Of a stretch of DNA of 64,000 nt, positions 1-64,000 are shown one piece after another. The notes under the pieces are model-generated. The model worked only from the letters and a program-made list of their open reading frames with translations. It made no database searches and was not told the DNA's origin. The stretch is from assembly GCA_043802485.1 (NCBI GenBank), contig JAZDKZ010000005.1:1-64000 (forward strand), in the 5' to 3' direction. How positions within the stretch are numbered: position 1 is the stretch's first letter; each line of letters opens with the position of its first letter. Source of the DNA: Candidatus Aenigmatarchaeota archaeon. Its GTDB lineage: Archaea > Aenigmatarchaeota > Aenigmatarchaeia > Aenigmatarchaeales > Aenigmatarchaeaceae. The translations under genes were made by a program, and so were the position numbers.

Positions 1-787
1 TAATAAAGCGGACATAGGGCCCCCGAGCAGATGCGAGGCCGCGGACAGCAACAGCTGCAAGGACCCGAACACGGCAGACTGCGCCCCGCAGGCCAACGAC
101 GCTGTGCAGTACACATGCGACACGTGCAAGTACATATCGTCCTCAAGCTGCACCGGAACAACCTTGGGAGGCTGCACCAACTACCCATCCACCACCGTAT
201 GCGACCAGAAGGACTGCGACTATCTGGACGCTTGCCACGGCGTTACCTGGTACGAGTATGATGATTGCACTTTTTACTGCGACAGCGGAAGCTGCCCCAA
301 CTGCCAGTGCGGCGGCGAGACGTCTGTCTGCGACTGCCACTTGCAGACGCCTGACTGCTCTCAGGCAGGCAACTGGGACGGAGACTCGATAGCGTGCAAC
401 TGCAACTGCGATGACTATGACATCGAGGAGACAGTGACCAACGGCAACACGTGCGGCGACGGCAAGGACAACGACTGCGACGGTTTGATTGATACGAGAG
501 AGCCGGACTGCCCGGAGACCAGCATGAACTTTACCGGCACCCTGACCTACTCCACTGGCCTGCCTGTCAAGAACTCCCTGATAGAGGTAGTGATAAGAAA
601 CACCGCCCTGGGTTTCGAGAAGAAGGGGCACAACCTGTCGGACGGCAATGGCGTGTTCTTTGTAAGGCTGCAGAGCCTCTCATACCAGATGATGACCTCG
701 GACTTTGACCTGGCCATATACGTTGCCGGAGAAATAGAGGCAATATACGAATGCCACTATAGCAGCGCAACCGACCAGTGCCGCTAG
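1..787 (+). CDS. Cys-rich secreted/surface protein, C-terminal part (5' truncated by window edge)
   Basis: Frame open from position 2 (NKADIGPPSRCE...); many Cys; CGDGKDNDCDGLID resembles the MopE-type putative metal-binding repeat; ends in a beta-rich domain. Confidence 0.75.
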   Translation, partial: NKADIGPPSRCEAADSNSCKDPNTADCAPQANDAVQYTCDTCKYISSSSCTGTTLGGCTNYPSTTVCDQKDCDYLDACHGVTWYEYDDCTFYCDSGSCPNCQCGGETSVCDCHLQTPDCSQAGNWDGDSIACNCNCDDYDIEETVTNGNTCGDGKDNDCDGLIDTREPDCPETSMNFTGTLTYSTGLPVKNSLIEVVIRNTALGFEKKGHNLSDGNGVFFVRLQSLSYQMMTSDFDLAIYVAGEIEAIYECHYSSATDQCR

Positions 788-2022
788 AATTTTTTGGCCA
801 GGCTCTTTATTTCAATCATTTCTTCCTTGCCAGTCTTCATGTTTCTCAATGTTACTGATTTCTTTACCAATTCCTTTGGACCGACTATGACGGCAAAGGG
901 TATGCCCATGGAGCTCGCGTACTCCAGCTGCTTGGAAAGCCTCCTGGACCTGAAATCATAATCAGCCGATACTCCCTTGCTTCTCAGCTCCTTTGCAATA
1001 TCAAGAACATCCTTCCTCACCTTGTCGTTGACAGCTATGACAAAGGCCTTGACGCTTGCGCTGACATCCTTCTTGATTATCTCTATTATCCTATCAATGC
1101 CGAAGCTTATGCCTGTGGCAGGGATGTCCTCTTTCAGGAACAAACCGACAAGGTTGTCGTACCTTCCGCCTGCCGCCACCGTGCCTATCTCCTTGTCAGC
1201 AGAGACCTCGAATATGGGACCAGTGTAATAGTCCAAACCTCTGGCCAGGCTCAGGTCGACCTTAACCTTAGAACTGTCATTAACAAAGGACAGTATCTCC
1301 TTCACATCGTCAAGGCCCTGGCTCTTTATCACCTTGGCGGCCTTCTTCAGCATCTCCTCATTGGCTCCGGTTATCTTGATGAAATCGAGAATCTTTTTGA
1401 TAGCAGCCTTTGGAATAATCTCCTCAAGCTGCTTTATGACTTCCTTCTCGCCCGCCTTTTCCAGCTTGTCGATTATCCTGAAAACGTCAGGCACCTTGTC
1501 CTTGATACCAGCGTACTTGGCAAGGTCTGCCAGTATCTTCCTGCTGCTCAGCCTTACATAGAACTTTTCAAAGCCGAGCGCCTTGAAGCAATCAATAGCA
1601 CAAGAAATGTTCTCGGCATCCGCCATAAGGGAATCAGAGCCGACAATGTCGATGTCCATCTGGGTGAACTCCCTGAACCTGCCTTTGGAGACATCGTCAT
1701 ACCTCCATATCTTGCCTGTCTGGTACCTTTTGAAGGGAAGAATCATCTTGGGGTTGGATGCAATAACCCTTGCCAGCGGGACTGTTAGGTCATACCTTAG
1801 ACCGATCATTCGGCCTGCCTTGTCCTCGAACTTGTAGGCCTCCTTGACAATGCCCTCGCCTCCGGCACCTTTTTTGGATAGAACCTCCCAAGACTCTAGG
1901 GCCGGAGTGTCCAACGGCTGGAAGCCGTACAACTCGAAAACATCTTTTATGGTATCAATCACAAAGTTCTTGACCCTCATGTCTTCCGGCATCAGGTCCC
2001 TTGTGCCCTTTACTGTTTGCAT
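784..2022 (-). CDS. hisS: Histidyl-tRNA synthetase
   Basis: KGTRD, LRYDLTVP, GRFREFTQMD, LARGLDYYTG, GGRYD motifs; anticodon-binding C-terminal domain. Confidence 0.97.
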   Translation of the reverse strand: MQTVKGTRDLMPEDMRVKNFVIDTIKDVFELYGFQPLDTPALESWEVLSKKGAGGEGIVKEAYKFEDKAGRMIGLRYDLTVPLARVIASNPKMILPFKRYQTGKIWRYDDVSKGRFREFTQMDIDIVGSDSLMADAENISCAIDCFKALGFEKFYVRLSSRKILADLAKYAGIKDKVPDVFRIIDKLEKAGEKEVIKQLEEIIPKAAIKKILDFIKITGANEEMLKKAAKVIKSQGLDDVKEILSFVNDSSKVKVDLSLARGLDYYTGPIFEVSADKEIGTVAAGGRYDNLVGLFLKEDIPATGISFGIDRIIEIIKKDVSASVKAFVIAVNDKVRKDVLDIAKELRSKGVSADYDFRSRRLSKQLEYASSMGIPFAVIVGPKELVKKSVTLRNMKTGKEEMIEIKSLAKKF

Positions 2023-2126
2023 ATTGTATTTTTTAGAATCAGTAATACATAAATCTCTTGTTTTAGTTGTGAAAGTTCTCAGTCATCCTTATCACTGTGT
2101 ATATTTGTTTAGAAATCGATTTAAAA

Positions 2127-3440
2127 CTAATCTTCTCTGTGCATCTCGGAAACTGTGTGCTTGCTTCTCTTTATAAAATCTGCAGCAATGGAATCGTATG
2201 TCATTAGACCTGTAAGAGGGAATATCTCATATGTAGGCTTCTTTTGTATGACATATGAAAACATCTTCGGTATTTCTATGCATCTTTCTCTGTTTCTTTT
2301 TGCAATTTCAGAACCTATGTTGCTGGTGAAAAGGTAAGTAGGTATTCTTAGATTTGTCAGCCATTCTGCTGTTTCCCTGGAACCTGTTTCCAAAGACTGC
2401 GAAATAACAATACCTCTGACATTGTTTTTGCGTCTTTTTATTGGAATATTTTCTATCTCTTTTTGAACAATAGGCTTGTTGGTGGATTTTAGATGTGTCA
2501 CAAATTTGCCGGGAACGTTCATTCCACCATGACCACCAACCCTCATGGCTAACGATTTCCCTTCTATTCCACTTCTCTCTCCCTCAGCAGAAATTACAAG
2601 CCTCTCCACATCTTCACTGGAAATGTCGTTACATAATTTATCTATCCTATCCATCTGGTTCATTATAACAGGATAAGTTTTTCTCACCGCTTCAGAGTAT
2701 TCATAGGAAAATTTTTCTAATTGTTTTTTTATGCTGATTCTCTTCCCAGACATTTTCCATTTTTTGTATGACGCTATGGAAACATCATCAACAAACCGCG
2801 TACCCCATTCATAAAAATTACCACCAGGGCTTAGGCCCGTATTCTCTTCGAACTTGCCTACAGCCCTCTCTCTACCAGGAACTTCTATTACAAGGCTTTT
2901 GGAAGCATCGAACCACGGATATGCTTCTTTGAACTCTTTCTTTTGATCGACCGTTTTTTCAAAACCTTCAAACTGTATTTTTCTTCCGCCTTTTGATGTT
3001 ATTGTAAGCTCCTTAACACCATCAACTTGATTTGCTACTATTTGAGCCAAAGGAGATTTGTAATTAGAGGTCATACAGCCTACACACACATTTTCCTCCA
3101 CAGCCCTGTAAGCTTTGTGTATAATGGGTATTTTTGTGCCAGAACCACTGCTGGGATCGTAAAAATCTCCCTTTTTCCATTTGGACGTTAGTTCATCGTT
3201 TTGATGTATAGACCATAATCCGGCAGCCCTAGAATCGGTAGCAGTTATCATTTTCATAAAACCGCTTCTCCCATCACCGTCTGGATGAATCGTTAGTTGT
3301 GGTTCGTTTTTTTGCCTGTAATTGTCAAGATTTTTTATGCGATATATGAGATTATCTTCCTGCCTCTCTATTTCGTTCCTTAGAATCTGGGATTGGGCTA
3401 CATAGAGACTCATATTAACAGGCACTACTGATTTGCTCAT
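2127..3440 (-). CDS. Hypothetical protein with C-terminal divergent SIS (HxlB/PHI-like) domain
   Basis: SAEGERSGIEGKSLAMRV, GIVISQSLETGS, FTSNIGSEIAK and YDSIAADF...SEM parallel 6-phospho-3-hexuloisomerase motifs; N-terminal ~250 aa unrecognised. Confidence 0.55.
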   Translation of the reverse strand: MSKSVVPVNMSLYVAQSQILRNEIERQEDNLIYRIKNLDNYRQKNEPQLTIHPDGDGRSGFMKMITATDSRAAGLWSIHQNDELTSKWKKGDFYDPSSGSGTKIPIIHKAYRAVEENVCVGCMTSNYKSPLAQIVANQVDGVKELTITSKGGRKIQFEGFEKTVDQKKEFKEAYPWFDASKSLVIEVPGRERAVGKFEENTGLSPGGNFYEWGTRFVDDVSIASYKKWKMSGKRISIKKQLEKFSYEYSEAVRKTYPVIMNQMDRIDKLCNDISSEDVERLVISAEGERSGIEGKSLAMRVGGHGGMNVPGKFVTHLKSTNKPIVQKEIENIPIKRRKNNVRGIVISQSLETGSRETAEWLTNLRIPTYLFTSNIGSEIAKRNRERCIEIPKMFSYVIQKKPTYEIFPLTGLMTYDSIAADFIKRSKHTVSEMHRED

Positions 3441-3483
3441 GCATATAGAAATGTGTAAAAATATTTATGTCTTACGGTAAAAG

Positions 3484-3759
3484 CTAATTTATGATTTCAA
3501 AGCTCTCGAACTCTCCCCTATAGTCCTTGTAATCAACTTTGGTGTCATCGATCCGAGCAGTCGACGGTCCTTTTTTGCACCACTCGACCATCTGCTCAAC
3601 GCTTTCCTTCTCGCCCTCTACCAGAACCTCCACATAGTCCAGCGAGTTCTTGATCCAGCCGTTCAAGCCCAAAGATTTAGCTTTGATTCTTGCGGAAAAC
3701 CGGAAGCCCACGCCCTGCACGCTGCCGAAAATATAGACACGCGCCCTAACCAATATCAA
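3484..3759 (-). CDS. acyP: Acylphosphatase
   Basis: GSVQGVGFR, GWIKN, WCKKGP motifs; 91 aa. Confidence 0.95.
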   Translation of the reverse strand: MILVRARVYIFGSVQGVGFRFSARIKAKSLGLNGWIKNSLDYVEVLVEGEKESVEQMVEWCKKGPSTARIDDTKVDYKDYRGEFESFEIIN

Positions 3760-4183
3760 CTATATCCCCGATAGTGAGCTTTTTTGAATTAACAGCCTTC
3801 TCCACCAGCCTTTCGACAATCTCTTCCTTCAGCTTTATGCTAAAGAACCTTTCGACCTTTTCCACAAGCTTCATGGGAGGCTTCCAACCCTCCTCTATTC
3901 TTTTAATCACAGAATGCTTCTCGCTCAGTTTTTTGGCAAGCTCCTCCTGCGTAAGCTTGCGCTTCTCCCTTGCCCTTCTTACAACCTTGTGAAAGTCCTG
4001 CACCAATACCTGGTCAGAACCTTCCAGCTCCATTGTCCTTCGAACAGGAACCCTGTACTCCACGTCATGTATCGCCTGGCCGAACTTTGCGCACTTGTCG
4101 CAGACATTGACAACAGCGCCCTCGACCTTGGCCTTTCCCTTTGACTTGGAACCGCACAGCACACATTCAGAAATTGTACTCAC
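3746..4183 (-). CDS. mbf1: Archaeal multiprotein bridging factor aMBF1 (Zn ribbon + HTH)
   Basis: CxxCG...VEGAVVNVCDKC Zn ribbon; AREKRKLTQEELAKKLSEK HTH; C-terminal LTIGDIV. Confidence 0.9.
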   Translation of the reverse strand: MSTISECVLCGSKSKGKAKVEGAVVNVCDKCAKFGQAIHDVEYRVPVRRTMELEGSDQVLVQDFHKVVRRAREKRKLTQEELAKKLSEKHSVIKRIEEGWKPPMKLVEKVERFFSIKLKEEIVERLVEKAVNSKKLTIGDIVDIG

Positions 4184-4310
4184 CCCTTAAGCACTATGTA
4201 TAAATAGGTTTTCAAAGAATAAATAATTGGGTTGGTATGACCGGTGGACTTCAAATTAGGCTCTAAAGATTTATTTAAACATAATTGTCTATTATTTCTA
4301 GGTGTTTTAG

Positions 4311-7166
4311 ATGCAATATGAACCACAGGAATTAGAGAAAGCCATACTAAAGTTCTGGGAAAAGAACAAGCTGATTGAAAAATCTCTTATTCTTAGGGAG
4401 AAGAGCAAGAAACGCTTCTCCTTTTTGGACGGCCCGCCTACGGCGAACAACCCGATGGGCGTCCACCATGCATGGGGCAGGGCCTACAAGGACCTATTCT
4501 TAAGATTCAAGACCATGCAGGGCTTTGAAACAAGAAAACAGCCAGGCTTTGACTGCCAGGGCCTGTGGGTCGAGGTTGGCGTGGAGAAGGAGCTGGGCTT
4601 CAAGACCAAGAAGGAGATAGAGGACTATGGCTTGGACAAGTTCGTGACAAAGTGCGTCAGCACTGTCATGAGTTATGTTGACGTGTGGATTGACCTTTCA
4701 AAGAAGCTGGGCATGTGGATGGACTGGAAGCATCCGTATCTGACTCTTTCGGACAAGAATATAGAGGGCATATGGTACTTTTTGAAAAAATGCCAGGAGA
4801 AGAAATGGCTTTACCAGGGAATAAAGGTTCTGCCGTGGTGCTCCAGGTGCGGAACGTCCCTGTCAGCTCATGAGGTCTCTGGCGGCTACAAGATGAAAAA
4901 GCACACTGGCATCTTTTTCAAGTTCAAGGTAAAGGACGCTGATAATGTTTACTTGCTGGTTTACACCACAACGCCATGGACCCTGGTTTCCAACGTTGCT
5001 GTTGCCGCCAACCCGGACGAGGAATATGCCAAGGTGAAGATAGGCAACGATTACTTCATACTGGGCAAGACGCTTTTGGAGAAGGTCTTCCCTGAAAAGG
5101 ACTACAAGCTAATTGACATTTTCTTTGGAAGAGAGCTGGTGGAGATGTTATACGAGAATCCCATGAAGGAGCTTTTACCTCTACAGTGGAACGTAACAGG
5201 ACAGGTTGTCCTTTCAAAAGAATTCGTTAGCATGGAAGAGGGAACCGGTTTGGTCCACATAGCCCCAGGTCACGGCCCTGAGGACTACCAGATAGGCCAG
5301 GAGTTCAACCTGCCGACGCTGTCACCTCTGGATGAGGAGGGCAAGTTCACAGAAGATGCAGGCTGGCTCAAGGGCATGCCTGTGAAGGAAGCCAACAAGT
5401 CGGTGCTGCAAAGGCTCGGGGAGATGGGCGCCATATTCAAAGAGATGGTCATAGAGCACAGCTATCCTTGCTGCTGGCGATGCGAAGAGGAATTGATCTA
5501 CAGGACAGGCAAGGGCTGGTTCATATCCTCCGAGGAGATAAGGCCGATGATGGTGAAGGCTGCAGAGCCTGTGGTAGGATATCCTGAATGGACCAAGAAG
5601 AGCATGATGGACTGGATAGACAACCTGAGGGACTGGAACATCTCCAGGAAAAGGTACTATGGCATACCGCTTCCTTTCTGGTTGTGCAGCAACGGGCACC
5701 TGGAAGTTATAGGCAGCGTTGACGAGCTGAAGAAAAAGGCTGTCAGCGGCATTGACCAGTTGAAAGAGCTGCACAGGCCGTGGATTGACAATGTTATAAT
5801 CAAATGTTCTGAGTGCGACAAGGAGATGAAGAGAGTGGACGAGGTCGGCGACTGCTGGCTTGACGCAGGCATAGTTCCCTTCTCTACCTTGGGTTATTTT
5901 GACGACAAGAAATACTGGAACAAGTGGTTCCCGGCAGACTTTGTGACAGAGATGCACGAGCAGGTGAGGCTGTGGTTCAACGCCATGATGTTCATGTCCG
6001 TCACCCTGGAGAACAAGGCGCCCTACAAGTCGTTCCTGGCCCACGGCATGGTGCTTGACGAGAAGATGAGGGAGATGCACAAGAGCACTGGCAACGCCAT
6101 ATGGGCTGACGAGGCCCTGGAGAAGATAGGCGCGGACGTGATGAGATGGATGTACTGCACACAGAACCCCGGGCAGCCGCTGCCCTTCGGCTACACGCCT
6201 GCGAAAGAGGTAAGGAAGATCCTTAATGTATTGTACAATACCTCAAAGTTCCTGCAGACATACATGGAAGCAAACAAGATGAAGCCTTCTGAAATGAAAA
6301 GACCTGATCCAGCCAGCTTATGGCTTTTGGCAAGGCTGCAGACAGTGAAGGAGACTGTGACCAATTCTTTGGAAGAGCTGAAACCACATGTCGCCACTAA
6401 AGCCTTACAGGACTTTTTCCTGAACGACCTTTCAAGATGGTACGGCCAAATAATAAGGGGCGACATAAAGCCTGATGTCGACTCCAAAAACAAGCAAGTC
6501 ATACTGAACACCTTCTACAAGGTCATGCTAGAAACGCTGGAACTGATGGCGCCTTTCTTACCTTTCATGACAGAGTCTTTGTACCAGGATTTTTTCAAAA
6601 AGTTCGAGAAAGAGGAGAGCATACACTTTACAGACTGGCCTGAAGTTGAAAAAAAGTACCAGAAGAAGGAACTTGAGGAAGGTATGGAGGCTGTGAAGAA
6701 GATTGTCGAGGCGTCAAACTCGATAAGGCACGAGAATGGAATCAAGCTCAGGTACAAGTTGCCGAGCCTGACAGTCGATATCGGCAAAAAGACTAAAGCA
6801 GTGAAAAAATTGAAAGTAATAATAGAGAATATGGCCAATGTCGAGAAGGCAGAGTTCTCCAAATTAGAAAAGGGCAAAGAAGTGGAGAGTATGAAAATAG
6901 AACTCAACACAAAAGGCACACCTGAACTGAAAGAAGAATGGATGATAAGCGAACTGACCAGAAGCGTGCAGTCAAAGAGAAAGAAGATGGGCCTGCAGAT
7001 AAAGGACAAGATAACGCTACACCTTCCTGAAAATGAACTGTTCCAGAAAGAAGTTAAAAGGATAGAGGAGACGACTGGAAGCAAGGTAGTATTCGGAAAG
7101 CTAGCTGGGGAAAAGTCGGACTTTACTTTCGAGGACAAGAAATACGAATTCGGGATAAAGGTTTAG
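4311..7166 (+). CDS. ileS: Isoleucyl-tRNA synthetase (type 2, GVHH/EMHKS signature variants)
   Basis: DGPPTANNPMGVHH, YTTTPWTL, GTGLVHIAPGHG editing domain, WNISRKRYYG, EMHKSTGN. Confidence 0.95.
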   Translation: MQYEPQELEKAILKFWEKNKLIEKSLILREKSKKRFSFLDGPPTANNPMGVHHAWGRAYKDLFLRFKTMQGFETRKQPGFDCQGLWVEVGVEKELGFKTKKEIEDYGLDKFVTKCVSTVMSYVDVWIDLSKKLGMWMDWKHPYLTLSDKNIEGIWYFLKKCQEKKWLYQGIKVLPWCSRCGTSLSAHEVSGGYKMKKHTGIFFKFKVKDADNVYLLVYTTTPWTLVSNVAVAANPDEEYAKVKIGNDYFILGKTLLEKVFPEKDYKLIDIFFGRELVEMLYENPMKELLPLQWNVTGQVVLSKEFVSMEEGTGLVHIAPGHGPEDYQIGQEFNLPTLSPLDEEGKFTEDAGWLKGMPVKEANKSVLQRLGEMGAIFKEMVIEHSYPCCWRCEEELIYRTGKGWFISSEEIRPMMVKAAEPVVGYPEWTKKSMMDWIDNLRDWNISRKRYYGIPLPFWLCSNGHLEVIGSVDELKKKAVSGIDQLKELHRPWIDNVIIKCSECDKEMKRVDEVGDCWLDAGIVPFSTLGYFDDKKYWNKWFPADFVTEMHEQVRLWFNAMMFMSVTLENKAPYKSFLAHGMVLDEKMREMHKSTGNAIWADEALEKIGADVMRWMYCTQNPGQPLPFGYTPAKEVRKILNVLYNTSKFLQTYMEANKMKPSEMKRPDPASLWLLARLQTVKETVTNSLEELKPHVATKALQDFFLNDLSRWYGQIIRGDIKPDVDSKNKQVILNTFYKVMLETLELMAPFLPFMTESLYQDFFKKFEKEESIHFTDWPEVEKKYQKKELEEGMEAVKKIVEASNSIRHENGIKLRYKLPSLTVDIGKKTKAVKKLKVIIENMANVEKAEFSKLEKGKEVESMKIELNTKGTPELKEEWMISELTRSVQSKRKKMGLQIKDKITLHLPENELFQKEVKRIEETTGSKVVFGKLAGEKSDFTFEDKKYEFGIKV

Positions 7167-7171
7167 AAATA

Positions 7172-7366
7172 TCACTTTGGTTTGTTCTTATTGACAACAC
7201 ATACAATATAGCCAGCGACCTTGTTCCTTACGGACTTGTCGCTAAGCAACTGCATCTCGTTCAAGACAGTCTTGTTATTCTCAAAATCCTTGCTAAACTT
7301 GTCTGGATGCTGCTCTACAAGCTTCTTTGACAGCTTTTTAATCAGTTTTGTTCTTATACATCCCAT
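7172..7366 (-). CDS. rps17e: 30S ribosomal protein S17e
   Basis: MGCIRTKLIK...FSKDFENNK...RNKVAGYI; GGTGA SD upstream. Confidence 0.93.
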   Translation of the reverse strand: MGCIRTKLIKKLSKKLVEQHPDKFSKDFENNKTVLNEMQLLSDKSVRNKVAGYIVCVVNKNKPK

Positions 7367-7411
7367 CTAATCACCGTAGCTTTTTATTGTTGTGGAATTA
7401 ATAAATAACTT

Positions 7412-8419
7412 ATGCATTACCTTGTTTTAAGCTTTGCAGGCCTGTTTGTATTTGACAAGGACAACAAGCTGGTGGACAGCAGGCTCTTTGAGAAGGATCC
7501 TCAGATGATAGCCAAAGCTATGACCGAATTCGACGCAGGCAAGGAGTCAAAGGAGCTTAGAGAATTGAAGAAAAAGTACAAGAACCTTGCCGTCGAGCAG
7601 CCCAATCAGGCTTCCGAATACCTAAAGGATAACTTTAGGGAGATTATTCTTGAATCAAAATTCGCAAAAGACGACGCAGAACTGAACCGCCTTATAGGCG
7701 CGGTTTCCATGGAAAGGTCCAAGATCAAGATATCCAAGACCGAGAAGAGGGACAAGATAATAATCCAGTCTGTCTCTGCCCTGAACGACCTGGACAGGAT
7801 ACTGAACACCATGAGCGAGAGGCTCAGGGAGTGGTACGGCCTGCACTATCCTGAACTAGATGTCAAGGACCATGAAAAGTTCACCGAGAAGATAATAAAG
7901 TTCGGTGACAGGAAGAACTTTGAAAAGTTCGAAAGGAGCATGGGAACCGAGCTCAAGGAGGAGGACATAGCAATCATCCAGGAGTATGCCTCTTCATTGA
8001 AGAACCTTTACACGCTGAAGAACGGCATTGAAAAATACCTTGAGAAAACCGTTCCTGAGGAAATGCCTAATCTCAATGCGTTGCTGGGCCCGACACTCAC
8101 GGCAAGGGTTCTGTCTATAGCAGGCTCGTTGGAAAGGCTGGCAAAGATGCCCTCGTCGTCAATACAGTTATTGGGGGCTGAGAAGAGCCTGTTCAGGTTC
8201 CTGAAGGACAAGAAGATAAAGAACCCGCCCAAGTTCGGTTTATTGTTCACGCATCCTGACATTTCGAACGCGAAGAAGGAATTGCAGGGCAAGGTTGCCA
8301 GGATTTTGTCAAGCAAGCTGACCATAGCAGCCAGAGCAGATTTCTATTCAAAGACAAACATGTCCGAGAAACTGCTGTCAGATTACAAGAAGAAGCTGGA
8401 AAAGGTTCTGTCAAGCTGA
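7412..8419 (+). CDS. nop5: C/D box RNP core protein Nop5 (Nop56/58)
   Basis: ERLREWYGLHYPEL, LAKMPSSSIQLLGAEKSLF, PPKFGLLF, GKVARILSSKLTIAARAD. Confidence 0.95.
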   Translation: MHYLVLSFAGLFVFDKDNKLVDSRLFEKDPQMIAKAMTEFDAGKESKELRELKKKYKNLAVEQPNQASEYLKDNFREIILESKFAKDDAELNRLIGAVSMERSKIKISKTEKRDKIIIQSVSALNDLDRILNTMSERLREWYGLHYPELDVKDHEKFTEKIIKFGDRKNFEKFERSMGTELKEEDIAIIQEYASSLKNLYTLKNGIEKYLEKTVPEEMPNLNALLGPTLTARVLSIAGSLERLAKMPSSSIQLLGAEKSLFRFLKDKKIKNPPKFGLLFTHPDISNAKKELQGKVARILSSKLTIAARADFYSKTNMSEKLLSDYKKKLEKVLSS

Positions 8420-8680
8420 TTTTTTCGCTATCAAGTATACTATTGCGTGAAAATGCGGTTTCCCGTTCTTTCCGTGACTCTCAGGCCCTATCATTTTTTC
8501 TTCATATTCCAGTATTTTCCAATCAGTGTACATTGACAAAAGCTCTCCCTTGAAAAGATATGGAATTTTTTTATAGGGATTGTCTTCGGTGAAAGCTGTT
8601 ATAATGTCAGAAACGGCTTTGCTGGGCTCTTCCAAAAACGAACTTTCTTTTTTGTACCGCTCTTCAAAGAAATTGACCAT
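8411..8680 (-). pseudogene. Internally deleted TehB-like SAM methyltransferase remnant
   Basis: N-terminus (FFEERYKKESSFLEEPS) and C-terminus (FKGELLSMYTDWKILEYEE...HAIVYLIAKK) resemble TehB-like MTases; no GxGxG SAM motif in 89 aa. Confidence 0.45.
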
Positions 8681-8703
8681 ATCTATTATTTATTGAAACC
8701 GGC

Positions 8704-9414
8704 TTAAAGCTTGGTTATCTTGTCTGCAATCTCACGGCCGCCCGTTATTTCTGGAGCGACTATCACATCTGCCCCAGCCCTCTCAAACTCCGCCTGGGAG
8801 CTGTGGTCATTGACCCTAGCGGCGATCTTTATCTTCGGGTTGAGGTCCTTTGAGGTCAGTATCAGGAAAACGTTCTTGCTGTCATCGTTCGTGCATGCCA
8901 GTATGCCCTTGGCGGTTTTGATCTTGGCCTTGTTCAGCACTTCCTCGTTGACGCAGTCGCCAGCAAGCACAGTGTAACCTCTTCTCTTCAGGAACTCTAT
9001 CCTAGGGCAGTCGTTGTCAATGACAACAACCTTCCTGCCGCTCTTCTTTAGCTTCTCTGCTGCGTGCATCCCCACCCTTCCAGCACCGCACACGATGTAA
9101 TGGTTCTTCATTGAAGAAAGTCTCATGCTCATCAAAAAGCCCCCTATTCTTAATTCGCTCAATAGAAAAATAACCTTTTCGAACATATAAAACGTCAGGC
9201 CAAGCGAAAGGAATATCAGAACTATGTAGAATACATCTCCAATTGTGTCGCTTGTTCCCGCGGTGAGTATCTGCAAGAAGAATGTCATCAGGGCGCTGAA
9301 AAAGTCCATGTTGTAATAGACGCTTATCAGAAAAGTTGCGACAATAACAATTGTCAGGATTATTATCAGTATCGTTCTAAGCTCCCTGAGCGCCTGCATT
9401 GTTTCTTCTCTCAT
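8704..9414 (-). CDS. MthK/Kch-like ion channel (2 TM + RCK_N/TrkA-N), non-canonical filter
   Basis: Two TM helices around a pore segment LTAGTSD; HYIVCGAGRVG, GD...VLNKAKI, ARVN, AGADVIVAP RCK domain. Confidence 0.85.
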   Translation of the reverse strand: MREETMQALRELRTILIIILTIVIVATFLISVYYNMDFFSALMTFFLQILTAGTSDTIGDVFYIVLIFLSLGLTFYMFEKVIFLLSELRIGGFLMSMRLSSMKNHYIVCGAGRVGMHAAEKLKKSGRKVVVIDNDCPRIEFLKRRGYTVLAGDCVNEEVLNKAKIKTAKGILACTNDDSKNVFLILTSKDLNPKIKIAARVNDHSSQAEFERAGADVIVAPEITGGREIADKITKL

Positions 9415-9452
9415 AAAATCTAATATATACGTCTGGCTTAAATAATATTACA

Positions 9453-10112
9453 ATGAGAGAGATATTCAACGGAGTTTTCTTGGACGACAAAAAGCTGCTC
9501 ACAGAGAATTCTGTGCCAGGCTACAGGCCTTTTGACGAGGAGATATTAAAGCGCGGCAGGCACGAGTTCAGGGTGTGGAATCCCAGGAGGTCGAAGCTGG
9601 CAGCAGCCATAGTCAAGGGCATAAAGATTGTTCCAATCAAAAAAGGAAGCAAGATACTCTACCTTGGCTCAGCGCACGGCATGACGCCCAGCTTTATCGC
9701 CAACATTGTGAAGGACACGGGAATTGTATATGCCATCGAGTTCTCGGACAGGTGCTTTAACAATCTTTTGCCCTTGTGCGAAAAGTACAAGAACATAACT
9801 CCGATACTGGCAGACGCCAGAAAGCCTGAGACATACTACTGGGTAGAGAAGGTGGACGTGGTCTACATAGATGTTGCTCAGCCAGACGAGACGGAAATTG
9901 CGGTAAGGAACTGCAAAGAGTTCCTGAAACCGAAAGGCTACCTGATGATGGCCGTGAAATCCAGAAGCATAGACGTGACAAAGTCTCCTGGCAAGATATA
10001 CAAAGAAGAGATTGAAAAATTGAAAAAGGCCGGCTTCGAGATAGTCGACTGGAAGACCCTAGACCCTCTGGAAAAGGCACACGCCTTCATAGTCGCCAGG
10101 TCAAAAGTTTAG
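9453..10112 (+). CDS. flpA: Fibrillarin-like 2'-O-methyltransferase
   Basis: RVWNPRRSKLAAAI, LYLGSAHGMT, DVAQPD, KSRSIDVT. Confidence 0.96.
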   Translation: MREIFNGVFLDDKKLLTENSVPGYRPFDEEILKRGRHEFRVWNPRRSKLAAAIVKGIKIVPIKKGSKILYLGSAHGMTPSFIANIVKDTGIVYAIEFSDRCFNNLLPLCEKYKNITPILADARKPETYYWVEKVDVVYIDVAQPDETEIAVRNCKEFLKPKGYLMMAVKSRSIDVTKSPGKIYKEEIEKLKKAGFEIVDWKTLDPLEKAHAFIVARSKV

Positions 10113-11051
10113 TATCGATATCCCTATCTGCTGCAGCACAAATAAGACATATATCATAATCAGTATCAGTGCAGTCTTCTTGCCCAGATACTTTGATGTG
10201 TTGACGAAATACCACATAGAAAGTGTGGAGGCCAGGACGAAGAACATCATGCCTCCTGTTGCCAAAGTACTCACCTCTGAAGGGGATATGAGCGATGTTA
10301 TTCCAAGTATGAGCGTTATGTTAGTTATGCAGCTGCCGAGTATGTTGCCAAAGGCCATGTCAAAATAGTGCCTCTTCAAAGCCTGGACAGTTGTAGCGAG
10401 TTCAGGGATTGAGGTGCCTATGGCGACCAGGGTCGCGCCTATTATGGAAGGTGCCAGGCCCAATATCTCTGCTATGTTTATTGAGTTGTCAACAACTATC
10501 TTTGAAAAGAAGAGAAGAACAACAATAGAGATTATGAACTTGATCGTGGTCATGCGCAAGTCCTCCTTCCTCATGAATCCCAATGCCCGTATCTTGCCAG
10601 CCTTTTTTGATATGCTCAGACTGAAGAAGACAAACAGTATCAACAAAACGATGCCCATGACAGGCCCTATGCTTCCCCTCTCAAGTATGAAAAGAGGTAT
10701 CAAAGAAAGCAAGAAGAGGAACTGGGCAAGCTCCTTCTGTGAAGTAGATCTCAGCGAGAACTTCATGCCGCTCAGCAGTATGGCCAGACCTATTATTATG
10801 GTCAGGTTCGCCACGTTCGAACCCAGGACATTTCCTACAGATATGCCACCCTGGCCTGAAACTGCAGCAAACAAGGAAACGAACAGCTCTGGCAGCGACG
10901 TGACAACGGAAAGTACTATGAAGCCTGCGGACATCTGGGAAAGGCCATAGTATGCTGCCAGCTTTGTCGTGTAGACAATTATCTTATCACTGGCTATGGC
11001 TATGAAGAAGAATGACACTAAAAGCATAAACAGGTAAAAAAATATTATCAT
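10101..11051 (-). CDS. Na+/Ca2+ exchanger (CaCA family)
   Basis: Alpha repeats VTSLPELFVS...GNVLGSN and GTSIPELATT...GNILGS; start placed at MIIFF (11051). Confidence 0.92.
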   Translation of the reverse strand: MIIFFYLFMLLVSFFFIAIASDKIIVYTTKLAAYYGLSQMSAGFIVLSVVTSLPELFVSLFAAVSGQGGISVGNVLGSNVANLTIIIGLAILLSGMKFSLRSTSQKELAQFLFLLSLIPLFILERGSIGPVMGIVLLILFVFFSLSISKKAGKIRALGFMRKEDLRMTTIKFIISIVVLLFFSKIVVDNSINIAEILGLAPSIIGATLVAIGTSIPELATTVQALKRHYFDMAFGNILGSCITNITLILGITSLISPSEVSTLATGGMMFFVLASTLSMWYFVNTSKYLGKKTALILIMIYVLFVLQQIGISILNF

Positions 11052-11085
11052 ACACACAATTTGTATGAACTTGAATAAATAGATT

Positions 11086-11391
11086 TTAGGATTTTTTCGC
11101 TTTTTTGCGCTTCCTTGTCTTTTTCTGCTTTTCCATCCTTGACAGGCCCATGGCCATGTAAAATGCGCCAATACCTGCTATGCCGATCAGGCCCGGGTTG
11201 CCTGTGGTCAAGGATAGGACTATGCCCAATGACATGAAGCAGATTCCCATGATGAAAAACGCTTGATAATTGGTCTCCTGTATCTTGCCTTTTTTCGCTT
11301 TCCAGGCAGCTACCAGAACAAGCAGTCCTGCAATCCCCAATAGCACGGTCGCTATTACGTAGACCGAATCTAACATGCTTAGAATTGGCAT
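11086..11391 (-). CDS. Small membrane protein (3 TM, basic C-tail)
   Basis: Hydrophobic segments; ETNYQAFFIMGICF; Lys-rich end. Confidence 0.7.
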   Translation of the reverse strand: MPILSMLDSVYVIATVLLGIAGLLVLVAAWKAKKGKIQETNYQAFFIMGICFMSLGIVLSLTTGNPGLIGIAGIGAFYMAMGLSRMEKQKKTRKRKKAKKS

Positions 11392-11408
11392 TGTTGATTA
11401 AAATAAAG

Positions 11409-11494
11409 TGCGGAGGGCCGGATTTGAACCGACGAACGGACTAACCGATAAGATCTTGAGTCTTACGCCTTTGACCAGACTTGGCTACCTCCGC
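11409..11494 (-). tRNA. tRNA-Leu(CAA)
   Basis: GCGGAGG/CCTCCGC acceptor stem, TAAGA-CT-CAA-GA-TCTTA anticodon arm, long variable arm, GGTTCAAATCC; CCA not encoded. Confidence 0.95.
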
Positions 11495-11567
11495 ATGTAG
11501 AGAAATAATTCTCGAACCAATATAAAATTAACTAAAGAAGAAAAGAAAAAGTGAAACTAAAAATAGA

Positions 11568-11732
11568 TTACAAATCGCAAGGTCTTACGGTTGCTCTTCC
11601 GTTGTCCTTTGCTCTTTTTGCAGCCATCTTGAGCATTTCGTCGACCTTCTTGTCCAAAGCTACGTAAAGGTCTCCTGCTGCTCTCATTCCCTTCAAAGCT
11701 GTCTTTACTTTTGATCTTACTGTTAAACTCAT
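11568..11732 (-). CDS. Short histone-fold protein (54 aa; face-to-face/Bd0055-like type), not in ORF track
   Basis: Manual translation MSLTVRSKVKTALKGMRAAGDLYVALDKKVDEMLKMAAKRAKDNGRATVRPCDL; GGTGA SD; RxTV..DL histone L2 motif with truncated alpha3. Confidence 0.85.
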   Translation of the reverse strand: MSLTVRSKVKTALKGMRAAGDLYVALDKKVDEMLKMAAKRAKDNGRATVRPCDL

Positions 11733-11838
11733 CAAATCACCTTGTTTATTGATGTTTGTTGATGTTTTTAAAGGTTTTCAGAAAGCCTGTTTTCGGGGGT
11801 TTAAACCCTGTTTTGGTTCAGAATAAAAAAGAAATGAA

Positions 11839-11953
11839 TGCCCCCACAGGGATTTGAACCCTGATTTGCGGCTTTCCTCAGTCATCTTTGGGATCATATC
11901 CTTCGAATGAGTTCGAAGGGCCGCAGTCCTTAGCCGGATTAGACGATAGGGGC
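11839..11953 (-). tRNA. tRNA-Glu(TTC) with 40-nt intron at 37/38 (11874-11913)
   Basis: GCCCCTA/TGGGGGC acceptor, GCGGC/GCCGC anticodon stem, 4-nt variable loop, CAGGG-TTCAAAT-CCCTG; BHB central helix CCTT/GAGG; C rather than T at 33. Confidence 0.8.
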
Positions 11954-11990
11954 TTGTTAAGAGATTGTTGCCCAAAGTAATTTAAATGTT

Positions 11991-12389
11991 TTACATTTCT
12001 GCAGAAAACTTTTCCATCCCATCCTCGAACTCGACATCTTCCTTTTTTATTTCTTTTATCTCCGAATTCTTGACATGGAAATATTTGATTGGTTTTTTGT
12101 CTTTGACCAACTTAATCTCAGCAAGGACGCCGTCGCTTACAGGACCGAAAACCCACATCTCATCTGCTATCCTGACAAGGTTGTTGTTGGCTCTACGTAC
12201 AAGGTCCCTATCAACAGAATCAACGAGAAAATAGTCGAATATACCGAACTGGGAGATGGGCGTAAAGCCCTTCTCAAGAACGAACTTGACAGCATGCCTC
12301 CTGAAATAGAACAACTTCTTTGACATGGCTATGAATACGACCTTTGTCTCCTGGTCCAGACCCAGAGCCTTGTGCTCGAATTCGACCAT
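11991..12389 (-). CDS. Nucleoside deoxyribosyltransferase-like (DUF4406-like) Rossmannoid protein
   Basis: VVFIAMS, GFTPIS, RIADEMWVFGPVSDGVLAEI pattern; start moved to ATG 12389 because the longer ORF overlaps tRNA-Val. Confidence 0.6.
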   Translation of the reverse strand: MVEFEHKALGLDQETKVVFIAMSKKLFYFRRHAVKFVLEKGFTPISQFGIFDYFLVDSVDRDLVRRANNNLVRIADEMWVFGPVSDGVLAEIKLVKDKKPIKYFHVKNSEIKEIKKEDVEFEDGMEKFSAEM

Positions 12390-12391
12390 AG

Positions 12392-12464
12392 TGGGCCGGG
12401 CAGGACTCGAACCTGCGATATCCACCGTGTGAGGGTGGCGTCATAGCCGCTAGACCACCGGCCC
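12392..12464 (-). tRNA. tRNA-Val(CAC)
   Basis: GGGCCGG/CCGGCCC acceptor, CCACC-CT-CAC-AC-GGTGG, GCAGG-TTCGAGT-CCTGC. Confidence 0.95.
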
Positions 12465-12475
12465 AAAAAATAAGG

Positions 12476-12589
12476 CGCCGAGGGTGGGATTTGAACCCAC
12501 ATGCCCTTTCAGGCACTAACTTTCCGCCATTGATAGCAGGCTAGCGCACCACCAGATTATGCGTTCGAGGATTGAATATCTACCTCGGC
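12476..12589 (-). tRNA. tRNA-Ser(GCT) with two introns (8/9: 12564-12581; 37/38: 12522-12533)
   Basis: GCCGAGG/CCTCGGC acceptor, G73, CTAGC-CT-GCT-A..A-GTTAG, long variable arm; both inserts form BHB-type motifs. Confidence 0.88.
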
Positions 12590-12590
12590 A

Positions 12591-13253
12591 TTAAACGCCC
12601 TCGGCAATAATTCTTTGAAATTTGATGCTTTTATTACTATGTCTAGAACCAACGAGCTTGATGAATTTTTTAACAGATTTTGTTTTCAAAAGCAATTCAA
12701 AACTTGGAAGTCTTCTCGCATACGGCCCATTTAATGAATACTCCAATCCAAAAGAATCCAGGAGCAAGCATAACGACTCCAAGCCATTTCTGTTGGAAGA
12801 ACTAAACCTTATTCTGGGTGTACTCCTTGTAAAATCTACTGAACCGTCACCGTCAAAGAATCCTCGAATGAAGGCCAACTTTATTTTATCATTAGATTCA
12901 AGCACGCATTCGGGAACATCCCATTTCAAGCAACCCAATTTCACATATCTTAAAAGGTCTCTTATGATGTTCTTTTTTGTTATACAAACCCTAAAAACGT
13001 TTTTGTTGCTTTTGGTAATTTTTGGTTCATAATCATACGCTATAGAAAGCAGCTTTACAAAATGCTCAAGCAAGGGCATGTCCGTATTGCTAAATTCTAT
13101 TATTTCTTTCCACCTCTCCCTGAGAAAAACCGCCTTTCTCCGTCTATCCTTCTCAAAATACATGTCATAATAACCCCTATGGTTGCCTTCAGCGCACAAT
13201 AAACCTAAAATTTCAGCTTTTTCAGGGGTTATTTCAAGGTTCATAGAATTCAC
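12591..13253 (-). CDS. Free-standing double-motif LAGLIDADG homing endonuclease
   Basis: KAEILGLLCAEGN and AFIRGFFDGDGSV motifs, IEFSNTD, IRFSSSN; no intein Cys1/His-Asn ends; AT-richer; start may be ATG 13244. Confidence 0.88.
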   Translation of the reverse strand: MNSMNLEITPEKAEILGLLCAEGNHRGYYDMYFEKDRRRKAVFLRERWKEIIEFSNTDMPLLEHFVKLLSIAYDYEPKITKSNKNVFRVCITKKNIIRDLLRYVKLGCLKWDVPECVLESNDKIKLAFIRGFFDGDGSVDFTRSTPRIRFSSSNRNGLESLCLLLDSFGLEYSLNGPYARRLPSFELLLKTKSVKKFIKLVGSRHSNKSIKFQRIIAEGV

Positions 13254-13328
13254 ATTTTTCCTGATAAAAATTTATATATCTATAGTATAATTTATTAATA
13301 TCAATATAACATTTTTGGAGGAAATAAA

Positions 13329-13625
13329 ATGGTTGTAACAGTAAAAAACCTATCAGAGGTATTTGGCAAGGACGTCTTCACCAACAGGGGAGTTTTCTGT
13401 GGAAGGGTCGCTGACATAGAGGTCAACCTGTCAAAGTTCAGGATAAACGCTGTCGTCATAGAGACAGGTAGAGGCTCCTTTTTGGCAGACATGGTCGGAG
13501 GCAAGAAGGGAGTGGTTGTTCCTTATCAGCTCGTGACAAGTGTCGGAGACGTTGTAATAATAAAGCACATAACGCCTACAATGCCAGAGAACTCATCTGA
13601 AGAGCTTGAATCTACTGCAATTTAG
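13329..13625 (+). CDS. PRC-barrel protein (CdpB-like)
   Basis: GKDVFTNRGVFCGRVADIEVN...GVVVPYQLVTSVGDVVII; GGAGG SD. Confidence 0.85.
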   Translation: MVVTVKNLSEVFGKDVFTNRGVFCGRVADIEVNLSKFRINAVVIETGRGSFLADMVGGKKGVVVPYQLVTSVGDVVIIKHITPTMPENSSEELESTAI

Positions 13626-14334
13626 CCCTGACAATCTCGGCTAGAGAATGGTAAATCAGCTTTCCTGCCATCAGCGTATGCGTGACATTTTTTGTTGGAA
13701 CGAATTCTACAAAGTCTATTGCTACCAAGTTCTTGGCTAAAGCTTTCACTCCTTCCATGACCTGGGCAAACGTCAGGCCGTCTGGCTCAGGGTTGGCAAC
13801 AGCAGGCATTATTGATGAATCCAAAACGTCAAAGTCTATCGAAAGGTAGACAGGCCCCTTTATTTTCTTCAGGTCATCAAGAGTAGCCACTTTTATGCCA
13901 TTTTTCTTCATGTATTTCCATTCATTCTTCGAAAAGCACCTGGCGCCGTAAAGGACCGTCTTGATGCCTTCTTCTGCTATCTTTCTGGTAACCGTGTCAT
14001 ATCCCAACTCGCCTTCCTCGCAGTCAGGGTGAGCATCAAACGAGACAAATACCTTGGGCTTGACAGCCTTGACACCCACATAGGATACGGAATGGTCTCC
14101 GCCGATTATAACCGGGAACTTGTGATCCAGCTTGAGCTCGGCCTCGGCAATCATCTCACTGTATTTATTCGGCAGTATGTTGCCCAAATCCACAAAGCCA
14201 TGCTCCTCCAGATCCATCTGATTGATGAAGGTCTCCATCTGGGGCAGGATCCTTCTAATCTCTATCGGAGCGTTCTGGGAGCCCCTGGCAAAGGTCTTCC
14301 TGTCCAAAAGTATGCCCAGCAGTTCGAAATCCAT
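13612..14334 (-). CDS. Agmatinase/arginase-family ureohydrolase
   Basis: GGDHS, DAHPD, YLSIDFDVLD, PAVANPEPDG, DFVEFVP. Confidence 0.9.
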   Translation of the reverse strand: MDFELLGILLDRKTFARGSQNAPIEIRRILPQMETFINQMDLEEHGFVDLGNILPNKYSEMIAEAELKLDHKFPVIIGGDHSVSYVGVKAVKPKVFVSFDAHPDCEEGELGYDTVTRKIAEEGIKTVLYGARCFSKNEWKYMKKNGIKVATLDDLKKIKGPVYLSIDFDVLDSSIMPAVANPEPDGLTFAQVMEGVKALAKNLVAIDFVEFVPTKNVTHTLMAGKLIYHSLAEIVRAKLQ

Positions 14335-14427
14335 AATACCTTCTTAACATGAAAGTTAAAAAAGGTTAGCTGTCCCAATCCATATGATTTGGAATAAATT
14401 CATAAGGCAGGAAGCACATTTAATTTT

Positions 14428-15105
14428 ATGGTCGAGTTTTTCATAGAAACCTCCATAGACAAGCTTATCGGCATGATAAGGGAGAAGAAAAGGCTCAAGC
14501 TGAGCGTGGCCTCAAAGATTCTCAAGGTAAGCCAAAAGAAGTTAGACGACTGGGTGTTCATGCTTGAGGACAAGGGAATTGTCGACCTGAAATACCCTGT
14601 CCTGGGAGAACCTGAGATTGTTCTTAAGAAGAATATCGCAGAAGAGGTGCTGAAACCGAGGAAAAAGATAGAGGTCGAGAACAGAATCATACCAGGCAAA
14701 CCCATCAAGAAGGAGAACTTGCCTGTTTTCAAGCCAAGCTCACTGCCTGACAGCTCTTCTGAGAGGGAAAGCAAAGCTCCTGCAGACTATGGAAATCTTG
14801 TCGACGAGCTAAAGTCGCTCGAGAATCGCATATCCCAGATGACCTCAAGAAGGGCAGAGAATGACCCGAACAACCTGTACATAACAGAAAAGCTGAGGTT
14901 TTTGGAGGGCAAGCTCAATGAGCTGTCGAACAGGAACGAGAAAGGGGGAGAATTAAGGGAAACCGACAAGATGATTCTGGAGAAGCTGGAGATGATAGAA
15001 AACAGGATAAGTGACATGTCCAAAAAAGTTAATAAGGAAGAAGCTTCAAATCATTTAAAGAAGGGCAAAAAAGAGGTAAAACTGGAAGGTACTGACAATG
15101 TCTGA
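14428..15105 (+). CDS. Hypothetical protein, N-terminal wHTH-like + coiled-coil repeats
   Basis: ETSIDKLI...DDWVFMLEDKGIV; repeated LxxLENRIxxM. Confidence 0.65.
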   Translation: MVEFFIETSIDKLIGMIREKKRLKLSVASKILKVSQKKLDDWVFMLEDKGIVDLKYPVLGEPEIVLKKNIAEEVLKPRKKIEVENRIIPGKPIKKENLPVFKPSSLPDSSSERESKAPADYGNLVDELKSLENRISQMTSRRAENDPNNLYITEKLRFLEGKLNELSNRNEKGGELRETDKMILEKLEMIENRISDMSKKVNKEEASNHLKKGKKEVKLEGTDNV

Positions 15106-15439
15106 CTATCCTGACATAACAACAAAACTGCAAGGCATAGAAAACAAGCTCGCTGAGCTGTCCCATGAGATAGATTCTGTTAAATTCAAGGAGGAGCTGT
15201 TCGAGGTTCTGCTGATAATTTCAACTCTCAACGACAAGGGGAAGATAAGCTTTTATCTGAACTTTTTCGAGAGGCTCATAAAGGTCATGAAGGCCAAGGA
15301 CTTGTGGGAGGACGTGGACGAGGAACTCATGATGGACGTCATGAAGGGAATAGCCGACAACTGGAAAGAGTACAAAAAGGACGAATTGGCAAACTTATTT
15401 GAGAGCTGGCTGAGTAAGAATATAATAGGTGGTGGTTAG
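15098..15439 (+). CDS. Hypothetical helical protein
   Basis: 113-aa ORF overlapping both neighbours; SD-like GAAGGT. Confidence 0.65.
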   Translation: MSDYPDITTKLQGIENKLAELSHEIDSVKFKEELFEVLLIISTLNDKGKISFYLNFFERLIKVMKAKDLWEDVDEELMMDVMKGIADNWKEYKKDELANLFESWLSKNIIGGG

Positions 15440-16289
15440 TTTGGTGAGTTTTTTTGGAAAACCGAAAAAATCGAAAAAGACTGTGAAGAAGAAGGCAAAG
15501 AAAGCGACAAAACCTGTCAAAAAGGTGAAAAAAGTCATGCTTAGGAAGCCTGTCATAGGCGCCAAAAAGGTTAAAAGTAAGAAAAGCAAAGTTAAGAAGA
15601 TGTCTATTAAAAAATCCGTGAAGCGGACAGTAAAGAAAGCCAAAGTAATCAAGCCTGATTTCAAAAAGATGCCAGACGAAAAGGCATACCTTATTCTCAA
15701 GAGATACAAGATAAACCTGCCAAAATATGAATTTTGCAAGAACGAAAAGCAATTGGCAATGGCTCTGAAGAAGGTGGGCTTCCCGTGCGTCATGAAGGTT
15801 TCTGGAGACATCATACACAAGACCGACGTGAACGGCGTCAGGAAGAATGTAAGCAGCGAAGAGGAAGCTGTAAAGGTCTTCGGCGAATTAATGAAGATCA
15901 AAGGATGTGAAACAGTACTTGTTCAGGAGTCTATCGAAGAAGGCTACGAGCTCATAGTGGGCGGGAAGAAGGATTCGCAGTTCGGCAGGGTTATTGCATT
16001 GGGAGCTGGCGGCATATTCACCGACTTTCTAAAGGACGTCAGCTTCAGGATAGTGCCGTTGGGCAGGGAGGATGCGGAGGATATGCTAAATGAAGTAAAG
16101 TTCTCTGACCTCATACTGAAAGGTTTCAGGGACAAGAAGCCGGCAAACCAGAAGGCGATAGTAGATTCCATAATCTCTGTATCAAAGATAATGGAAAAAT
16201 ATCCCAACATAAAGGAGATAGACATAAACCCGCTTTTTGCAACTCCTACCAAGACTATAGCAGCCGACGTCAGAATAATTTTGGAATAG
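15429..16289 (+). CDS. acdB: ADP-forming acetyl-CoA synthetase beta subunit (ATP-grasp) with Lys-rich N-terminal extension
   Basis: GFPCVMKVSGDIIHKTDVNGV, ELIVGGKKDSQFG, EIDINPL, ADVRIIL. Confidence 0.9.
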   Translation: MVVSLVSFFGKPKKSKKTVKKKAKKATKPVKKVKKVMLRKPVIGAKKVKSKKSKVKKMSIKKSVKRTVKKAKVIKPDFKKMPDEKAYLILKRYKINLPKYEFCKNEKQLAMALKKVGFPCVMKVSGDIIHKTDVNGVRKNVSSEEEAVKVFGELMKIKGCETVLVQESIEEGYELIVGGKKDSQFGRVIALGAGGIFTDFLKDVSFRIVPLGREDAEDMLNEVKFSDLILKGFRDKKPANQKAIVDSIISVSKIMEKYPNIKEIDINPLFATPTKTIAADVRIILE

Positions 16290-16321
16290 TTGAGGTCTGA
16301 GAATCTGTTTTTTTTCTTTTT

Positions 16322-16513
16322 CTAATATTTCTGGTTAGGACACCATACGAATTCTTCTGAAGTTTCGTTCAATTCCACATCAAAGGACTCGCCACATTCA
16401 TCGCAGATAACTTCTGTGTTGTGGAGGTCTATTTTGAACTGGCTGCTGCAGCACGGGCATGAAACAATCTTGCTGTTCTTGACGAATTCGTCATCAAAGA
16501 AAGTTTGTCCCAT
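16322..16513 (-). CDS. Small Zn-ribbon protein
   Basis: CPCC...CDECG pair in 63 aa. Confidence 0.6.
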   Translation of the reverse strand: MGQTFFDDEFVKNSKIVSCPCCSSQFKIDLHNTEVICDECGESFDVELNETSEEFVWCPNQKY

Positions 16514-16607
16514 AAGCTACAAATGCTTTCTAAACCTATTTAATCTTTTCTGAGCCATGAAAATATGTTTTTATAGCTGCGAATTCAAATATTTTCTAGG
16601 TGAATCA

Positions 16608-16865
16608 ATGGCTGAAAAAAAGTTTATTGGTAGCATAACGCATTTTTTTCCCAAACCTTCGGTTGCTGTTGTCGAATTGGAGGATGTTCTGAGGGCAGGA
16701 GACAGAATACTTGTGAAAAGAGGAGAAGCAAGCTTTGAGCAAGTTGCCAGCTCTATGCAGATCGAGCACCAGAACATACAGGAAGCAAAGTCAGGAGACG
16801 CTGTCGGACTAAAACTTGACCAGGCAACCAAAGCGGGCGCAAAGGTCTACAAAATAATAGAATAG
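16608..16865 (+). CDS. Small beta-barrel protein (EF-Tu domain II-like / U32 peptidase C-terminal-like)
   Basis: IGSITHFFPKPSVAVV...FEQVASSMQIEH...GDAVGLK; GGTGA SD before ATG 16608. Confidence 0.8.
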   Translation: MAEKKFIGSITHFFPKPSVAVVELEDVLRAGDRILVKRGEASFEQVASSMQIEHQNIQEAKSGDAVGLKLDQATKAGAKVYKIIE

Positions 16866-16897
16866 AAATAAATACCATGAAAACAATATAAGTTTCC

Positions 16898-18259
16898 ATG
16901 TCATTAAACAAATTCTTTAATCCTAGCTCTATAGCTGTAATAGGAGCCAGCAGAACGCCTGGTGAAATAGGGTACACAATACTTGAAAACCTTAAATTTT
17001 CTTTTAAAGAAAAAATATACCCTATTAATCCTAATGCGGGTGAAATACTTGGTTTAACGGCTTATTCTTCTGTATTAGATATCGAGGAACCAATTGATTT
17101 GGCTGTAATAGCAGTTCCGGCCGAAATAGTAAAAGATGTGCTTTTAGAATGTAAACAAAAGAAAATAGGAGCTGTTGTTATAATATCGTCTGGTTTTTCA
17201 GAGATAGGAGAAAAAGAAAGAGAATTAGAGCTTAAAAACATATTAAAGAACAGCAAAATGAGGGTTATTGGTCCTAACTGTATAGGTGTATACAAAAATG
17301 AATTAGACATGATTTTCTTCCCAAGAAACAAGCTTAAAAGACCTCCTTCTGGTTCCATATCGTTTATAACACAGTCCGGAGCATTCGGTTCAATTTTATT
17401 GGATACTATGGCATATAACGGCATAGGCGTTTCAAAGTTCATATCCATTGGCAACAAGATAGATGTCAATGAGATAGACCTTATCAACTATCTGGAAAAG
17501 GATTTAAAGACCCGTTGCATTGCTATCTATCTGGAATCGGTTTCTGATGGTGAGGAGTTCATAAAAGTCGCCAAAAGGACTGTCAAGAGCAAGCCTATCG
17601 TCGTCTTCAAGGCAGGCAAGACTGAGAAAGGCAATGAGGCAGTGGCTTCCCACACCGGATCCCTAGCAGGCTCTGCAAAGATATACTCTGCAGCTTTCAA
17701 GCAGGCAGGCATAATAGAGGCGCAGGATTCTGAAGAGATATTTGACTTTGCCAAGGTGCTGGCAAACCAACCTGTCATGAAGGATAAAAAAATCGCGATT
17801 GTTACAGACGGCGGAGGCTTTGGTATAGTGGCAACAGACGCCGCAGTAAAGTACGGCCTTGATTTGGCAGAGTTCGAGGAGAATACTGTAAAGGCTTTGA
17901 AGAAGGCTCTTCCTGCTTACGGCATTGCCAAGAATCCTGTTGATCTGACAGGTGATGCAAATGTTGAAAGATATCAAAAGGCTCTGGAAGCAGTATTGAA
18001 AGACAAGAATGTTTCTGGCGTGGTGTGCATCGCCCTGATGCAGCTGCCCACGCTGACAGACGAGATAATCAGCGTGATAAGGGACTGTAAGATGGCAGGC
18101 AAGCCGATAACAGTCTGCTCTGCTGGCAGCGATTATGTAATGGAGAGGAACAGGAAGCTGGAGATGTACGGAGTTCCTGTCTATCCGACACCTGAAAGGG
18201 CTGTCAATGCCTTGAAGGTTCCATACCAATACGGCAAGATTCTGAAGAAATCATTGTAA
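16898..18259 (+). CDS. acdA: ADP-forming acetyl-CoA synthetase alpha subunit
   Basis: FNPSSIAVIGAS, GPNCIG, TQSGA, ASHTGSLAG (phospho-His), NPVDLTGD, YPTPERA. Confidence 0.95.
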   Translation: MSLNKFFNPSSIAVIGASRTPGEIGYTILENLKFSFKEKIYPINPNAGEILGLTAYSSVLDIEEPIDLAVIAVPAEIVKDVLLECKQKKIGAVVIISSGFSEIGEKERELELKNILKNSKMRVIGPNCIGVYKNELDMIFFPRNKLKRPPSGSISFITQSGAFGSILLDTMAYNGIGVSKFISIGNKIDVNEIDLINYLEKDLKTRCIAIYLESVSDGEEFIKVAKRTVKSKPIVVFKAGKTEKGNEAVASHTGSLAGSAKIYSAAFKQAGIIEAQDSEEIFDFAKVLANQPVMKDKKIAIVTDGGGFGIVATDAAVKYGLDLAEFEENTVKALKKALPAYGIAKNPVDLTGDANVERYQKALEAVLKDKNVSGVVCIALMQLPTLTDEIISVIRDCKMAGKPITVCSAGSDYVMERNRKLEMYGVPVYPTPERAVNALKVPYQYGKILKKSL

Positions 18260-18318
18260 CAATTCACCACTTGTAGTCGTCAAGGATTAATTAGCCACAG
18301 TTTGTTCTTAGAAGTGTT

Positions 18319-18759
18319 ATGAGCAAAAAAGTTTTGCTGTTGGTAGGCGTTTTGACAATGGCGGCTCTGGCAGGGGCAGCCATATCCAGCTACGGTTCAA
18401 TAACAGGTTACGCTACGGTCGAGCAGGGGATAACGATAGACATATACGGTTCTTCAAACGACGAGACCTACACCTTGAGCTCTGTACACCAGGGAGAGAC
18501 TGTCTATTCGCCCAAGATCAAGTTGAAGAACAGCATAGACGGTGATGTCAATGTCAGCATAGTTTTCGAGATATTGCCTGGGAGTGCTGGCGACGAGGAG
18601 GACCTGACGTTCTCGATAGTCAACGAAGGCAAGAATGTGACCCTGACAAACCCAGTGACCATCCCGGAAGACGACCTCTACTTCTACATAGAACATAATT
18701 TCCAGCCCTATGCTGAGCTAGGGAACTATAGCTTCAGCGTGAATGTGATACCTGCCTAA
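18319..18759 (+). CDS. Secreted beta-sandwich protein
   Basis: N-terminal signal/TM followed by SITGYATV; N-glycosylation sequons. Confidence 0.75.
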   Translation: MSKKVLLLVGVLTMAALAGAAISSYGSITGYATVEQGITIDIYGSSNDETYTLSSVHQGETVYSPKIKLKNSIDGDVNVSIVFEILPGSAGDEEDLTFSIVNEGKNVTLTNPVTIPEDDLYFYIEHNFQPYAELGNYSFSVNVIPA

Positions 18760-18795
18760 TTTTTAATTTTTTAAATGGCAAATCAATAATAGATT

Positions 18796-18993
18796 ATGGC
18801 AAAAAGGAAGAGCAGCAAGAAAAGCACGCTCATGGGCAAGCATGTCAGGATAGTTGTGAACCTGGGCAACCTAACGATAAAATACGACGGAATTCTGAAA
18901 GAGCTTGATGACTGGGTTATTGTTGACACAAAAGAAGGCATAAAGCTCATAAACAAGAATGACTGTGTTCTGATAGAGGAATTCAAACCTTAA
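18796..18993 (+). CDS. Small Sm/LSm-like beta-barrel protein
   Basis: LMGKHVRIVV...YDGILKELDDWVIV...LINKNDCVLIE. Confidence 0.55.
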   Translation: MAKRKSSKKSTLMGKHVRIVVNLGNLTIKYDGILKELDDWVIVDTKEGIKLINKNDCVLIEEFKP

Positions 18994-19639
18994 AGTCTTT
19001 TTGTTTGTAGGCTCTGCAGAAACCCGAGAAAGGGCAGCTGTTCTTATCCTTCTTGCACACAGGATTTATAGGCTTACATATTTCTTTTCCAAAATTAACA
19101 AACCCTAAATTGATAATATACCATTTCTTTTTAGGAAACAACTCTTCCAGTTTCTGCTTGACCTGCTCCACATTGGCCTTCTTGTCAACTATTCCGATTC
19201 TTTTCGGCACTCGATTGCAGTGCGTGTCAACAGCAATGGACGGTATGCTGAAGCCGTACATCAGAACTATGTCAGCTGTCTTGGGTCCGACGCCATAAAG
19301 CCCCATCAGTTCATCCCTAGTTCTGGGAACTTTGCCATTGTACTTTTCGATGATGGTTTTGGTGGTTCTCTTTATTTTCTTGGCCTTCTGCTTGTACGGT
19401 CCAGATACTCTTATCAGTTTTTGTAATTTTCTCATGGGAAGCTTCATTATGTCTTTAGGTTTTCTGGCAACCGAAAACAAGCTTCGGGCTGCTTTCTCAG
19501 TGCTCTCGTCCCTGTTTCTCTGTGACAGGATAGTTCCTATCAGCAACTCGTATATTTCCTGGTTGCTGGATTTGGAGGTATCAATATACTTGTCGTATTC
19601 CTTCTCAAGAAATTTCAAAATAATCTCTGGTTTTTCCAT
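18983..19639 (-). CDS. nth: Endonuclease III (HhH-GPD, 4Fe-4S)
   Basis: ILSQRNRD, LYGVGPKTA, AVDTHCNRV, C-terminal Cys cluster. Confidence 0.93.
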   Translation of the reverse strand: MEKPEIILKFLEKEYDKYIDTSKSSNQEIYELLIGTILSQRNRDESTEKAARSLFSVARKPKDIMKLPMRKLQKLIRVSGPYKQKAKKIKRTTKTIIEKYNGKVPRTRDELMGLYGVGPKTADIVLMYGFSIPSIAVDTHCNRVPKRIGIVDKKANVEQVKQKLEELFPKKKWYIINLGFVNFGKEICKPINPVCKKDKNSCPFSGFCRAYKQKDFKV

Positions 19640-19720
19640 ATTATTATTTGCAATCGATTTTTTAATACTGAAGCGTTTTTAAAAACTTCAGAGAAGACTC
19701 TCTAATTAGAAGTGGGGGAA

Positions 19721-22525
19721 ATGGCAAACGTATTCGACATATTAGATAATAGGATAAAAGAGCTAGCAGTATCTCGATTCAAAGTTCCCACCCCTGTGCA
19801 GGAATTGGCCATACCAAAGGTCCTGGAAGGCAAAAATGTTCTGGTTATAGCTGAAACTGGTTCTGGCAAGACCGAATCGGTCATGCTCGGCCTGTTCAAC
19901 AACCTTATCAAGAAGGAGCATAAACCGATAGCTCTTCTATATCTAACGCCTATGAAGGCCCTTAACAGGGACCTAATGGACAGGCTGGTTTGGTGGTGCA
20001 GCAAGCTTGACTTGGACATTTCTGTTAGGCACGGCGACACAACACAGCACCAGAGGAAGCTGCAGGTCGAGCATCCGCCGCACATCATGATATCAACACC
20101 TGAGCAGATCGGGGCGATGCTGTCAGGCAAAAACCTTAGAGAGCTGCTGAAGAACATAAAGTACATTGTCATCGACGAGGTTCATGAGCTTGTGACAAGC
20201 AAGAGAGGAGTTCAATTAACACTTTCGTTAGAAAGGCTGAAAAGATACTGCGGCAATCCCCAGATAATAGCTCTGTCAGCTACAGTCGGCTCTCCAGAAC
20301 TGGCTGCCAAGTTCATCTTCTCGGACAACAAGCACGAGATTGTCAAAGCTATCACAGAGAAGGACATACAGATAAGGGTGGAGAGCCCGTACCCTGGCAA
20401 GCAGGACAAAATCATCGCAGAAAAGATATTCATAGGCGAGTCTGTTGTGGCAAGACTGAGAAGGATTTATGATTTGATAAACGAACACAAATCTGCTCTG
20501 ATATTTACAAACACGAGGGAAGCAGCTGAAATATTGTCTTCCAGGCTAAGGATGCTTGACGAGAATTTTCCCCACGAGATACACCATTCTTCGCTCAGCA
20601 AGGATGTCAGGATAAAAGCTGAGACTGGTTTTAAGGGAGAGGAGCTGAAAGCTCTGATAGCAACATCGAGCCTGGAGCTGGGAATCGACATAGGCAGTAT
20701 CGACTTGGTTCTTCAGTACATGTCGCCAAGACAGGTGTCAAAGATAACGCAAAGGGTAGGAAGGAGCGGCCACGGCGTTGGCAGGCTTTCAAAAGGCTTC
20801 ATAATCACAGGCGACGGTGACGACATATTCGAGTCGTCCGTCATATCGAGAAAGGCCTTGGCAGGAGAGCTTGAAAAGCTCAGAGTACATACAAAATCTC
20901 TGGATGTATTAACACAACAGATAATGGGGCTTTTGATAGAAAACTACAAGATGAACCCGAAGGAGATATACAAAACGTTTGTCAAGGCATACCCCTTCAA
21001 GGACATGACTGAGGATGAGTTTGATAGGTTGCTCAAATTCTTGGTTCAGCTAAGGCTCGTCTATTGGGACGAAGAGGTGAAGAGGAGCAGGAAGGCGTTC
21101 GAATATTATTTTGAAAATCTGTCTGTGATACCAGACCAAAAGAACTACAAAATAATCGACACAGCTTCCAACACCTTTGTTGGAACCTTGGACGAGGAAT
21201 TCATAGCAACGCACGGCAATGTCGGCTCCAGCTTTATTGTTAGAGGCAGACCTTGGAGGATAGTTGCTGTGGAGGATGACAAGGTGTTCGTGGAGAGGGA
21301 CAGTGACATTGAATCGTCTGTACCTGCGTGGGAGGGCGAGCTGATACCGGTCCAGTTCAATATCACGCAGGAAGTCGGGGAGCTTAGGAAGAGTATTGGT
21401 AACATGCTTGAAAAGAAATTAGACAGGAAGAGCATGGTTGCGAAAATCAAGGAGAAATATCCTGTGTCAACCCAAACTGCCACAAGAATGATAAAGCTGA
21501 TAGAGGAGCAGGTGAAAACACATCCTGTGCCTGACGGCGACAGCATCATTGTGGAAGGTTATCAGAACTATCTGGTATTGCACACGCTTTTTGGTTCGAT
21601 GGTCAACGAGACGCTTTCAAGGTTCCTGACATCGATACTGTCCGCAGAGCGCGGAGAGGTCATGACAAGCCGCGTGGACCCGTACAGGATAATATTAAGG
21701 GGAGCGTCGTTCGATGAGGTCAAGAGTATTCTAATGAAGTACAAGCCGGATGACATGGAGGTCATCCTCGAGAAGACCTTGCCCAGGTCTTCATTGTTCA
21801 AGTTCAGGTTCATACATGTTGCCAAAAGATTCGGCGCTATCAGCAGGAGGGCCAGCTTTGGCATGATAAACCTGGAAAGGCTAATCGACGCTTACTGGAA
21901 AACCCCTATATATGAGGAGACCTTCCACGAATTATTCACGGAAAAGCTTGACATGGAAAAGACAAAGGAGATTCTGAAAGACATCCAGAAAGGCAGGATA
22001 AAGATGAGCTATGTTGAGGGGCTGTCGCCCCTTGCCAAATTGGGCTTCAGGTACGAGCTGCAGGATGCGGTCAAGCCTGACAGACCGGAAAAGGAGATAT
22101 TCAAGCTATTCAGAAACAGGCTCATGAACACCAAGGTCAGACTATTGTGCATAAACTGCGGCGAGTACAGTCTTGCCGGCTGCGTGAATGACATTGAGGA
22201 CGAGCCAAAATGCGGGAAATGCCGCTCAAAGCTCATAGCCGTGACAAAGCACCACAGGCTGGAAAACCAGAAGATTGTCAAAAAATGGCTCAAGGGTAAG
22301 GAGCTTGACAACGACGAAAAGGTAAGGCTTGATACAATAAAAAAGTCAGCAGATTTGTGCATAGTGTACGGCAAGCTGGCCTGTATCGTGCTGGCAGGCA
22401 GGGGTGTCGGACCGTCCACGGCCTTCAGGATACTTTCAAAACCGAGGAAGGAAGAGGAAGACTTGCTAAAGTACATCCTAGAGGCAGAGCGGCAGTTCAT
22501 AAAGAACAAAAGATTCTGGCAATAA
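19721..22525 (+). CDS. lhr: Lhr-like SF2 helicase
   Basis: AETGSGKT, VRHGDT, IDEVHE, LSATVG, ATSSLELGIDIG, QRVGRSGH, PAWEGE, C-terminal CxxC..CxxC. Confidence 0.95.
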   Translation: MANVFDILDNRIKELAVSRFKVPTPVQELAIPKVLEGKNVLVIAETGSGKTESVMLGLFNNLIKKEHKPIALLYLTPMKALNRDLMDRLVWWCSKLDLDISVRHGDTTQHQRKLQVEHPPHIMISTPEQIGAMLSGKNLRELLKNIKYIVIDEVHELVTSKRGVQLTLSLERLKRYCGNPQIIALSATVGSPELAAKFIFSDNKHEIVKAITEKDIQIRVESPYPGKQDKIIAEKIFIGESVVARLRRIYDLINEHKSALIFTNTREAAEILSSRLRMLDENFPHEIHHSSLSKDVRIKAETGFKGEELKALIATSSLELGIDIGSIDLVLQYMSPRQVSKITQRVGRSGHGVGRLSKGFIITGDGDDIFESSVISRKALAGELEKLRVHTKSLDVLTQQIMGLLIENYKMNPKEIYKTFVKAYPFKDMTEDEFDRLLKFLVQLRLVYWDEEVKRSRKAFEYYFENLSVIPDQKNYKIIDTASNTFVGTLDEEFIATHGNVGSSFIVRGRPWRIVAVEDDKVFVERDSDIESSVPAWEGELIPVQFNITQEVGELRKSIGNMLEKKLDRKSMVAKIKEKYPVSTQTATRMIKLIEEQVKTHPVPDGDSIIVEGYQNYLVLHTLFGSMVNETLSRFLTSILSAERGEVMTSRVDPYRIILRGASFDEVKSILMKYKPDDMEVILEKTLPRSSLFKFRFIHVAKRFGAISRRASFGMINLERLIDAYWKTPIYEETFHELFTEKLDMEKTKEILKDIQKGRIKMSYVEGLSPLAKLGFRYELQDAVKPDRPEKEIFKLFRNRLMNTKVRLLCINCGEYSLAGCVNDIEDEPKCGKCRSKLIAVTKHHRLENQKIVKKWLKGKELDNDEKVRLDTIKKSADLCIVYGKLACIVLAGRGVGPSTAFRILSKPRKEEEDLLKYILEAERQFIKNKRFWQ

Positions 22526-22660
22526 GCCCTATTCATTTGACTTGTTATTCGTAGAAATAATTTGACACGACCCAAATAAAAGCAATGCCTCTGACGCACA
22601 AAGAAAAATAGAATAAAATATAAAAAAATCTAAAAATTCCGGTCAGTCGCTATCGCTATA

Positions 22661-23188
22661 TTATGTTACCCAGATAGTCCAAGTAACATTTATTTGGTCA
22701 GCATTTTGCAATGAAACATTTGTGAATGTGTTGTACGCGAACATTGTGTTGTTTGTTGGGAAGGTTGCATTGAACAAAGCGGTTGTGTTAATAAATCCAA
22801 CAGCGCCTGATGCTGTGAACGTCTTTGTTATTGACCAATTTCCTGTGCCGACAGAGTTGAATGTACCCAGTGCTCTGCCAAGACTAGCTTCGCCTATCTC
22901 TTGAGCCAAATTTGTCGAGCCTGCTCCTGGTGTGGAACCGTTTCCTAAAGCTATATAGTTAAAAGCTGCTCCAGCCGTACCACTGCCTAACAGATCCTTG
23001 ATAGCGTTCTTGCCAGCATCGGTCAAGGCGTTCTCACTACATTCAATCATTTCGCCGTTCTTGTAGATACAGACCATAGAGTTGTATTCCAATCCTTGGT
23101 TCTGAGACGCAATTTGGACGCCTGGCATCATTGTTGCCAACAAAGCAACTGACATCAAAACTATCCCTAAAATGTATACTTTTTTCAT
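22661..23188 (-). CDS. Secreted protein with phage tail/baseplate-like domain
   Basis: Signal peptide; LTDAGKNAIKDLL...FNYIALGNG...TNLAQEI...ALFNA...INVTWTI pattern; GAGGT SD. Confidence 0.65.
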   Translation of the reverse strand: MKKVYILGIVLMSVALLATMMPGVQIASQNQGLEYNSMVCIYKNGEMIECSENALTDAGKNAIKDLLGSGTAGAAFNYIALGNGSTPGAGSTNLAQEIGEASLGRALGTFNSVGTGNWSITKTFTASGAVGFINTTALFNATFPTNNTMFAYNTFTNVSLQNADQINVTWTIWVT

Positions 23189-23198
23189 GTTATTACCT

Positions 23199-23687
23199 CT
23201 ATTTTCTTAATTTATATTCTAGATACATGACTAATAAACCTATCACAATGCTCGAAGCATCGCCTGAAAGTATGTACGCTAACAGTGTAAAGAGCATTCC
23301 CCACACGATAGGCATAACTATTTTCTTCCAGTCAAAATTACTTGATTTTTTAGCCATTTTTTCACCTCTCCTCTTTTTGTTATATTTGACTTCTTGTATA
23401 ATAAAGATTACGGTTAGTATCATAATGAAATAGCTGAATATCTCATGGAATATCCCTATTTCTCCGAACAGGGCGCTGTAGACAGGGAGTCTCACAGTGC
23501 CGAAAAAATAGGTCCTTGACACAGAAACTGATACAATGTCCCCCATGCCCAGGGTCTGGGCAGTGCCGCCAGACATGCTTTGGCTGACCTGGCTGACAGA
23601 AGCTGGTATCTGGGATATGAAGTTGATGAAAAGGACATATGCTATTATCAGAACAGGTATAAGCAGGAACTTTTTCACATTCACCAT
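23199..23687 (-). CDS. Membrane protein with probable second in-frame start at 23357
   Basis: Several TM segments; internal GAGGTGA SD before MAKKSS. Confidence 0.65.
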   Translation of the reverse strand: MVNVKKFLLIPVLIIAYVLFINFISQIPASVSQVSQSMSGGTAQTLGMGDIVSVSVSRTYFFGTVRLPVYSALFGEIGIFHEIFSYFIMILTVIFIIQEVKYNKKRRGEKMAKKSSNFDWKKIVMPIVWGMLFTLLAYILSGDASSIVIGLLVMYLEYKLRK

Positions 23688-23766
23688 ACAAATTGATTTC
23701 TGCTTCCCGGTATAAAAATATATCTCAAGCCCTGATTTTTTAATTCTGGAAACCAACTCATATATT

Positions 23767-26157
23767 ATGAAGCTGTATCTGTTGGATGCAGACTATTTTG
23801 ACGAGAACAATAGGTCTGTCATAAGGCTTTTCTGCAAGGATTCGAAAGGTGGGACAGTGGTTGCCTTGGATTATGACTTCTACCCATACTTCTATGTGTT
23901 GCCTAAGAAAGGCAAGATGAAGGAGCTGAAAAAAAGGATTGAAGGCATACAGTCTGTGAAGATCAAGGGAACTGAAATAGTCAAGAAAACCCTTGAAGCC
24001 GAGCAAAAGCTTGTCAAGGTTTACTGCTATCTAGCAAGTGACATCTCAAAGGCAAGGGACATAATAAAGGCCTGGAGGGATTTGGTCGATGGCTCTTACG
24101 AATATTCATTGAACTTCTACAAAAGGTACCTCATAGACAAGGGCATTGAAGGCTGGATAGATGTTGAGGGCAAAGAAGTGAAGAAAAGTTATCAGGCTGT
24201 CAAGATTGTCAGAATAAGCAAGCTGGAAGCTTTGGATGAAAACGACCTGCCCAAGCTAAAGCTTATGGCATTTGACACAGAGACCATAGACGAGGGCGGC
24301 AAGCAGAAGCTGATAATGATATCATTAAAGTCAGATAGTTTTGAAAGGGTTCTGACCTACAAGAAAGGCAAGGGTAAGTTCTTGGAGGTTCTTGAGAGCG
24401 AAGAAAGGCTTCTAGAAAGGTTCGTGGAGCTTGTCAATGAACAGGACCCTGACATACTGTTTGGCTACAACACAGACGAGTTCGACTTCCAGGTCCTCAG
24501 GGACAGGGCAGACGCTTACCCCAACTTCAAGCTGGTGCTTTCAAGAGACGGCTCAAGAATGAAGTTCTCCAGAAGGGCCAGAGTCTCCACAGCCAAGCTG
24601 AACGGAAGGGTCCACATAGACCTTTTCCAGTTCATCAGAACAGTGCTGTCACCGCAGCTGCAGACAGAGGTGCTCACCCTAGACGCGGTTTCATCAGAAC
24701 TGCTGAACGACAAGAAGATCGAGAAAGATTATGCAGAGATTAATGATGCTTGGAAAAAAGGAAAGGGAATCGGAAAGCTGGCAGAATATTGCCTGAAGGA
24801 CTCGGAACTTGCATTAAATCTAGGAAAGTTCATGCTTCCCCAGATTTATCAGCTGGCAAAGCTTTCCGGCCAGCTGCTGTTTGACGCCTCGAGGATGACC
24901 TACTCCCAGCTGGTGGAAGGCTATCTTTCCAAAAAGGCGTTCGCAATGAACATGATAATTCCCAACCAACCCAAGTGGTCAGACGTCCAGGAAAGAAGGA
25001 ACTATTCTCCCTATGTAGGAGGCTTTGTCAAGGAACCTATAGGAGGCCTGCATGACGACATAGCTGTGCTGGATTTCAGGAGCCTTTATCCGTCGATAAT
25101 AGCCACCTTCAATATATCACCTGAAACCTTCAACTGCTCCTGCTGCAAAAAGAACGGCTTCCAAGTTCCTGATAGAGATTATTGGTTCTGTAAAAAGAGG
25201 AAAGGTTTTGTCTCTTCTGTGATAAGGGAACTGATAGAAAGAAGGGAGAGAACAAAGGAAAGGATGAAGACTGGCTCTGACCACAACGGTCTGGACAACG
25301 AGCAGTTTGCTGTCAAGACGGTCGCAAATGCAACATACGGCTATTTCGGCTTCCCTGGCTCGAAATGGTACTGCAGGGAATGCGCTGACTCTTCTGCTGC
25401 TTTCGGGAGGTTCTACATCAAAAAAGTCATTGAAGAGGGGGTGAAGGAAGGCTTTGAGGTCATATACGCTGACACTGACTCCATGTTTGTGAAGAGTAAT
25501 GGCGACCTGAAAAGAAAGGTGAACGCCTTCCTGAAGAAGACGAACAAGATACTTCCAGGAATATTGAAGCTGGAATTACAGGGCATCTATAGGAGGGGTA
25601 TATTCATACCAAGAGGGGTCGGTCCAGGAACTGCCAAGAAGAGGTACGCTTTGATAGACAGGAAAGGCGTGTTGACGATAAGGGGCTTGGAAAAGGTAAG
25701 GAAGGACTGGAGCAATGTCGCCAAGGACACACAGGAGCAGGTGCTAAAGCTGATCCTGGAAAAGAAGGATGTTGACGGTTCGGTAAAATATGTAAGAAAT
25801 GTCATCAGGAATCTTAGAAACGGAAAGATTCCTCTCAAGGACCTGATAATCATCGAGCAGCTAACAAAGCCGTTGTCAGAATACAGGTTAAAAAGTCCTC
25901 ATGTAGTTGCCGCGCAAAAGATAAAGGAAAGGGGGCGTCCCATAGGAGCAGGCATGCCCATACTTTTCGTTATAACAAAAGGCAAAGGATCAATATCCGA
26001 CAGGGCCGAGCCTTTCGAGGACGCTGCCTTGAAGGACATTGACAACAGCTATTATATCTCAAATCAGATTGTCCCGGCCGCCCTGAGGGTCCTGACTGTC
26101 CTGGGCGTGACAGAGCAGGACTTGCTGGGCGAAAGCCTGAAGAGCTTTCTGAAATAA
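23767..26157 (+). CDS. polB: Family B DNA polymerase (archaeal)
   Basis: AFDTET, GYNTDEFD, YCLKDS exonuclease motifs; DFRSLYPSII, KTVANATYGY, YADTDS, KKRY. Confidence 0.97.
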   Translation: MKLYLLDADYFDENNRSVIRLFCKDSKGGTVVALDYDFYPYFYVLPKKGKMKELKKRIEGIQSVKIKGTEIVKKTLEAEQKLVKVYCYLASDISKARDIIKAWRDLVDGSYEYSLNFYKRYLIDKGIEGWIDVEGKEVKKSYQAVKIVRISKLEALDENDLPKLKLMAFDTETIDEGGKQKLIMISLKSDSFERVLTYKKGKGKFLEVLESEERLLERFVELVNEQDPDILFGYNTDEFDFQVLRDRADAYPNFKLVLSRDGSRMKFSRRARVSTAKLNGRVHIDLFQFIRTVLSPQLQTEVLTLDAVSSELLNDKKIEKDYAEINDAWKKGKGIGKLAEYCLKDSELALNLGKFMLPQIYQLAKLSGQLLFDASRMTYSQLVEGYLSKKAFAMNMIIPNQPKWSDVQERRNYSPYVGGFVKEPIGGLHDDIAVLDFRSLYPSIIATFNISPETFNCSCCKKNGFQVPDRDYWFCKKRKGFVSSVIRELIERRERTKERMKTGSDHNGLDNEQFAVKTVANATYGYFGFPGSKWYCRECADSSAAFGRFYIKKVIEEGVKEGFEVIYADTDSMFVKSNGDLKRKVNAFLKKTNKILPGILKLELQGIYRRGIFIPRGVGPGTAKKRYALIDRKGVLTIRGLEKVRKDWSNVAKDTQEQVLKLILEKKDVDGSVKYVRNVIRNLRNGKIPLKDLIIIEQLTKPLSEYRLKSPHVVAAQKIKERGRPIGAGMPILFVITKGKGSISDRAEPFEDAALKDIDNSYYISNQIVPAALRVLTVLGVTEQDLLGESLKSFLK

Positions 26158-26195
26158 TAAGAACCGGTTTTCCCATAAGATGTTAAAGTGTTTGG

Positions 26196-26528
26196 ATGAA
26201 AATCAGGATAAAAAACAGGGTAATAGAAGCAGAGGTTGCAGACAACCTTTTCAAGAGAATGATGGGCCTGAGCTTCTCCAGAAGGAAGAACATGTTCTTT
26301 CCCATGGAATTCGAGTCCAGATGGTCCCTGTGGATGTTTGCTGTAAAGTATCCGTTGAAGATGATATTCATAGACAAGAAAAAAAGAGTAGTTGACATAA
26401 AGAACGGGATGCCCATAACATCGGACCCGGAGACGTGGAAAACTTACACGCCATCTGAACCGTGCAAATATATTCTGGAGACGCCGTTTGTTTTGGATGT
26501 TAAAGTCGGAGACATGCTAAGCTGGTAG
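26196..26528 (+). CDS. DUF192 family protein
   Basis: EVADNLFKRMMGLSF, WMFAVKYPLKMIFID, KYILE. Confidence 0.88.
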   Translation: MKIRIKNRVIEAEVADNLFKRMMGLSFSRRKNMFFPMEFESRWSLWMFAVKYPLKMIFIDKKKRVVDIKNGMPITSDPETWKTYTPSEPCKYILETPFVLDVKVGDMLSW

Positions 26529-26530
26529 CA

Positions 26531-27010
26531 ATGACAAAGGTCTTCATTGGAAAAACGGAGAGTAAGGGTAGAGGCCTTTTTGTAAAAGCAGACATCAAAA
26601 AATACGAAAGAATTTTTTCTTTCAATGGAAAGAAAACAAAGGCTTCTTACGATTCCAACTATACAATCGGAAGCAGGTGGCTTGGAATAGGCAGATTTAC
26701 ATGGCTTGCTGTTTCTAGCAAAAACCCTGGTTATTACATAAATCATTCCTGCAAACCAAATGCTGGTTTGAAGGGCGTACTTACAGTGGTTGCAATGCGC
26801 AACATAAAAAAAGGTGAGGAAATAACGATAGACTATTCAACAACAGAAGAAGATCCTTATTGGAAAATGGTATGCAGATGCGGGGAGAAAAAATGCAGAA
26901 AGACGATAAGAAACATACAGTTTATTCCAAAAAAGTCGTTTAGAAAATATAAGGAATTTATACAAGTTTTTCCAAAGGGCTTACCTAAAACATGCTGGCA
27001 AGTCCCCTAA
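26531..27010 (+). CDS. SET-domain lysine methyltransferase with post-SET Cys cluster
   Basis: KGRGLF, YINHSCKPN, GEEITIDY, CRCGEKKCR. Confidence 0.93.
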   Translation: MTKVFIGKTESKGRGLFVKADIKKYERIFSFNGKKTKASYDSNYTIGSRWLGIGRFTWLAVSSKNPGYYINHSCKPNAGLKGVLTVVAMRNIKKGEEITIDYSTTEEDPYWKMVCRCGEKKCRKTIRNIQFIPKKSFRKYKEFIQVFPKGLPKTCWQVP

Positions 27011-27124
27011 ACCTTTATGATGCCTTACGCAGAGGCAGCAGACGCCGTGCCTCTCACAAGAAGTGTAGGTGCACGGACAGTCCTCTTCGTTCTTTTTCTG
27101 ATTGGAACATTTTTCTCTGGACAT
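26981..27124 (-). CDS. Small Cys/His-rich protein (DUF6485-like, 47 aa), not in ORF track
   Basis: Manual translation MSREKCSNQKKNEEDCPCTYTSCERHGVCCLCVRHHKGLGDLPACFR. Confidence 0.75.
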   Translation of the reverse strand: MSREKCSNQKKNEEDCPCTYTSCERHGVCCLCVRHHKGLGDLPACFR

Positions 27125-27165
27125 GATATCTTGAATATAAATATTGTCAGCCAAATAAAAGTCTT

Positions 27166-27900
27166 ATGGAATCCGATAAAGTAAAGGAACTCGTTAAGAA
27201 GCGTTATTCCGAAATAGCGAAAGGTAAAGTGTGTTGCAGCTGTAAAAGCTGTAACAATGATGTGTCAAAATCAATCGGTTATTCTGACGACGAATTGAAG
27301 AATTTCTCTGAAGCTAACATGGGGCTTGGCTGCGGCAGTCCGACCGCGCTGGGAAGGCTAAAGGAAGGTGATACTGTTCTTGATTTGGGAAGCGGGGCAG
27401 GACTGGACTGCTTCCTAGCAGCCAAAAAGGTCGGCAACAGTGGAAGAGTTATAGGAGTTGACATGACAGAGGAGATGATAAATAAAGCCAGGGGAAACGC
27501 TGAAAAATACGGCTTTAGTAATGTGGAATTCATGCTCGGAGAAATAGAGAACCTTCCGTTAGAAGACCTATCGGTGGACGTGATAATAAGCAACTGTGTG
27601 ATAAACCTGTCGCCGAACAAGGACAAGGTTTTCGGAGAGGCCTATCGCGTCCTCAGGAAAGGTGGACGCTTGTTCGTATCTGATATAGTATTACTAGAGG
27701 AGTTGTCTGAGGAACAGAAGAACAATGTTGACCTGCTTACAGGATGTGTTGCAGGCGCACTTATGAAAGATGATTATATGAGAAGAATAAAGGATGCCGG
27801 CTTCTCTGTGGGTATAATAAAGGAAAATAAAAGCATAAGCAAGGAACAGTATAATGGAATAGCATTGGAAAGTTTAGGTATTGAAGCCACAAAGGATTGA
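27166..27900 (+). CDS. arsM: Arsenite methyltransferase
   Basis: VKKRY...CC, GLGCGSP, LDLGSGAGLD, ISNCVINL, GCVAGAL. Confidence 0.92.
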   Translation: MESDKVKELVKKRYSEIAKGKVCCSCKSCNNDVSKSIGYSDDELKNFSEANMGLGCGSPTALGRLKEGDTVLDLGSGAGLDCFLAAKKVGNSGRVIGVDMTEEMINKARGNAEKYGFSNVEFMLGEIENLPLEDLSVDVIISNCVINLSPNKDKVFGEAYRVLRKGGRLFVSDIVLLEELSEEQKNNVDLLTGCVAGALMKDDYMRRIKDAGFSVGIIKENKSISKEQYNGIALESLGIEATKD

Positions 27901-27904
27901 TAAC

Positions 27905-28792
27905 ATGGAAAAAGAAATAGAAGAAAAATACTTGAAAGCCGGCAAGATAGCCAGGCAAGTTAGGGATTATGCCTGCGAGCTTGTGCAGCCCGGTGCATTC
28001 GTCGTCGACATCGCAGAGAAGGCAGAACAAAGAGTTAGGATGCTCGGCGGCGAGATTGCCTTCCCGATTAACATTTCCATAAACGACATGGCTGCCCATT
28101 ATCATCCCGAACAAAATGACCAGACATCCATCAAGGAAGAGGACTATGTCAAGATAGACGTCGGCATCCATGTTGACGGCTACATAGGAGACACTGCAAG
28201 GACTGTAAGGATAGCAGGCAAGGACGATTTGATAATATGTTCTGAGAAGATGCTTGAGGTTGCGATAGCATTGGCAAAGCCTGGAACCACTATCGGCGAT
28301 TTAGGTGAGGCAATCGAGAACGTTGCCAAGGAGTTCGGCTTCAATTCTGTGAGGAACCTAACAGGCCACAGCCTCGGAAGGCTTGACGTCCATGCTGGCC
28401 TGATAGTACCCAACATAAAGAACGACTCACAGTATCAACTGAGGGAAGACGAGGTGATAGCAATAGAGCCGTTCTGCACTGCCGGCAGCGGCATTGTGAA
28501 GGATTCAGGCAAGCCGCTGATACTGAGGTGGATAATCGACAGGCCTACCAGATTGCCTGAGGCAAGGAAGATTCTGGAAATGGCAAGGAACGATTTCCAG
28601 AGGCTGCCTTTTGCCAAAAGGTGGCTGCAGAAAAAATTCTCGCCGCTGAAGGTTGAACTGAGCCTCAAGGAGCTGCTGAACTCCAACGCTCTTTATGGCT
28701 ACGAGCCTTTGAGGGAAGTATCTGGCAAGCCTGTGGCGCAGGCTGAACATACAGTGATTGTGAAAGAGAAGCCGCTTGTCACAACATATTAG
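27905..28792 (+). CDS. map: Methionine aminopeptidase type II
   Basis: AFPINISINDMAAHY, KIDVGIHVDGYIGD, NLTGH, AIEPF, AQAEHTV. Confidence 0.96.
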   Translation: MEKEIEEKYLKAGKIARQVRDYACELVQPGAFVVDIAEKAEQRVRMLGGEIAFPINISINDMAAHYHPEQNDQTSIKEEDYVKIDVGIHVDGYIGDTARTVRIAGKDDLIICSEKMLEVAIALAKPGTTIGDLGEAIENVAKEFGFNSVRNLTGHSLGRLDVHAGLIVPNIKNDSQYQLREDEVIAIEPFCTAGSGIVKDSGKPLILRWIIDRPTRLPEARKILEMARNDFQRLPFAKRWLQKKFSPLKVELSLKELLNSNALYGYEPLREVSGKPVAQAEHTVIVKEKPLVTTY

Positions 28793-28943
28793 CTATCGCC
28801 AACAGCACCTGCTTTAGAATCTGCTTGAATATGGCTATTATCGAAGTGGACAGGCTGACGAAAAAACCCGTCACGCTTGAAGGCATCTCGAATGCTACTG
28901 CCATGACAACTATTGCTAGAATTAAAATAGCAACCTTTCTCAT
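28779..28943 (-). CDS. Small membrane protein (54 aa), not in ORF track
   Basis: Manual translation MRKVAILILAIVVMAVAFEMPSSVTGFFVSLSTSIIAIFKQILKQVLLAIANML; fills the intergenic gap. Confidence 0.6.
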   Translation of the reverse strand: MRKVAILILAIVVMAVAFEMPSSVTGFFVSLSTSIIAIFKQILKQVLLAIANML

Positions 28944-28971
28944 AGAATATATTTGACTGGGACTGCTTTAA

Positions 28972-31107
28972 TTATTTTCTATTCTTCTTTATCTTCTTCT
29001 CGCTTTCCATTATGTTCTTCAGTTCCTTTATGTCCTTTGTTATCTCCGTCTCAAGGTCCTTGACCTTCTCCTCCTTGAGCTCCAAGGTCTTTGGCTTTGC
29101 CTTGTTTATTTTAGGCAGGTTGGCAGAAAACATTTTCTTTATGCCGCTCAGACCGCTCTTTGATTTTTTCCCGGATTTTGCACCGCCCATTTTCATCAGA
29201 TTCTGCGTCAGCATACCCCTCTTCATGAAGACTATCAGCGAAAGCGCAATGCCCAGAACAAGAATCATATAAGGGAAGTATTCCGAACTCATTGACAGCA
29301 GGCCTGTAGGCAGGGCCCATCCGCTCGTCTCGTTGCCATTATCAGAAAGGACCTCCAACTCGGCATCTTCACTGGTAACAGCAGCGACCACAACCTCCTC
29401 CGCCGTATTGTTTGAGCTGACTGTCAGGGTTACTATGGTTTCCCTGGTAAGGCTTGCCCCTGAGAAAAGGTTCTTTCCAAGGGCCTTTACCTTTATGCTG
29501 TAAGTGTCTGCCGTGGCATTTGCAGGAATGTTAAGCGTCATCTTGACTTTTTCCGTTGTGCCATCCTTTAATCTCGATATCATTGTTTTGTCAAGAGCAT
29601 ACCAACCAGAGTCGATGCCTGAAACTGTTATGCTGGTTACGTTTATGTCGTTTTCATAGGTGTTGATTAAGGAGAATGATATTACCTTGCTCGAGCCTGC
29701 ATCCATTGTTATCGTAGATTCGGACGCAGACAGGGTGAACTGGCCCTGGACTGAAGTTGTGTCGCTACTTGTATCAGCACCACCTAGCGTATCGCCACCA
29801 TCAAAAGTAGCAACAACAAGATTTTTAGAATCATAGCCAATAGAATAGTTCCTATTACCTACACTATTACAATTATAGGTAAATGTTCCTGTACTAGAAG
29901 GTACAACAAAAGAACATGAAACAGAATTATTTCCTGAACAAGTAGATATTCCTGAACCTGTTATATATAGAGTTAGATTATGTGCTGGAGAAACAGAACA
30001 TGTTGCAACAACATTACTCGACGGTGTTGTTGTATATGTATCAAGGCCTAAACTCACAACAACCACTATCCTATTTATCAAAAATGTCAATGAATCGGTT
30101 GATATTTCTATGCTGTTGTTATCAACAGCTATCCATCTGTAATCGTAACTACCGCCTCCCAAGTCAGTAAAGTTTATCCAATAAATATCACCACTCTGAT
30201 TAATGGTTATATTATTATAAGTTGTAGAATTATCAACTGTGTAATTTTGAGTCCCATTTATAAAATCTGCCTCAAAGATAACTTGAGAAACATTTCCTGT
30301 AATATCTATCTGGAAACCATAATTCCTTCCTTGTGTATAATTTGAACCTGAAGCTACACTTGTCTGATTATCAGACCAAATAATATTTGCAATATTAAAG
30401 AAATATGTCTTTGATCCATTGGTATAGTTTTCGTCACTATCATCCCAATATGAAGTAATGTAAAACGTTCCGATACTAGTCAGATTTATAGAATCTGTAA
30501 CAAAGGATGTGTTGTTGCTAAGAATAGTCCATCCAGTGTAATTAGAATCCAAATAAACTGTTTTATTAGGTAATAACAGATAAGATGAGAAGTTTACTGT
30601 TTGATTCAAGAAATATGTCTTGTTGCCTTCTTCGCCATTTAGTTTTAGTGTGACGTTTGTCGAATTTTGAGCTACCTCATAAATCCAGTATTCTCCATTA
30701 TTTGTAACATTAGAGTCATCTGTCTCGTCATTGGCATAAAATTTCCACACATAAGTTCCTACTGCTAAATCGCTTACGTTAAAATAATATACATCACTTT
30801 CGTTTGTAATTACTGTATCATTATGGGGAATCGTGTTTCCTGTAAAATTATGCTCTATAAGGACGAGATTGACTTGGTTTATAGCATCGGTCCAAGTCAC
30901 GTTAAACTGATAATTCTGTCCAGGAGAGTATTGAGACCCAGAAGTAACTGAAGTTGTATTATTAGACCATTGAGGTGTATTATCCATAAAACCGATATTG
31001 ACATCCATTCCTATCCCAAAACCATCTTCGGCAGCATACACTGTGAAAGAAAACACTGCCAAAAATAGGAAAACTGATAGAACCGCGGTAATGTTGTTGT
31101 TTTTCAT
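28972..31107 (-). CDS. Surface glycoprotein (signal peptide, Ig-like repeats, C-terminal TM, basic cytoplasmic tail)
   Basis: Many NxS/T sequons, duplicated module, PTGLLS before the TM. Confidence 0.85.
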   Translation of the reverse strand: MKNNNITAVLSVFLFLAVFSFTVYAAEDGFGIGMDVNIGFMDNTPQWSNNTTSVTSGSQYSPGQNYQFNVTWTDAINQVNLVLIEHNFTGNTIPHNDTVITNESDVYYFNVSDLAVGTYVWKFYANDETDDSNVTNNGEYWIYEVAQNSTNVTLKLNGEEGNKTYFLNQTVNFSSYLLLPNKTVYLDSNYTGWTILSNNTSFVTDSINLTSIGTFYITSYWDDSDENYTNGSKTYFFNIANIIWSDNQTSVASGSNYTQGRNYGFQIDITGNVSQVIFEADFINGTQNYTVDNSTTYNNITINQSGDIYWINFTDLGGGSYDYRWIAVDNNSIEISTDSLTFLINRIVVVVSLGLDTYTTTPSSNVVATCSVSPAHNLTLYITGSGISTCSGNNSVSCSFVVPSSTGTFTYNCNSVGNRNYSIGYDSKNLVVATFDGGDTLGGADTSSDTTSVQGQFTLSASESTITMDAGSSKVISFSLINTYENDINVTSITVSGIDSGWYALDKTMISRLKDGTTEKVKMTLNIPANATADTYSIKVKALGKNLFSGASLTRETIVTLTVSSNNTAEEVVVAAVTSEDAELEVLSDNGNETSGWALPTGLLSMSSEYFPYMILVLGIALSLIVFMKRGMLTQNLMKMGGAKSGKKSKSGLSGIKKMFSANLPKINKAKPKTLELKEEKVKDLETEITKDIKELKNIMESEKKIKKNRK

Positions 31108-31195
31108 AGGCTCACATTAAGGTTTTATTTGAAATCTATTTAAACCTATTAATTATAAGCATACTTATAAATATTTCTTTAGTCATAGAATCATT

Positions 31196-31414
31196 ATGCC
31201 TAGAAAAAGGTCCATTATAGCAGCTGCCCCAATGGCAGAAATCCTGAAGAGCGCAGGGGCAGAAAGGGTCTCAGAACCGGCCGCCCGAGCTCTGGCTGAA
31301 ATAGTCAAGGAATATACCTTCGAGCTGGCCAAGGATGCTGTCAAGTTCGCAAAGCACGCTGGTAGAAAGACTGTAAAAAGGGAAGATATAGAATTGGCCA
31401 GAAAAAGGGTTTAA
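31196..31414 (+). CDS. Archaeal histone (HMf-type)
   Basis: [16 protein letters not shown]...[17 protein letters not shown]. Confidence 0.93.
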
Positions 31415-31415
31415 A

Positions 31416-31748
31416 ATGGGATTTTTTCATAAAAAATGGTCCTGGATTATTCTATTTTTGCTACTAATTCTTTTTCTAGCTTGGTCACCTTGGCTAACAA
31501 AAGGCTTTGCAGAACAAAGAGTTGTAGATGATTTTAATGAAAAATGGTACGGTGTGATGGACGGTTGTGGATTCAATTGTGATGGTTGTGGTGTCTATAG
31601 GTCAAATAAGATATTTTTTGGATATGAAGTAATTATTATGTACAGTTGTGGTATGACTTTGTCCCCAATTCCTGAATGGCAAGATAAAATGTTCGTGTCG
31701 TCTTTAGGAACTGTACACACTCAAAGTCATGAAACTAATTTGGACTGA
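31416..31748 (+). CDS. Membrane-anchored Cys-containing hypothetical protein
   Basis: N-terminal TM; DGCGFNCDGCG; AT-rich. Confidence 0.65.
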   Translation: MGFFHKKWSWIILFLLLILFLAWSPWLTKGFAEQRVVDDFNEKWYGVMDGCGFNCDGCGVYRSNKIFFGYEVIIMYSCGMTLSPIPEWQDKMFVSSLGTVHTQSHETNLD

Positions 31749-31750
31749 AA

Positions 31751-32248
31751 TCAACCAATGTACCTTGTACAGGACCTGTCAAAGCCCTTTACAAGCCTGA
31801 CCGGCTCTTCTATCTTCGGTGCGCCTTCTGGATAGACAAAATTAGGAAAGAACTTTCTAATGTCCTTTGATATCTCTGTTACGACGTTCTTCTCGCCAAA
31901 TATCTCCTTGCTTATCTCATACGCAAGCTCGCAGACATCATGCTCGTCGTAAATGCCAAGGCTGTGCAGATACTCGTGTAATAGAACGTGGAAGATGTAC
32001 GGGTTCAGCAGTTTCGAATCAGTCTCCTGTATCCTTTTCAGCGGCGTCTCGTTCATCACTATCATGTTTGAGCCTGTGACATAGTAGGCTCCCACAAAGC
32101 CTTGCGGCTGGTTGCCCATTTCCACAAGGCCGAGCTCCAAACCTGCACGGCTCCTCCTGAGGCTCTTCCAGACTGCGTCTTTCACAACCTCGAATATGTC
32201 AGGAATCGAAGTCGATTCGTTTATCTTGCAAATAAAATCTCTGTCCAT
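31751..32248 (-). CDS. Zincin-like HExxH metalloprotease ending in RYIG
   Basis: FVGAYY...IVMN...HVLLHEYLHSLG; start at MDRDF (32248). Confidence 0.8.
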   Translation of the reverse strand: MDRDFICKINESTSIPDIFEVVKDAVWKSLRRSRAGLELGLVEMGNQPQGFVGAYYVTGSNMIVMNETPLKRIQETDSKLLNPYIFHVLLHEYLHSLGIYDEHDVCELAYEISKEIFGEKNVVTEISKDIRKFFPNFVYPEGAPKIEEPVRLVKGFDRSCTRYIG

Positions 32249-32270
32249 AAATCTAACCAATGTACCTTGT
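31753..32270 (+). repeat. Exact 16-bp direct repeat aaccaatgtaccttgt (31753-31768, 32255-32270) flanking the zincin gene
   Basis: Read directly; both copies encode TRYIG on the minus strand; 10-nt core atgtaccttg recurs at the cdc48 3' end. Confidence 0.9.
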
Positions 32271-32591
32271 GTTCTCAACGTCTTTGTATTTCTTCTTCAC
32301 AGCTTCTGCCTTGGGAAGCGCGATCTTCCCGAACTTTTTCTCATAGTTCTTGACGTTCTTCTGCAGGATGTCCGCAAAGGACTTGGCAAACTGCGGGTCC
32401 AGTATCACCGTGTTGTGCTTTATGGTGAAGGTCTGCTGCATCTTGCCGTTTATGTTGTCCAATCTCGGAACTGTTTGGGAAAAGTCTATGATGAACTTGT
32501 TCGGATTGTGCAGCACCGAGACGTTGTCAGTGAAGAACGCGTCATTGTTGTGATCGATTTTTAGATTAACTCTTTCTTGTTTTTCAGCCAT
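32253..32591 (-). CDS. DUF3467-family protein ending in RYIG
   Basis: FFTDNVSVLHNPNKFIIDFSQTVP...VILDPQFAKSF...NVKNYEKKFGKI. Confidence 0.85.
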   Translation of the reverse strand: MAEKQERVNLKIDHNNDAFFTDNVSVLHNPNKFIIDFSQTVPRLDNINGKMQQTFTIKHNTVILDPQFAKSFADILQKNVKNYEKKFGKIALPKAEAVKKKYKDVENTRYIG

Positions 32592-32601
32592 TATTATCAC
32601 C

Positions 32602-35600
32602 TTATCCTATGTACCTTGCCTGATCGTCCATCTCTGTCTTCTTCAGGTTCTCGACAGCCTTTTTGTATTTGCACGCCGGGTCCTCAGTTATTGAAGGCTT
32701 TATTCTTTTTAAAGCTTTTTCAAAGTGCTTTGAGGCAACTTCCTTTGCATTCTTGTTCTCCCTCAAAGCGAACAGGGCTGCTTCCCTGACCAGAGCCTCG
32801 ATGTCAGCTCCTGAGAACTTGTCAGTCTCCTTGGCAATCTTACCTAGGTTGACGCCTTTCAGCGGCATGTTCTTTGTGTGTATCTTCAGTATGTCTTCCC
32901 TAGTCTTTTCATCCGGAGCAGGAACATATATCAGCCTGTCGAACCTGCCTGGCCTTAGCAATGCCGAGTCCAGTATGTCCGGTCGGTTGGTTGTCGCGAT
33001 GACAGAGACTCCTTCCATGTCCTCTATCCCTGACATCTCTGTCAGTAGTTGTGAAACCACCTGCTCGGTCACATGCGAACCAGATGACATGCCCCTCTTA
33101 GGAGCCAGCGAGTCTATCTCGTCAAACAAAATTATGGCCGGAGCGACCTGCTTGGCCCTTCTGAAGACGTCCCTGACATGCTGCTCGGATTCTCCGACCC
33201 ACTTGGAGTTGTGCAATAACATTGGTATGTTACCGCCAATAAAAGAGTGATGCTCCGTTTCAACATCATACATAATTTGCGCTTTTGTTTTGGCTTTCTT
33301 TACAACAGTCGTCCATAAGAAATCACCCTTTGCAATCATTTGTAAAGTTTTGAAATCTTTGTTTTGTTTTATTTCATCGGAAACTTGTTTTTCGAATATC
33401 CGCATAATCCTCTGCAATCTCAGCAACCCTATTTTTCTCCTTCCCGAAATCACATGCTCAAACGAACCATCAGGAATCTCTTTATCATATGTTAATCCAG
33501 ATAGTTGTTTGATTTTTTTCAAAAGTGAAGCAACAGGTGGTATTTCATATTGTCCATTATATTCGTCTCTAACCTCACTATTGTCGTCAGTACCTAAAAC
33601 TAGACTCTTAAATTTATGAAGTTCAAGTGCTCCTGATATTGTCAACATATACATGTCGTCTTTTCTTTTCCAGAACTTTGTTTTAATGCCTAAAATTGTA
33701 GTCAGATATGCAATCCCCTCTGTAAGTGACTTGGATTTTGAGCTGTATTCTATCTTGGTTTGGGAAATTGAACCGTCGCCTCTATACACTGCTTTGAGGA
33801 AAGAGGTTATTACATCTTTTGTTGATTTGGCGATTATTGAAGGGCATTTTATATTATGTGATTTCTTCTCGCCAAGGGGTTGGTCTAAAAGTTGTTCTAA
33901 ATATTTAACCAGCGGCATGGAATAAACGATAATTCTATCTTTGTATACTGTAATTCTGCTTCCATCAACAAACTGCTTAAACAGCTTGATAATCTCATTT
34001 TGGTTTGCTTTATTGTAATTGCAGATTGTGACAGCTTCTTCAGAGACATTGCCTTCAGAGACAAACCATCCTAAGAATGCAGCTAGATTTTTTGTCAAGT
34101 ATTTTGGCAGGCGTGTTGTTGTGTTTGTTGAAAATATCTTTACATAATATGCATCGTTGTCCTCCTTGACGAGTCTTAGGTGCTCGTACTTTGGCAGAGG
34201 AATCTGAACTACCTTATCAAGCGTATCCAATCTACAGGGATAAGAAACGTAATCCCCTTCCTTGATTTCAGACATCTTGATCCATTGGACATATCCATTT
34301 CTATAAACAAGTAATGGTTGGTTTGCTGAACCTGTTAATTCTGAGTTGTTTTTCAATTCAATATGGTATGCATCTTTCACGAAAAGCTTGTGCATCGTCT
34401 TTACCTGCGTCTTGACAGCTTCTCCGTTATCACCAATTGCAAACGTATAAACAGGCTGAGTTAGTTTTCTGACCTCATAATTTTCATTTTTCTCAATAAG
34501 CTTTGAAATTGGTGTAATATTTTCATAAAACCTTTCAATTGGAATTGTACCACAATGATTTGTCAAAATCTTTGTGTCTGGAGAAACACACAACAACTCA
34601 GGTCCCTTTATTGAAATGAAGTTCACCCCTGCCTCGTTCGCTAGTGCTTTCACAACATAAGTCTTGCCGCATCCTGCCGGACCGTACAATAAAATTCCTC
34701 TGGGCGGCCTGATGCCCACTCGTTTGAAGCTCTCTGGATTTTCCAAAGGCCATATGACAGACTCCTTCAATGCCTCCTTGACATCGTCCAGTCCTCCCAC
34801 TTCATCCCATTTTACCTTCGGGATCTCGATGAGGACTTCCCTCATGGCAGACGGCTGGACTATTCTAAGCGCATAGTCGAAATCATCTGCCTTTACCTTG
34901 AGCTTTTCTAAAACATCTTTCGGTATGGGCTCGTCCTCTTTCAGTGTGGAGATGGTCGGTATCACCCTTCTCAGGGCATGCATTGCAGCCTCCTTTGCAA
35001 GACCGGCAATGTCAGCACCTACGTAACCATACGTTACTTCGGCCAATTTGTCAAGGTCAACGCCCTTTTCCAAAGGCATGTAACGGCTGTGTATCTGCAG
35101 TATCTCCTTCCTGCCCTTTTTATTCGGTACAGGAATCTCTATCTCCCTGTCAAACCTTCCTGACCTTCTCAGGGCAGGGTCCAAGGCGTTGACGCGGTTC
35201 GTTGCTGCTATGACGATGACTCTTCCTCTGGACTTTAGACCGTCCATCAGTGTCAGCAGTTGGGAAACAGTCCTTCTCTCAACCTCGCCTGTAACCTGCT
35301 CCCTGTTCGGAGCTATCGCGTCAATCTCATCAATGAAAATAATGCTTGGCGCTGACTTTTCAGCCTCGTCGAAAACCTTTCTCAGGTTCTGCTCTGTCTG
35401 GCCGTACCATTTGGAAAATATCTCAGGGCCTGCCAGTGAGATGAAATGAGCTCCCGACTCGTTGGCAACAGCCTTTGCTATCAGAGTTTTTCCAGTTCCG
35501 GGCGGGCCGTGCAGCAGAACTCCTTTCGGCGGCTCGATGCCCAACCTTTCAAACACCTCAGGCCTTCTCAGCGGCACCTCAATCATCTCCCTTATCTTGG

Positions 35601-36246
35601 GAACTATCTCGCCCAAACCGCCAATGTCCTCATAAGTAACTGTAGGCATTTTCTCCTCTGATATCTCGACAGCCTCCGGCAGCATCTCGACCTCGGTCAT
35701 CTCAGTTATCTTCGTGATGCCGTCAGGACTGGTCTTGACTACTACAAGACGCATCTCTGTTCCCATGGGCAGGAAAACCTCCTGTATGTCTATGCCAAAG
35801 AACTGCGAAAAGACGTCGTCGCCTCTAGATTTTGTCTTGAACACAGGAGACGTGGTTATGATGTCACCCTTTGCCATGGGTCGCATGAAAAGATTCTGCT
35901 TAATCAAATTAGGCGAGATGTGCAGCATGATTCCCTGCTGCGCAGGAGCCAATGTAACCTTCTTGGCCTCCTTTGCTTCAGCCTTCCTGACAGTGACAAA
36001 CTCGCCTATGGTAGCGTTACAGTTCTTCCTTACCAGTCCATCCACTCTTAATATGTTAAGCCCTATGTCAGCAGGATAGCTTCTTATCGCGACGACTCCT
36101 GTCTTTCTCTTGCCCTCTATCTCGAGAATTTCGCCTTCATTTACTCCCAGCTTCTTCATTATTTTCGAATCAATCCTGGCAATGCCCCTTCCGAAATCCT
36201 CCCTGCCTGTAAGCTCCCCAACTTTTAGTTTTATATCATCAGCCAT
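32602..36246 (-). CDS. cdc48: Cdc48/VCP AAA+ ATPase (intein-containing precursor), ending in RYIG
   Basis: N domain, D1 [16 protein letters not shown]2 [14 protein letters not shown]; ~753 aa after intein removal. Confidence 0.97.
33208..34590 (-). mobile_element. Intein (461 aa) with LAGLIDADG endonuclease in Cdc48 D2
   Basis: [12 protein letters not shown]...MYDVET...[21 protein letters not shown] and [10 protein letters not shown] motifs; AT-richer than exteins. Confidence 0.95.
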
Positions 36247-36256
36247 AAAATCACCC

Positions 36257-36598
36257 TTATTGTTTTAACTCCTCTTCCTCCTTTTTATCTAGCAGAACGG
36301 GAAATGTCTTCAGCTCTACCTTGTCATCCCATTCGTCGAAAAAGCTCATCATCCTCTTCATGTGCTCCATGGCAACTATGAAGACCGAATCAGCAACTTT
36401 AATATGAGGAATTTCCTCTAATAAACCTTCCTTCTGATAAACATACCTCTTGGAATGCCTGAAAACGACCTGCCTCCTGCCGTGCAGCTGCCAGTAAAAT
36501 CGGTTCCTTTCCGATGCAGAGTCAAACTTTTCCTTGACCGTGTCAAAGCTTATCAGGACAGCCGTCTTGCCATCTGTCTTCTTTATCTCAATCCTCAT
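36257..36598 (-). CDS. Cas2/VapD/PaaX-like ferredoxin-fold protein, first gene of the cdc48 operon
   Basis: VLISFDT...ERNRFY..L.G...[16 protein letters not shown]; 10 nt from the cdc48 start. Confidence 0.55.
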
Positions 36599-36668
36599 AG
36601 TTAGTATATATGTATATCTAAAATATATAAAGATAACTGTTTAAATTTTTTCATCTTCCGTTATTAGT

Positions 36669-37118
36669 ATGAAAAAATATGGGGCGTCTTATAGCACACT
36701 GCCAAAAAACGATAGAAACAGGCTGGAACTGATAGACGCTGCCGAATATCTAAAGGGCCTTTTTGACGGCATTGAGAGAAAGGAGGTCCTATGGGTAGAT
36801 GCAAGTGATAAAGATTTCTGTAGATATTTGAAGGGGAATTCGCAAGGCGAGAAGGTTAGGATAATTGGCGGCTACAAATACGGCTCTGGACAGAACAAAA
36901 TGATTATGAAGAGTCTTGTCGTGTTAGCAGAGAACAACGGCCTTCGAAAAGCAATGCATGGGGAAGATTTCAAATTTATGGTTTCAGCAAACGAGTCATT
37001 TGACAGAAGTAATGTTAACTTTTGGCTTAAAGGCAAAAGCGCTAAAAAAATACTTGAAATAAACAATATGACCAATAAAGTAAAGCTGAGATATCCTATA
37101 ACAGGGGTTCTGAAGTAG
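36669..37118 (+). CDS. Hypothetical protein
   Basis: 149-aa ORF, no recognised motif. Confidence 0.6.
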   Translation: MKKYGASYSTLPKNDRNRLELIDAAEYLKGLFDGIERKEVLWVDASDKDFCRYLKGNSQGEKVRIIGGYKYGSGQNKMIMKSLVVLAENNGLRKAMHGEDFKFMVSANESFDRSNVNFWLKGKSAKKILEINNMTNKVKLRYPITGVLK

Positions 37119-37151
37119 TAATAAATTTTTAACATTGCAATATTGATTAAT

Positions 37152-37829
37152 ATGAAAAACATTTCTTTAGAGATCAAAAGGGGGAACATAGCGTACCAGA
37201 ATGTGGATTCGTCTATCAATTCTTCTAACGGTTATTGTATACACGGCTCTGGAACCGCAAAACAATTTAGAGAGGTATGTGGTTATCTGCCCGTAGGTGA
37301 TACGTCTTACCAGAGCTTGGTCGACAAGGCAAAACATCCCTTGGATAAAGTTTTAGCTTATGTCAACAATGTAAGGCCAAGACCGTCCGTATTTCAGAAA
37401 GAATGCCTTGAACACATAATAGATGTTAGAGATTCCAAGCCTCTGGAATTAGGTGATGCACTTGTCACGTCCAGCGGAGACCTGGCAAAAGTACCGAAAA
37501 AGGCAAAATATATTATCAACGCAATAGGTATGGATTATAGCTGGGAAAAAGAACCGCCTGCTGTAATCAAGGCAACACACAATTCTGTCAGGGACTCGCT
37601 GATAAAGTGTTTTGACATAGCAAACAGAAAAAAGTGCAAAAGCGTTGCAATGCCCATAATGTGCACGTCGAAAGGCGGGATGAGCCTAGAAGAAAGCCTT
37701 TACGCTTCAAATGAAGCTTTGCAAGCACTGGATATGACAACCAGCTATGTCACAAAGGTTGTAATAGTTCTCCACAGCAAGGAGCTGTTAAAGGAAGAGA
37801 AAGTAATCAGGGATTTTTTCAAGTTATAG
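37152..37829 (+). CDS. Macro-domain protein (divergent)
   Basis: GNIAYQNVDSSINSSN...HGSGTA, GDALVTSSGDL, KYIINAIG, SVAMPIMCTSKGG. Confidence 0.8.
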   Translation: MKNISLEIKRGNIAYQNVDSSINSSNGYCIHGSGTAKQFREVCGYLPVGDTSYQSLVDKAKHPLDKVLAYVNNVRPRPSVFQKECLEHIIDVRDSKPLELGDALVTSSGDLAKVPKKAKYIINAIGMDYSWEKEPPAVIKATHNSVRDSLIKCFDIANRKKCKSVAMPIMCTSKGGMSLEESLYASNEALQALDMTTSYVTKVVIVLHSKELLKEEKVIRDFFKL

Positions 37830-38337
37830 ATATTCCCAAATCATTAACAGTCAATATGGTTCTAAGCTCTATGTCCGCTTTGCCGAGATTCTGCACGGCA
37901 CCCTCGCACCTGTCAACAATCCCTCTGGCCTTCTCGTCCTCAATGTAGGGATATGCTTGTCTTAACAGAGCACTACACTTTAGAACAGTGCCTCCTTTGG
38001 TGAAAATATCATCAAAGTAACACACGTTATTTTTAACAAGCTTGCCTTTTATGTCTCCTGTATGTGGGTTGATGCTGATTATATCTCTTTTGGCTATTTC
38101 TGCAACCATCTTGGCAAACTCGTTTCCTCCTGTCACGATGCCCACAATATCATAAGTTTTTCCATTCTCTATTTCCTGAAACATCTCATAGCCTCGTTTG
38201 CAAAGAATTTCCCTTGCTTCCCTGTTCTTGAAAAGGGGGTCGCAAAACACCTTGTATTTGGAAGTTCCGCCAGAAGCAAGCTTGAACCCTTCATTAGAAT
38301 ATTTAATGCATTCAAGTTCATGGAACAATTGTTTCAA
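37819..38337 (-). CDS. pyrE: Orotate phosphoribosyltransferase-like
   Basis: FKLASGGTSKY, YFDDIFTKGGT, IVDR. Confidence 0.75.
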   Translation of the reverse strand: MKQLFHELECIKYSNEGFKLASGGTSKYKVFCDPLFKNREAREILCKRGYEMFQEIENGKTYDIVGIVTGGNEFAKMVAEIAKRDIISINPHTGDIKGKLVKNNVCYFDDIFTKGGTVLKCSALLRQAYPYIEDEKARGIVDRCEGAVQNLGKADIELRTILTVNDLGISIT

Positions 38338-38356
38338 TCTTTCGTTTATCGTAACA

Positions 38357-39187
38357 TCACAATCCTTTCATTACGTTCTTGACAAAATCATCTATTGTTT
38401 TGTATTCGGCCAGGCCTGAACCTAGCTGGTAGGCGTTTGCCCCAACACCTTCGAATCTCTTGACATCATATGAGCCGACTATCCCACCGCTGGCAATTAT
38501 CGGAAGCTTTGTTAGTTTTCTTATGTTTCTGACTTGGAAAAGAGACATGTGATGTATCGAATGGCCTGACTGACCACCTATTATGATGTACCTTTTCAGT
38601 TCAGGTGAATAGTCCATTGCACCTACACTGTTCATAGAGGTTATTCCGTCCATTCCTGTATCCTCTATCACTCCTACGACGTCTCTCAGCTTTTCATAGT
38701 CGCTAGAATAATAGGGAAGCTTGACAAATATGGGCTTGTCAGTCGACTTTCTTGTCTTCTTCAGAACATCCTTAAGGACTTTTGTTTTGAAACCAATCCT
38801 ATAACCGCCATAGTTTGAATGGGAACACGACACATTCAGTTCAAACGCATCACAAACCTTTTCAGTCTTTCTAGCCAGAAAAGAGAACTCTTTCCCATCC
38901 ATTCCAAGCAACTGGTTTATTAGGGGGATTTCAAATTCATACTCCTCTCTCTCCATAATGAAATGTTTATGACCTGGGCTGGGATTCTTCATGCAGTTGA
39001 GAATAAGACCGTGATACGGGTTTGTCGCTTTGACCCCACTGCCGCCATAATTCTCGTACACTGTGGTGCCTTTTGTCACCACTGCTCCAACACCAGACCT
39101 TTCCCAAACTTTCAACATATCAAAATTAGAACATATGCCAGAACCGTTCATCAAAGGATTTTTCAGTTCAAGGCCGGCCAACTTCAT
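38357..39187 (-). CDS. pyrD: Dihydroorotate dehydrogenase family 1 (divergent)
   Basis: LKNPLMNGSG, GAVVTKG, ELNVSCSH, PIFVKL, GGQSG, PIIASGGI. Confidence 0.82.
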   Translation of the reverse strand: MKLAGLELKNPLMNGSGICSNFDMLKVWERSGVGAVVTKGTTVYENYGGSGVKATNPYHGLILNCMKNPSPGHKHFIMEREEYEFEIPLINQLLGMDGKEFSFLARKTEKVCDAFELNVSCSHSNYGGYRIGFKTKVLKDVLKKTRKSTDKPIFVKLPYYSSDYEKLRDVVGVIEDTGMDGITSMNSVGAMDYSPELKRYIIIGGQSGHSIHHMSLFQVRNIRKLTKLPIIASGGIVGSYDVKRFEGVGANAYQLGSGLAEYKTIDDFVKNVMKGL

Positions 39188-39246
39188 TGCTATCACACTA
39201 CAATGAGTTACAAAAAGATATATACATTACTCTCAAATTGTTAATC

Positions 39247-39513
39247 ATGCTGTTCCTGCTTGGCATCCTGGACATTCTTGGAGGAATCTTCATGTTCTTC
39301 CCAGGATCGATAGCCTTCTTCCTGGGAATACTGATACTCCTGAAAGGGGTTTCATCGATGTTAGGAATGCTCACCGGAGATCTGGGAGTGATAATCATGG
39401 GCATACTTGACCTGATAACGGGAATAGCGCTGGTATTCGGTTTCTTCGTCCCGTGGCTCTGGCTGCTGATGGTAATCAAGGGCGCATATTCTCTGGTAGC
39501 AGGACTGAGTTAA
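39247..39513 (+). CDS. Small membrane protein with internal duplication
   Basis: GILDILGG...LKG and GILDLITG...IKG repeat. Confidence 0.7.
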   Translation: MLFLLGILDILGGIFMFFPGSIAFFLGILILLKGVSSMLGMLTGDLGVIIMGILDLITGIALVFGFFVPWLWLLMVIKGAYSLVAGLS

Positions 39514-39518
39514 GAGTT

Positions 39519-41711
39519 TTATTTCTTCTTGGAGAATTTTCTGGGCTTGCCCCAGTTGGCCTTTGTCTCGCATGTAGTCTCAAGGCACATCTTGAACGGC
39601 CTTCTGCCCTTTCTGTAAACCATTATTATCGGGGTCTTGCACTTGTAACATGTCTTGCCAGTCCTCTGTATTGACGAGCCGCCGGGCAGGGGATAGGTCC
39701 TGCTGCAGGAGGGTTGCCAATCCTTCTCCCTCCAGCCGCATTTGCATCTGCCCTTCTGCTTACCGCACTTGGGGCACTTACACTTGCATTCGGTCTTTGA
39801 TAGGCCACAGACCTTGCACTTTGACCAGCTGTCGCAACCGACGAACATTTTTTTGGTCAGCGGACTGTACATCATCTTGAGCACGCCTCCACATGAAGGG
39901 CAGACACCCAATACAGACATGTCATTCTGTGTCTTCAGTATCGCTTCACCTAATTCCTTGCCTATCTCGTCTTCGTGTTCTCTGAATTCATCACATATTT
40001 TGTTCAGTGATTTCTTGGCCTTGTTAAGAACCGTCTGGCTTTTTATCTTTCCATTAGCTATCTTCTCGATGTCCTTTTCAAAAGTCCTGGTCAGCTTCTC
40101 GTCAACAAAATCAGGAACATAGTTCTCCAAAGCGTTAGCCACCTTCATGCCAAGGGTGGTTACCTTGATGCTCTTTCCTAGAATATAATCCCTGTCATAG
40201 AGGGTCTGCAGAATGTTGGCTCGGGTAGCCCTTGTGCCTAATCCTCTTTTCTCCATCTCCTTTATTATCGATGCCTGGGAATACCGGGAAGGCGGTGTTG
40301 TCTCTTTTCTCATCATCTCCAAGGCTTTGATGTCCAACTTGTCGCCTTTCTTGATGTTCGGAAAAATAATTTCCTCGAACCTTGCGTAAGGCATGTAGAA
40401 CTCAATCCAGCCTTTCTCAACAGTCCTTGTCCCGGATGCAAGGAACTTGTTTTTGTTGACGTCAATGATTATTTTTTCTGTCTCCCTTACAGCAGGCTCA
40501 CCGAAGCAGGAGAAGTATCTCCTGCATATAAGGTCGTAGATTCTCTGGGCAGGGATGCCCATCTTCCTCTTTGGCGGCTCCACTGTCGGGTGTATTGCCT
40601 CGTGCGCAGGGTCTGTCCTCTTGCCCTCTGTGGGGTTCAAAATTTTCATTGCCAGGAGCTTTTTGCAAATCTTGCTGTAATTCTTTAACTTTGAAAGGGC
40701 TTTCAGTATCTCGCTGTAGCCGATTTGAGGGGGCAGCTTCTCCGAAGAAGTCCTTGGGTAGGATATGTAGGCGCTGGTATAGAGCTTCTGGGCAATCTTT
40801 AAGGTCTGCTGCGGCGAATAGCCGAACAGTCTGTAAGCTTCGGTCTGCAGGGAGGTTATGTTGAAGGGCGCTGGAGGATTCAGCCTGTACTTTTTCTTCT
40901 CTACAGAATCAACAATAGCAGGCTTGTCCTTACAAGATTCGAATATCTTCTTTGCCTTTTCCTCCTCCCATATCTTGTCCTCCTCGTAGATAGCGACAAT
41001 CTCCATTCCGTCTTTGATAAGCAGTAGTTGCAGTTGCCAATAAGGGATTGGCTTGAACTCTTGTATCTCTTTCTCTCTGTTGGCGAGCATTGTCAATGTG
41101 GGTCCCTGAACCCTGCCAGCAGAGACTATGGAGAATCTTTGCGAGAATTTTTTCGCAGCCAGCGTCAACGCTCGGGTGATTGACATGCCGTAATAGTAAT
41201 CTAGAAAGTGCCTTGTTATTCCTGACTCGATGTTGCCATCGTCGAGATGGGGAGACATCTCATCATATGCCTTCACTAAATCCTGCTTTGTCAGGGTGGA
41301 GAACTTCATCCTGCCAGCGTCCTTCTTGTTGAATATGAACCTGATAATGTTAGCAGCTATGACTGATCCTTCAGTATCGTAGTCTGTGGCGCTCACCAGT
41401 TCCAGATCCTTCTGCTTTGCCACTTCCTCTATTGTCCTGTAATACCTCTCTGTGAAGGCGGCTGTCTTGTTGGTTTTGAAAGTAGGCAACCATTCCACAT
41501 CAAAAATAGGATAGGTCCATCCTTTACCTATCTGCTTCAGGCCGAACAGATGACCGACTGCTGAAACGACGATATGGGTCTTACCGTTCCTCTCAAACTC
41601 ATAGTAGTCGACCCTGTACCTGCCAGTCCTCTTCTTCAAACCTTTCTCGGCAAGCGCCTTTGCTATACGCTCCATAGCATCTGGCTTTTCTGCTATTATT
41701 ACGACTGTCAT
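39519..41711 (-). CDS. topA: DNA topoisomerase IA
   Basis: IAEKP, ATDYDTEG, SAGRVQGPTL, ISYPRT, AHEAIHPT, GLGTRATR, C-terminal Zn ribbons. Confidence 0.96.
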   Translation of the reverse strand: MTVVIIAEKPDAMERIAKALAEKGLKKRTGRYRVDYYEFERNGKTHIVVSAVGHLFGLKQIGKGWTYPIFDVEWLPTFKTNKTAAFTERYYRTIEEVAKQKDLELVSATDYDTEGSVIAANIIRFIFNKKDAGRMKFSTLTKQDLVKAYDEMSPHLDDGNIESGITRHFLDYYYGMSITRALTLAAKKFSQRFSIVSAGRVQGPTLTMLANREKEIQEFKPIPYWQLQLLLIKDGMEIVAIYEEDKIWEEEKAKKIFESCKDKPAIVDSVEKKKYRLNPPAPFNITSLQTEAYRLFGYSPQQTLKIAQKLYTSAYISYPRTSSEKLPPQIGYSEILKALSKLKNYSKICKKLLAMKILNPTEGKRTDPAHEAIHPTVEPPKRKMGIPAQRIYDLICRRYFSCFGEPAVRETEKIIIDVNKNKFLASGTRTVEKGWIEFYMPYARFEEIIFPNIKKGDKLDIKALEMMRKETTPPSRYSQASIIKEMEKRGLGTRATRANILQTLYDRDYILGKSIKVTTLGMKVANALENYVPDFVDEKLTRTFEKDIEKIANGKIKSQTVLNKAKKSLNKICDEFREHEDEIGKELGEAILKTQNDMSVLGVCPSCGGVLKMMYSPLTKKMFVGCDSWSKCKVCGLSKTECKCKCPKCGKQKGRCKCGWREKDWQPSCSRTYPLPGGSSIQRTGKTCYKCKTPIIMVYRKGRRPFKMCLETTCETKANWGKPRKFSKKK

Positions 41712-41767
41712 AGAAACCGTTCAGAATATAGATTATGTTCGAAACTTAAAAGGTTTTTTGACTATAG

Positions 41768-41796
41768 TGTGGAGGGCAGGATTTGAACTAGCGAAC
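41768..41796 (-). pseudogene. Degenerate 3' fragment of a tRNA-Leu-like gene
   Basis: 41766-41796 matches 11407-11437 at 26/31 nt (T arm + acceptor 3' strand); no 5' half adjacent. Confidence 0.65.
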
Positions 41797-41797
41797 A

Positions 41798-42229
41798 TCA
41801 ACCCAAAGTCACTAAGATAGCGCCAACGACCATCAAGGCGGTTCCTATCGATATTTTCAAACTGATTTTCTCCCCTAGTACTAGGAAAGCCAGTATTATG
41901 ACAAAAACTATGCTCAACCTGTCTATCGGAGCAACCTGAGACACTTTACCTATCTTTAGAGCTAGGAAATAGAATAGCCATGACAACGCGCCTGCAATAC
42001 CGCTCAAGAATATGTAAGATAACGCCTTTGTGTTGGAAAATATTGTTGCAACGTTCTCGACCTTCCCTGTGAAGGCTATAACTAAGACAAGAAGCCCAAA
42101 CATTATACCTGCCCTTATCATCGTGGCCGTGTTGGCATCAATTCCTTCCAAACCGATTTTACCAAATATAGCTACAATGGCTGCAAAAACCGCTGACAGT
42201 ACCGCAAATATCAGCCATGTATAATCCAT
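41798..42229 (-). CDS. EamA/DMT family transporter
   Basis: AVFAAIVAIFGKIGL, SWLFYFLAL, VAPIDRLS, LGEK. Confidence 0.93.
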   Translation of the reverse strand: MDYTWLIFAVLSAVFAAIVAIFGKIGLEGIDANTATMIRAGIMFGLLVLVIAFTGKVENVATIFSNTKALSYIFLSGIAGALSWLFYFLALKIGKVSQVAPIDRLSIVFVIILAFLVLGEKISLKISIGTALMVVGAILVTLG

Positions 42230-42233
42230 AATA

Positions 42234-43520
42234 TCATTTTAGTTTTTCCAGCTTCTTTATCCCGCACATATATGGTAAAAGAACTTTCGGAATGAGAACT
42301 GTCCCGTCCTTCTGCTGGTACTGCTCTATTATAGAGACCATAATCCTGGAAGTTGCCAGAGCCGTATTGTTCAAGGTGTGCACATAACCAGCAGGAGCCT
42401 GGCCTTCTTTTTCTCTGTACTTTATGTTGAGCCTTCTTGCCTGATAGTCGGTGCAGTTGGAATTGGAGCCTGTCTCCCTGAACACGCCGTCAGCCATCCA
42501 AGAAAGTATGTCATACTTCTTGGCAGCTATGCTGCCAATGTCTCCAGTGCATACGTTGACAACCTGATAGTGCAGCCCCAAGCCTTGGTAAAGTTCCTCA
42601 GAATTCTTCTGCAACTCTTCGTGGTACTTCCAAGAATTCTTCGGCTGGCAGAATATGAACTGCTCAACTTTGTTGAATTGGTGGACACGGAAAAGGCCTC
42701 TGGTGTACTTGCCGTGCGCTCCAATCTCCCTTCTAAAGTTGGTGCTCAAGCCGACAAACTTTAACGGCAAATCATCCTTGTTCAGAACTTCTCCTTTGAA
42801 CATCGAACCCACAGGATGCTCGGCCGTTGCAATCATGTACAAATCATCATTTTCAATCTTGTACATAACGCTCTCGAAATCGGCTAGGTCGACCATGCCC
42901 TCGTAAGCGTCCCTTCTCATCATGTGTGGAGGTATGACAAAAACATAGCCCTTCTTGACAAGCGATTCGACCGCGTACCTTATTATCGCCTGGTCAAGCA
43001 AAGCCAACGAACCTTTCAGATAGTAGAATCCGGAACCAGCAATCTTTGCCGCTCGCTCCTCGTCCAATAAACCCAGATTAGTAACAATGTCGGCATGATT
43101 CTTCGGCTCGAAATCGAACTGCGGCTTCTTGCCCCAGGCCTTTAGAATAACATTGTTGTCCTCACCCTCTCCGACAGGAACCGACTCATGTAATATGTTC
43201 GGAATCCTCATCATGGCATAGTCAATCTTTTCCTTCAGCTCCTCCATTTCATCTTCCGAGATATTTAGCTTGTCTGGTATATCCTTGGCTTCCTGCATCT
43301 TGGAGGAAGCGTCTTTTTTCTCCTTCTTCAGTTTGGATATCTCCTTGGAAAGGCTGTTCCTCTTGTGCTTGAGGTCTTCGACCTGCTGCAGGAGCTCCCT
43401 GTATTTCTTGTCGTTTGCTATCAGGTCGTTTAGCATCTTTATTTTCTCTGGGTCCTTTCTCTTCTTCAGGTCGTCCATAACGACCTTGGGGTTCTCCCTT
43501 ATCAGTTTTATGTCAAGCAT
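42234..43520 (-). CDS. serS: Seryl-tRNA synthetase
   Basis: MLDIKLIRENP, IATAEHP, FRREIG, FRVHQFNKVE, NCTDYQARRL, HTLNNT. Confidence 0.97.
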   Translation of the reverse strand: MLDIKLIRENPKVVMDDLKKRKDPEKIKMLNDLIANDKKYRELLQQVEDLKHKRNSLSKEISKLKKEKKDASSKMQEAKDIPDKLNISEDEMEELKEKIDYAMMRIPNILHESVPVGEGEDNNVILKAWGKKPQFDFEPKNHADIVTNLGLLDEERAAKIAGSGFYYLKGSLALLDQAIIRYAVESLVKKGYVFVIPPHMMRRDAYEGMVDLADFESVMYKIENDDLYMIATAEHPVGSMFKGEVLNKDDLPLKFVGLSTNFRREIGAHGKYTRGLFRVHQFNKVEQFIFCQPKNSWKYHEELQKNSEELYQGLGLHYQVVNVCTGDIGSIAAKKYDILSWMADGVFRETGSNSNCTDYQARRLNIKYREKEGQAPAGYVHTLNNTALATSRIMVSIIEQYQQKDGTVLIPKVLLPYMCGIKKLEKLK

Positions 43521-43533
43521 GTTATCACAATAA

Positions 43534-44610
43534 TTATCTTGTTATCTTGGCTTTCTTCATGACCTCATGAAGTTCTCTTGCTTTCTTGTTCTTTTCAAAA
43601 TGGTCACGAACAGGTTCTATTAGTTTGTCAATGTAAATAGCCACAGCATTCTTCAGGTCGAGTGGAAAAAGCTTTCCTGATGCATAGTCCTTGCTCAGTT
43701 CTTCATAGCTTGTGTATGTCACGTCGCCACCGAACTTGGCAGGCCTCTCTATCTTTATTTTATCGAACCTTTCAAAAATAATATACTTGCAGTATTCGAG
43801 TATGGGATTCTCGTCGACCTGCTTATCCGGGCAGTATGCTGCCCTTATTTTCTTGGTTATCTCATCATTCGTGTCTGTCATGAAGATTGCCGAGCTCGGT
43901 ATCGACTTTGACATCTTCATTGCAATCTTCCTTTCAATAGAATCCTTTATATCAAACGCAGGAGCTGAAAGCCCCATAAGCATGTGATAGTTAAGAACAA
44001 CAGGTTTCTTCAAACCCAGTTTGGGAGCAATCTCCCTGGCAAGCATGTTCACCTTTCTCTGGTCCATCCCTAGGTTTGTTATATCAACATCAAGCTCGAA
44101 AATGTCAGAAGTCTGCATGCAAGGATATAATATCTGAGCAGCGCTTAGATTGTCCTTCTCGCTTCTTCCCATTATCTGCACTGTCCTTAGAACTCTGCTT
44201 AGTGTGACCTCTCTCCCTATACTGACAACCCTTTTCCAATAGTCCTCTTTTCCCATAACTTCTTTTGACCATATGAACTCGACCTTGTCAGTGTCCATGC
44301 CACAAGCCTTCCACACTTCTATAAAGTACTCTCCGGCAGTCCTGATTTTTTCCATGTCGCCTCCCATCTTGTTGTTCATCCAGGCGAACCAGTCTGCAAC
44401 CCAGAATTTGAACTTACAGCCAGCATCAAGAAGTTTGTTAGTGTTGATGGCCCTCATAATACCTTGTGCTATGTGCATTTGGCCAGAAGGCTCGAAGCCG
44501 TCATAAACAATAGGATGTTTATTGGTTTGAAGGAGCTGTCTCAGCTCCTCCTCTGTAATTATCTCCTCTCCAACGCTTTTTATGAGCTCTAATCTTTTCT
44601 CGACATCCAT
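43534..44610 (-). CDS. tyrS: Tyrosyl-tRNA synthetase
   Basis: YDGFEPSGQMHIAQG, YPCMQ, GMDQRK, KMSKS, AYCP. Confidence 0.96.
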   Translation of the reverse strand: MDVEKRLELIKSVGEEIITEEELRQLLQTNKHPIVYDGFEPSGQMHIAQGIMRAINTNKLLDAGCKFKFWVADWFAWMNNKMGGDMEKIRTAGEYFIEVWKACGMDTDKVEFIWSKEVMGKEDYWKRVVSIGREVTLSRVLRTVQIMGRSEKDNLSAAQILYPCMQTSDIFELDVDITNLGMDQRKVNMLAREIAPKLGLKKPVVLNYHMLMGLSAPAFDIKDSIERKIAMKMSKSIPSSAIFMTDTNDEITKKIRAAYCPDKQVDENPILEYCKYIIFERFDKIKIERPAKFGGDVTYTSYEELSKDYASGKLFPLDLKNAVAIYIDKLIEPVRDHFEKNKKARELHEVMKKAKITR

Positions 44611-44671
44611 CTAATCACTATTATCATTTTGAGTCGCATGATATAAATATTTGAAATTCGATTAAAGTTTT

Positions 44672-44797
44672 ATGGAAAATTTCGAGTGCTGGATGCCTGA
44701 CTGGAACTATCTGAACAAGGTCTGTAAAAAGGCGGTCAAGGACATGAAGCAGCATTTTCCAACAAGCCAGAATCATATAGCCCTGTGCCGCCTATGA
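44672..44797 (+). pseudogene. Possible N-terminal remnant of a purine phosphoribosyltransferase
   Basis: MENFECWMPDWNYLNKVCKKAVKDMK...HIALCRL* resembles an archaeal PRTase start up to the IALxRGG motif, then stops. Confidence 0.4.
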
Positions 44798-44877
44798 AGC
44801 CTATTTCAACCTTTTCCATAAACCTTATGAATATTGGGAAAATATTAATTTATCTATTCCAACTGGTTAAGATTAAT

Positions 44878-46119
44878 ATGAATTTAAAATGTTTGGGTGG
44901 TTTCAGGGAAGTGGGCAAGAATGCCGTCTTGGTTGACACCAAGAAGAAGATAATGTTCGACTACGGCATAAAGGTAGAGACAGGCGAGCCTCCGCTCAAA
45001 ACGGACAAGGTCGACGCAATAGTGCTGAACCACGCTCACCTGGACCATGTGGGTTCTGTACCGTCCCTATACAAGAAGCAGAAACCAGACATCATATCAA
45101 CATCAACAACGTTCGATCTGGCCCATCTCATAATAAAGGACAGCTTAAAGGTGGCCAGAATAAGGGGCATGACAAAGCATTTTGACAAGAGTGACATTGA
45201 GAAGATGAAGAAAAAGGAAATCATGATAACCTACGGTCAGAAATACGAGACTGAAGACTATACGATGGAGTTCTTCAACGCGGGCCACATACCAGGCAGC
45301 TTCTGCTGCCTGCTGGAAATAGGCGGCAAGAGGCTATTCTATACTTCCGATTTTAACACCAACGATTCAAGGCTGCTGAAAGGCGCGAACATAAAGGTGA
45401 AGGACATCGACGTCCTGATAATGGAGAGCACGTATTCCAACAGGGAGCACCCTCCAAGAAAGGATACTGAAAAGAAGTTCTTCGAGGCTGTGCAGGACAC
45501 CATCTCTAATGAAGGAGTCGCAGTGATACCTTCATTCGCTATCGGCCGAGCTGCCGAGGTACTCATGGTTCTGGATTCTTTCAAGCATGATTTTCCCATA
45601 TATCTGGACGGCATGGCAAGAGTAGCCACAGAATTGTCGTTAGAGCATCCGGAATTCATCAGGGACCCGAAGGCATTGAAAAACGCGTTCAGAAGGGTCA
45701 AGGTGGTTGAAAGCGATTTGATGAGGAAGAAGATAACCAAAACCCCTTGCGCGATCGTCACGACTTCCGGTTTATTGGAAGGCGGCCCATCTGTCAGGTA
45801 TGTCAAGTCGCTTTACAACAACGTCGAGAGCTCTATAATATTCACAGGCTTCTTGATTCCAAAGACCGCAGGCAGATATCTGGTCGACACGGGCAGGTTC
45901 GTGACAGAGGGCTTTGACCTGAAGATAAAGATGGGCATAGAAAAAATGGATTTCTCTGCGCACACTGGAAGAGACGGCCTGTTCAATTTTGTCAACAAGA
46001 TGAACCCGGAGAAGGTGATATGCATGCACGGGGACTATTGTGAGAGGTTTGCAAGCGAGCTCAGGGGAAGGGGTTTTGACGCCATCGCTCCTGTGAACGG
46101 GGACGTTGTAAACATCTAG
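44878..46119 (+). CDS. Beta-CASP metallo-beta-lactamase ribonuclease (aCPSF2-like, no KH domains)
   Basis: LGGFREVGKN, HAHLDH, AGHIPGS, MESTY, FAIGRA, FSAH, MHGD. Confidence 0.93.
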   Translation: MNLKCLGGFREVGKNAVLVDTKKKIMFDYGIKVETGEPPLKTDKVDAIVLNHAHLDHVGSVPSLYKKQKPDIISTSTTFDLAHLIIKDSLKVARIRGMTKHFDKSDIEKMKKKEIMITYGQKYETEDYTMEFFNAGHIPGSFCCLLEIGGKRLFYTSDFNTNDSRLLKGANIKVKDIDVLIMESTYSNREHPPRKDTEKKFFEAVQDTISNEGVAVIPSFAIGRAAEVLMVLDSFKHDFPIYLDGMARVATELSLEHPEFIRDPKALKNAFRRVKVVESDLMRKKITKTPCAIVTTSGLLEGGPSVRYVKSLYNNVESSIIFTGFLIPKTAGRYLVDTGRFVTEGFDLKIKMGIEKMDFSAHTGRDGLFNFVNKMNPEKVICMHGDYCERFASELRGRGFDAIAPVNGDVVNI

Positions 46120-46150
46120 TTTTTTATGATAGGGTTTCTAAATTAGGTAT

Positions 46151-46642
46151 ATGGCTGTAAAAATACGAAAGTTCAGTTTAATTCACGCCAAGGATTACAA
46201 GAAGATTCTTGACAACAAGGATATAAAATGGCATGGAAAGTATACAGTCAAACCGATTCCGTTGTCTGACATAAAGAAATATATCAGGCAACAGATGAAG
46301 ATAAAAAATTATTGTGAATTCGCAATAATTGTTGATGATAAATTTGTTGGAACGATAAGTATAGAAAAAATAGACAAATTAAATAAAAACGCTAACATTG
46401 GTTACTGGGTAGCAAAATCTTACAGGGGCAAAGGCATAGCGACAAAAGCAGTCAAACTGGCTGTTAAATTTGGTTTCAGTAAATTCAAGCTAAAAAGGAT
46501 TTACGCTACTGTTAGAAAAGACAACGTTGCTTCATGTAAGGTTTTAGAGAATGTAGGGTTTGATAGAGAAGGCTTACTAAGAAAGAGTGTTTTCAGAAAA
46601 GGAAAATTCTATGACGAGCGTCTTTATTCTGTTTTAAAATGA
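46151..46642 (+). CDS. GNAT acetyltransferase (RimJ/RimL type)
   Basis: NIGYWVAKSYRGKGIAT, NVASCKVLENVGF. Confidence 0.9.
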   Translation: MAVKIRKFSLIHAKDYKKILDNKDIKWHGKYTVKPIPLSDIKKYIRQQMKIKNYCEFAIIVDDKFVGTISIEKIDKLNKNANIGYWVAKSYRGKGIATKAVKLAVKFGFSKFKLKRIYATVRKDNVASCKVLENVGFDREGLLRKSVFRKGKFYDERLYSVLK

Positions 46643-46644
46643 AT

Positions 46645-47406
46645 TCACTTTCTGTTAACTATCCATATCATTTCTCTACTTTTTTCATTAATCCTATGCC
46701 TATTAAAGTCACCATAAACATTTTTGACTTTAAACCCACAGAGTTCCAATAAATATTTAATCTCGGTAAAAAAACAATATCTCAAAGTTATCCTATTTCT
46801 TTTCTCATAGATTTTTCTATTATTTTTAATTTTTTTTATAATATATTCAGAATAAGATATCTGATTAAGTCTGTCTATTCTAGACTTGTAATAAAGTTTT
46901 ATGGTTTCTTTGTTTTTCTTGTCAAAAAATGTTTTTAATAGTTCTTCTTTAGAATTCTGTTGTGATATTATTTTACAATCTGGAACAAAAATATTAAAAA
47001 TCAATCTGCCCCCTTTTTTCAAATGCCTTTTACAACAAAGAAGAGTGTTTTTTTGGTCTTTATCCGTAACTGCATTTAGGAAGCTTCTGTTAGCTATTAT
47101 AATCAAATCAAATTTCTTTCTCAAATTGAATTTTTTCATGTCTCTTTGTAAAAATTTGACTTTGTTTCCCAAACCATCTGCTTTAGCCTTATTTCTAGCA
47201 ATGTCAATCATTTTCTTTGACATATCAATACCAACTACCTTAATACCTTTTTTTGCTATTGGTATTGCCAAGCGTCCTGTTCCACAACCTACATCTAGTA
47301 CTGTACTGGATTTAGAAGCTTCTTTTTGATAGAATTTCAAATCCCCTTCATTTCCCTTATGAAACATATCATAGTATTTTGCTATAGAGTCAAATTCGCT
47401 TTTCAT
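46645..47406 (-). CDS. Class I SAM-dependent methyltransferase (very AT-rich)
   Basis: VLDVGCGTGR, GIDMS, HLKKGG. Confidence 0.9.
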   Translation of the reverse strand: MKSEFDSIAKYYDMFHKGNEGDLKFYQKEASKSSTVLDVGCGTGRLAIPIAKKGIKVVGIDMSKKMIDIARNKAKADGLGNKVKFLQRDMKKFNLRKKFDLIIIANRSFLNAVTDKDQKNTLLCCKRHLKKGGRLIFNIFVPDCKIISQQNSKEELLKTFFDKKNKETIKLYYKSRIDRLNQISYSEYIIKKIKNNRKIYEKRNRITLRYCFFTEIKYLLELCGFKVKNVYGDFNRHRINEKSREMIWIVNRK

Positions 47407-47491
47407 ATTGAATATATTGAAGAACCGTCTTTTAAATCCTGTGTGGTTTGAACAAAACTGTGAACCTATTCATGAGGACTCTAAGTATGAA

Positions 47492-48379
47492 TTATTCTAT
47501 GGGTTGAAAAACATTAGTTATGGTAAAGTCAATCCAATATAATCCTCTACAATTAGGCACATTCTCTATCAAGTCGTTCCCTATCTGACCTGCAGGGTCG
47601 TCAAACGTTTCCCATAAATGTTTGTCGATCTCATAACCGTACTGGAAGCCGACTTCAGCATCGGAGAAATGTTCTCCCCACATTTGGAAATCCTCCAACA
47701 TTTCTGAATAGCTTTCAAACTCCTGGCTGTCTGATATGAAGACAACGTCTTCAGGATATGATTTAGGCATCTTTTCTATTTCCCAGTGCTTTAGGAACAA
47801 TTTGTAATCCGGATTATATGTCTTCACTTTGTCAAGCCATGCTTTCGCTTCATTGCTTGTTACAGGTCTGCCGTCTTCATAATTTCCGACATCAATCCAC
47901 TCCACATCAACACCGAACCCGATAACAGAAGGATGATTTTTGTACCTGCTAAGGACCAAATCGATAAGCGTTCCTACATCGGCTTTGGCAGGTTCCACCT
48001 GCAGCCAAATGTTCAGTCCTGCCGCATCAAAAGCATCAAGGTATTCTTCGTTCATGTCGGTTTCGGAAAATGTGATGTGTTCAATCATGTTGTCTTCGCC
48101 AGGAAACTGCAGATTGCACATGTCCAATCCTTGTTTTGTTCCAACAATCCATATGCCTGCCGGCACATAGCCTTCAAACTTGGAGGACATTTGGTTTGCA
48201 ACATCTATCCAGTATTCAGGACCCTGCTCTTGCTGATAACCGTATTCCGAGGACCTCCAGCCAGCCATGCCAGAATCGGTTAGTACAGGCTTGTCCCCAC
48301 TTTGTGCAAAGTATAGAAAAATGATTGATGCAACAATGAACAAAAGTGCAACTAATGCTATTTTTCTCATAAAGAACAA
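47492..48379 (-). CDS. Secreted acidic protein, possible glycoside-hydrolase-like barrel
   Basis: N-terminal TM; WLQVEP, GFGVDVEW. Confidence 0.7.
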   Translation of the reverse strand: MFFMRKIALVALLFIVASIIFLYFAQSGDKPVLTDSGMAGWRSSEYGYQQEQGPEYWIDVANQMSSKFEGYVPAGIWIVGTKQGLDMCNLQFPGEDNMIEHITFSETDMNEEYLDAFDAAGLNIWLQVEPAKADVGTLIDLVLSRYKNHPSVIGFGVDVEWIDVGNYEDGRPVTSNEAKAWLDKVKTYNPDYKLFLKHWEIEKMPKSYPEDVVFISDSQEFESYSEMLEDFQMWGEHFSDAEVGFQYGYEIDKHLWETFDDPAGQIGNDLIENVPNCRGLYWIDFTITNVFQPIE

Positions 48380-48406
48380 CTTGGTCTGCTTCCTATTTAT
48401 TGAAAG

Positions 48407-51400
48407 CTATTTTTTCTTCTTGGTTACTTTCTTATTATCTATTTTGTTTTGCTTCTTGTTTCTGATAATTCTAAAGGCCATAAAAGTAACAGGCATTGCC
48501 ATAATAGCTACAACAGCAAGTCCTATGGGCGTTGTAAAGACTGAAAACAAACCCGTTGCCTGCGATTGGTCATCACATTCCATGAATTCCATGGACGTGT
48601 CAGGTTCAGTGCCGCATTCGTTCGAATCGACGCATGTTCTTATCTGGCTGCCTTCCCTGCAGGCAGACCACCCTGAACATATCCACTCCTCTATGCATGG
48701 CTCTTCTGTTGAAATCAACTCTTCTTCTGGCTCTTCTGTTGTGGTTTCATTCGTATCAGCATTATCTTCGTCATCCTTTGTCGTTACAGGAGGCACGTAA
48801 CCTCCGCCGCCCCCACCACCGCCTCCAGAAGGCAATGAATTGGAAGGCACTTGAACAGTCAACAATGACCATATTCCATCAAAATTCGCCGTCCAGTTGG
48901 CTCCGCCGCTGGCGTTGAAGTTGTAATTGTGTTTTCCTAATTCACCGTTTGTTTCGTTGACAGAATAGCTGACATTGCCTGTGACATTCCCTATCAGGAA
49001 GCCATCCCTTCTGAACTCGTAAAAAACATCAACATCGCCAACATTATTTTCTATTCCCGCTACCAATGCTTGTGATCCCAATATAACAGTGTCTGATGGG
49101 TTAAAGCTAATTGACAGACTCAACACCCCTTTGTTGACAAATGCATAGTATTTGACGCCTGTTGCGTTGGAAGAGTAGTTGGCGTTGCCGGTGGCGTTGA
49201 CCTTGTAAGTATAAGTCCCATTACCGAGCAATACCTGTTCGATTGCGTTTACAATCTGTGTTTCGTCTCTATACAGATATGCTGTACCAAACGCAGACAT
49301 TGCTGTCGCGTTTATTGCTTCCGGATAGGTGTATGTGACGTTTGTGTTGTTGGTTCCGTTCAGGTAGAGGTAGACGGGATTGTCTGCTTTTGTGACTGTT
49401 ATATTATATTCCTTTGAGAAATTGGTGGAATAATTCTGGTTGCCTGTTGTATTGAGAGTGTATTGCCAAGTCCCTGCTCCCAGCGTGACTTCTGTGTTGT
49501 TCTCTGAGATGCCAGTATCATTGCGGTAAAGGTTGCATGCACCTACAGTACACATACCTGTCACGTTTATCGGTGTGGCGTACACTATGTCAACGTTCTG
49601 ATTCATGTATTCTGTGCCGTTGTTAAAGTACAAGTCGGTAGGATTGACCGCCTTGTTTATTGTGAACATAAGAGTTTGTGTGGCGTTCTGGCTGTTGTTG
49701 GAGTCGTTGGCAACGAACCTGTATTGGTATGTGCCGGCTGCCATGGGTGTTGTGTTATAATAATAGTTCGGGTAAGTGCCGTTCATTGAAGTGTTTACCA
49801 ATGAGCCGGTAAAGTTGTTCTCAATGTATGCTCCGCTGAGCGAACTAGTATTGTTGCTCCATGTTATGCTAAAGTTGCTGTAGCCTGACGGCGTATAGCT
49901 GTTGACCAGCTGCGCTTGGCTGTTGCTCCATGAAAGCGACTTGTTTACAGGAATGAAATTGAAGCTGAACGTTTCAGTCGTATTTCCATTACCAGAAGTG
50001 TCATTGGCAAAGACCTTCCAGCCTACGACCTTTCCAAAAGGAACTGAATCGTTCCTCCATGTAAAGTTTGTCCATGCTTCGTATGTCCTTGGGAACCTTG
50101 GGGAATTGTAATAATTAGAGGCATTGATAACCTTGTTCGAATAGTCTATTGTGAAATAGTCCAACATACTCCAGTTGTTTTGCGCAACTACTGTTATGTT
50201 GTGGAATCCTACATCGATTTGAATGTTCCAAAGTATCTGACTTCCCCATACATATCCCCAGACAGTGACATTGTCATCACCAAGAACAGTATGAGTGTCA
50301 TTCACAAAGTTCTGAGCTGTAGGCAGAGTATATTGTGTATTGTCTATATAGTAAGCATAAGTGTTGGATAAAGGTGAGTAGCTACTTGGGTCTGTCAGAT
50401 TCATTCCACCAGTAAGAACCCTGAAAGTTATATTGTATCGATCTGTGGAAGGTATGAGAACGCCGACCGTCACACTGTCTCCAGCATCCGGCAAAGCAAT
50501 GCTCGAGAAGCTGTCCGCTTCGAACTGGTCCTCGAGAGAGATGTTGCCGTTTATGTCAAGGTCGGAAACAGTCACATACATGTCCTCAAACTCGTTCCTC
50601 TTGGTGTAGTTTACCAGCTTCTCAAAACTAACAGCTGAACTGCCGTTAAAGGTCGTGTTGGCATCTATTATGTTCGAACCTATTGTGAACTTGCTTTCCT
50701 CGTCATTGGAAGCCTTAAGCCATGCAAACCTGGGCTCAATCCAACCCTCCCCAACACCGTCCTTCTCTATGGCCCTTGCTCCTATGAAGTCATTTCCCTT
50801 CACCCACTCTATTATGCTATCATCAAATACACCTTCTGGGTATGCAAAGACCTTGGGGCAGTCTCCATCCAACCATCCACATATGTCATTCTTGCTTTCG
50901 TTGATCTCTAAGCTGAGGTTAAGGCCAGGGTTGGCAGTCAGATTTAGACCACCTATAGGATGGGTCTTGGAATGGCAGGCTATATCCATGCCGCCGGCAT
51001 GCAGCGCCTGAACATCTGCAATACCCATGTAACCAGGATAGTAGTTATTGTTGATCGTGTAATTCGTTATTATGAAGAACGTGGCAGTAAAGCCATATCT
51101 CTTGAGAATTGGAAAGGCGTTATCGTATTGGTCCTTCCAGCCGTCGTCAAAGGTTATGACAACAGCCTTCTCAGGCAGCTTCTTGTTGCTGTTCATATAC
51201 TCCAAAAGTTCGGCAAACGTTATGGTGTTGTAGTTGTTCTTGTACAAGTAGTCCATATGGGATATAAAGTCACTCACCTTCGTGTTGTAGGGTGATGGGT
51301 ATGTTTCGCCTATACCGTGATAGTAGAGTATGGGCACCAGCTCTTCTGTATACTCTATAGGCTTTACATATTCTATCCAAACACCTGTCTCGTTCGTAGA

Positions 51401-51583
51401 AAGAACGGCGGTTGACAGTGGTTCTGTACTGTTCCAGAAGACGCTGAGGACCGTATAGTTGCCTTCGACTGTAACCACGGTATTTGCCGCATTGGACGAA
51501 TACGATGGCGCTGCTAAGGCTATGCTAGCAGTACCCAATATGATCATAAAACTGAATATAAGCAGTTTTAACTCCTTAGTCAT
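48407..51583 (-). CDS. Surface protein with CE4/NodB polysaccharide deacetylase domain and stalk repeats
   Basis: PILYYH, VITFDDG, ATFFI, CHSKTH, FAYPEG; poly-Gly linker; CxExWxCxxWSxC module; C-terminal TM. Confidence 0.9.
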   Translation of the reverse strand: MTKELKLLIFSFMIILGTASIALAAPSYSSNAANTVVTVEGNYTVLSVFWNSTEPLSTAVLSTNETGVWIEYVKPIEYTEELVPILYYHGIGETYPSPYNTKVSDFISHMDYLYKNNYNTITFAELLEYMNSNKKLPEKAVVITFDDGWKDQYDNAFPILKRYGFTATFFIITNYTINNNYYPGYMGIADVQALHAGGMDIACHSKTHPIGGLNLTANPGLNLSLEINESKNDICGWLDGDCPKVFAYPEGVFDDSIIEWVKGNDFIGARAIEKDGVGEGWIEPRFAWLKASNDEESKFTIGSNIIDANTTFNGSSAVSFEKLVNYTKRNEFEDMYVTVSDLDINGNISLEDQFEADSFSSIALPDAGDSVTVGVLIPSTDRYNITFRVLTGGMNLTDPSSYSPLSNTYAYYIDNTQYTLPTAQNFVNDTHTVLGDDNVTVWGYVWGSQILWNIQIDVGFHNITVVAQNNWSMLDYFTIDYSNKVINASNYYNSPRFPRTYEAWTNFTWRNDSVPFGKVVGWKVFANDTSGNGNTTETFSFNFIPVNKSLSWSNSQAQLVNSYTPSGYSNFSITWSNNTSSLSGAYIENNFTGSLVNTSMNGTYPNYYYNTTPMAAGTYQYRFVANDSNNSQNATQTLMFTINKAVNPTDLYFNNGTEYMNQNVDIVYATPINVTGMCTVGACNLYRNDTGISENNTEVTLGAGTWQYTLNTTGNQNYSTNFSKEYNITVTKADNPVYLYLNGTNNTNVTYTYPEAINATAMSAFGTAYLYRDETQIVNAIEQVLLGNGTYTYKVNATGNANYSSNATGVKYYAFVNKGVLSLSISFNPSDTVILGSQALVAGIENNVGDVDVFYEFRRDGFLIGNVTGNVSYSVNETNGELGKHNYNFNASGGANWTANFDGIWSLLTVQVPSNSLPSGGGGGGGGGYVPPVTTKDDEDNADTNETTTEEPEEELISTEEPCIEEWICSGWSACREGSQIRTCVDSNECGTEPDTSMEFMECDDQSQATGLFSVFTTPIGLAVVAIMAMPVTFMAFRIIRNKKQNKIDNKKVTKKKK

Positions 51584-51641
51584 AGTAACACTCAGACTTC
51601 TATTATGACCAAAGTTTTAAATAGCTATCTTCAGAGAAAAT

Positions 51642-53216
51642 TCACTGCTCTTCCAGCTCTCGTTCTATGTAGTACATGTTCTCGTTAGGCTTTGCTTCCT
51701 CTTTTTTCTTCTTTTTAAAAAGCTGTTTTAGGATGTTGAGGTTGATATGCCCTGTCACTTCCAGCAAAACGAAGATTAAGAGTAGGACTATCAGGACTGC
51801 CACAATAGAGACCTCGAAGACCGGGAAATCTGTTGCAACCGCCGATATGGTCTCGCAGGGCTGGTTCTCCGCAGACTTGTCAGCGGTTGTTCCGCAGGCA
51901 TTGGCATCAGTGCATGTCCTTGTCTGTAAGTCGTTCTCACATTCGCTCCAATCTGCACAAGACCAGACCTCTGCACAAGCAGCCTGACTTTCGTTTATTG
52001 TTCCTGCGCCGCCAGACCCTATGACAAAGGTCGAGAAGCCTGGAGACTCTGCCTGATAAAGAACTTCGGAATCATCTTCGCTTATGTATGTTGTGGGCAA
52101 TTCGTTCCATCCTTCACCTTCCCATCTATATAGGCTGATATTTTGTATTTCTATGCCGTTTTCATCAAACCATGTTCTGTTTAAAGCGAATTCTATGTAA
52201 ACTTTGCTAAAGTCTCCATCTGTTATATTTTCCTTCTCTATGCTGATGTAATTATATACCTTGCCTTGTATGTCATGACCTACTGACTCTGGCAATGACA
52301 TGATTCTGTTGATAATTATTTTTGTGTTGTTGACAGTTCTTGCAACAGAAACGTTGATTTGCCTGAATGCTATGTCGTCTGTCTTTGCTATTGTAAAGTT
52401 CATTATGCTGTTGGCAACCATTGATGGCGCGGTTATGTTGCAGTTTCCTTTTTTGTACCTCAATGTAAAAGTTCTAGAAGCTGCGCCGCCCCCTCCCCCT
52501 CCGCCGCCACCCGCAGGAAGTTGGGAACCGGAAGAGCTTACTGTCAATGACTTGGATGTTGTCAGCGTCTGACCGTTCCCGCTTATGGTAGCAGTCGATG
52601 TAAAGGCGCCAGCACTTGTCGAGGTCACAGTAAACGTGTGATAAACTATAGTGTTCCCGTCTATGCTTGTGCTTGAAACAGAAGACGGTGAGCATGAAAG
52701 TCCTGTGCAAGACATGGATATGCTATATGTCGTCGACGTTCCGCCTGCGTTGTTCACGCCTACCGTAAATGTGGTCAAGCTGCCTGCAACTATGCTTGAA
52801 GACGCTATCGATGATGATGACGTTAGAGAGGCAGGCGTCATAACCTGCAGGCCTGTCTGGAGGCTGTCAGAAAGAGGCTGGCCTGTTCCGGAATCCAATG
52901 CGCCCACGCTTGCGGTTATCTGGTTTGTATAATCGCCTGAGACCGACGCGGTGCATGACCAGCTTGTGCTTCCAGAGCCACCTGACATTGATATGGACTG
53001 CGACCCTGACGGGGTGCAGCCAAGTCCTGTCGGCAAAGTCAGCGAACCGCTTACATCGCTGACCTCGGTGCCTGTGACGGACATTGTAATTGTAAAGGTG
53101 TCTCCTGTAGTCACACTGGAAGGCATGCTCACGCTCGATATTGATATCGAACCTGTCGCGAATGCTGGAAAAGACAACGCAACCAAAAACACAATTAATA
53201 ATATTGCTGCTTTCAT
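51642..53216 (-). CDS. Ser/Thr-rich surface protein with PGF-pre-PGF domain
   Basis: Signal peptide; poly-Gly; VYNYISI...WNELPT...SPGFSTFVI; Cys module; TM. Confidence 0.88.
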   Translation of the reverse strand: MKAAILLIVFLVALSFPAFATGSISISSVSMPSSVTTGDTFTITMSVTGTEVSDVSGSLTLPTGLGCTPSGSQSISMSGGSGSTSWSCTASVSGDYTNQITASVGALDSGTGQPLSDSLQTGLQVMTPASLTSSSSIASSSIVAGSLTTFTVGVNNAGGTSTTYSISMSCTGLSCSPSSVSSTSIDGNTIVYHTFTVTSTSAGAFTSTATISGNGQTLTTSKSLTVSSSGSQLPAGGGGGGGGGAASRTFTLRYKKGNCNITAPSMVANSIMNFTIAKTDDIAFRQINVSVARTVNNTKIIINRIMSLPESVGHDIQGKVYNYISIEKENITDGDFSKVYIEFALNRTWFDENGIEIQNISLYRWEGEGWNELPTTYISEDDSEVLYQAESPGFSTFVIGSGGAGTINESQAACAEVWSCADWSECENDLQTRTCTDANACGTTADKSAENQPCETISAVATDFPVFEVSIVAVLIVLLLIFVLLEVTGHINLNILKQLFKKKKKEEAKPNENMYYIERELEEQ

Positions 53217-53218
53217 TT

Positions 53219-56200
53219 TCAGTTCACCGTAAACATCGTATTGTAGACTCCTGTGGACGTGTTAGTGTCAAGGCGCACAAAATATTTCCTTCCGCTGACG
53301 AGCACCGTGCTGTTTAGTATGCTATAATAATTGCTTCCTGTTGTTAAGGACAGAGGCACTTGCATAGTTATTGTCGTGTTCTCGTCTAAGGTAAGAACAG
53401 ACGCTATCGCGTTTGGTATGTTGCAAAGTATGTAGACATTGTCCGTTGCATCGAACGTTGTTGCGTTTGTTGTCAAAGCAGAGCCTGTCCATAACGCAGG
53501 TATGGTTCCGCTTGTCGGTGGTAACACTGTGACAACCTGCGTTGTCATGCCTATGCCGCTGACAAATACATTAAACACGTACACGCCCGGATCTGTTATT
53601 GACATGTTTATCGTGGCGTTCGGCAACGAACCTGTGCTCAGTGATATGCTCGTATTCTCGTACATCAGGCTTGATGCCGTTGGCGAGAAGGTTCTCATAG
53701 TTGCTGTACCGTTGAGGCTCGAGCTTATGTTGACAAGGAAGTATGTTCCAGCATCTATTGAATTGGGCATTGTCATGTTCAGGCTTTGTGAGGCGTTTTT
53801 GACGTCGACCATCACGAATCCAAAGCCCTGCGACTGGTTAACGAACATGTTAACAGCAATCGGATAAGTTCCTATGGCATTGGCTTCGTTGGGTATCGAG
53901 ATGTTCACCTGGTATGGCTGCACCTGTCCAGATGTGTCGACATACTGCTGTATCTCTCCCTTCTCCTTGTTGAAGATGAAAAGGAATCCGCTTGTCGCGT
54001 TTATTCGTGATCCCGATGTCCTGTTGTAAACAGTTATATTCAGCACCACATTGTCTCCAGGTGAATATGTGTTGCTGTTTGTGCTTGCTTCTACCCGAAG
54101 ACTGCTCACAAAAAAGCCTGAGTAAGAATGTACATCACTACTGTTTGTAAGGTAAACATGCAAAAAGTAAGGGCCGTCAGTATAGTTGCCCGTTATTGCT
54201 ATAATCTTTCTTGCCGTACCGTCGCTTCCAGTGGTGGATGTTCCGACAACACGCGGGGTTGTTCCGTCTGATCCGACCTCGAAGGTTACATTATAGCCGC
54301 TCACTCCAGTGCCGTTCATGTAAGTCAACTTTGCTGTCAAGGTCGCAGTGTCTCCTGTCTTGTAATGACTGTTGAAAGACCTGTCGGATAAGGAGCTCAG
54401 TCGTAGCGCTGCTCCACCTGTAACTGTGACCGTCGCCTGCGGGGCGAATCCTTGCTCGCCGTCTGGAGACGTTAGCCTAACTTCCAACCCATACTTTTGA
54501 AGTGGCGAGAACGCCGGTATACCCAAGGAAATGGTCGCGTTTCCGTTTGTGGTGGTGTTGGACGGTATCTCGATATAGTTTCCGAATGACCATAGCTTTG
54601 CCGTGACGACTGTACCGTCGGGCACAACGGCACCGCCTCTAGTGGCGTTGACATAAATTGTAACAGTGCCGCCCGGCAAGACATCATAGTTGTCTACTAT
54701 AGAAACGCCTGGTCCGGGCTCGCCTGAAAGAAGAGTTGCCTTTAGTGTTGAAACTTGAACGCCTATGAACTGCTTCTGCCCTTCCATGTTTACCATTATG
54801 TAGTTGAAGCCGGGCTTTGTTGCGTTCAATGTGACAATTGCATGCCCCGTAGAGTTCGTAGTAGCGTTTGCCCCAGCGACAAGTATGTCGTTTGGCGACT
54901 GTGCCTTGTAAAGAGTGGCAGTAAGGTTCTGGCCTGATATAGCTGTGCCGCTTATTGTTGTCGCCTTAATGCTTAGCGTTATGTTTTCGTTCAAATCATA
55001 ACTGAACTTGTCTGTTGATGTCATGATGTTGAAAGAGTTCACGTCAAAGCCTACATAGAATTTCTGCTGGCCTCCGCCTGTGGAGGATGTTATTTCGACG
55101 TTGTGATGCCCGACAGACCAGTTCCCAATCTTTACTTCCTTCGAGCCGCTGCTCCAAGCATCGTTTATGCAGAATGTCACGTTCGGCGTTGGGTTGCAAG
55201 GTCCCTGCGAAAGCGTTGTACCGTCCACCTTGACGCCTGACGGCGGTATCGTGAAACTTTCTATAGGACCGTACATAAGTATTGTCACGTTGTCAGATGT
55301 CTGGTACGACGGTCTTTCAGGCCTGACAAACAGATCTGTTCCCCTGACATCAAAGCCGAACCACGTCTCCAGCTTGACGATATTACTTCCAATGTTCTTT
55401 GATATTTTTATCTTAAGGTTATGCCATCCATATGACCATGAAGTGCTTCCTGAATGTGTGGAAGAGTTAAGCGTTATAGTGGCCTTTCCGTTGGAACCTG
55501 TGGTTCCTATTGCAGGGGTGTTGCTGCTGTCAGCCACAACCTCAACCGATGCGCCCTCTATTGCCGCACCCGTTGTTGAATTGGAAACCTGAATAGTTAA
55601 AACAACATTGTCTGAGGTTTGATAACTCTGCCTGTCTGTCGTGGTCTTAATGTTTACATTGCTTATCTGAACCCAGTTGTCAGACACTCCTACAGTGCCG
55701 TTTGTGCAACCTTCTGAGAAACAGTTGTCAGCTGTCACAGATGTCACTATCTGGTAGAATCCTAAAGCCGTTGGCATCGTCAGGTTCATGTATCCCTGGC
55801 CGTCCGTTATGTTGGATGCACTATAGGTGGCCGAAACCTCTGTACCAATGGAGTCGTACATCTTGACTGTCACATTCTTGTTGGCGCCTATGCTTGAGGA
55901 GTTGATGCCTGTTGGCGGATTAGTGCTCGTGTTAAAGACGAATATCTTCCCGTTCACAGTCTGGTTCGTGCCAAAGGTGAAACCGCCAAGGTCCATGCCG
56001 ACCTGGAAATCGTACGCATTGAACTGCATGATATTGGTAGCAGTGTACAAAGTGTTTCCGCTAAAGTTGCTTGCATTGAGAAGAATTTTGTACTTGCCTG
56101 CATCAAGATTAAAGGAAGCAGGTCTGAAAGTAAGGTTGTAGAACGTATTCCTGCTAGAGTCGTAGCTGAATGTTATTGTTGTTGCATTTGCTACAGTTTT

Positions 56201-58579
56201 GTTTAGGAAAAGTATTTTAGCTGTCAAAACAACATTCGTGCCGTTTAGCATCGTGCCCTGCTTTGTCATTATCGAAACATTGATATTATTGTTGTCCGAA
56301 AGCGCCATTGACGGATTGAACATGGGCTGTATGTTCCAGTTGTCAGCCCTGACAAGGTTCATAACAACAGTTTCTCCTGGCGTTATTGAGATGTTCGTCT
56401 TGTTGTAAACATTGAGATACTGGCTGAAATCGAATGATGATGTTAGCTCTAGCGTGTAGTTTCCCGCAGGAAGCGGCATGCTAAGCGTCGGAGACTGACT
56501 CCCGAAACCAACCAAATTCTCAAGCAAAACGCCTTCAGGATTTATCAAGCTTACAATCTGACCGTTGCTATTGCGGAGAATGCCGCTTGTCTCGAACCAA
56601 AAGTCAAAGGAGCCTGCCTTGTTCCTGTTCATCGTGTTCTGCAAGTTTGAGCATTTGGACTCGTCAGAAATATTATAATCGAATATGTCATTGCATGTGT
56701 AAACGGTAAGGTTCAGATAACCCGGTTCTGTGAGATTGCACTTTATGGAGGTTATGCTGCCCTGTGTAACGTTTGCAGAAGTGTTGAAGCATGTCCTGAT
56801 TATTGAGCCTGTCATCGGATCCCCCATTGTCATGTTCTTGCCAAAAAAGTTAATGACCAACTCGTTTCCGATAGGGGAAAGGAAAGACATATTCATGGAT
56901 GATGGTGGGTTCACATTATCGAACATTGACGTCATTGAGAACTTTCCCGTGACAGCGTCCCTTTGAATACCCGTCCCTGTGGACGAGAACTTGCTAAGCT
57001 CGCTTATGATCATTCTTGCGCTGTTGAGCGTAAGGTTGGCCTCGACAAGACCACCGGCCTTAAGAGTCAGGGGCGGAAGCACGACTGTATCACCTATTGC
57101 AAAGTACCCCCTGTTATTGTTGTTGTCTATCGTGGGAAAGTAAATCGGCACACCGTTGTTTGTCTTGTCGCTGACTATGAAGAACTGATACTGCGGGAAG
57201 TACATGTCCCCTTGCGAATTCTCGCTCGGAGACAGCGATCTTGGAACCCTCATAGAGAACATGCCGTTCTCATCGGTTACGGAAGAGTTGAAGAACTGTA
57301 TTCCGAACGCACCGCTTGGGCCCTTGAAGAACTGGGCGTAGACTGTGGCGTTCGGCACAGGATACTTGTTGCCTGAAGGGTCGGATGTCTGGTTTACTAC
57401 CTTTCCAACAACCGTTCTATAATCGGAATCTGTGTATATGGTGCTGTTTGCCAAAAAGATTTGCGCTCCTGTCATGCCTGAAACAGGCGTCATGAACGGG
57501 AAGCTATAGTTCCTCCCGCCATAGTTAAACTTTATCTTATAGTGTCTGTACGGCTCTAGGAAGGCAGGCATTGTTTCTTCCTGCCCTGTAACAATGAATA
57601 ATAGCTCGTCAGTCGTGTTGTCGTGGACGTTTATCTGGCTTGGTATGTTCTGCTGCTGGAACGATTCCGGTGACCAGACTGAAACCATTACCATGGCCAT
57701 GGACGCAGGCGTGTCAAGGTTTAGCAAAAGTGGTGTGCCCGGAGTGACGTTTTGCTTGGACTTGTTTGAAGATATAAAGTCCAAGGCGATGATAGTAGTT
57801 GTCTGGTTTATGGCGCATATGGGAGCTATGTCGTTAGAGGGGAAGCTTATTCCGTGGTAAAGGCACCAGTTAGGCTCTACTAGCGGTGTCAGGTTGACGC
57901 ATTCGCCCGCAGCCACAACACCCATACAGTGCTCGGCCCAATAGCCGTCTGTGTCTGAGAGAGCAGGACCTTCCAACAAAAACGATTTGGTGCTATTGTC
58001 AAATGCCATGAACGCTGTGTTCGGCAGCCCTGCCGACCCCGAAGCGTCGTAGGCCTGCAAAGAGACATAATTTATCGTGAACATGGTGCCGTTGCAGCCT
58101 GAAAGACCGCACTCTGCCGAGGCCGTAGCATAGTCTGTCTTGTTGCCGACCGTGGCATTGATTTGCATGGTCTGATTGGTAAATGGCGCATCGGTTCCGT
58201 TCAGAACAAGCAGCACGCATGACGGATCAGATGAATTGCTCAGCAGCTCGTTATTGTAATCAGTTCCGTTTGCAGTGCCAACACTGTAATCATAATACTG
58301 CGAGCTTATTATGCCGCCGTTTGTGGTGTTTAGCGCGGTTCCGTTGTACCACACGTTAAACCAGTTAACTTCCTCTGACATGCCGGCGCAAACGACAACG
58401 CTTTCATTGCCTTCTGTGCCAAAGGCATCAACTAGACAGAACTTTAACGAATCCAATCCGCATGGATTTTCTTCAGGTGCCGCAAAAGTCAATACGCTAA
58501 AGGAAAGAAGAAATATGAGAGATGACGCAATTAACAATGAAAAAATATTCAAACCGCCAGCAAGACATCTTTTGTTCAA
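53219..58579 (-). CDS. Very large secreted multi-Ig-domain glycoprotein (1786 aa), no C-terminal anchor
   Basis: TTG start, signal peptide, repeated TDxxSYxxxDxV modules, many sequons. Confidence 0.85.
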   Translation of the reverse strand: MNKRCLAGGLNIFSLLIASSLIFLLSFSVLTFAAPEENPCGLDSLKFCLVDAFGTEGNESVVVCAGMSEEVNWFNVWYNGTALNTTNGGIISSQYYDYSVGTANGTDYNNELLSNSSDPSCVLLVLNGTDAPFTNQTMQINATVGNKTDYATASAECGLSGCNGTMFTINYVSLQAYDASGSAGLPNTAFMAFDNSTKSFLLEGPALSDTDGYWAEHCMGVVAAGECVNLTPLVEPNWCLYHGISFPSNDIAPICAINQTTTIIALDFISSNKSKQNVTPGTPLLLNLDTPASMAMVMVSVWSPESFQQQNIPSQINVHDNTTDELLFIVTGQEETMPAFLEPYRHYKIKFNYGGRNYSFPFMTPVSGMTGAQIFLANSTIYTDSDYRTVVGKVVNQTSDPSGNKYPVPNATVYAQFFKGPSGAFGIQFFNSSVTDENGMFSMRVPRSLSPSENSQGDMYFPQYQFFIVSDKTNNGVPIYFPTIDNNNNRGYFAIGDTVVLPPLTLKAGGLVEANLTLNSARMIISELSKFSSTGTGIQRDAVTGKFSMTSMFDNVNPPSSMNMSFLSPIGNELVINFFGKNMTMGDPMTGSIIRTCFNTSANVTQGSITSIKCNLTEPGYLNLTVYTCNDIFDYNISDESKCSNLQNTMNRNKAGSFDFWFETSGILRNSNGQIVSLINPEGVLLENLVGFGSQSPTLSMPLPAGNYTLELTSSFDFSQYLNVYNKTNISITPGETVVMNLVRADNWNIQPMFNPSMALSDNNNINVSIMTKQGTMLNGTNVVLTAKILFLNKTVANATTITFSYDSSRNTFYNLTFRPASFNLDAGKYKILLNASNFSGNTLYTATNIMQFNAYDFQVGMDLGGFTFGTNQTVNGKIFVFNTSTNPPTGINSSSIGANKNVTVKMYDSIGTEVSATYSASNITDGQGYMNLTMPTALGFYQIVTSVTADNCFSEGCTNGTVGVSDNWVQISNVNIKTTTDRQSYQTSDNVVLTIQVSNSTTGAAIEGASVEVVADSSNTPAIGTTGSNGKATITLNSSTHSGSTSWSYGWHNLKIKISKNIGSNIVKLETWFGFDVRGTDLFVRPERPSYQTSDNVTILMYGPIESFTIPPSGVKVDGTTLSQGPCNPTPNVTFCINDAWSSGSKEVKIGNWSVGHHNVEITSSTGGGQQKFYVGFDVNSFNIMTSTDKFSYDLNENITLSIKATTISGTAISGQNLTATLYKAQSPNDILVAGANATTNSTGHAIVTLNATKPGFNYIMVNMEGQKQFIGVQVSTLKATLLSGEPGPGVSIVDNYDVLPGGTVTIYVNATRGGAVVPDGTVVTAKLWSFGNYIEIPSNTTTNGNATISLGIPAFSPLQKYGLEVRLTSPDGEQGFAPQATVTVTGGAALRLSSLSDRSFNSHYKTGDTATLTAKLTYMNGTGVSGYNVTFEVGSDGTTPRVVGTSTTGSDGTARKIIAITGNYTDGPYFLHVYLTNSSDVHSYSGFFVSSLRVEASTNSNTYSPGDNVVLNITVYNRTSGSRINATSGFLFIFNKEKGEIQQYVDTSGQVQPYQVNISIPNEANAIGTYPIAVNMFVNQSQGFGFVMVDVKNASQSLNMTMPNSIDAGTYFLVNISSSLNGTATMRTFSPTASSLMYENTSISLSTGSLPNATINMSITDPGVYVFNVFVSGIGMTTQVVTVLPPTSGTIPALWTGSALTTNATTFDATDNVYILCNIPNAIASVLTLDENTTITMQVPLSLTTGSNYYSILNSTVLVSGRKYFVRLDTNTSTGVYNTMFTVN

Positions 58580-58582
58580 AGA

Positions 58583-58617
58583 ACCACTAACACTTATTTA
58601 GAAAACCGGCTTATAAA
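58583..58617 (-). promoter_or_regulatory. 35-bp promoter/5'-UTR block identical to 62909-62943
   Basis: accactaacacttatttagaaaaccggcttataaa at both sites; minus strand has TTTATAAG TATA box and GTGGT SD-like sequence. Confidence 0.8.
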
Positions 58618-58641
58618 CTTTTGTTTAAACGTCTAAAAAAA

Positions 58642-61600
58642 TCATTGCTCTTCCAGCTCTTCTTCTATGTCGTACATGTTTTCATAAAGGCTTGTTTTTT
58701 TTGTCTTATTTCTTTTGAACAGTTCCTTTAGAATACCGAGGTTGATGTGACCTGTCACTTCCAGTAAAACAAAGATTAAAAGCAAAACTATCAGAACCGC
58801 AACGATGGTAACCTCGAAAATCGGGAAATCTGTTACAACTGCCGCTATAATCTCACAGGGCTGGTTCTCCACAGGCTTGCTGTCGGTTGTTCCGCAGGCA
58901 TTGGTATCAGTGCATGTCCTTGTCTGCAGGTCGTTGGCACATTCAGACCAGTCAGTACATGACCAAGCCTCTGCACAAACAACAGTAAGTTCCGGCTCCA
59001 CCGAACCGCCGCTGGTTCCTATGACAAAGGTCGAGAAGCCTGGCGAAACCGCCTCGTAAAAGTGCTCGAACGAGTCGTTGCTCACATAGGTTGTGGGCAA
59101 TTCGTTCCACCTGTCGCTCTCCCATCTGTATAAACTAATATCAGAATAATTAATGCCGTTCTCCTCCATCCAGGTCTTGTTGACAGCGAACCTTATCACG
59201 GTCCTGTTAATGTCTGCGTCCTGGATGTTTTCCTTTTCTATGTTGATGTAATGATAGACCTTGCCTTCAATCTCGTGCGAGACTGAGGCAGGCGCGCCTG
59301 CAATTTTAGTTATTCTTATCTGTATGTCGTTGGCGCTGTTCCTCACGGATATGCTTATTTTTCTGACCGCCATGTCCTCTATCTTTGCTATGGAGACGTT
59401 TGTCGTGCCCCCTGCAGAAATCGAACCAATGCTCACATTAGCATTGCCCTTTTTCCTGTCAACATCAATAACAACAGGAACTGGTCCTCCACCTCCTGTA
59501 GGCACAAAGCTGGCTGCGGGAGCAGTCTGAACTGTTAATATCGATGATATACCGGTCGTGTTAGCCGTCCAGTTATTGCCGCCCGTTGCATTGAAAGTGT
59601 AGTTGTATGTTCCTACAGCAAGAGTGGCAACCTCGGAATAAGGCGTGGTGTTGTCGGCAAGAGCACCGTCCCTTCTCAGCTCATAAACAACACCGTCGTC
59701 ACCAACATTGCTCTCAGTAGCGTTCGCAGTTGTCTGGTTGCCAAAAGTAACTGTACTGGAGGGGCTGAAATTAATTAACAGACTCAGCACACCCTTGTTT
59801 ACAAGGGCATAGAAAGTGACTCCTGTTGCGTTATCCGACCAGTTGGCGTCGCCTGTTACATTGACCTTGTACGGGAAAGTGTCGTTGCCTAGTCTTATGT
59901 TCTCCGCTTGTGGAGATGTTCCATTTGCAACATGTGTTCCGTTTCTATACAAGAACACCGTGCCGCCGGACGATGTTCCGGTCGAATTAATTGATTCAGG
60001 ATAAGTATATGTCACGTTCTGGTTGGTAGAGCCATTCAGATAAAGATTAACCAAGTTAACTCCTTTGTTTACTAAAGCGTAAAACGTAACGCCCGTGCTG
60101 TTGTCAGAGTAGTTGGCATTGCCTGTCGCATTTACTTTGTAAGGGTGTGTGTCGTTGCCTAACAGCACCAGCTCAGACTGTGGGGAGGTTCCGTTGGCTA
60201 CCAGGCTGTCGTTCCTGTACAGATATACTGTGCCTATGTTTGTTGTCACTGTCGCATTTACAGCCTCTGGATAGGTGTATGTTACATTCTGATCTGCAGA
60301 GTCGTTCAAGATAAGGCTTACTGGATTAGATGCCTTGTTCACAAACATGTGTATGCTGCTGTTCGAAGCAGTTGACCAGTTGGCATTGCCGGAAGTGTTG
60401 TATATAACCTGATAGGTTCCGTTGCCCAAAACTAGTTCTAAAGATGCCGGGTTGTTGGATGTATTTGAAAGCGCAATGGCAGGTGAGGATTCGGAAACGT
60501 TAACGACATAAAGGCTAAAGTCTGGTGGTGTCACAGTTGTTGTTGAGTTGCCGCTTATGTTTGCGCTTGTTGAATATGTTATGGTAGAGTTCGCACCATC
60601 ACCACCTATGAATATTTGTACGTCAGGCGTCCCCTGAGCCATTGCCAATATGTTTGCAGTCGTGTTTGAGGAATAATTGGCATTGCCGGAAGTGTTGTAA
60701 GTATAATTATATGCGCCCACACCCAAAAGAGCCAGACCAGGATTAGAGACAGCGGTAGAGTTCCTGTACAGATTACATGTTATCTGCGCTGGGCAGCCGG
60801 TTCCCGTCGTGTTTGAGCCTTCTGGGTATGTTCCAGACCATGAAAGGTTATTGCTCAGCTGCAAGATAACCGGAGCCTGGTTGACTATAACATAATATGT
60901 TGTCGAATTTGCAGAATAGTTCTGATTTCCTGTTGTATTTACAGTATACTCCCACGAGCCTGTGCCCAAAGTGATTTGTGTGTCGTTCTCGGAGGATACA
61001 TCAGAGTCGTTGCGGTAAATATTACATGTTCCTGCAGAGCAAACGCCTGTCGCATTTGTTTGCGTGCCGTAAACGACAACAATGTTCTGGTTCGCGTACT
61101 CTGTGCTGTTATTCAGGTAAAGGTTAATCTGATTGTCTGCCTGGCCAATTGTGAATGACCAAGTATCGGTGTCGTCCCAGTTGCCCGCGGAATCATTGGC
61201 GTAGGACGTCCAGTTGAAAGTTCCTGCTGGCAGGACTAGAGAATAGTTATAGATTGAACCGTTAAAGGTGTCGTTTGTCATGGAGGCATTGCTTATCAGG
61301 ACAGCGGTAGAGTTCCTGATTGTTATCAGGACATTTGATATGTCGCTGTTGGTGTCATTCCAAGTAACATTAAATAACGAGGGGGACGAAGCAGAGTATG
61401 AAGACTGTGGGGTTGTGACATTGTTATACCATCCAGGGGCTGTGCTGTCCACTTTGACAGTGTAATTGGCAGTTCCAGCGTCTCCCAAACCCGTATTGTC
61501 ATAGCACTCGACATTCCATATATATGCCTCGTCTGTAGGAACCGTGTTTGTTATAAAGTTCGCAGACCCGTTCACAAGAGGCGTGGTGTTGCTTACGTTT

Positions 61601-62904
61601 TCCAGCCAGCTACCTGTGAAGTTCCCGTAAAGGGTGCAGTTGTCCATTGTAACAGAAGAGTTCCATACAGGATTGTAAGTAAAGTTGATTGTCTTTACAC
61701 TTGACCAGTTATTGTCCCCGGGTGAGACAAGCGACACATTTATGGCGTCCGTGGCCGTGTAACTGGAGAAACTTGAAACCGTGAATGTGAGGTTCTCGCC
61801 GTCCCAGACAACATCCGAGCATATGCTTGGCAGGCATGATTGTGGATTGGAACCGTCATATCCTGTTCTGATTATCTGGGGCTTTCCGCTAATACCCAGC
61901 TGACCGGAAATATTGTATATGGTCAGCCTTGCTGATAGATTCAAATTCGGCCTGTCAGGCTGGCCGCAGCTGTCTCCGCAGAATTCCGTGTCGTTAATCC
62001 CTACCCTTCCCGCGCCCATGACGCTCTTCATGGCGAATTCCATTATGGCCTGGGATTGCTGCTGTGAATCAAAGCTGATGTTTGTCTGGAAAACTATTTT
62101 AGCCTTTCCAGGAACATCTATTGTAAAGTTTTGGATTGCTGAAAAGTTGCCGCTTTCCGCTATATCCGTAAAGTTTGTCGTCGCCCCACCAAAGCTGGGC
62201 GCGCACACCATCCAATGCGTGCCATTCCATGTTCCAGGGCCGTATGTGTCCGTATATGAACATAGAGAAACATTCTGCGTGCAACCAACCGCCTGCACAG
62301 GGCTGAGCACTGGAGACGAATTCGACTCGTTCCATCCAGGAACCTCTGGGAAGGACGCTCCTGGCTGGCCCTCGGGCGGGCAGCCGAAGGTTGACATGTT
62401 GACCAGCAATGCAACTGCAAAGAAACCGGGCAGGTCAAACGTTTCGTTCAGTCCGGAAGTATCGTTAATGACTGTTGCGTTCATCGTTATGTTCTTGGGC
62501 TGAATCTGCTGTACTGACAACGTTGTGAAATTTACAGTATCATTAAACTCGAAAATAGCCCAGCTTGCGTCTGTCCCGTTTTGTTTGAATACACCAGGCA
62601 TAAGTTCGTTTCCTCCTATCTGAGAAAAATTGGCATCGACCAGCATGCTTGAATTGCAAACATGTGGTGAAGAACAACTGATGTTGGCAATGATATAGAC
62701 GTCGTTCCCGTCCGCAAAGAACATGTCCCCTCTTGACAAATTAACCCATGTTGGGCAAGGATTTCCACCGCAAAAGTCATAGCCCTGCAGTCCCCCCGGA
62801 TTGACATCAGCAAATGCTGGCAGGACAATTACGAGGCATATTATAATTGACAGAATTAGTACCGAAAATAAGCTCAAACTCCCCAAAAGGCCTCTTTTGT
62901 TCAA
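58642..62904 (-). CDS. Large surface glycoprotein with ~90-aa repeats and PGF-pre-PGF domain
   Basis: Probable TTG start at 62904 (MNKR..., as in the paralogue); C-terminal region near-identical to the 51642 gene. Confidence 0.88.
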   Translation of the reverse strand: MNKRGLLGSLSLFSVLILSIIICLVIVLPAFADVNPGGLQGYDFCGGNPCPTWVNLSRGDMFFADGNDVYIIANISCSSPHVCNSSMLVDANFSQIGGNELMPGVFKQNGTDASWAIFEFNDTVNFTTLSVQQIQPKNITMNATVINDTSGLNETFDLPGFFAVALLVNMSTFGCPPEGQPGASFPEVPGWNESNSSPVLSPVQAVGCTQNVSLCSYTDTYGPGTWNGTHWMVCAPSFGGATTNFTDIAESGNFSAIQNFTIDVPGKAKIVFQTNISFDSQQQSQAIMEFAMKSVMGAGRVGINDTEFCGDSCGQPDRPNLNLSARLTIYNISGQLGISGKPQIIRTGYDGSNPQSCLPSICSDVVWDGENLTFTVSSFSSYTATDAINVSLVSPGDNNWSSVKTINFTYNPVWNSSVTMDNCTLYGNFTGSWLENVSNTTPLVNGSANFITNTVPTDEAYIWNVECYDNTGLGDAGTANYTVKVDSTAPGWYNNVTTPQSSYSASSPSLFNVTWNDTNSDISNVLITIRNSTAVLISNASMTNDTFNGSIYNYSLVLPAGTFNWTSYANDSAGNWDDTDTWSFTIGQADNQINLYLNNSTEYANQNIVVVYGTQTNATGVCSAGTCNIYRNDSDVSSENDTQITLGTGSWEYTVNTTGNQNYSANSTTYYVIVNQAPVILQLSNNLSWSGTYPEGSNTTGTGCPAQITCNLYRNSTAVSNPGLALLGVGAYNYTYNTSGNANYSSNTTANILAMAQGTPDVQIFIGGDGANSTITYSTSANISGNSTTTVTPPDFSLYVVNVSESSPAIALSNTSNNPASLELVLGNGTYQVIYNTSGNANWSTASNSSIHMFVNKASNPVSLILNDSADQNVTYTYPEAVNATVTTNIGTVYLYRNDSLVANGTSPQSELVLLGNDTHPYKVNATGNANYSDNSTGVTFYALVNKGVNLVNLYLNGSTNQNVTYTYPESINSTGTSSGGTVFLYRNGTHVANGTSPQAENIRLGNDTFPYKVNVTGDANWSDNATGVTFYALVNKGVLSLLINFSPSSTVTFGNQTTANATESNVGDDGVVYELRRDGALADNTTPYSEVATLAVGTYNYTFNATGGNNWTANTTGISSILTVQTAPAASFVPTGGGGPVPVVIDVDRKKGNANVSIGSISAGGTTNVSIAKIEDMAVRKISISVRNSANDIQIRITKIAGAPASVSHEIEGKVYHYINIEKENIQDADINRTVIRFAVNKTWMEENGINYSDISLYRWESDRWNELPTTYVSNDSFEHFYEAVSPGFSTFVIGTSGGSVEPELTVVCAEAWSCTDWSECANDLQTRTCTDTNACGTTDSKPVENQPCEIIAAVVTDFPIFEVTIVAVLIVLLLIFVLLEVTGHINLGILKELFKRNKTKKTSLYENMYDIEEELEEQ
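59795..60334 (-). repeat. Tandem ~270-bp (90-aa) intragenic repeat
   Basis: NVTYTYPE...GTVxLYRN...VANGTSPQ...LGNDTxPYKVN...TGVTFYALVNKG twice; related unit in the 48407 gene. Confidence 0.8.
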
Positions 62905-62908
62905 AAAC

Positions 62909-62943
62909 ACCACTAACACTTATTTAGAAAACCGGCTTATAAA
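62909..62943 (-). promoter_or_regulatory. Second copy of the 35-bp promoter/5'-UTR block
   Basis: Identical to 58583-58617. Confidence 0.8.
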
Positions 62944-62990
62944 GATTGCTAACAAAAAACCTTTATCTTCTGCATGTCTTATTTAATTTA

Positions 62991-64000
62991 ATGAAAAAGT
63001 TTATTTTGTCTGCTTTGAAGACAGATATAGCAAAAAGCAGCGGCCTGATATTCATAGCGTCCTTGGCGGCGAACCTGATAGTTTTTCTGGTCGACATCTT
63101 CATATCAAACGTGCTCAGCCCGGAGGGGTTCGGCGTCTTTAGGACACTCTTCTATCTTTTCGCCTTCCTGCCGCTCATTATGGACCTTGGCGTCAACATC
63201 ACTTTGACAAAATACATCTCCCAGTTCAAGAAAAGGAGCAGCGAGAAGATAGGCTACCTGATAAGCTACTTTTTGAAGATAAAGCTGGTCTCGTATGCGG
63301 TGCTCGTGGTTTCTGTCATCGTGCTGAAGGACCAAATAGCGCTTCTGTTCCTAAATGACGTGAGCCTCAGCTATCTCATATTCCCAGGCGCCATCCTTTC
63401 AGCCCTATTCTTCTTTAACAGCTTCCAGAACATCGTCATGGGATTCCAAAAGTTCAAGATTTTCGCCCTTTCGCAGTTCCTTGTGTCAGTAAGCTCCGCG
63501 ATGCTGGGCTATATGTTAAGCTTCTTTGGCATTTTTTACTTGATCCTTGGTTGGGGCATAGGCTATTTTGTGGGCAATGTTTTTGCTTTGCGCTTCTTCT
63601 TCAAGCTAAAGTTAAGCCCAACAAAAAGGTTCGACGCAAGGAAAATATTCAAAACATTCAGCCTGCCGCTACACGCGGTGTACATAATAAACAGCGTATA
63701 CTATGTCATCGTTCCCATACTAAGCATCTTCTTCTCGCAGGAGGCCATAGGCTACTTCTCCTTCGCCTTCCTCTTCTATTTCGCTACAATGCTTATACCT
63801 AACGCCATATCATTTGTGGTGATGCCCAAAGTGTCGGAAATGCAGGGAATGGACAAGATTGGAGATGCCAAAAGGCTTCTGAGGAAAGTTTTCATGCTTT
63901 ACACGCCCATAGTTGTTGCAGGCATTTTGTTCGTTCTTTTAGCTTCAGACATGCTTTTCAACGTTTTTTTCCAGAGCTATCTGCCCAGTCTGTCTTTCTT
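62991..64000 (+). CDS. Wzx/oligosaccharide flippase (3' truncated by window edge), not in ORF track
   Basis: Manual translation MKKFILSALKTDIAKSSGLIFIASLAANL...LSPEGFGVF...DLGVNITLTKYIS. Confidence 0.85.
   Translation, partial: MKKFILSALKTDIAKSSGLIFIASLAANLIVFLVDIFISNVLSPEGFGVFRTLFYLFAFLPLIMDLGVNITLTKYISQFKKRSSEKIGYLISYFLKIKLVSYAVLVVSVIVLKDQIALLFLNDVSLSYLIFPGAILSALFFFNSFQNIVMGFQKFKIFALSQFLVSVSSAMLGYMLSFFGIFYLILGWGIGYFVGNVFALRFFFKLKLSPTKRFDARKIFKTFSLPLHAVYIINSVYYVIVPILSIFFSQEAIGYFSFAFLFYFATMLIPNAISFVVMPKVSEMQGMDKIGDAKRLLRKVFMLYTPIVVAGILFVLLASDMLFNVFFQSYLPSLSF

Follow-up and report, generated by a model that had tools for sequence, protein, structure and literature searches.

Within the window, the 64,000-nt stretch of contig C5 that we analysed from a 769-kb Candidatus Aenigmatarchaeota genome, a gene for a free-standing LAGLIDADG endonuclease runs up to a tRNA-Ser(GCT) gene that carries a micro-intron at position 8/9. 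Based on our analysis, the best reading of this locus, to which we give a probability of roughly 0.6, is collaborative homing of an enzyme-leader-intron cassette with putative activity. The cassette would consist of the endonuclease gene, a leader within its last codons, tRNA nt 1-8 and the BHB micro-intron. This reading is based on empty alleles in the congeners G001 and G003, on the co-occurrence of enzyme and intron, on enzyme clades that track their targets, on intact catalytic acids and on an excess of silent changes. In the proposed mechanism, the enzyme would first take the tRNA promoter, and the enzyme tail would provide a promoter and leader for the tRNA. When a second allele enters the cell, the enzyme would cut the intron-less tRNA-Ser(GCT) DNA across nt 8/9, and repair from the cassette allele would copy enzyme and intron jointly; with its site split by the intron, the donor would be immune. 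Host EndA would excise the intron, aided by a duplicated tRNA 5' end that would pair with the 3' acceptor strand and free the true nt 3-6 for the splice helix. After fixation of the site the enzyme would decay or be deleted, and the intron and tail would persist, being needed by the tRNA.

The tRNA-Ser(GCT) gene (12476-12589, minus strand) was matched by Rfam at 29.5 bits and was missed by ARAGORN. It comprises exon 1 (nt 1-8; 12582..12589), exon 2 (nt 9-37; 12534..12563, with the anticodon GCT at 12537-12535) and exon 3 (nt 38-73, with the long variable arm; 12476..12521), which are separated by the 18-nt BHB intron at position 8/9 (12564..12581) and by a 12-nt intron at the canonical position 37/38 (12522..12533) that has a relaxed hBH motif, all on the minus strand. 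The single possible placement of the 18-nt intron is 8/9, fixed by the intron-less allele of G003 and by two Ser paralogues of the same genome. There it forms a strict hBHBh' motif with a central helix of 4/4 pairs, an inner helix of 3 bp and an outer helix of 4 bp, two of which use leader bases. Removal of both introns gives the G003 gene sequence, except for one compensatory T-stem pair, and one EndA gene, at C7:89250-89756, was found in the genome. In a strain variant of the locus, the 8/9 intron has two changes, both of them loop bases, and a G-U pair of the 37/38 intron has become A-U through a single change. The gene is flanked downstream by a conserved neighbour, tRNA-Val(CAC) (12392..12464, minus strand), and on the other side, beyond the endonuclease gene, by a conserved, divergent PRC-barrel gene (13329..13625, plus strand), which served as synteny anchor; coverage of the locus by RNA run X7 was confined to 13531-13700, in the PRC-barrel gene. 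Elsewhere in the window, a tRNA-Glu-like gene with a long anticodon-loop intron (11839-11953) was called Arg by ARAGORN and has an intron-less Glu(CTC) paralogue at C6:229926, and a small histone-fold-like ORF with a weak DUF1931 match (E 0.003) lies between tRNA genes at 11568-11735. Further tRNA genes of the genome with non-canonical or multiple introns, in the D arm and T arm, are found at C7:69619-69987 and C4:44151.

The endonuclease gene (12591..13244, minus strand) encodes a two-motif protein of 217 aa from the ATG at 13244, or of 220 aa from an alternative GTG at 13253. Its stop codon ends at 12591, and a single T (12590) separates it from G1 of the tRNA (12589), exactly the 1-nt spacing reported by an earlier, sequence-only reading of the locus. 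The ORF matches Pfam LAGLIDADG_3 (PF14528) with an E-value of 2e-16. The predicted structure has a pLDDT of 96.8, with PI-PfuI and I-DmoI as top fold matches, and Foldseek comparison with I-DmoI, I-Tsp061I and PI-PfuI gave E-values of 2e-11 to 7e-9 and TM scores of 0.60-0.73 at an identity of 16-18%. The monomeric two-motif fold and both acidic catalytic positions are common to all of these; however, the three known enzymes lie inside an intron or intein, the intron of I-DmoI being located in rRNA, whereas the endonuclease here stands outside the intron. Its catalytic acids are E19 and D133; among the 48 aligned homologues, position 19 is E or D in all 48 and D133 is invariant. Comparison with the strain variant gave 24 enzyme-gene differences among the 40 of 147 differences listed, with 15 codons silent and 7 changed, an excess of silent changes (p 6e-4) over the 32% expected for transitions among the listed differences. 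One contig of run X3 carries a 1-nt deletion at 13172 that shifts the frame, and several family members have internal stops, as is expected of homing genes that decay. Close homologues are present in named records with the labels Aenigmatarchaeota and Woesearchaeota/Nanoarchaeia, which suggests a DPANN origin, and no close homologue was detected among the 80 viral loci kept (best E 9e-9). A second free-standing LAGLIDADG gene in the genome (C6:74873-75754) has a 293-aa frame with an extra N-terminal part and no listed tRNA nearby.

Given these properties, it is very improbable that the protein is a domesticated or dead DNA-binding protein of the WhiA type, or the remains of an intron-encoded ORF, and not a mobile nuclease. 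WhiA regulators are characterized by a full-length profile match, loss of the catalytic acids and a C-terminal helix-turn-helix. The endonuclease had earlier given a weak match to WhiA models (E 1.8e-6), and WhiA appears among the database labels; however, its score against the WhiA profile is 21.6 bits for a cut-off of 44.1, the alignment spans only positions 60-170 of 304, the catalytic acids are kept, the WhiA tail is missing, and WhiA structures rank 39 and 43 in the structure search, below endonucleases. We therefore rejected a WhiA-like regulator, an identity that the sequence-only reading had named as one that would refute its own proposal. An origin as an intron-encoded ORF could draw on a more distant LAGLIDADG gene that lies inside a 693-nt canonical (37/38) tRNA-Tyr intron (L006, G040:C3), but at the present locus a complete tRNA follows the ORF and no tRNA exon was seen upstream of it, and this candidate was rejected as well. 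The family also has a patchy distribution, with 16 of 301 genomes positive in the class and 7 of 301 in a Woesearchaeota order, and this too speaks for a mobile gene.

When the comparison is anchored on the PRC-barrel gene, both the enzyme and the introns are missing from the Ser(GCT) locus in two of three congeners, G001 and G003. These two thus also lack the 37/38 intron, a similar version of which is present in the third, G002. Homology to G003 ends at 12563 and restarts at 13257. What lies between, namely enzyme, leader, exon 1 and 8/9 intron, is therefore one block (12564..13256, minus strand), which replaces ~18 nt of the G003 allele. A contig in run X2 skips 845 nt (12469 to 13315) and may represent an enzyme-free relative. 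Of the 30 enzyme-free Ser(GCT) loci of the order that were read by eye, none has an 8/9 intron, five have D-loop introns and five have introns at 27-31. A TATA-like box (13271..13278, minus strand) lies 26 nt before the endonuclease ATG, and the same box lies 23 nt ahead of tRNA G1 in G003, which suggests that the endonuclease captured the tRNA promoter. Inside the ORF tail, a TATA-like sequence (12629..12636, minus strand), 23 nt before the upstream tRNA copy described below, is a candidate replacement promoter for the tRNA; an analogous box is present in the tail of Leu-type enzymes.

Thirteen of the 16 family genes in the class lie at a tRNA 5' end, and 31 distinct loci of this kind were counted over all collections, leaving out three genes with weak class matches off tRNA 5' ends (G232, G289, G171) as well as G467; rows at contig ends (L021, L027), without upstream DNA (G017) or with an unresolved tRNA (G026) were dropped. 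Twenty of these loci have an 8/9 intron, three a 9/10 intron, four a D-loop intron, and four (G011, G175, G220 and G166) have none in the 5' region. The D-loop introns were rejected as a family-specific feature, and the four cases are weak support, since such introns also occur in five of the 30 enzyme-free Ser(GCT) loci. The targets are tRNA-Ser (four anticodons), tRNA-Cys and tRNA-Leu(TAA), and the introns at 8/9 or 9/10 in Ser(GCT), Ser(CGA), Cys and Leu(TAA) are 15-38 nt long and dissimilar in sequence. A script found the central BHB helix with 4/4 pairs in 33 of 38 loci, and the five that it mis-registered were placed by eye. In the enzyme tree the clades track the target tRNA: the Leu enzymes form one clade of 16 rows (support 99/94) and the Cys enzymes one of six rows (99/93), and host family f1 appears in four places. 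That the Leu enzymes form one clade may reflect few events. For six of the seven other members of the clade to which our enzyme belongs, the protein tails suggest an in-frame extension that fits read-through into the 8/9 intron. In three Leu(TAA) loci with the intron at 9/10 (L017, L028, L098), the enzyme ends 100-150 nt upstream, with a separate promoter region between, and at L281 and L283 distant LAGLIDADG genes lie just downstream, not upstream, of tRNA-Met-like genes.

Pattern searches for the same tRNAs provided controls. The Ser pattern gave 26 matches in 301 genomes; two of these genes contain an intron, and it is these two that adjoin the enzyme, which was beside none of the 24 intron-less ones (Fisher p 0.003). 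For Leu, among the 150 matches listed (there were 13 more), the enzyme was beside five of 19 intron-type genes and none of 131 intron-less genes (p 2e-5), and for Cys, with 63 matches, it was beside two of five genes with the 8/9 intron and one of 58 without (p 0.015); these three values overstate significance, as related genomes are not independent. An A10-T25 pair in the D stem was considered as a mark of immunity and rejected, being present in 24 of the 63 Cys genes, only three of them enzyme-adjacent. These controls indicate that the enzyme predicts the intron and that the intron often stands alone. The co-occurrence suggested by the sequence-only reading is thus borne out in one direction, but intron-only alleles are common: they account for 14 of the 19 listed intron-type Leu genes, three of the five intron-bearing Cys genes and one Ser gene (G121). 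Of 13 enzyme-negative intron-type Leu loci examined (G515, one of the 19, was left out), 11 show no enzyme over at least 700 nt of upstream DNA, another runs out in a truncated enzyme and the last is uninformative; none of 20 intron-less Leu loci examined has an enzyme upstream. The idea of an endonuclease paired with a protective intron holds to the extent that nearly every enzyme gene adjoins a tRNA whose 5' end is altered, and falls short at the four of 31 loci without a 5' intron.

The frequency of intron-only alleles would also fit a history without joint mobility, in which the 8/9 introns are independent in origin, perhaps as a guard against cutting or integration, and selection favoured them where a lineage met the enzyme. 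That introns protect tRNA genes has already been proposed, in the available text of PMC4090602 and PMC3293823. We regard such host defence or shared ancestry as quite unlikely, since enzyme, leader and intron are one block that is absent from G003, and since some intron-only alleles keep tail-like sequence. In one of them (G148), 14 of 15 enzyme-tail residues and the intron are kept and the enzyme is absent, which fits enzyme loss, and the tail score is higher in intron-type than in intron-less Leu genes (p 0.002), a difference confounded by promoter and leader motifs. Another genome, G294, keeps an enzyme-tail relic and has no intron. At one locus without an enzyme (L404, G167:C5), an orphan copy of tRNA-Cys nt 1-30 stands directly before a complete, differently coded 5' end, possibly the scar of a deleted cassette.

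The same tRNA is also the neighbour of a second enzyme family. In G002 (L258) and G012 (L267), a different LAGLIDADG gene, with 31% identity over 120 aa, occupies the Ser(GCT) site; orphan pieces of the tRNA 5' end (nt 1-8 or 1-16) lie upstream of this gene, and the introns are at 29-31. All 11 close relatives of the G002 enzyme precede tRNA-Ser(GCT); read by eye, seven of these 11 loci have an intron at 27-31, one has it at ~21/22 and three have none in that region. The second-family locus of G121 has an 8/9-type intron with the duplicate too and is a counter-example to strict pairing. Two families with one gene and two intron positions are hard to explain by hitch-hiking alone. Upstream of the second-family enzyme, beside the TATA box, loci L414-L422 carry a motif identical to nt 20-27 of tRNA-Ser, the bases that directly precede the 27/28 intron site; the motif is kept in eight of the 11 loci despite a protein identity of 42-54%, and can be read as a relic half-site or as an autoregulation operator.

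These observations bear on the possibility that an active enzyme homes with no role for the intron, its target being the leader/tRNA junction or some other stretch of the gene and its immunity coming from its own insertion or from point changes, with the 8/9 intron a co-converted passenger. The four loci without a 5' intron point in this direction, as do G166, with its recoded D arm and an orphan nt 1-15 fragment upstream, and the 37/38 intron common to both enzyme-bearing congeners, which suggests co-conversion. However, the leaders of empty alleles are AT-rich and unconserved and would serve poorly as a homing target, introns of dissimilar sequence are found at the same 8/9 position in four tRNA isotypes, and the other enzyme family goes with another intron position at the same gene. 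We therefore consider homing without the intron rather unlikely, and prefer joint homing of the enzyme and the intron.

The sequence-only reading had pointed out that the last codons of the enzyme repeat the tRNA 5' end, and this was confirmed: TGCCGAGG occurs at 12606-12599 and again at 12590-12583, and the duplicated segment (tRNA nt -1 to 7 plus 9 nt; 12590..12606, minus strand) constitutes both the last ORF codons and the pre-tRNA 5' leader. A duplicate with a match of 6-7/7 within 30 nt upstream was found in all nine Ser/Cys genes with the 8/9 intron, in none of eight enzyme loci without that intron and in one of 56 intron-less Cys controls. The duplication is beyond chance and goes with the intron, not with the enzyme. 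To build its central helix, the 8/9 intron requires nt 3-6, bases for which the acceptor stem competes. The fold of lowest energy contains the splice helix and has the upstream copy paired to the 3' acceptor strand. As equilibrium predictions at 37 C with assumed transcript starts, partition functions put the splice-helix probability at 0.97 for the native leader of 22 nt, at 0.00 when the leader is cut to 2 nt and at a mean of 0.44 for shuffled leaders. For six Ser/Cys genes, the mean probabilities were 0.73 (native), 0.00 (short leader) and 0.36 (shuffled; native above shuffled, p 0.016), and for 22 Leu genes 0.38, 0.00 and 0.05 (p 2e-5), three of nine Ser/Cys and two of 24 Leu loci having been left out as not located by the script. 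In ten of the 22 Leu genes, the probability is at most 0.05 even with their own leader. The Leu genes are mostly without the duplicate, and a leader motif complementary to the D loop is present in 18 of 22 intron-bearing and two of 20 intron-less ones.

The folding results suggest that the repeated tRNA 5' end in the enzyme tail acts as an RNA decoy for the 3' acceptor strand and as part of the outer BHB helix. On these models, a splicing decoy appears to be a better explanation of the duplication than a link to the enzyme; co-transcriptional folding could form the splice helix without any decoy. A target-site duplication made by the enzyme was rejected, the copies flanking 8 nt and not the gene and being absent in 8/8 enzyme loci without the 8/9 intron. 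The upstream copy matches the spliced allele as far as nt 16, but this is no more than suggestive, because part of the match is forced by the outer helix. GCGTT in the enzyme tail (12598-12594) and the complementary AACGC at the 3' junction of the intron (12565-12561), to which attention had been drawn earlier, are both present, but their pairing lies outside the predicted folds and was not seen in three other Ser leaders (G071, G183, L097), and it was discarded as a functional feature.

In joint homing of enzyme and intron, the intron would be copied from allele to allele. The sequence-only reading had suggested a route for the gain of tRNA introns, and here the data show intron spread but not intron creation. 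It is a tentative and less likely extension that the enzymes also create tRNA introns, each family dictating its own position (8/9 here, 27-31 in the second family), with the tail locked in as a splicing aid. A break at nt 8/9, followed by fold-back and slipped-copy repair, could give an inverted copy of nt 3-6, which would form the splice helix, and the same repair could give the tandem copy of nt 1-7 that would serve as decoy leader. Against cassette homing itself we counted the four of 31 loci without a 5' intron, the excess of intron-only over enzyme-plus-intron alleles in Leu, the exceptions G121 and G294, the internal stops, the X3 frameshift, the ten of 22 Leu genes with a low splice-helix probability and the single clade of Leu enzymes. 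Near-identical paralogues that the enzyme would have to leave uncut were counted as well: the two intron-less Ser paralogues of the genome, at C6:228122 and C1:25548, each have one difference from the predicted target within nt 1-21 (position 6 or 7), so that the enzyme must discriminate at position 6/7 or use upstream bases.

The closest known system, in the available descriptions, is F-CphI of cyanophage S-PM2, which adjoins an intron-bearing psbA gene in a case of collaborative homing (PMC6083498, PMC2988022). In both, a free-standing endonuclease stands beside a gene with an ORF-less intron, which would prevent self-cleavage and itself become mobile. In contrast to that system, the present locus lies on an archaeal chromosome and has a LAGLIDADG enzyme, an 18-nt protein-spliced BHB intron and a cleavage that is predicted; its target would lie in a tRNA, 9 nt from the stop codon, and the enzyme tail is the tRNA leader and is predicted to aid splicing. 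As described in the parts of PMC2988022 available, SegB in the T4 tRNA region is likewise an optional free-standing gene adjoining tRNA genes, and host promoters embedded in seg endonuclease genes favour gene retention; however, the T4 seg enzymes are phage proteins of the GIY-YIG type that cut at a distance from their gene, and no intron takes part. The introns themselves resemble non-canonical archaeal tRNA BHB introns, with strict or relaxed BHB motifs, several introns per gene and EndA present, as far as these are described in the available text of PMC4090602 and 10.64898/2026.10.13.758758, and differ in that the outer helix must use the 5' leader. Position 8/9 is absent from the positions named in that text, but the list ends with 'etc.' and the position may already be on record. 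Single-subunit DPANN EndAs have been associated with many disrupted tRNAs (PMC5829648, in the portion available). For Caldiarchaeum tRNA-Thr, the accessible text of PMC3293823 similarly links a mobile element to tRNA intron gain and a stranded tRNA fragment, but with a recombinase/integrase model. The word 'homing' does not occur in the available text of PMC4090602, 10.64898/2026.10.13.758758 or PMC3293823, and a literature search, covering mostly abstracts, found no published account in which archaeal tRNA micro-introns are paired with free-standing LAGLIDADG genes.

The finding addresses the question of how archaeal tRNA introns arrived at odd positions. The accessible part of the Asgard preprint 10.64898/2026.10.13.758758 describes tests of copying, mobile elements and reverse transcription, reports no general route and calls the arrival route open. 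The present locus would provide a concrete, DNA-level arrival route that is directly testable: the enzyme is small, G003 supplies a natural empty allele of almost the same sequence, the cut position is predicted, the two paralogues can act as internal controls, and for the second enzyme family a cut at another point of the gene is predicted. Genes of this kind escape standard tRNA finders, as tRNA-Ser(GCT) did here. If true, our reading would take collaborative homing beyond the group I introns of phages, to cellular genomes and their protein-spliced micro-introns, and in the leader-as-decoy model the tail of a selfish gene could become needed for tRNA maturation.

What the first reader, a model, noticed from the sequence alone, without database searches (positions are those of the whole stretch)
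12559..12592. tRNA-Ser intron at position 8/9 with a textbook BHB that uses the 5' leader
The transcript AUGC-CGAG-GU^A-GAU-AUUCA-AUC-CUCG-AA^C-GCAU forms outer helix AUGC/GCAU, central helix CGAG/CUCG, two 3-nt bulges and inner helix GAU/AUC. Cleavage removes 18 nt and restores U8-C9 and the D arm. Two outer-helix bases are leader nucleotides, one being the last base of the upstream endonuclease stop codon. The BHB competes with the acceptor stem, so splicing should precede folding and RNase P cleavage. I do not recall 8/9 among reported archaeal intron positions.
Basis: partly seen in the sequence, partly recalled or inferred. Interest (0 to 1): 0.75.

Follow-up and report, generated by a model that had tools for sequence, protein, structure and literature searches.

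The report
Leader-assisted tRNA intron at 8/9
The only serine tRNA gene for AGC/AGU codons found in this small archaeal genome is split after its eighth base by an 18-base insert shaped like a standard enzyme-cut intron, and a spare copy of the tRNA's first seven bases just upstream likely holds the tRNA's far end so the cutting signal can fold; a neighbouring selfish-nuclease gene probably carried the arrangement in.

Summary
The intron is real. The gene is tRNA-Ser(GCU) on the minus strand, with 18 nt between U8 and C9 and a second 12-nt intron at 37/38. Removing both gives the intronless gene of sister genome G003, apart from one compensated T-stem pair, so the 8/9 register is fixed.

An exact copy of acceptor bases 1-7 lies 16 nt upstream.

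I found 40 genes with 8/9 introns across several archaeal lineages; 32 carry the copy, against 5 of 119 control tRNAs. Changes in the copies keep pairing to the 3' strand (15 of 16 transitions).

The upstream LAGLIDADG gene belongs to a family whose 12 nearest relatives all abut tRNA-Ser or tRNA-Cys 5' ends; one carries a similar 8/9 intron. That points to a mobile cassette.

There are no RNA data, and the step after splicing is unexplained. Ten literature reads and eight searches gave no 8/9 intron or leader copy, but key catalogues were unavailable. This scan noted both features before on other DNA.

The parts
12476..12589 (-). tRNA-Ser(GCU) gene with two introns; anticodon 12538..12536; acceptor 3' strand 12483..12477; discriminator G 12476
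   Evidence: Rfam RF00005 29.5 bits; matches intronless G003 gene at 82 of 84 positions after intron removal; no second GCU arm found in G000, 89% complete
12564..12581 (-). 18-nt intron at 8/9, strict hBHBh' motif
12559..12591 (-). Whole BHB: outer helix (leader -2,-1, G1, C2 with G10-U13), central helix C3-G6, two 3-nt bulges, 3-bp inner helix
   Evidence: sequence; pair check
12523..12534 (-). 12-nt intron at canonical 37/38
   Evidence: alignment with G003
12599..12605 (-). Exact copy of acceptor 5' strand (bases 1-7), predicted to pair with the 3' acceptor strand in the precursor; lies in the last codons of the LAGLIDADG ORF
12590..12598 (-). 9-nt linker between copy and G1; holds the ORF stop codon and the two leader bases of the outer helix
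   Evidence: sequence
12591..13244 (-). 217-aa double-motif LAGLIDADG ORF (ATG 13244; GTG 13253 possible), acidic residues present at both motifs; no match in G003 or G001
   Evidence: Pfam PF14528 E 2e-16; alignment
13269..13278 (-). TATA-like site, the tRNA promoter position in G003 and G001; likely drives ORF plus tRNA as one transcript
   Evidence: best score (9.1) in 12400-13330; best within 110 nt of G1 was 4.8; same motif 31 nt before G1 in G003

Best explanation
The 18-nt insert between U8 and C9 forms a strict bulge-helix-bulge motif and is predicted to be cut out by the host splicing endonuclease, with the upstream copy of bases 1-7 likely pairing to the 3' acceptor strand so that the true 5' strand is free to build that motif. 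Shown: insert, register, motif, copy, and the enzymes' genes. Inferred steps: (1) ORF and tRNA are transcribed together from the old tRNA promoter; (2) the copy closes a stand-in acceptor stem; (3) EndA cuts both bulges and RtcB joins U8 to C9; (4) the true strand swaps back and RNase P cleavage at G1 removes the copy irreversibly. Origin (inferred, about 0.6): ORF, copy, new 5' end and intron arrived together as a homing-endonuclease cassette, with the intron probably masking the enzyme's target. My odds: real spliced intron 0.95; copy is a splicing aid 0.8.
For: Register fixed by G003. Copy of at least 6/7 identity within 60 nt in 32 of 40 genes with 8/9 introns and 6 of 12 with 9/10, against 5 of 119 control tRNAs; 4 of 49 long controls that carry introns elsewhere. 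17 different acceptor sequences are each copied. Transitions in copies keep pairing to the 3' strand 15 to 1, where sites split 133:133; 12 of 13 distinct events, p 0.002. Central helix above 0.5 in 25 of 38 copy-bearing genes, 9 of 38 with the copy replaced, 2 of 38 with a 3-nt leader. Independent set reached from the protein side: of the 12 nearest LAGLIDADG relatives, the 4 with 8/9 introns have the copy and the 8 without do not. Best TATA site lies 30-39 nt before the copy in 10 of 25 genes and 30-39 nt before true G1 in 0 of 25; controls 62 of 89. EndA, RtcB and RNase P RNA are present. Cassette: intronless orphan 5' ends upstream of the nuclease ORF in G068, G148, G143 and G072, bases 1-8 only in G199 and G002; G247 has a 51%-identical protein and a similar 8/9 intron (free part matched by 0.11% of shuffles).
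Against: No RNA or enzyme data. After in-silico splicing the model still prefers the copy: 0.94 for G000, and the true-paired fold is lower in only 4 of 38 genes, median gap 5 kcal/mol, so step 4 rests on tertiary structure and RNase P, which were not modelled. The exact full BHB (-47.1) lies 4.9 kcal/mol above the model's minimum, which keeps the D stem and a slipped 5-bp helix. 13 of 38 copy-bearing genes do not form the central helix in the model. 8 of 40 genes at 8/9 have no copy. 40 candidate regions were picked by eye with the leader visible, and kin are not independent, so p-values overstate. G000, G087 and G106 show no orphan 5' end. G002 has ORF and decayed copy but no 8/9 intron, and 4 of the 12 nearest relatives abut tRNAs with no intron in 7-21, so the intron is not required for the cassette.
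Confidence: 0.76

Rival explanations
1. The intron is real but the copy is only a scar of duplication or cassette insertion; the two leader bases plus EndA binding are enough for splicing.
For: Insertion at tRNA 5' ends visibly leaves duplicates (G002, G199). In G000 the copy sits inside coding sequence. 8 of 40 genes manage without a copy.
Against: Substitutions in copies are biased to keep pairing with the 3' strand (15:1). Cassette genes without an 8/9 intron lack an intact copy (0 of 8), and G002's is decayed. Without the copy the full BHB costs 7.6 kcal/mol against the cloverleaf (-37.1 vs -44.7). Copy-less genes mostly have leaders that pair with the D arm instead (central helix above 0.5 in 10 of 14 with native leader, 0 of 14 with 3 nt).
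Confidence: 0.15
2. Nested splicing: after the 8/9 intron leaves, a second BHB removes linker plus inner strand, so the upstream copy becomes the mature 5' end.
For: The model prefers the copy even after splicing. 15 of 38 genes could form four central pairs at some register. In some genes the copy pairs better than the inner strand.
Against: G000 has no such helix at registers 1-7; 5 of 38 repeat units are under 10 nt; the 15 positives are mostly palindromic strands or G-U rich.
Confidence: 0.05
3. The gene is a broken pseudogene or assembly artefact and is not spliced.
Against: Only GCU-anticodon gene found, while AGC/AGU codons are common (4,530 in long open frames); exons intact with a compensated pair; strict motif; same design in 40 genes and a similar intron in G247.
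Confidence: 0.03

Closest known systems
Non-canonical BHB tRNA introns of archaea, especially position 3/4 in some Thermoproteales (Yoshihisa 2014, PMC4090602, passages read)
   Same: Short protein-cut intron with a 3-4-3 motif outside the anticodon loop, together with a 37/38 intron; a motif this near the 5' end has to borrow leader bases.
   Different: Position 8/9 is not in the list quoted in the text (20/21 to 59/60 'etc.', and 3/4; the figure could not be seen). No spare acceptor strand is mentioned in the passages read.
Split and permuted tRNAs of Nanoarchaeum, Caldivirga, Thermofilum (PMC3218864, PMC4033280, PMC3978253; passages read)
   Same: Leader sequence is used to build the BHB.
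   Different: There leaders pair with trailers of a separate or inverted half; here the gene is continuous and the leader stands in for an exon strand.
Caldiarchaeum subterraneum tRNA-Thr(GGU) locus (Sugahara 2012, PMC3293823; passages read)
   Same: An inserted element leaves a tRNA fragment and a rebuilt gene with an extra intron.
   Different: That insert encodes a predicted recombinase and the intron is at 24/25; here the ORF is a LAGLIDADG nuclease and the intron needs a leader copy.
Collaborative homing of free-standing endonucleases and ORF-less introns in T7-like phages and a cyanophage (described in PMC10448857; passages read)
   Same: Nuclease gene beside, not inside, an intron; both could spread together.
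   Different: Phage group I introns in protein genes; cleavage there was shown. Here a BHB intron in a chromosomal tRNA gene, cleavage untested.
Heavily interrupted Asgard tRNA genes (bioRxiv 10.64898/2026.10.13.758758; abstract, introduction and passages read)
   Same: Repeatedly gained non-canonical BHB introns missed by annotators.
   Different: It reports few acceptor-stem or junction insertions, in a supplement I could not see; the main text has no hit for 'leader', 'homing' or 'LAGLIDADG' and leaves the arrival route open.

Membership tests
Archaeal BHB (EndA-spliced) tRNA intron | 4-bp central helix between two 3-nt bulges, with flanking helices | tested here: met
   4/4 central, 4/4 outer, 3/3 inner; 0.07% of shuffles
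Archaeal BHB (EndA-spliced) tRNA intron | Cutting after the second base of each bulge restores a normal tRNA | tested here: met
   Product equals the intronless G003 gene except one compensated pair
Archaeal BHB (EndA-spliced) tRNA intron | Host encodes EndA and a ligase | tested here: met
   One 182-aa EndA unit, best match 1a79, with a short loop insert aligning to N. equitans 3iey_A; RtcB
Archaeal BHB (EndA-spliced) tRNA intron | Spliced product or EndA cleavage observed | not testable with these tools
   No RNA run was available
Split or permuted tRNA | Halves on separate loci or in inverted order | tested here: not met
   All exons are collinear in 114 nt
LAGLIDADG homing endonuclease | LAGLIDADG motifs with acidic catalytic residues | tested here: met
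   PF14528 above cut-off; both motifs visible
LAGLIDADG homing endonuclease | Patchy presence at a fixed site, with empty alleles in relatives | tested here: met
   Empty in G003 and G001; occupied in G000, G002
Collaborative homing | Nuclease cuts the intronless allele at the intron site and not the intron-bearing allele | not testable with these tools
   Needs a cleavage assay
Collaborative homing | Nuclease and intron travel together | tested here: inconclusive
   G247 shares protein (51%) and a similar intron; 8 of 12 nearest relatives have an intron at 8-18, 4 of 12 do not
Intron-encoded archaeal homing endonuclease (rRNA type) | ORF lies inside the BHB intron | tested here: not met
   ORF ends 2 nt before G1, outside both introns

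The most novel reading that the evidence does not exclude
A family of archaeal homing-endonuclease cassettes replaces tRNA 5' ends with intron-protected versions, and each 8/9 version carries a leader-encoded strand-swap switch without which the essential tRNA cannot be spliced. This would be both a general route of tRNA intron gain and an undescribed RNA folding step in tRNA maturation, shared by small-genome archaea, Woesearchaeota, Bathyarchaeia and Thaumarchaeota.
Probability: 0.45. Interest if true: 0.82.

Novelty: new variant of a known kind. Interest (0 to 1): 0.66.

Why it matters
It shows how an intron can sit where its cutting signal destroys the acceptor stem, and it predicts a simple in vitro test with EndA. 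It offers a testable route for tRNA intron gain, which a 2026 preprint on Asgard tRNAs leaves open. It also affects annotation: ARAGORN missed this gene and Rfam barely scored it, so such genomes look as if they lack essential tRNAs.

Tried and rejected
9/10 and 10/11 junctions: rejected, the orthologue has C9 and only 8/9 gave a valid motif. Nested second splicing: no helix in G000. Internal promoter near the ORF end: best score 4.8 against a control median of 7.1. Sequencing runs: no RNA holder listed, so no reads were laid. Exact junction pattern in metagenome contigs: 0 matches. One parser hit (L243) was dropped as a false 8/9 call before counting. Literature: Marck and Grosjean 2003 and Tocchini-Valentini 2011 were not held; Sugahara 2008 was not tried; '8/9' cannot be used as a search term; supplement searches of PMC11291895 and PMC8450103 (both cut when stored) gave no position table. 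The lineage of G000 was not determined.

Full report
What is there. The window is contig C5 of a 769-kb archaeal genome, 89% complete; its lineage was not determined. On the minus strand, 12589..12476 is a tRNA-Ser(GCU) that ARAGORN misses and Rfam scores at 29.5 bits. It has an 18-nt insert after U8 (12581..12564) and a 12-nt insert at 37/38 (12534..12523). The first forms a strict motif: four outer pairs (two from the leader), four central pairs, three inner pairs and two 3-nt bulges. 0.07% of 200,000 shuffles of the insert give the central helix plus two inner pairs. The same-genus genome G003 has the gene without either insert. Removing both from the window's gene reproduces it at 82 of 84 positions, the two differences being one compensated T-stem pair. 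That fixes the 8/9 register and C9. No second GCU gene was found, while AGC and AGU codons are common. The genome encodes one 182-aa EndA unit most like the M. jannaschii enzyme, RtcB and an RNase P RNA.

Sixteen bases upstream of G1 is an exact copy of bases 1-7 (12605..12599), in the last codons of the LAGLIDADG ORF. In ViennaRNA the central helix forms with probability 0.97 whenever the copy is present (leaders from 19 nt to the whole ORF), 0.25 with the 9-nt linker alone and 0.016 with 3 nt; the copy pairs with bases 66-72 at 0.99. Constrained energies are -47.1 (full BHB plus copy), -44.7 (cloverleaf) and -37.1 kcal/mol (full BHB, copy unpaired). The unconstrained minimum is -52.0 and keeps the D stem and a slipped 5-bp helix, so the exact motif would need capture by the enzyme.

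How general. A Ser-type pattern over 371 genomes of the class gave 58 matches; 30 were fetched, and 10 of these were tRNA genes with an 8/9 intron, all 10 with an upstream copy. The other 28 were not fetched. A generic pattern gave 187 matches in 149 genomes, 150 listed; 30 came as loci and I picked 40 more by eye with the leader visible, including ones without a copy. A GTDB-wide scan stopped at 120 rows, mostly chance, but added 8 archaeal genes from records titled Bathyarchaeia, Thaumarchaeota, Nitrososphaerales, Woesearchaeota or unnamed archaeon, all 8 with the copy. A parser over all loci held then gave 53 genes; one false call was dropped, leaving 40 at 8/9 and 12 at 9/10. A copy of at least 6/7 identity within 60 nt is present in 32 of 40 and 6 of 12, against 5 of 119 tRNAs without such an intron; among controls of 96 nt or more, which carry introns elsewhere, 4 of 49. 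Read by eye, the 8/9 genes include Ser, Ile, Lys, Arg, Asn, Phe and Met (Cys was added later). Seventeen different acceptor strands are each copied. These genomes are related, so counts are not independent.

Pairing, not mere duplication. Where a copy differs from the true strand by a transition, pairing with the 3' strand is kept 15 times and broken once, though sites of the two kinds are equally many (133:133); for distinct events 12 of 13, p 0.002. The central helix exceeds 0.5 in 25 of 38 copy-bearing genes, 9 of 38 with the copy replaced and 2 of 38 with a 3-nt leader; 13 of 38 fail even with the copy. The best TATA-like site lies 30-39 nt before the copy in 10 of 25 genes and never at that distance before true G1, against 62 of 89 controls, which suggests the copy is transcribed. 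Genes without a copy often have leaders complementary to the D arm; 10 of 14 form the central helix with their own leader and none with 3 nt.

The weak step. After in-silico splicing the model still favours the copy: 0.94 in G000, with the true-paired fold lower in 4 of 38 genes and a median gap of 5 kcal/mol, down from 7.5. The model has no tertiary structure and left other introns in. I infer that the L-shape and irreversible RNase P cleavage at G1 pull the swap through. This is untested. A nested second intron that would keep the copy is not possible in G000.

The nuclease gene. The 217-aa ORF has both LAGLIDADG motifs. It sits between the tRNA and the promoter position that drives the tRNA directly in G003 and G001. 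Searching 371 genomes with the protein gave matches in 93; 29 were fetched besides the window's own. The 12 nearest (E at most 5e-29) all end at the 5' end of a same-strand tRNA, 6 Ser and 6 Cys, read from sequence; most of the 17 weaker ones do not. Of the 12, 4 have an 8/9 intron and the copy, 4 have a D-loop intron and no copy, 4 have neither. The closest, in G247 of another family, is 51% identical and has a 22-nt 8/9 intron resembling the window's; 0.11% of shuffles match its free part as well. Among 11 loci checked for leftovers, intronless old 5' ends stand upstream of the ORF in G068, G148 and G143, bases 1-8 alone in G199 and G002, degenerate 6/8 matches in G156 and G012, and nothing in G000, G087, G106 or the non-nuclease locus L083; G072 adds another. 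This supports gain of the intron by cassette invasion. Against a strict link: G002 has ORF and a decayed copy without the 8/9 intron, and most 8/9 genes have no ORF now. That the enzyme cuts the intronless allele is a prediction.

Against the literature. Eight searches and keyword passages of PMC4090602, PMC3218864, PMC4033280, PMC11291895, PMC5829648, PMC8450103, PMC4390854, PMC3293823, PMC10448857, PMC3978253, PMC3239211 and the Asgard preprint (also its first 10,000 characters) showed no 8/9 intron and no leader copy. The review lists 3/4 as the extreme position. Figures, the preprint's supplement, Marck and Grosjean 2003 and Sugahara 2008 were not seen and may list 8/9. Alpha4-type EndAs need a strict motif, and alpha4 enzymes with an L3 loop go with more disrupted tRNAs in DPANN; the strict motif here fits that. 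Closest precedents for the cassette are the Caldiarchaeum tRNA-Thr locus and collaborative homing in phages. Earlier notes of this scan describe the leader copy and the cassette on other DNA; they are unchecked AI notes and add no support.

Verdict. A real non-canonical BHB intron, a new variant of a known kind, whose interest lies in the leader copy and the likely nuclease vehicle. Interest 0.66.

Noticed in passing
L069, L073, L083, L217, L220, L230-L232, L235-L237, L249: Twelve tRNA genes with introns at 9/10; half carry the leader copy, others have leaders pairing with the D arm.
   Followed up: partly
L214, L215, L229, L238, L239, L240 (leaders): 8/9-intron tRNA-Arg genes without a copy; their leaders are complementary to 5-10 bases of the D arm, a second way to force the BHB.
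   Followed up: partly
L042, L043, L045, 44-53 nt linkers upstream of G1: The long linkers between copy and tRNA seem, by eye, to hold a further BHB intron with box C/D-like words (label recalled), i.e. an intron inside the leader.
   Followed up: no
L253:736-1137, L269:91-921, L255:583-1164: Non-LAGLIDADG ORFs in the same position upstream of 8/9 genes; two are related and weakly match PHROG endonucleases, one is unassigned.
   Followed up: partly
window 11839-11953 (-): Intron-containing tRNA with a UUC anticodon (Glu, read by eye); ARAGORN with introns names it Arg.
   Followed up: no
G000:C6:219794-220321 (+): tRNA halves about 450 nt apart, read by eye as tRNA-Ala(UGC) with an unusually long intron.
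   Followed up: no
G000:C6:30643-30727 (-): A tRNA 3'-end fragment directly after the rtcB gene, possibly an integration scar.
   Followed up: no
L275 (G072): LAGLIDADG cassette whose new tRNA-Ser 5' end has no intron but differs in sequence from the orphan old end, perhaps immunity by substitution.
   Followed up: no
L287 (G106:C17): Another 8/9 intron (15 nt) in tRNA-Ser(UGA), copy 57 nt upstream, facing a LAGLIDADG ORF with internal stops.
   Followed up: partly

Follow-up and report, generated by a model that had tools for sequence, protein, structure and literature searches.

A conserved Tyr-hydrophobic-Gly tail on Cdc48, PbaB, DUF3467 and zincin-like proteins as a putative proteasome-docking motif of Aenigmatarchaeota

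The cdc48 gene cluster

The genes described here lie in a 64,000-nt window of contig JAZDKZ010000005.1 from a Candidatus Aenigmatarchaeota archaeon (assembly GCA_043802485.1). Four minus-strand genes follow each other: p113 (36257..36598), a small conserved protein of 113 aa taken from the ORF list; cdc48 (32602..36246), which starts 10 nt further on; a gene for a DUF3467 protein of 112 aa (32253..32591); and a gene for a small zincin-like metallopeptidase of 165 aa (31751..32248). The intergenic gaps are 10, 10 and 4 nt, bearing out the tight packing described in an initial annotation of this DNA. Both the DUF3467 and the zincin lengths refer to ATG-started forms, the former being backed by homologues.

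The largest gene encodes a Cdc48/VAT-type double-ring AAA+ unfoldase of 1214 aa, with the Pfam domains expected of this architecture: CDC48_N, CDC48_2 and two AAA domains with their lids. Its D2 domain is split between GPELL and SKWVGESE by a 461-aa insertion (aa 553-1013; 33208..34590, minus strand) that matches Intein_splicing and LAGLIDADG_3 in Pfam and bears a LAGLIDADG homing-endonuclease domain. The insertion starts with Cys and ends with His-Asn, and is followed by Ser (C...HN, then S), while its removal leaves a spliced protein of 753 aa, 690 of which are identical to the intein-free orthologue at locus L014. Judged by its splicing domain, terminal residues, +1 nucleophile and the restored host protein, the insertion is an intein; it did not appear in the initial annotation. 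Cdc48 is the sole PAN/Cdc48-type ATPase found in the host genome, where the PAN model TIGR01242 matched nothing but pieces of Cdc48, and this model scored above its cut-off in none of the 61 sampled genomes of the phylum Aenigmatarchaeota. Since no PAN was found, the role of proteasomal ATPase should fall to Cdc48, even though its tail is not a canonical HbYX.

The protein encoded directly downstream belongs to the DUF3467 family (PF11950; E 1.3e-12, 48 bits with the cut-off at 25). It is laid out as a beta-beta-beta-alpha core followed by a linker rich in K and E, with predicted disorder, and the C-terminal residues NTRYIG. The AF2 model has a pLDDT of 67.6, falling below 50 for residues 99-112, and its fold matches to the COMM domain and Pur-alpha are weak (Z 4.1-4.6).

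The last gene of the row encodes a protein with the motif HEYLHSLGxxDE, which we take to resemble the Zincin_1 (PF06262) pattern. Its match to this family is weak (19 bits, under the cut-off of 22.4), and 14 of 25 members of its own group of homologues match PF06262 at E<=1. Of 120 homologues, 118 carry HE[YF][LI]H (HEYLH 107, HEYIH 10, HEFLH 1), with H91, E92, H95 and E102 invariant across 25 sequences, and by this conserved HExxH motif the family falls within the zincins in the general sense. The structural model is poor (pLDDT 58) and gave weak matches to minigluzincins (4qhf, Z 4.7; 4jix, Z 3.9; 4jiu, Z 3.7). Like Zincin_1 proteins and the minigluzincins selecase, projannalysin and proabylysin, it would be a small soluble HExxH peptidase in the range of about 105-165 aa; to our knowledge, neither of these families has a member with a proteasome-type tail or a link to cdc48.

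A rare C-terminal tail and its fourth carrier

As noted in the initial annotation, the translations of three of the four genes end in the same residues, R-Y-I-G: QARYIG in Cdc48 (codons 32605..32616, stop codon 32602-32604), NTRYIG in the DUF3467 protein (32256..32267, stop codon 32253-32255) and CTRYIG in the zincin (31754..31765, stop codon 31751-31753), all on the minus strand. Among the 3502 ORFs of 50 aa or more in the 769-kb host genome, no other ends in RYIG. In the 1056 ORFs that start with ATG and reach 100 aa, three RYIG ends compare with 0.009 expected and four YIG ends with 0.16 expected, which excludes chance as the source of the shared tails.

The fourth YIG carrier is encoded on another contig (G000:C6:150250-151023), ends in LKYIG and is a PbaB/PAC2 protein. 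It matches PF09754 at E 3.8e-45, TIGR00162 with 221.9 bits (cut-off 200) and the solved structure 3vr0_A at E 1.3e-57, identifying it by sequence as the PbaB orthologue. In all four genes the stop codon immediately follows R-Y-I-G or, in PbaB, K-Y-I-G, placing the tail at the extreme C-terminus. Among the 120 PbaB matches listed, 119 end in YIG (108 KYIG, 11 RYIG), bearing out the remark in the initial annotation that some PAC2 proteins end in RYIG; YIG is likewise found in 56 of 58 sequences taken from 58 other genomes of Aenigmatarchaeota. A literature search returned no published description of these YIG tails.

A short conserved C-terminal peptide that closes a predicted disordered region might also serve as a degradation or turnover signal instead of a docking device. 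We regard this as very improbable: the unfoldase and the activator themselves carry the tail, just where their known docking tails lie, and only four proteins of the genome have it.

Conservation and genomic setting

The tail is retained well beyond this genome. Cdc48 ends in [RK]YIG in all 12 related loci, and across Aenigmatarchaeota the 19 sampled orthologues all have Tyr at -3, 16 of them within Y-x-G; a Cdc48 paralogue, in contrast, lacks the tail. For DUF3467, YIG ends are found in 56 of 59 homologues and in 22/22 loci of the phylum, at identities down to 33%. Family-wide, 102 of 150 representatives end in Y-[IFMLVY]-G, and when 30 divergent members are aligned only three columns are invariant, two of which are the Tyr and Gly of the tail. 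The wider DUF3467 consensus reads P-[ST]-Y-[FLM]-G; Phe occupies P2 in 22 of the 150 representatives and 30 of the 64 copies from metagenomes. Zincin homologues end in YIG in 118 of 120 cases, and Y-hydrophobic-G is kept in nine of ten from other families of the phylum. The orthologues of all three proteins have thus conserved the tail, as the proposal in the initial annotation required. Its P2 residue does not co-vary within a genome, as Cdc48 can end in YVG, YTG, YLG or YMG where PbaB and DUF3467 keep YIG, which speaks against the docking reading.

The genomic linkage also extends to other genomes. DUF3467 lies directly downstream of cdc48 in 11 of 12 loci, and in four genomes without DUF3467 (G037, G015, G053 and G050) it is the zincin gene that directly follows cdc48. 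Among 61 sampled genomes of the phylum, DUF3467 was found in 24 and the zincin in 12, a distribution too patchy for either to count as a core component. In 18 loci of the phylum DUF3467 keeps its tail with no cdc48 within about 4.5 kb, while other DPANN-type archaea encode it, with the tail form P-[ST]-Y-[FLM]-G, inside grpE-dnaK-dnaJ clusters (67 archaeal-type metagenome loci, with DnaK in 47, GrpE in 39 and DnaJ in 27). The two settings share the Pfam family and a protein-quality-control neighbourhood but differ in the partner gene, cdc48 here and dnaK there; DnaK was not found in the host genome. The initial annotation had proposed a proteostasis module in which Cdc48, DUF3467 and the metalloprotease use the same docking pocket. 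What stands is the shared proteasome-linked tail, well supported because it is conserved in the three proteins and also present on PbaB, from the one family dedicated to 20S alpha-ring binding through a C-terminal tail; the arrangement itself is looser than an operon-encoded system.

Distant DUF3467 copies without the tail include bacterial ones, two of which (L243 and L244) adjoin a one-piece RpoC and an OmpA gene. They form a natural control that counts for the docking reading.

The 20S receptor and known docking motifs

The host genome encodes both alpha and beta subunits of the 20S proteasome. All 25 alpha subunits compared across the phylum share, without variation, the pocket residues K66, G19, P17, E25, Y26, A30 and G80 (T. 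acidophilum numbering), K66 corresponding to K62 in the host. Two studies describe docking tails of model archaea: P. furiosus PbaB, a chaperone that also activates the 20S independently of ATP and bears tentacle-like C-terminal segments, needs its C-terminal Gly-Tyr-Leu for 20S binding and activation (PMC3605417), and T. acidophilum Cdc48 needs a Leu-Tyr-Leu tail (PMC3493965). For the T. acidophilum 20S, a third study reports the length of the bridge between the Tyr hydroxyl (at G19) and the terminal carboxylate (at K66) as critical, with lengthened analogues being inactive (PMC10349882).

The YIG tail resembles the HbYX tails of PAN, Cdc48/VAT, AMA and PbaA/PbaB in being a Tyr-containing peptide at the extreme C-terminus, attached by a flexible linker to otherwise unrelated proteins, and on the Cdc48 and PbaB orthologues it takes the very position of the validated tails. 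It differs in register: HbYX has Tyr or Phe at P2, whereas here the Tyr sits at P3 throughout the four proteins and in nearly all homologues, with a hydrophobic residue, aliphatic or aromatic, at P2 and nearly always Gly at P1. Strict HbYX screens (the pattern in PMC3493965; the ProEnd database, PMC11475706) would therefore miss YIG tails. The antepenultimate Tyr, given the bridge length reported as critical and an alpha pocket that keeps its canonical residues, is a further point against a docking role.

A closer parallel in register is the Y-Phi motif, which Opoku-Nsiah et al. 2022 (PMC8907193) defined with synthetic peptides on human 20S. It requires Tyr at P3, prefers Phe or Tyr at P2 and favours Ser at P4. 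The archaeal tails likewise have Tyr at P3, in all four proteins and near-invariantly in homologues, and the wide DUF3467 consensus fits Y-Phi from P4 to P2; they deviate in having Ile instead of Phe or Tyr at P2 of the proteins studied here and a fixed Gly at P1. Lineage-specific, four-residue tails on unrelated 20S interactors would have a precedent. The actinobacterial interactors Mpa, Bpa/PafE and Cpa reportedly share the C-terminal motif GQYL, although Tyr is penultimate there, the hosts are bacteria and the client proteins are different.

The P1 Gly invites a further explanation, in which Y-hydrophobic-G is a capped, latent HbYX motif and a carboxypeptidase, possibly the tailed zincin, trims the Gly to expose x-Y-I and switch docking on. 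The Gly is near-invariant, a metallopeptidase gene lies in the same operon, and the Gly-less tail would have a penultimate Tyr comparable to the G-Y-L of PbaB and the L-Y-L of Cdc48. However, the zincin was found in just 12 of 61 genomes and has no demonstrated carboxypeptidase signature, while nearly the whole phylum carries YIG tails, and trimming would put R, K, D, E, S or T, mostly non-hydrophobic, in the 'Hb' position. Such trimming is very improbable.

The departure from HbYX despite a canonical-looking alpha pocket also fits the idea that the tails bind a common receptor other than the 20S alpha-ring, such as a domain of Cdc48 or another archaea-specific quality-control hub. The C-terminal tail of eukaryotic p97 is read by cofactors, the DUF3467 and zincin genes lie directly downstream of cdc48, and bacterial DUF3467 lacks the tail. 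The bacteria with tail-less DUF3467 lack both Cdc48 and the proteasome, so this control cannot separate the two receptors. Against such a receptor, the tail is borne by Cdc48 itself and by PbaB, whose orthologues' tails are experimentally shown 20S-binding elements, and DUF3467 remains tailed in dnaK operons and in the loci of the phylum lacking a nearby cdc48. We consider this alternative unlikely.

A putative docking tail and its clients

Y-hydrophobic-G, here [R/K]-Y-I-G, is probably the tail by which proteins of Aenigmatarchaeota and related DPANN-type archaea dock on the proteasome alpha-ring, replacing HbYX. As PbaB and Cdc48 of model archaea bind the 20S alpha-ring via HbYX tails in the same position, a docking motif is the most likely identity of the tail. 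On the flexible C-terminal linkers of Cdc48, PbaB (as ATP-independent 20S activator), DUF3467 and the minimal zincin peptidase, it would insert between neighbouring 20S alpha subunits and might open the gate. This would make DUF3467 and the zincin new 20S-docking clients, accessory factors that could share the pockets of Cdc48 and PbaB or compete for them. The sequences show directly how the tails are conserved, distributed and linked in the genomes, as well as the orthology of Cdc48 and PbaB, whereas 20S binding, tail register, gate opening and the biochemistry of DUF3467 and the zincin are inferred.

The most likely role of DUF3467 in protein quality control is that of a small adaptor or a cofactor of holdase type. 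It appears to be encoded with the machine that dominates in each lineage, which is cdc48 here but grpE-dnaK-dnaJ elsewhere among archaea, and could tether clients of that machine to the 20S. Like P. furiosus PbaB, it is a small non-ATPase with a flexible C-terminal segment closing in a docking-type tail, although its beta3-alpha fold is unrelated; as the initial annotation suggested, it may act as an oligomer or an activator. The zincin, if an active protease, may sit at the proteasome entrance and work there on substrates or on products.

A joint reading, which we put forward tentatively and regard as rather doubtful, combines these elements: an archaeal P3-Tyr docking code as the natural counterpart of human Y-Phi, a DUF3467 chaperone-to-proteasome adaptor whose tail would hand clients of the cdc48 or grpE-dnaK-dnaJ machine to the 20S, functionally comparable to eukaryotic Hsp70- or Cdc48-proteasome links, and a 165-aa zincin that would be the first known peptidase to dock in proteasome alpha-ring pockets.

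Searches for proteasome partners currently rely on the 'hydrophobic-Tyr-X' rule. If DPANN-type archaea use Tyr-hydrophobic-Gly instead, their proteasome networks would have been invisible to such searches so far. P3 Tyr, hitherto a peculiarity of human 20S, would gain a natural archaeal counterpart, the wide, unstudied DUF3467 family with its genes beside Cdc48 or Hsp70 a first testable function, and a minimal metallopeptidase would be tethered to the proteasome. New here are the zincin gene downstream of cdc48 even without DUF3467, DUF3467 in grpE-dnaK-dnaJ operons, the tail-less bacterial DUF3467 and the resemblance to Y-Phi.

The remaining gene of the cluster, p113, has no match in Pfam or NCBIfam and no Y-x-G tail, and its look-alikes in the atlas are archaeal clusters without names. 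Among 12 related loci, 8 have it upstream of cdc48, and it also occurs at loci L056, L060 and L062.

Three proteins of one operon share a C-terminal tail

The operon consists of four genes on the minus strand, which are as tightly packed as the initial annotation had proposed, with intergenic gaps of 10, 10 and 4 nt. The first gene encodes p113 (36257–36598), a conserved protein without a family assignment and without a tail, and is followed by the gene for Cdc48 (32602–36246; 1214 aa), in which Pfam recognizes CDC48_N, CDC48_2 and two AAA modules. Downstream lie the genes for a DUF3467 protein (32253–32591; 112 aa in its homologue-supported form; Pfam score 48 bits, cut-off 25) and for a small HExxH protein, the zincin (31751–32248; 165 aa), whose match to Pfam Zincin_1 is weak (19 bits against a cut-off of 22.4). 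The translations of the last three genes end in QARYIG, NTRYIG and CTRYIG, respectively, confirming the shared RYIG ends that had been noticed on reading the DNA.

Such ends are rare in the genome that holds the window (769 kb in seven contigs, estimated to be 89% complete). The genome contains 3502 open reading frames (ORFs) of 50 aa or more, and among these an RYIG end is confined to Cdc48, DUF3467 and the zincin. A YIG end is found on four of the 1056 ORFs that begin with ATG and reach at least 100 aa, against 0.16 expected from composition. The fourth is a 257-aa protein encoded on another contig that ends in LKYIG. It belongs to the PAC2 family (PF09754, E 3.8e-45; TIGR00162 above cut-off) and is orthologous to PbaB of Pyrococcus furiosus (3vr0_A, E 1.3e-57). 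Two further ORFs of at least 100 aa end in Y-x-G, and both were judged unrelated to this set: a 275-aa protein (..YRG) and a subtilisin-like protein of 703 aa (..YYG, in full ...DYYYG; contig C1, 124450–126561, plus strand). The latter has Cys-rich repeats and a hydrophobic N-terminal stretch resembling a signal peptide, and is unlikely to belong if it is exported, as it seems to be.

Conservation of the tail

The tail is conserved among homologues of each protein. DUF3467 ends in RYIG in 54 of 59 homologues (KYIG and SYIG once each), behind a linker of freely variable sequence. For the zincin, with 311 homologues found, 118 of the 120 listed end in YIG (RYIG 87, SYIG 28, others 3), and HE[YF][LI]H likewise occurs in 118 of these 120. 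PbaB ends in YIG in 119 of the 120 listed homologues (932 found). One 283-aa homologue (P0122), which appeared to be a DUF3467–zincin fusion, was discarded, as its junction (...KYIG-W-CNL...) is probably a stop codon read through by the gene caller.

Twelve named genome loci, mostly from Aenigmatarchaeota, were compared. All twelve contain cdc48, ending in [RK]YIG in every case, and DUF3467, ending in RYIG in every case and directly adjoining cdc48 in 11; the zincin is found in six (all RYIG), p113 in eight, and a histone gene on the opposite strand in nine. The distance between p113 and cdc48, 10 nt in the window, extends up to ~680 nt in relatives.

In a phylum-wide sample of 61 genomes, Cdc48 was found in 59, and the ends retrieved for 20 comprise one tail-less paralogue and 19 orthologues, all of which have Tyr at position −3; 16 of the 19 end in Y-x-G (YVG 7, YIG 4, YLG 2, YTG 2, YMG 1). 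PbaB is likewise present in 59 genomes, ending in YIG in 56 and YLG in one of the 58 sequences retrieved, the remaining one being an evidently wrong ORF pick. DUF3467 is present in 24 genomes, and its adjacency to cdc48 is confined to the order to which the window's organism belongs; all 22 retrieved sequences end in YIG, at identities down to 33%. The zincin occurs in 12 genomes, in four of which, all without DUF3467, it directly follows cdc48; nine of the ten retrieved sequences end in Y-[IVF]-G and one in YYLR. The expectation that the tails of Cdc48, DUF3467 and the zincin would be conserved in orthologues from related genomes thus held for all three, and the shared tail is a real and strongly conserved feature. 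These ends define a core motif in which the last residue (P1) is Gly, P2 is hydrophobic and P3 is Tyr; position −4 is unconstrained (R, K, S, T, G, D, E, N and Q are all seen). Co-variation of the tails within the phylum was not counted as support: the P4 residue is acidic alike in Cdc48, PbaB and DUF3467 of one family (f6), and no co-variation was seen at P4 in the other families, or at P2.

DUF3467 beyond the phylum

A full HMMER search returned 732 members of DUF3467 among 1.84 billion representatives. Among the best 150 of these, 102 end in Y-[IFMLVY]-G (YIG 47, YFG 22, YMG 17, YLG 9, YVG 6, YYG 1). Alignment of 30 divergent members (mean column identity 36%) leaves just three columns without variation, namely those of the tail Tyr, the tail Gly and one Glu.

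Scanning metagenomes with the YFG-type subfamily yielded 80 loci. The 64 complete archaeal-type copies end in YFG (30), YLG (23), YMG (8) or YIS (3), preceded by Pro at −5 in 60 and by Ser or Thr at −4 in 49. Twelve distant copies have no such tail, and at least two of these are bacterial, with genes for OmpA and a one-piece RpoC as neighbors. DUF3467 was located in 67 archaeal-type loci and lies there inside heat-shock clusters, in the order ArsR-type HTH (on the opposite strand), grpE, a CxxCxxCC protein, an optional small protein, DUF3467, dnaK and dnaJ. Of these loci, 47 encode DnaK, 39 GrpE and 27 DnaJ. The downstream sequence is sufficient in 36 loci, and in 18 of them dnaK starts −7 to 332 nt from DUF3467. 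DUF3467, here with a P-S/T-Y-F/L/M-G end, is thus a fixed member of the heat-shock cluster in another archaeal lineage (loci L166–L233, e.g. L192:1214–7530). Our search of the window's genome detected no DnaK, which is present in 13 of the 61 phylum genomes. No cdc48 lies in the flanks of the loci from this metagenome scan, and a single one of them (L212) has PbaB (..DYIG) near DUF3467 (..SYLG). Judged by its placement in heat-shock clusters and beside cdc48, DUF3467 is always found with a protein-quality-control machine and, given the tail-less bacterial copies, the tail goes with the archaeal members.

A predicted variant of the proteasome docking tail

PbaB of P. furiosus is an ATP-independent factor whose binding to and activation of the 20S proteasome require its last three residues, Gly-Tyr-Leu (PMC3605417). 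Similarly, Thermoplasma Cdc48 needs its Leu-Tyr-Leu end (PMC3493965). These ends are of the HbYX type, with Tyr as the penultimate residue. The PAN model scored above cut-off in none of the 61 phylum genomes, and in the window's genome its sole matches were to fragments of Cdc48. Given the orthology of PbaB, the validated PbaB and Cdc48 tails and this negative result for PAN, Cdc48 and PbaB are the two proteins expected to dock on 20S, and both have [R/K]YIG in the place of the HbYX of model archaea. The zincin and DUF3467 end like these two proteins. Position-for-position orthology with validated tails, together with conservation, gene linkage and the tail-less bacterial copies, makes it fairly probable that the tail serves throughout the lineage as a variant form of the proteasome docking tail, and that DUF3467 and the zincin, whose binding is predicted, are two new families of clients. 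The literature searched, which leaves most subscription journals outside its coverage, yielded no description of a Y-hydrophobic-G tail and mentioned DUF3467 only in an unrelated context; among the matches listed, none combined HbYX with DPANN names.

The presumed receptor is encoded by one alpha and one beta subunit gene in the window's genome, the beta gene lying at ~85.4 kb on contig C1, and the alpha subunit (contig C1, 101843–102535, corresponding to L026:1501–2193) is present in all 61 phylum genomes. We compared the binding pocket in 25 alpha subunits of the phylum, numbered after Thermoplasma acidophilum by ungapped alignment. The residues that PMC10349882 assigns to HbYX binding (K66, G19, P17, E25, Y26, A30 and G80) are invariant in all 25; the equivalent of K66 in the window's genome is K62. 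The equivalent of L81 is L in 12, I in seven, F in five (including the window's genome) and Y in one, and 16 subunits have R in place of K33. None of the 25 has Thr at position 13 of the 'IT switch' (V 14, A 8, S 2, I 1), although the same source calls this Thr highly conserved. Replacement of A154 by Ser was considered as a pocket adaptation and ruled out, as Ser is also found in Methanocaldococcus jannaschii and in another solved archaeal alpha subunit.

PMC10349882 reports that, for HbYX, the length of the bridge between the Tyr hydroxyl and the terminal carboxylate is critical, so that moving the Tyr one position away from the end must change the mode of binding. Two registers can be envisaged: the Tyr might occupy the 'Hb' site, as in the human Y-Phi motif, or it might occupy the usual site, with the terminal Gly turned back to the Lys. 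In human Y-Phi, P3 must be Tyr, P2 is Phe or Tyr, and the most favorable P4 residue is Ser (PMC8907193, sections 6 and 8); the lineage's tail shares the Tyr at P3, whereas P2 is Ile in the tails of the window's genome. A complex prediction with three alpha subunits and DUF3467 residues 76–112 (both given as alignments), run without controls, gave a score of 0.06 and a mark of 0.32 and speaks neither for nor against binding.

Folds of the two candidate clients

The AF2 model folds DUF3467 into three strands and one helix (pLDDT 67.6), and the tail comes after a K/E-rich linker that is predicted to be disordered. Foldseek found nothing in the PDB at E ≤ 0.001, and no PDB sequence matched the DUF3467 profile below E 0.38; the best VIA-wide matches, to a COMM domain (Z 4.6) and Pur-alpha (Z 4.1), are too weak for naming a fold. 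The zincin family has a mean column identity of 79%, with H91-E92-x-x-H95 and E102 invariant. Its AF2 model is poor (pLDDT 58), and its VIA-wide matches from this model all have Z < 5, the best including archaeal minigluzincins (Z 3.7–4.7); the zincin profile gave no meaningful match in the PDB. A language-model atlas contains zincin look-alikes of ~165 aa from Nitrososphaerota, Thermoplasmatota and Bathyarchaeota, so the family may extend to these groups.

An intein in Cdc48 and the flanking genes

Cdc48 contains an intein that had escaped the initial annotation (33208–34590, minus strand; 461 aa, residues 553–1013), which carries a LAGLIDADG domain and lies within the D2 ring. Without it, Cdc48 is 753 aa long and identical at 690 of 753 positions to the intein-free orthologue of the closest relative (L014, 753 aa). 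In 11 other genomes of the phylum sample, cdc48 has open frames of 1203–1885 aa, in which the matches split near residues 277–284, 332–359, 443–454 or 548–553, suggesting several intein insertion sites in cdc48 of the phylum.

At its end, the operon converges with an archaeal histone gene (31196–31414, plus strand), which is in the same place in nine of 12 related loci. Beyond it, on the minus strand, a 711-aa protein (28972–31107) begins with a hydrophobic stretch resembling a signal peptide, contains a great number of N-x-S/T sites and closes with a hydrophobic segment and a lysine-rich C-terminus; it is probably a glycosylated surface protein. Divergent from the operon, on the plus strand, are the genes for a 149-aa protein without an assigned function (p149; 36669–37118) and a Macro-domain protein (37143–37829). 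p149 recurs beside the operon in L014, and both recur in a second relative, L016.
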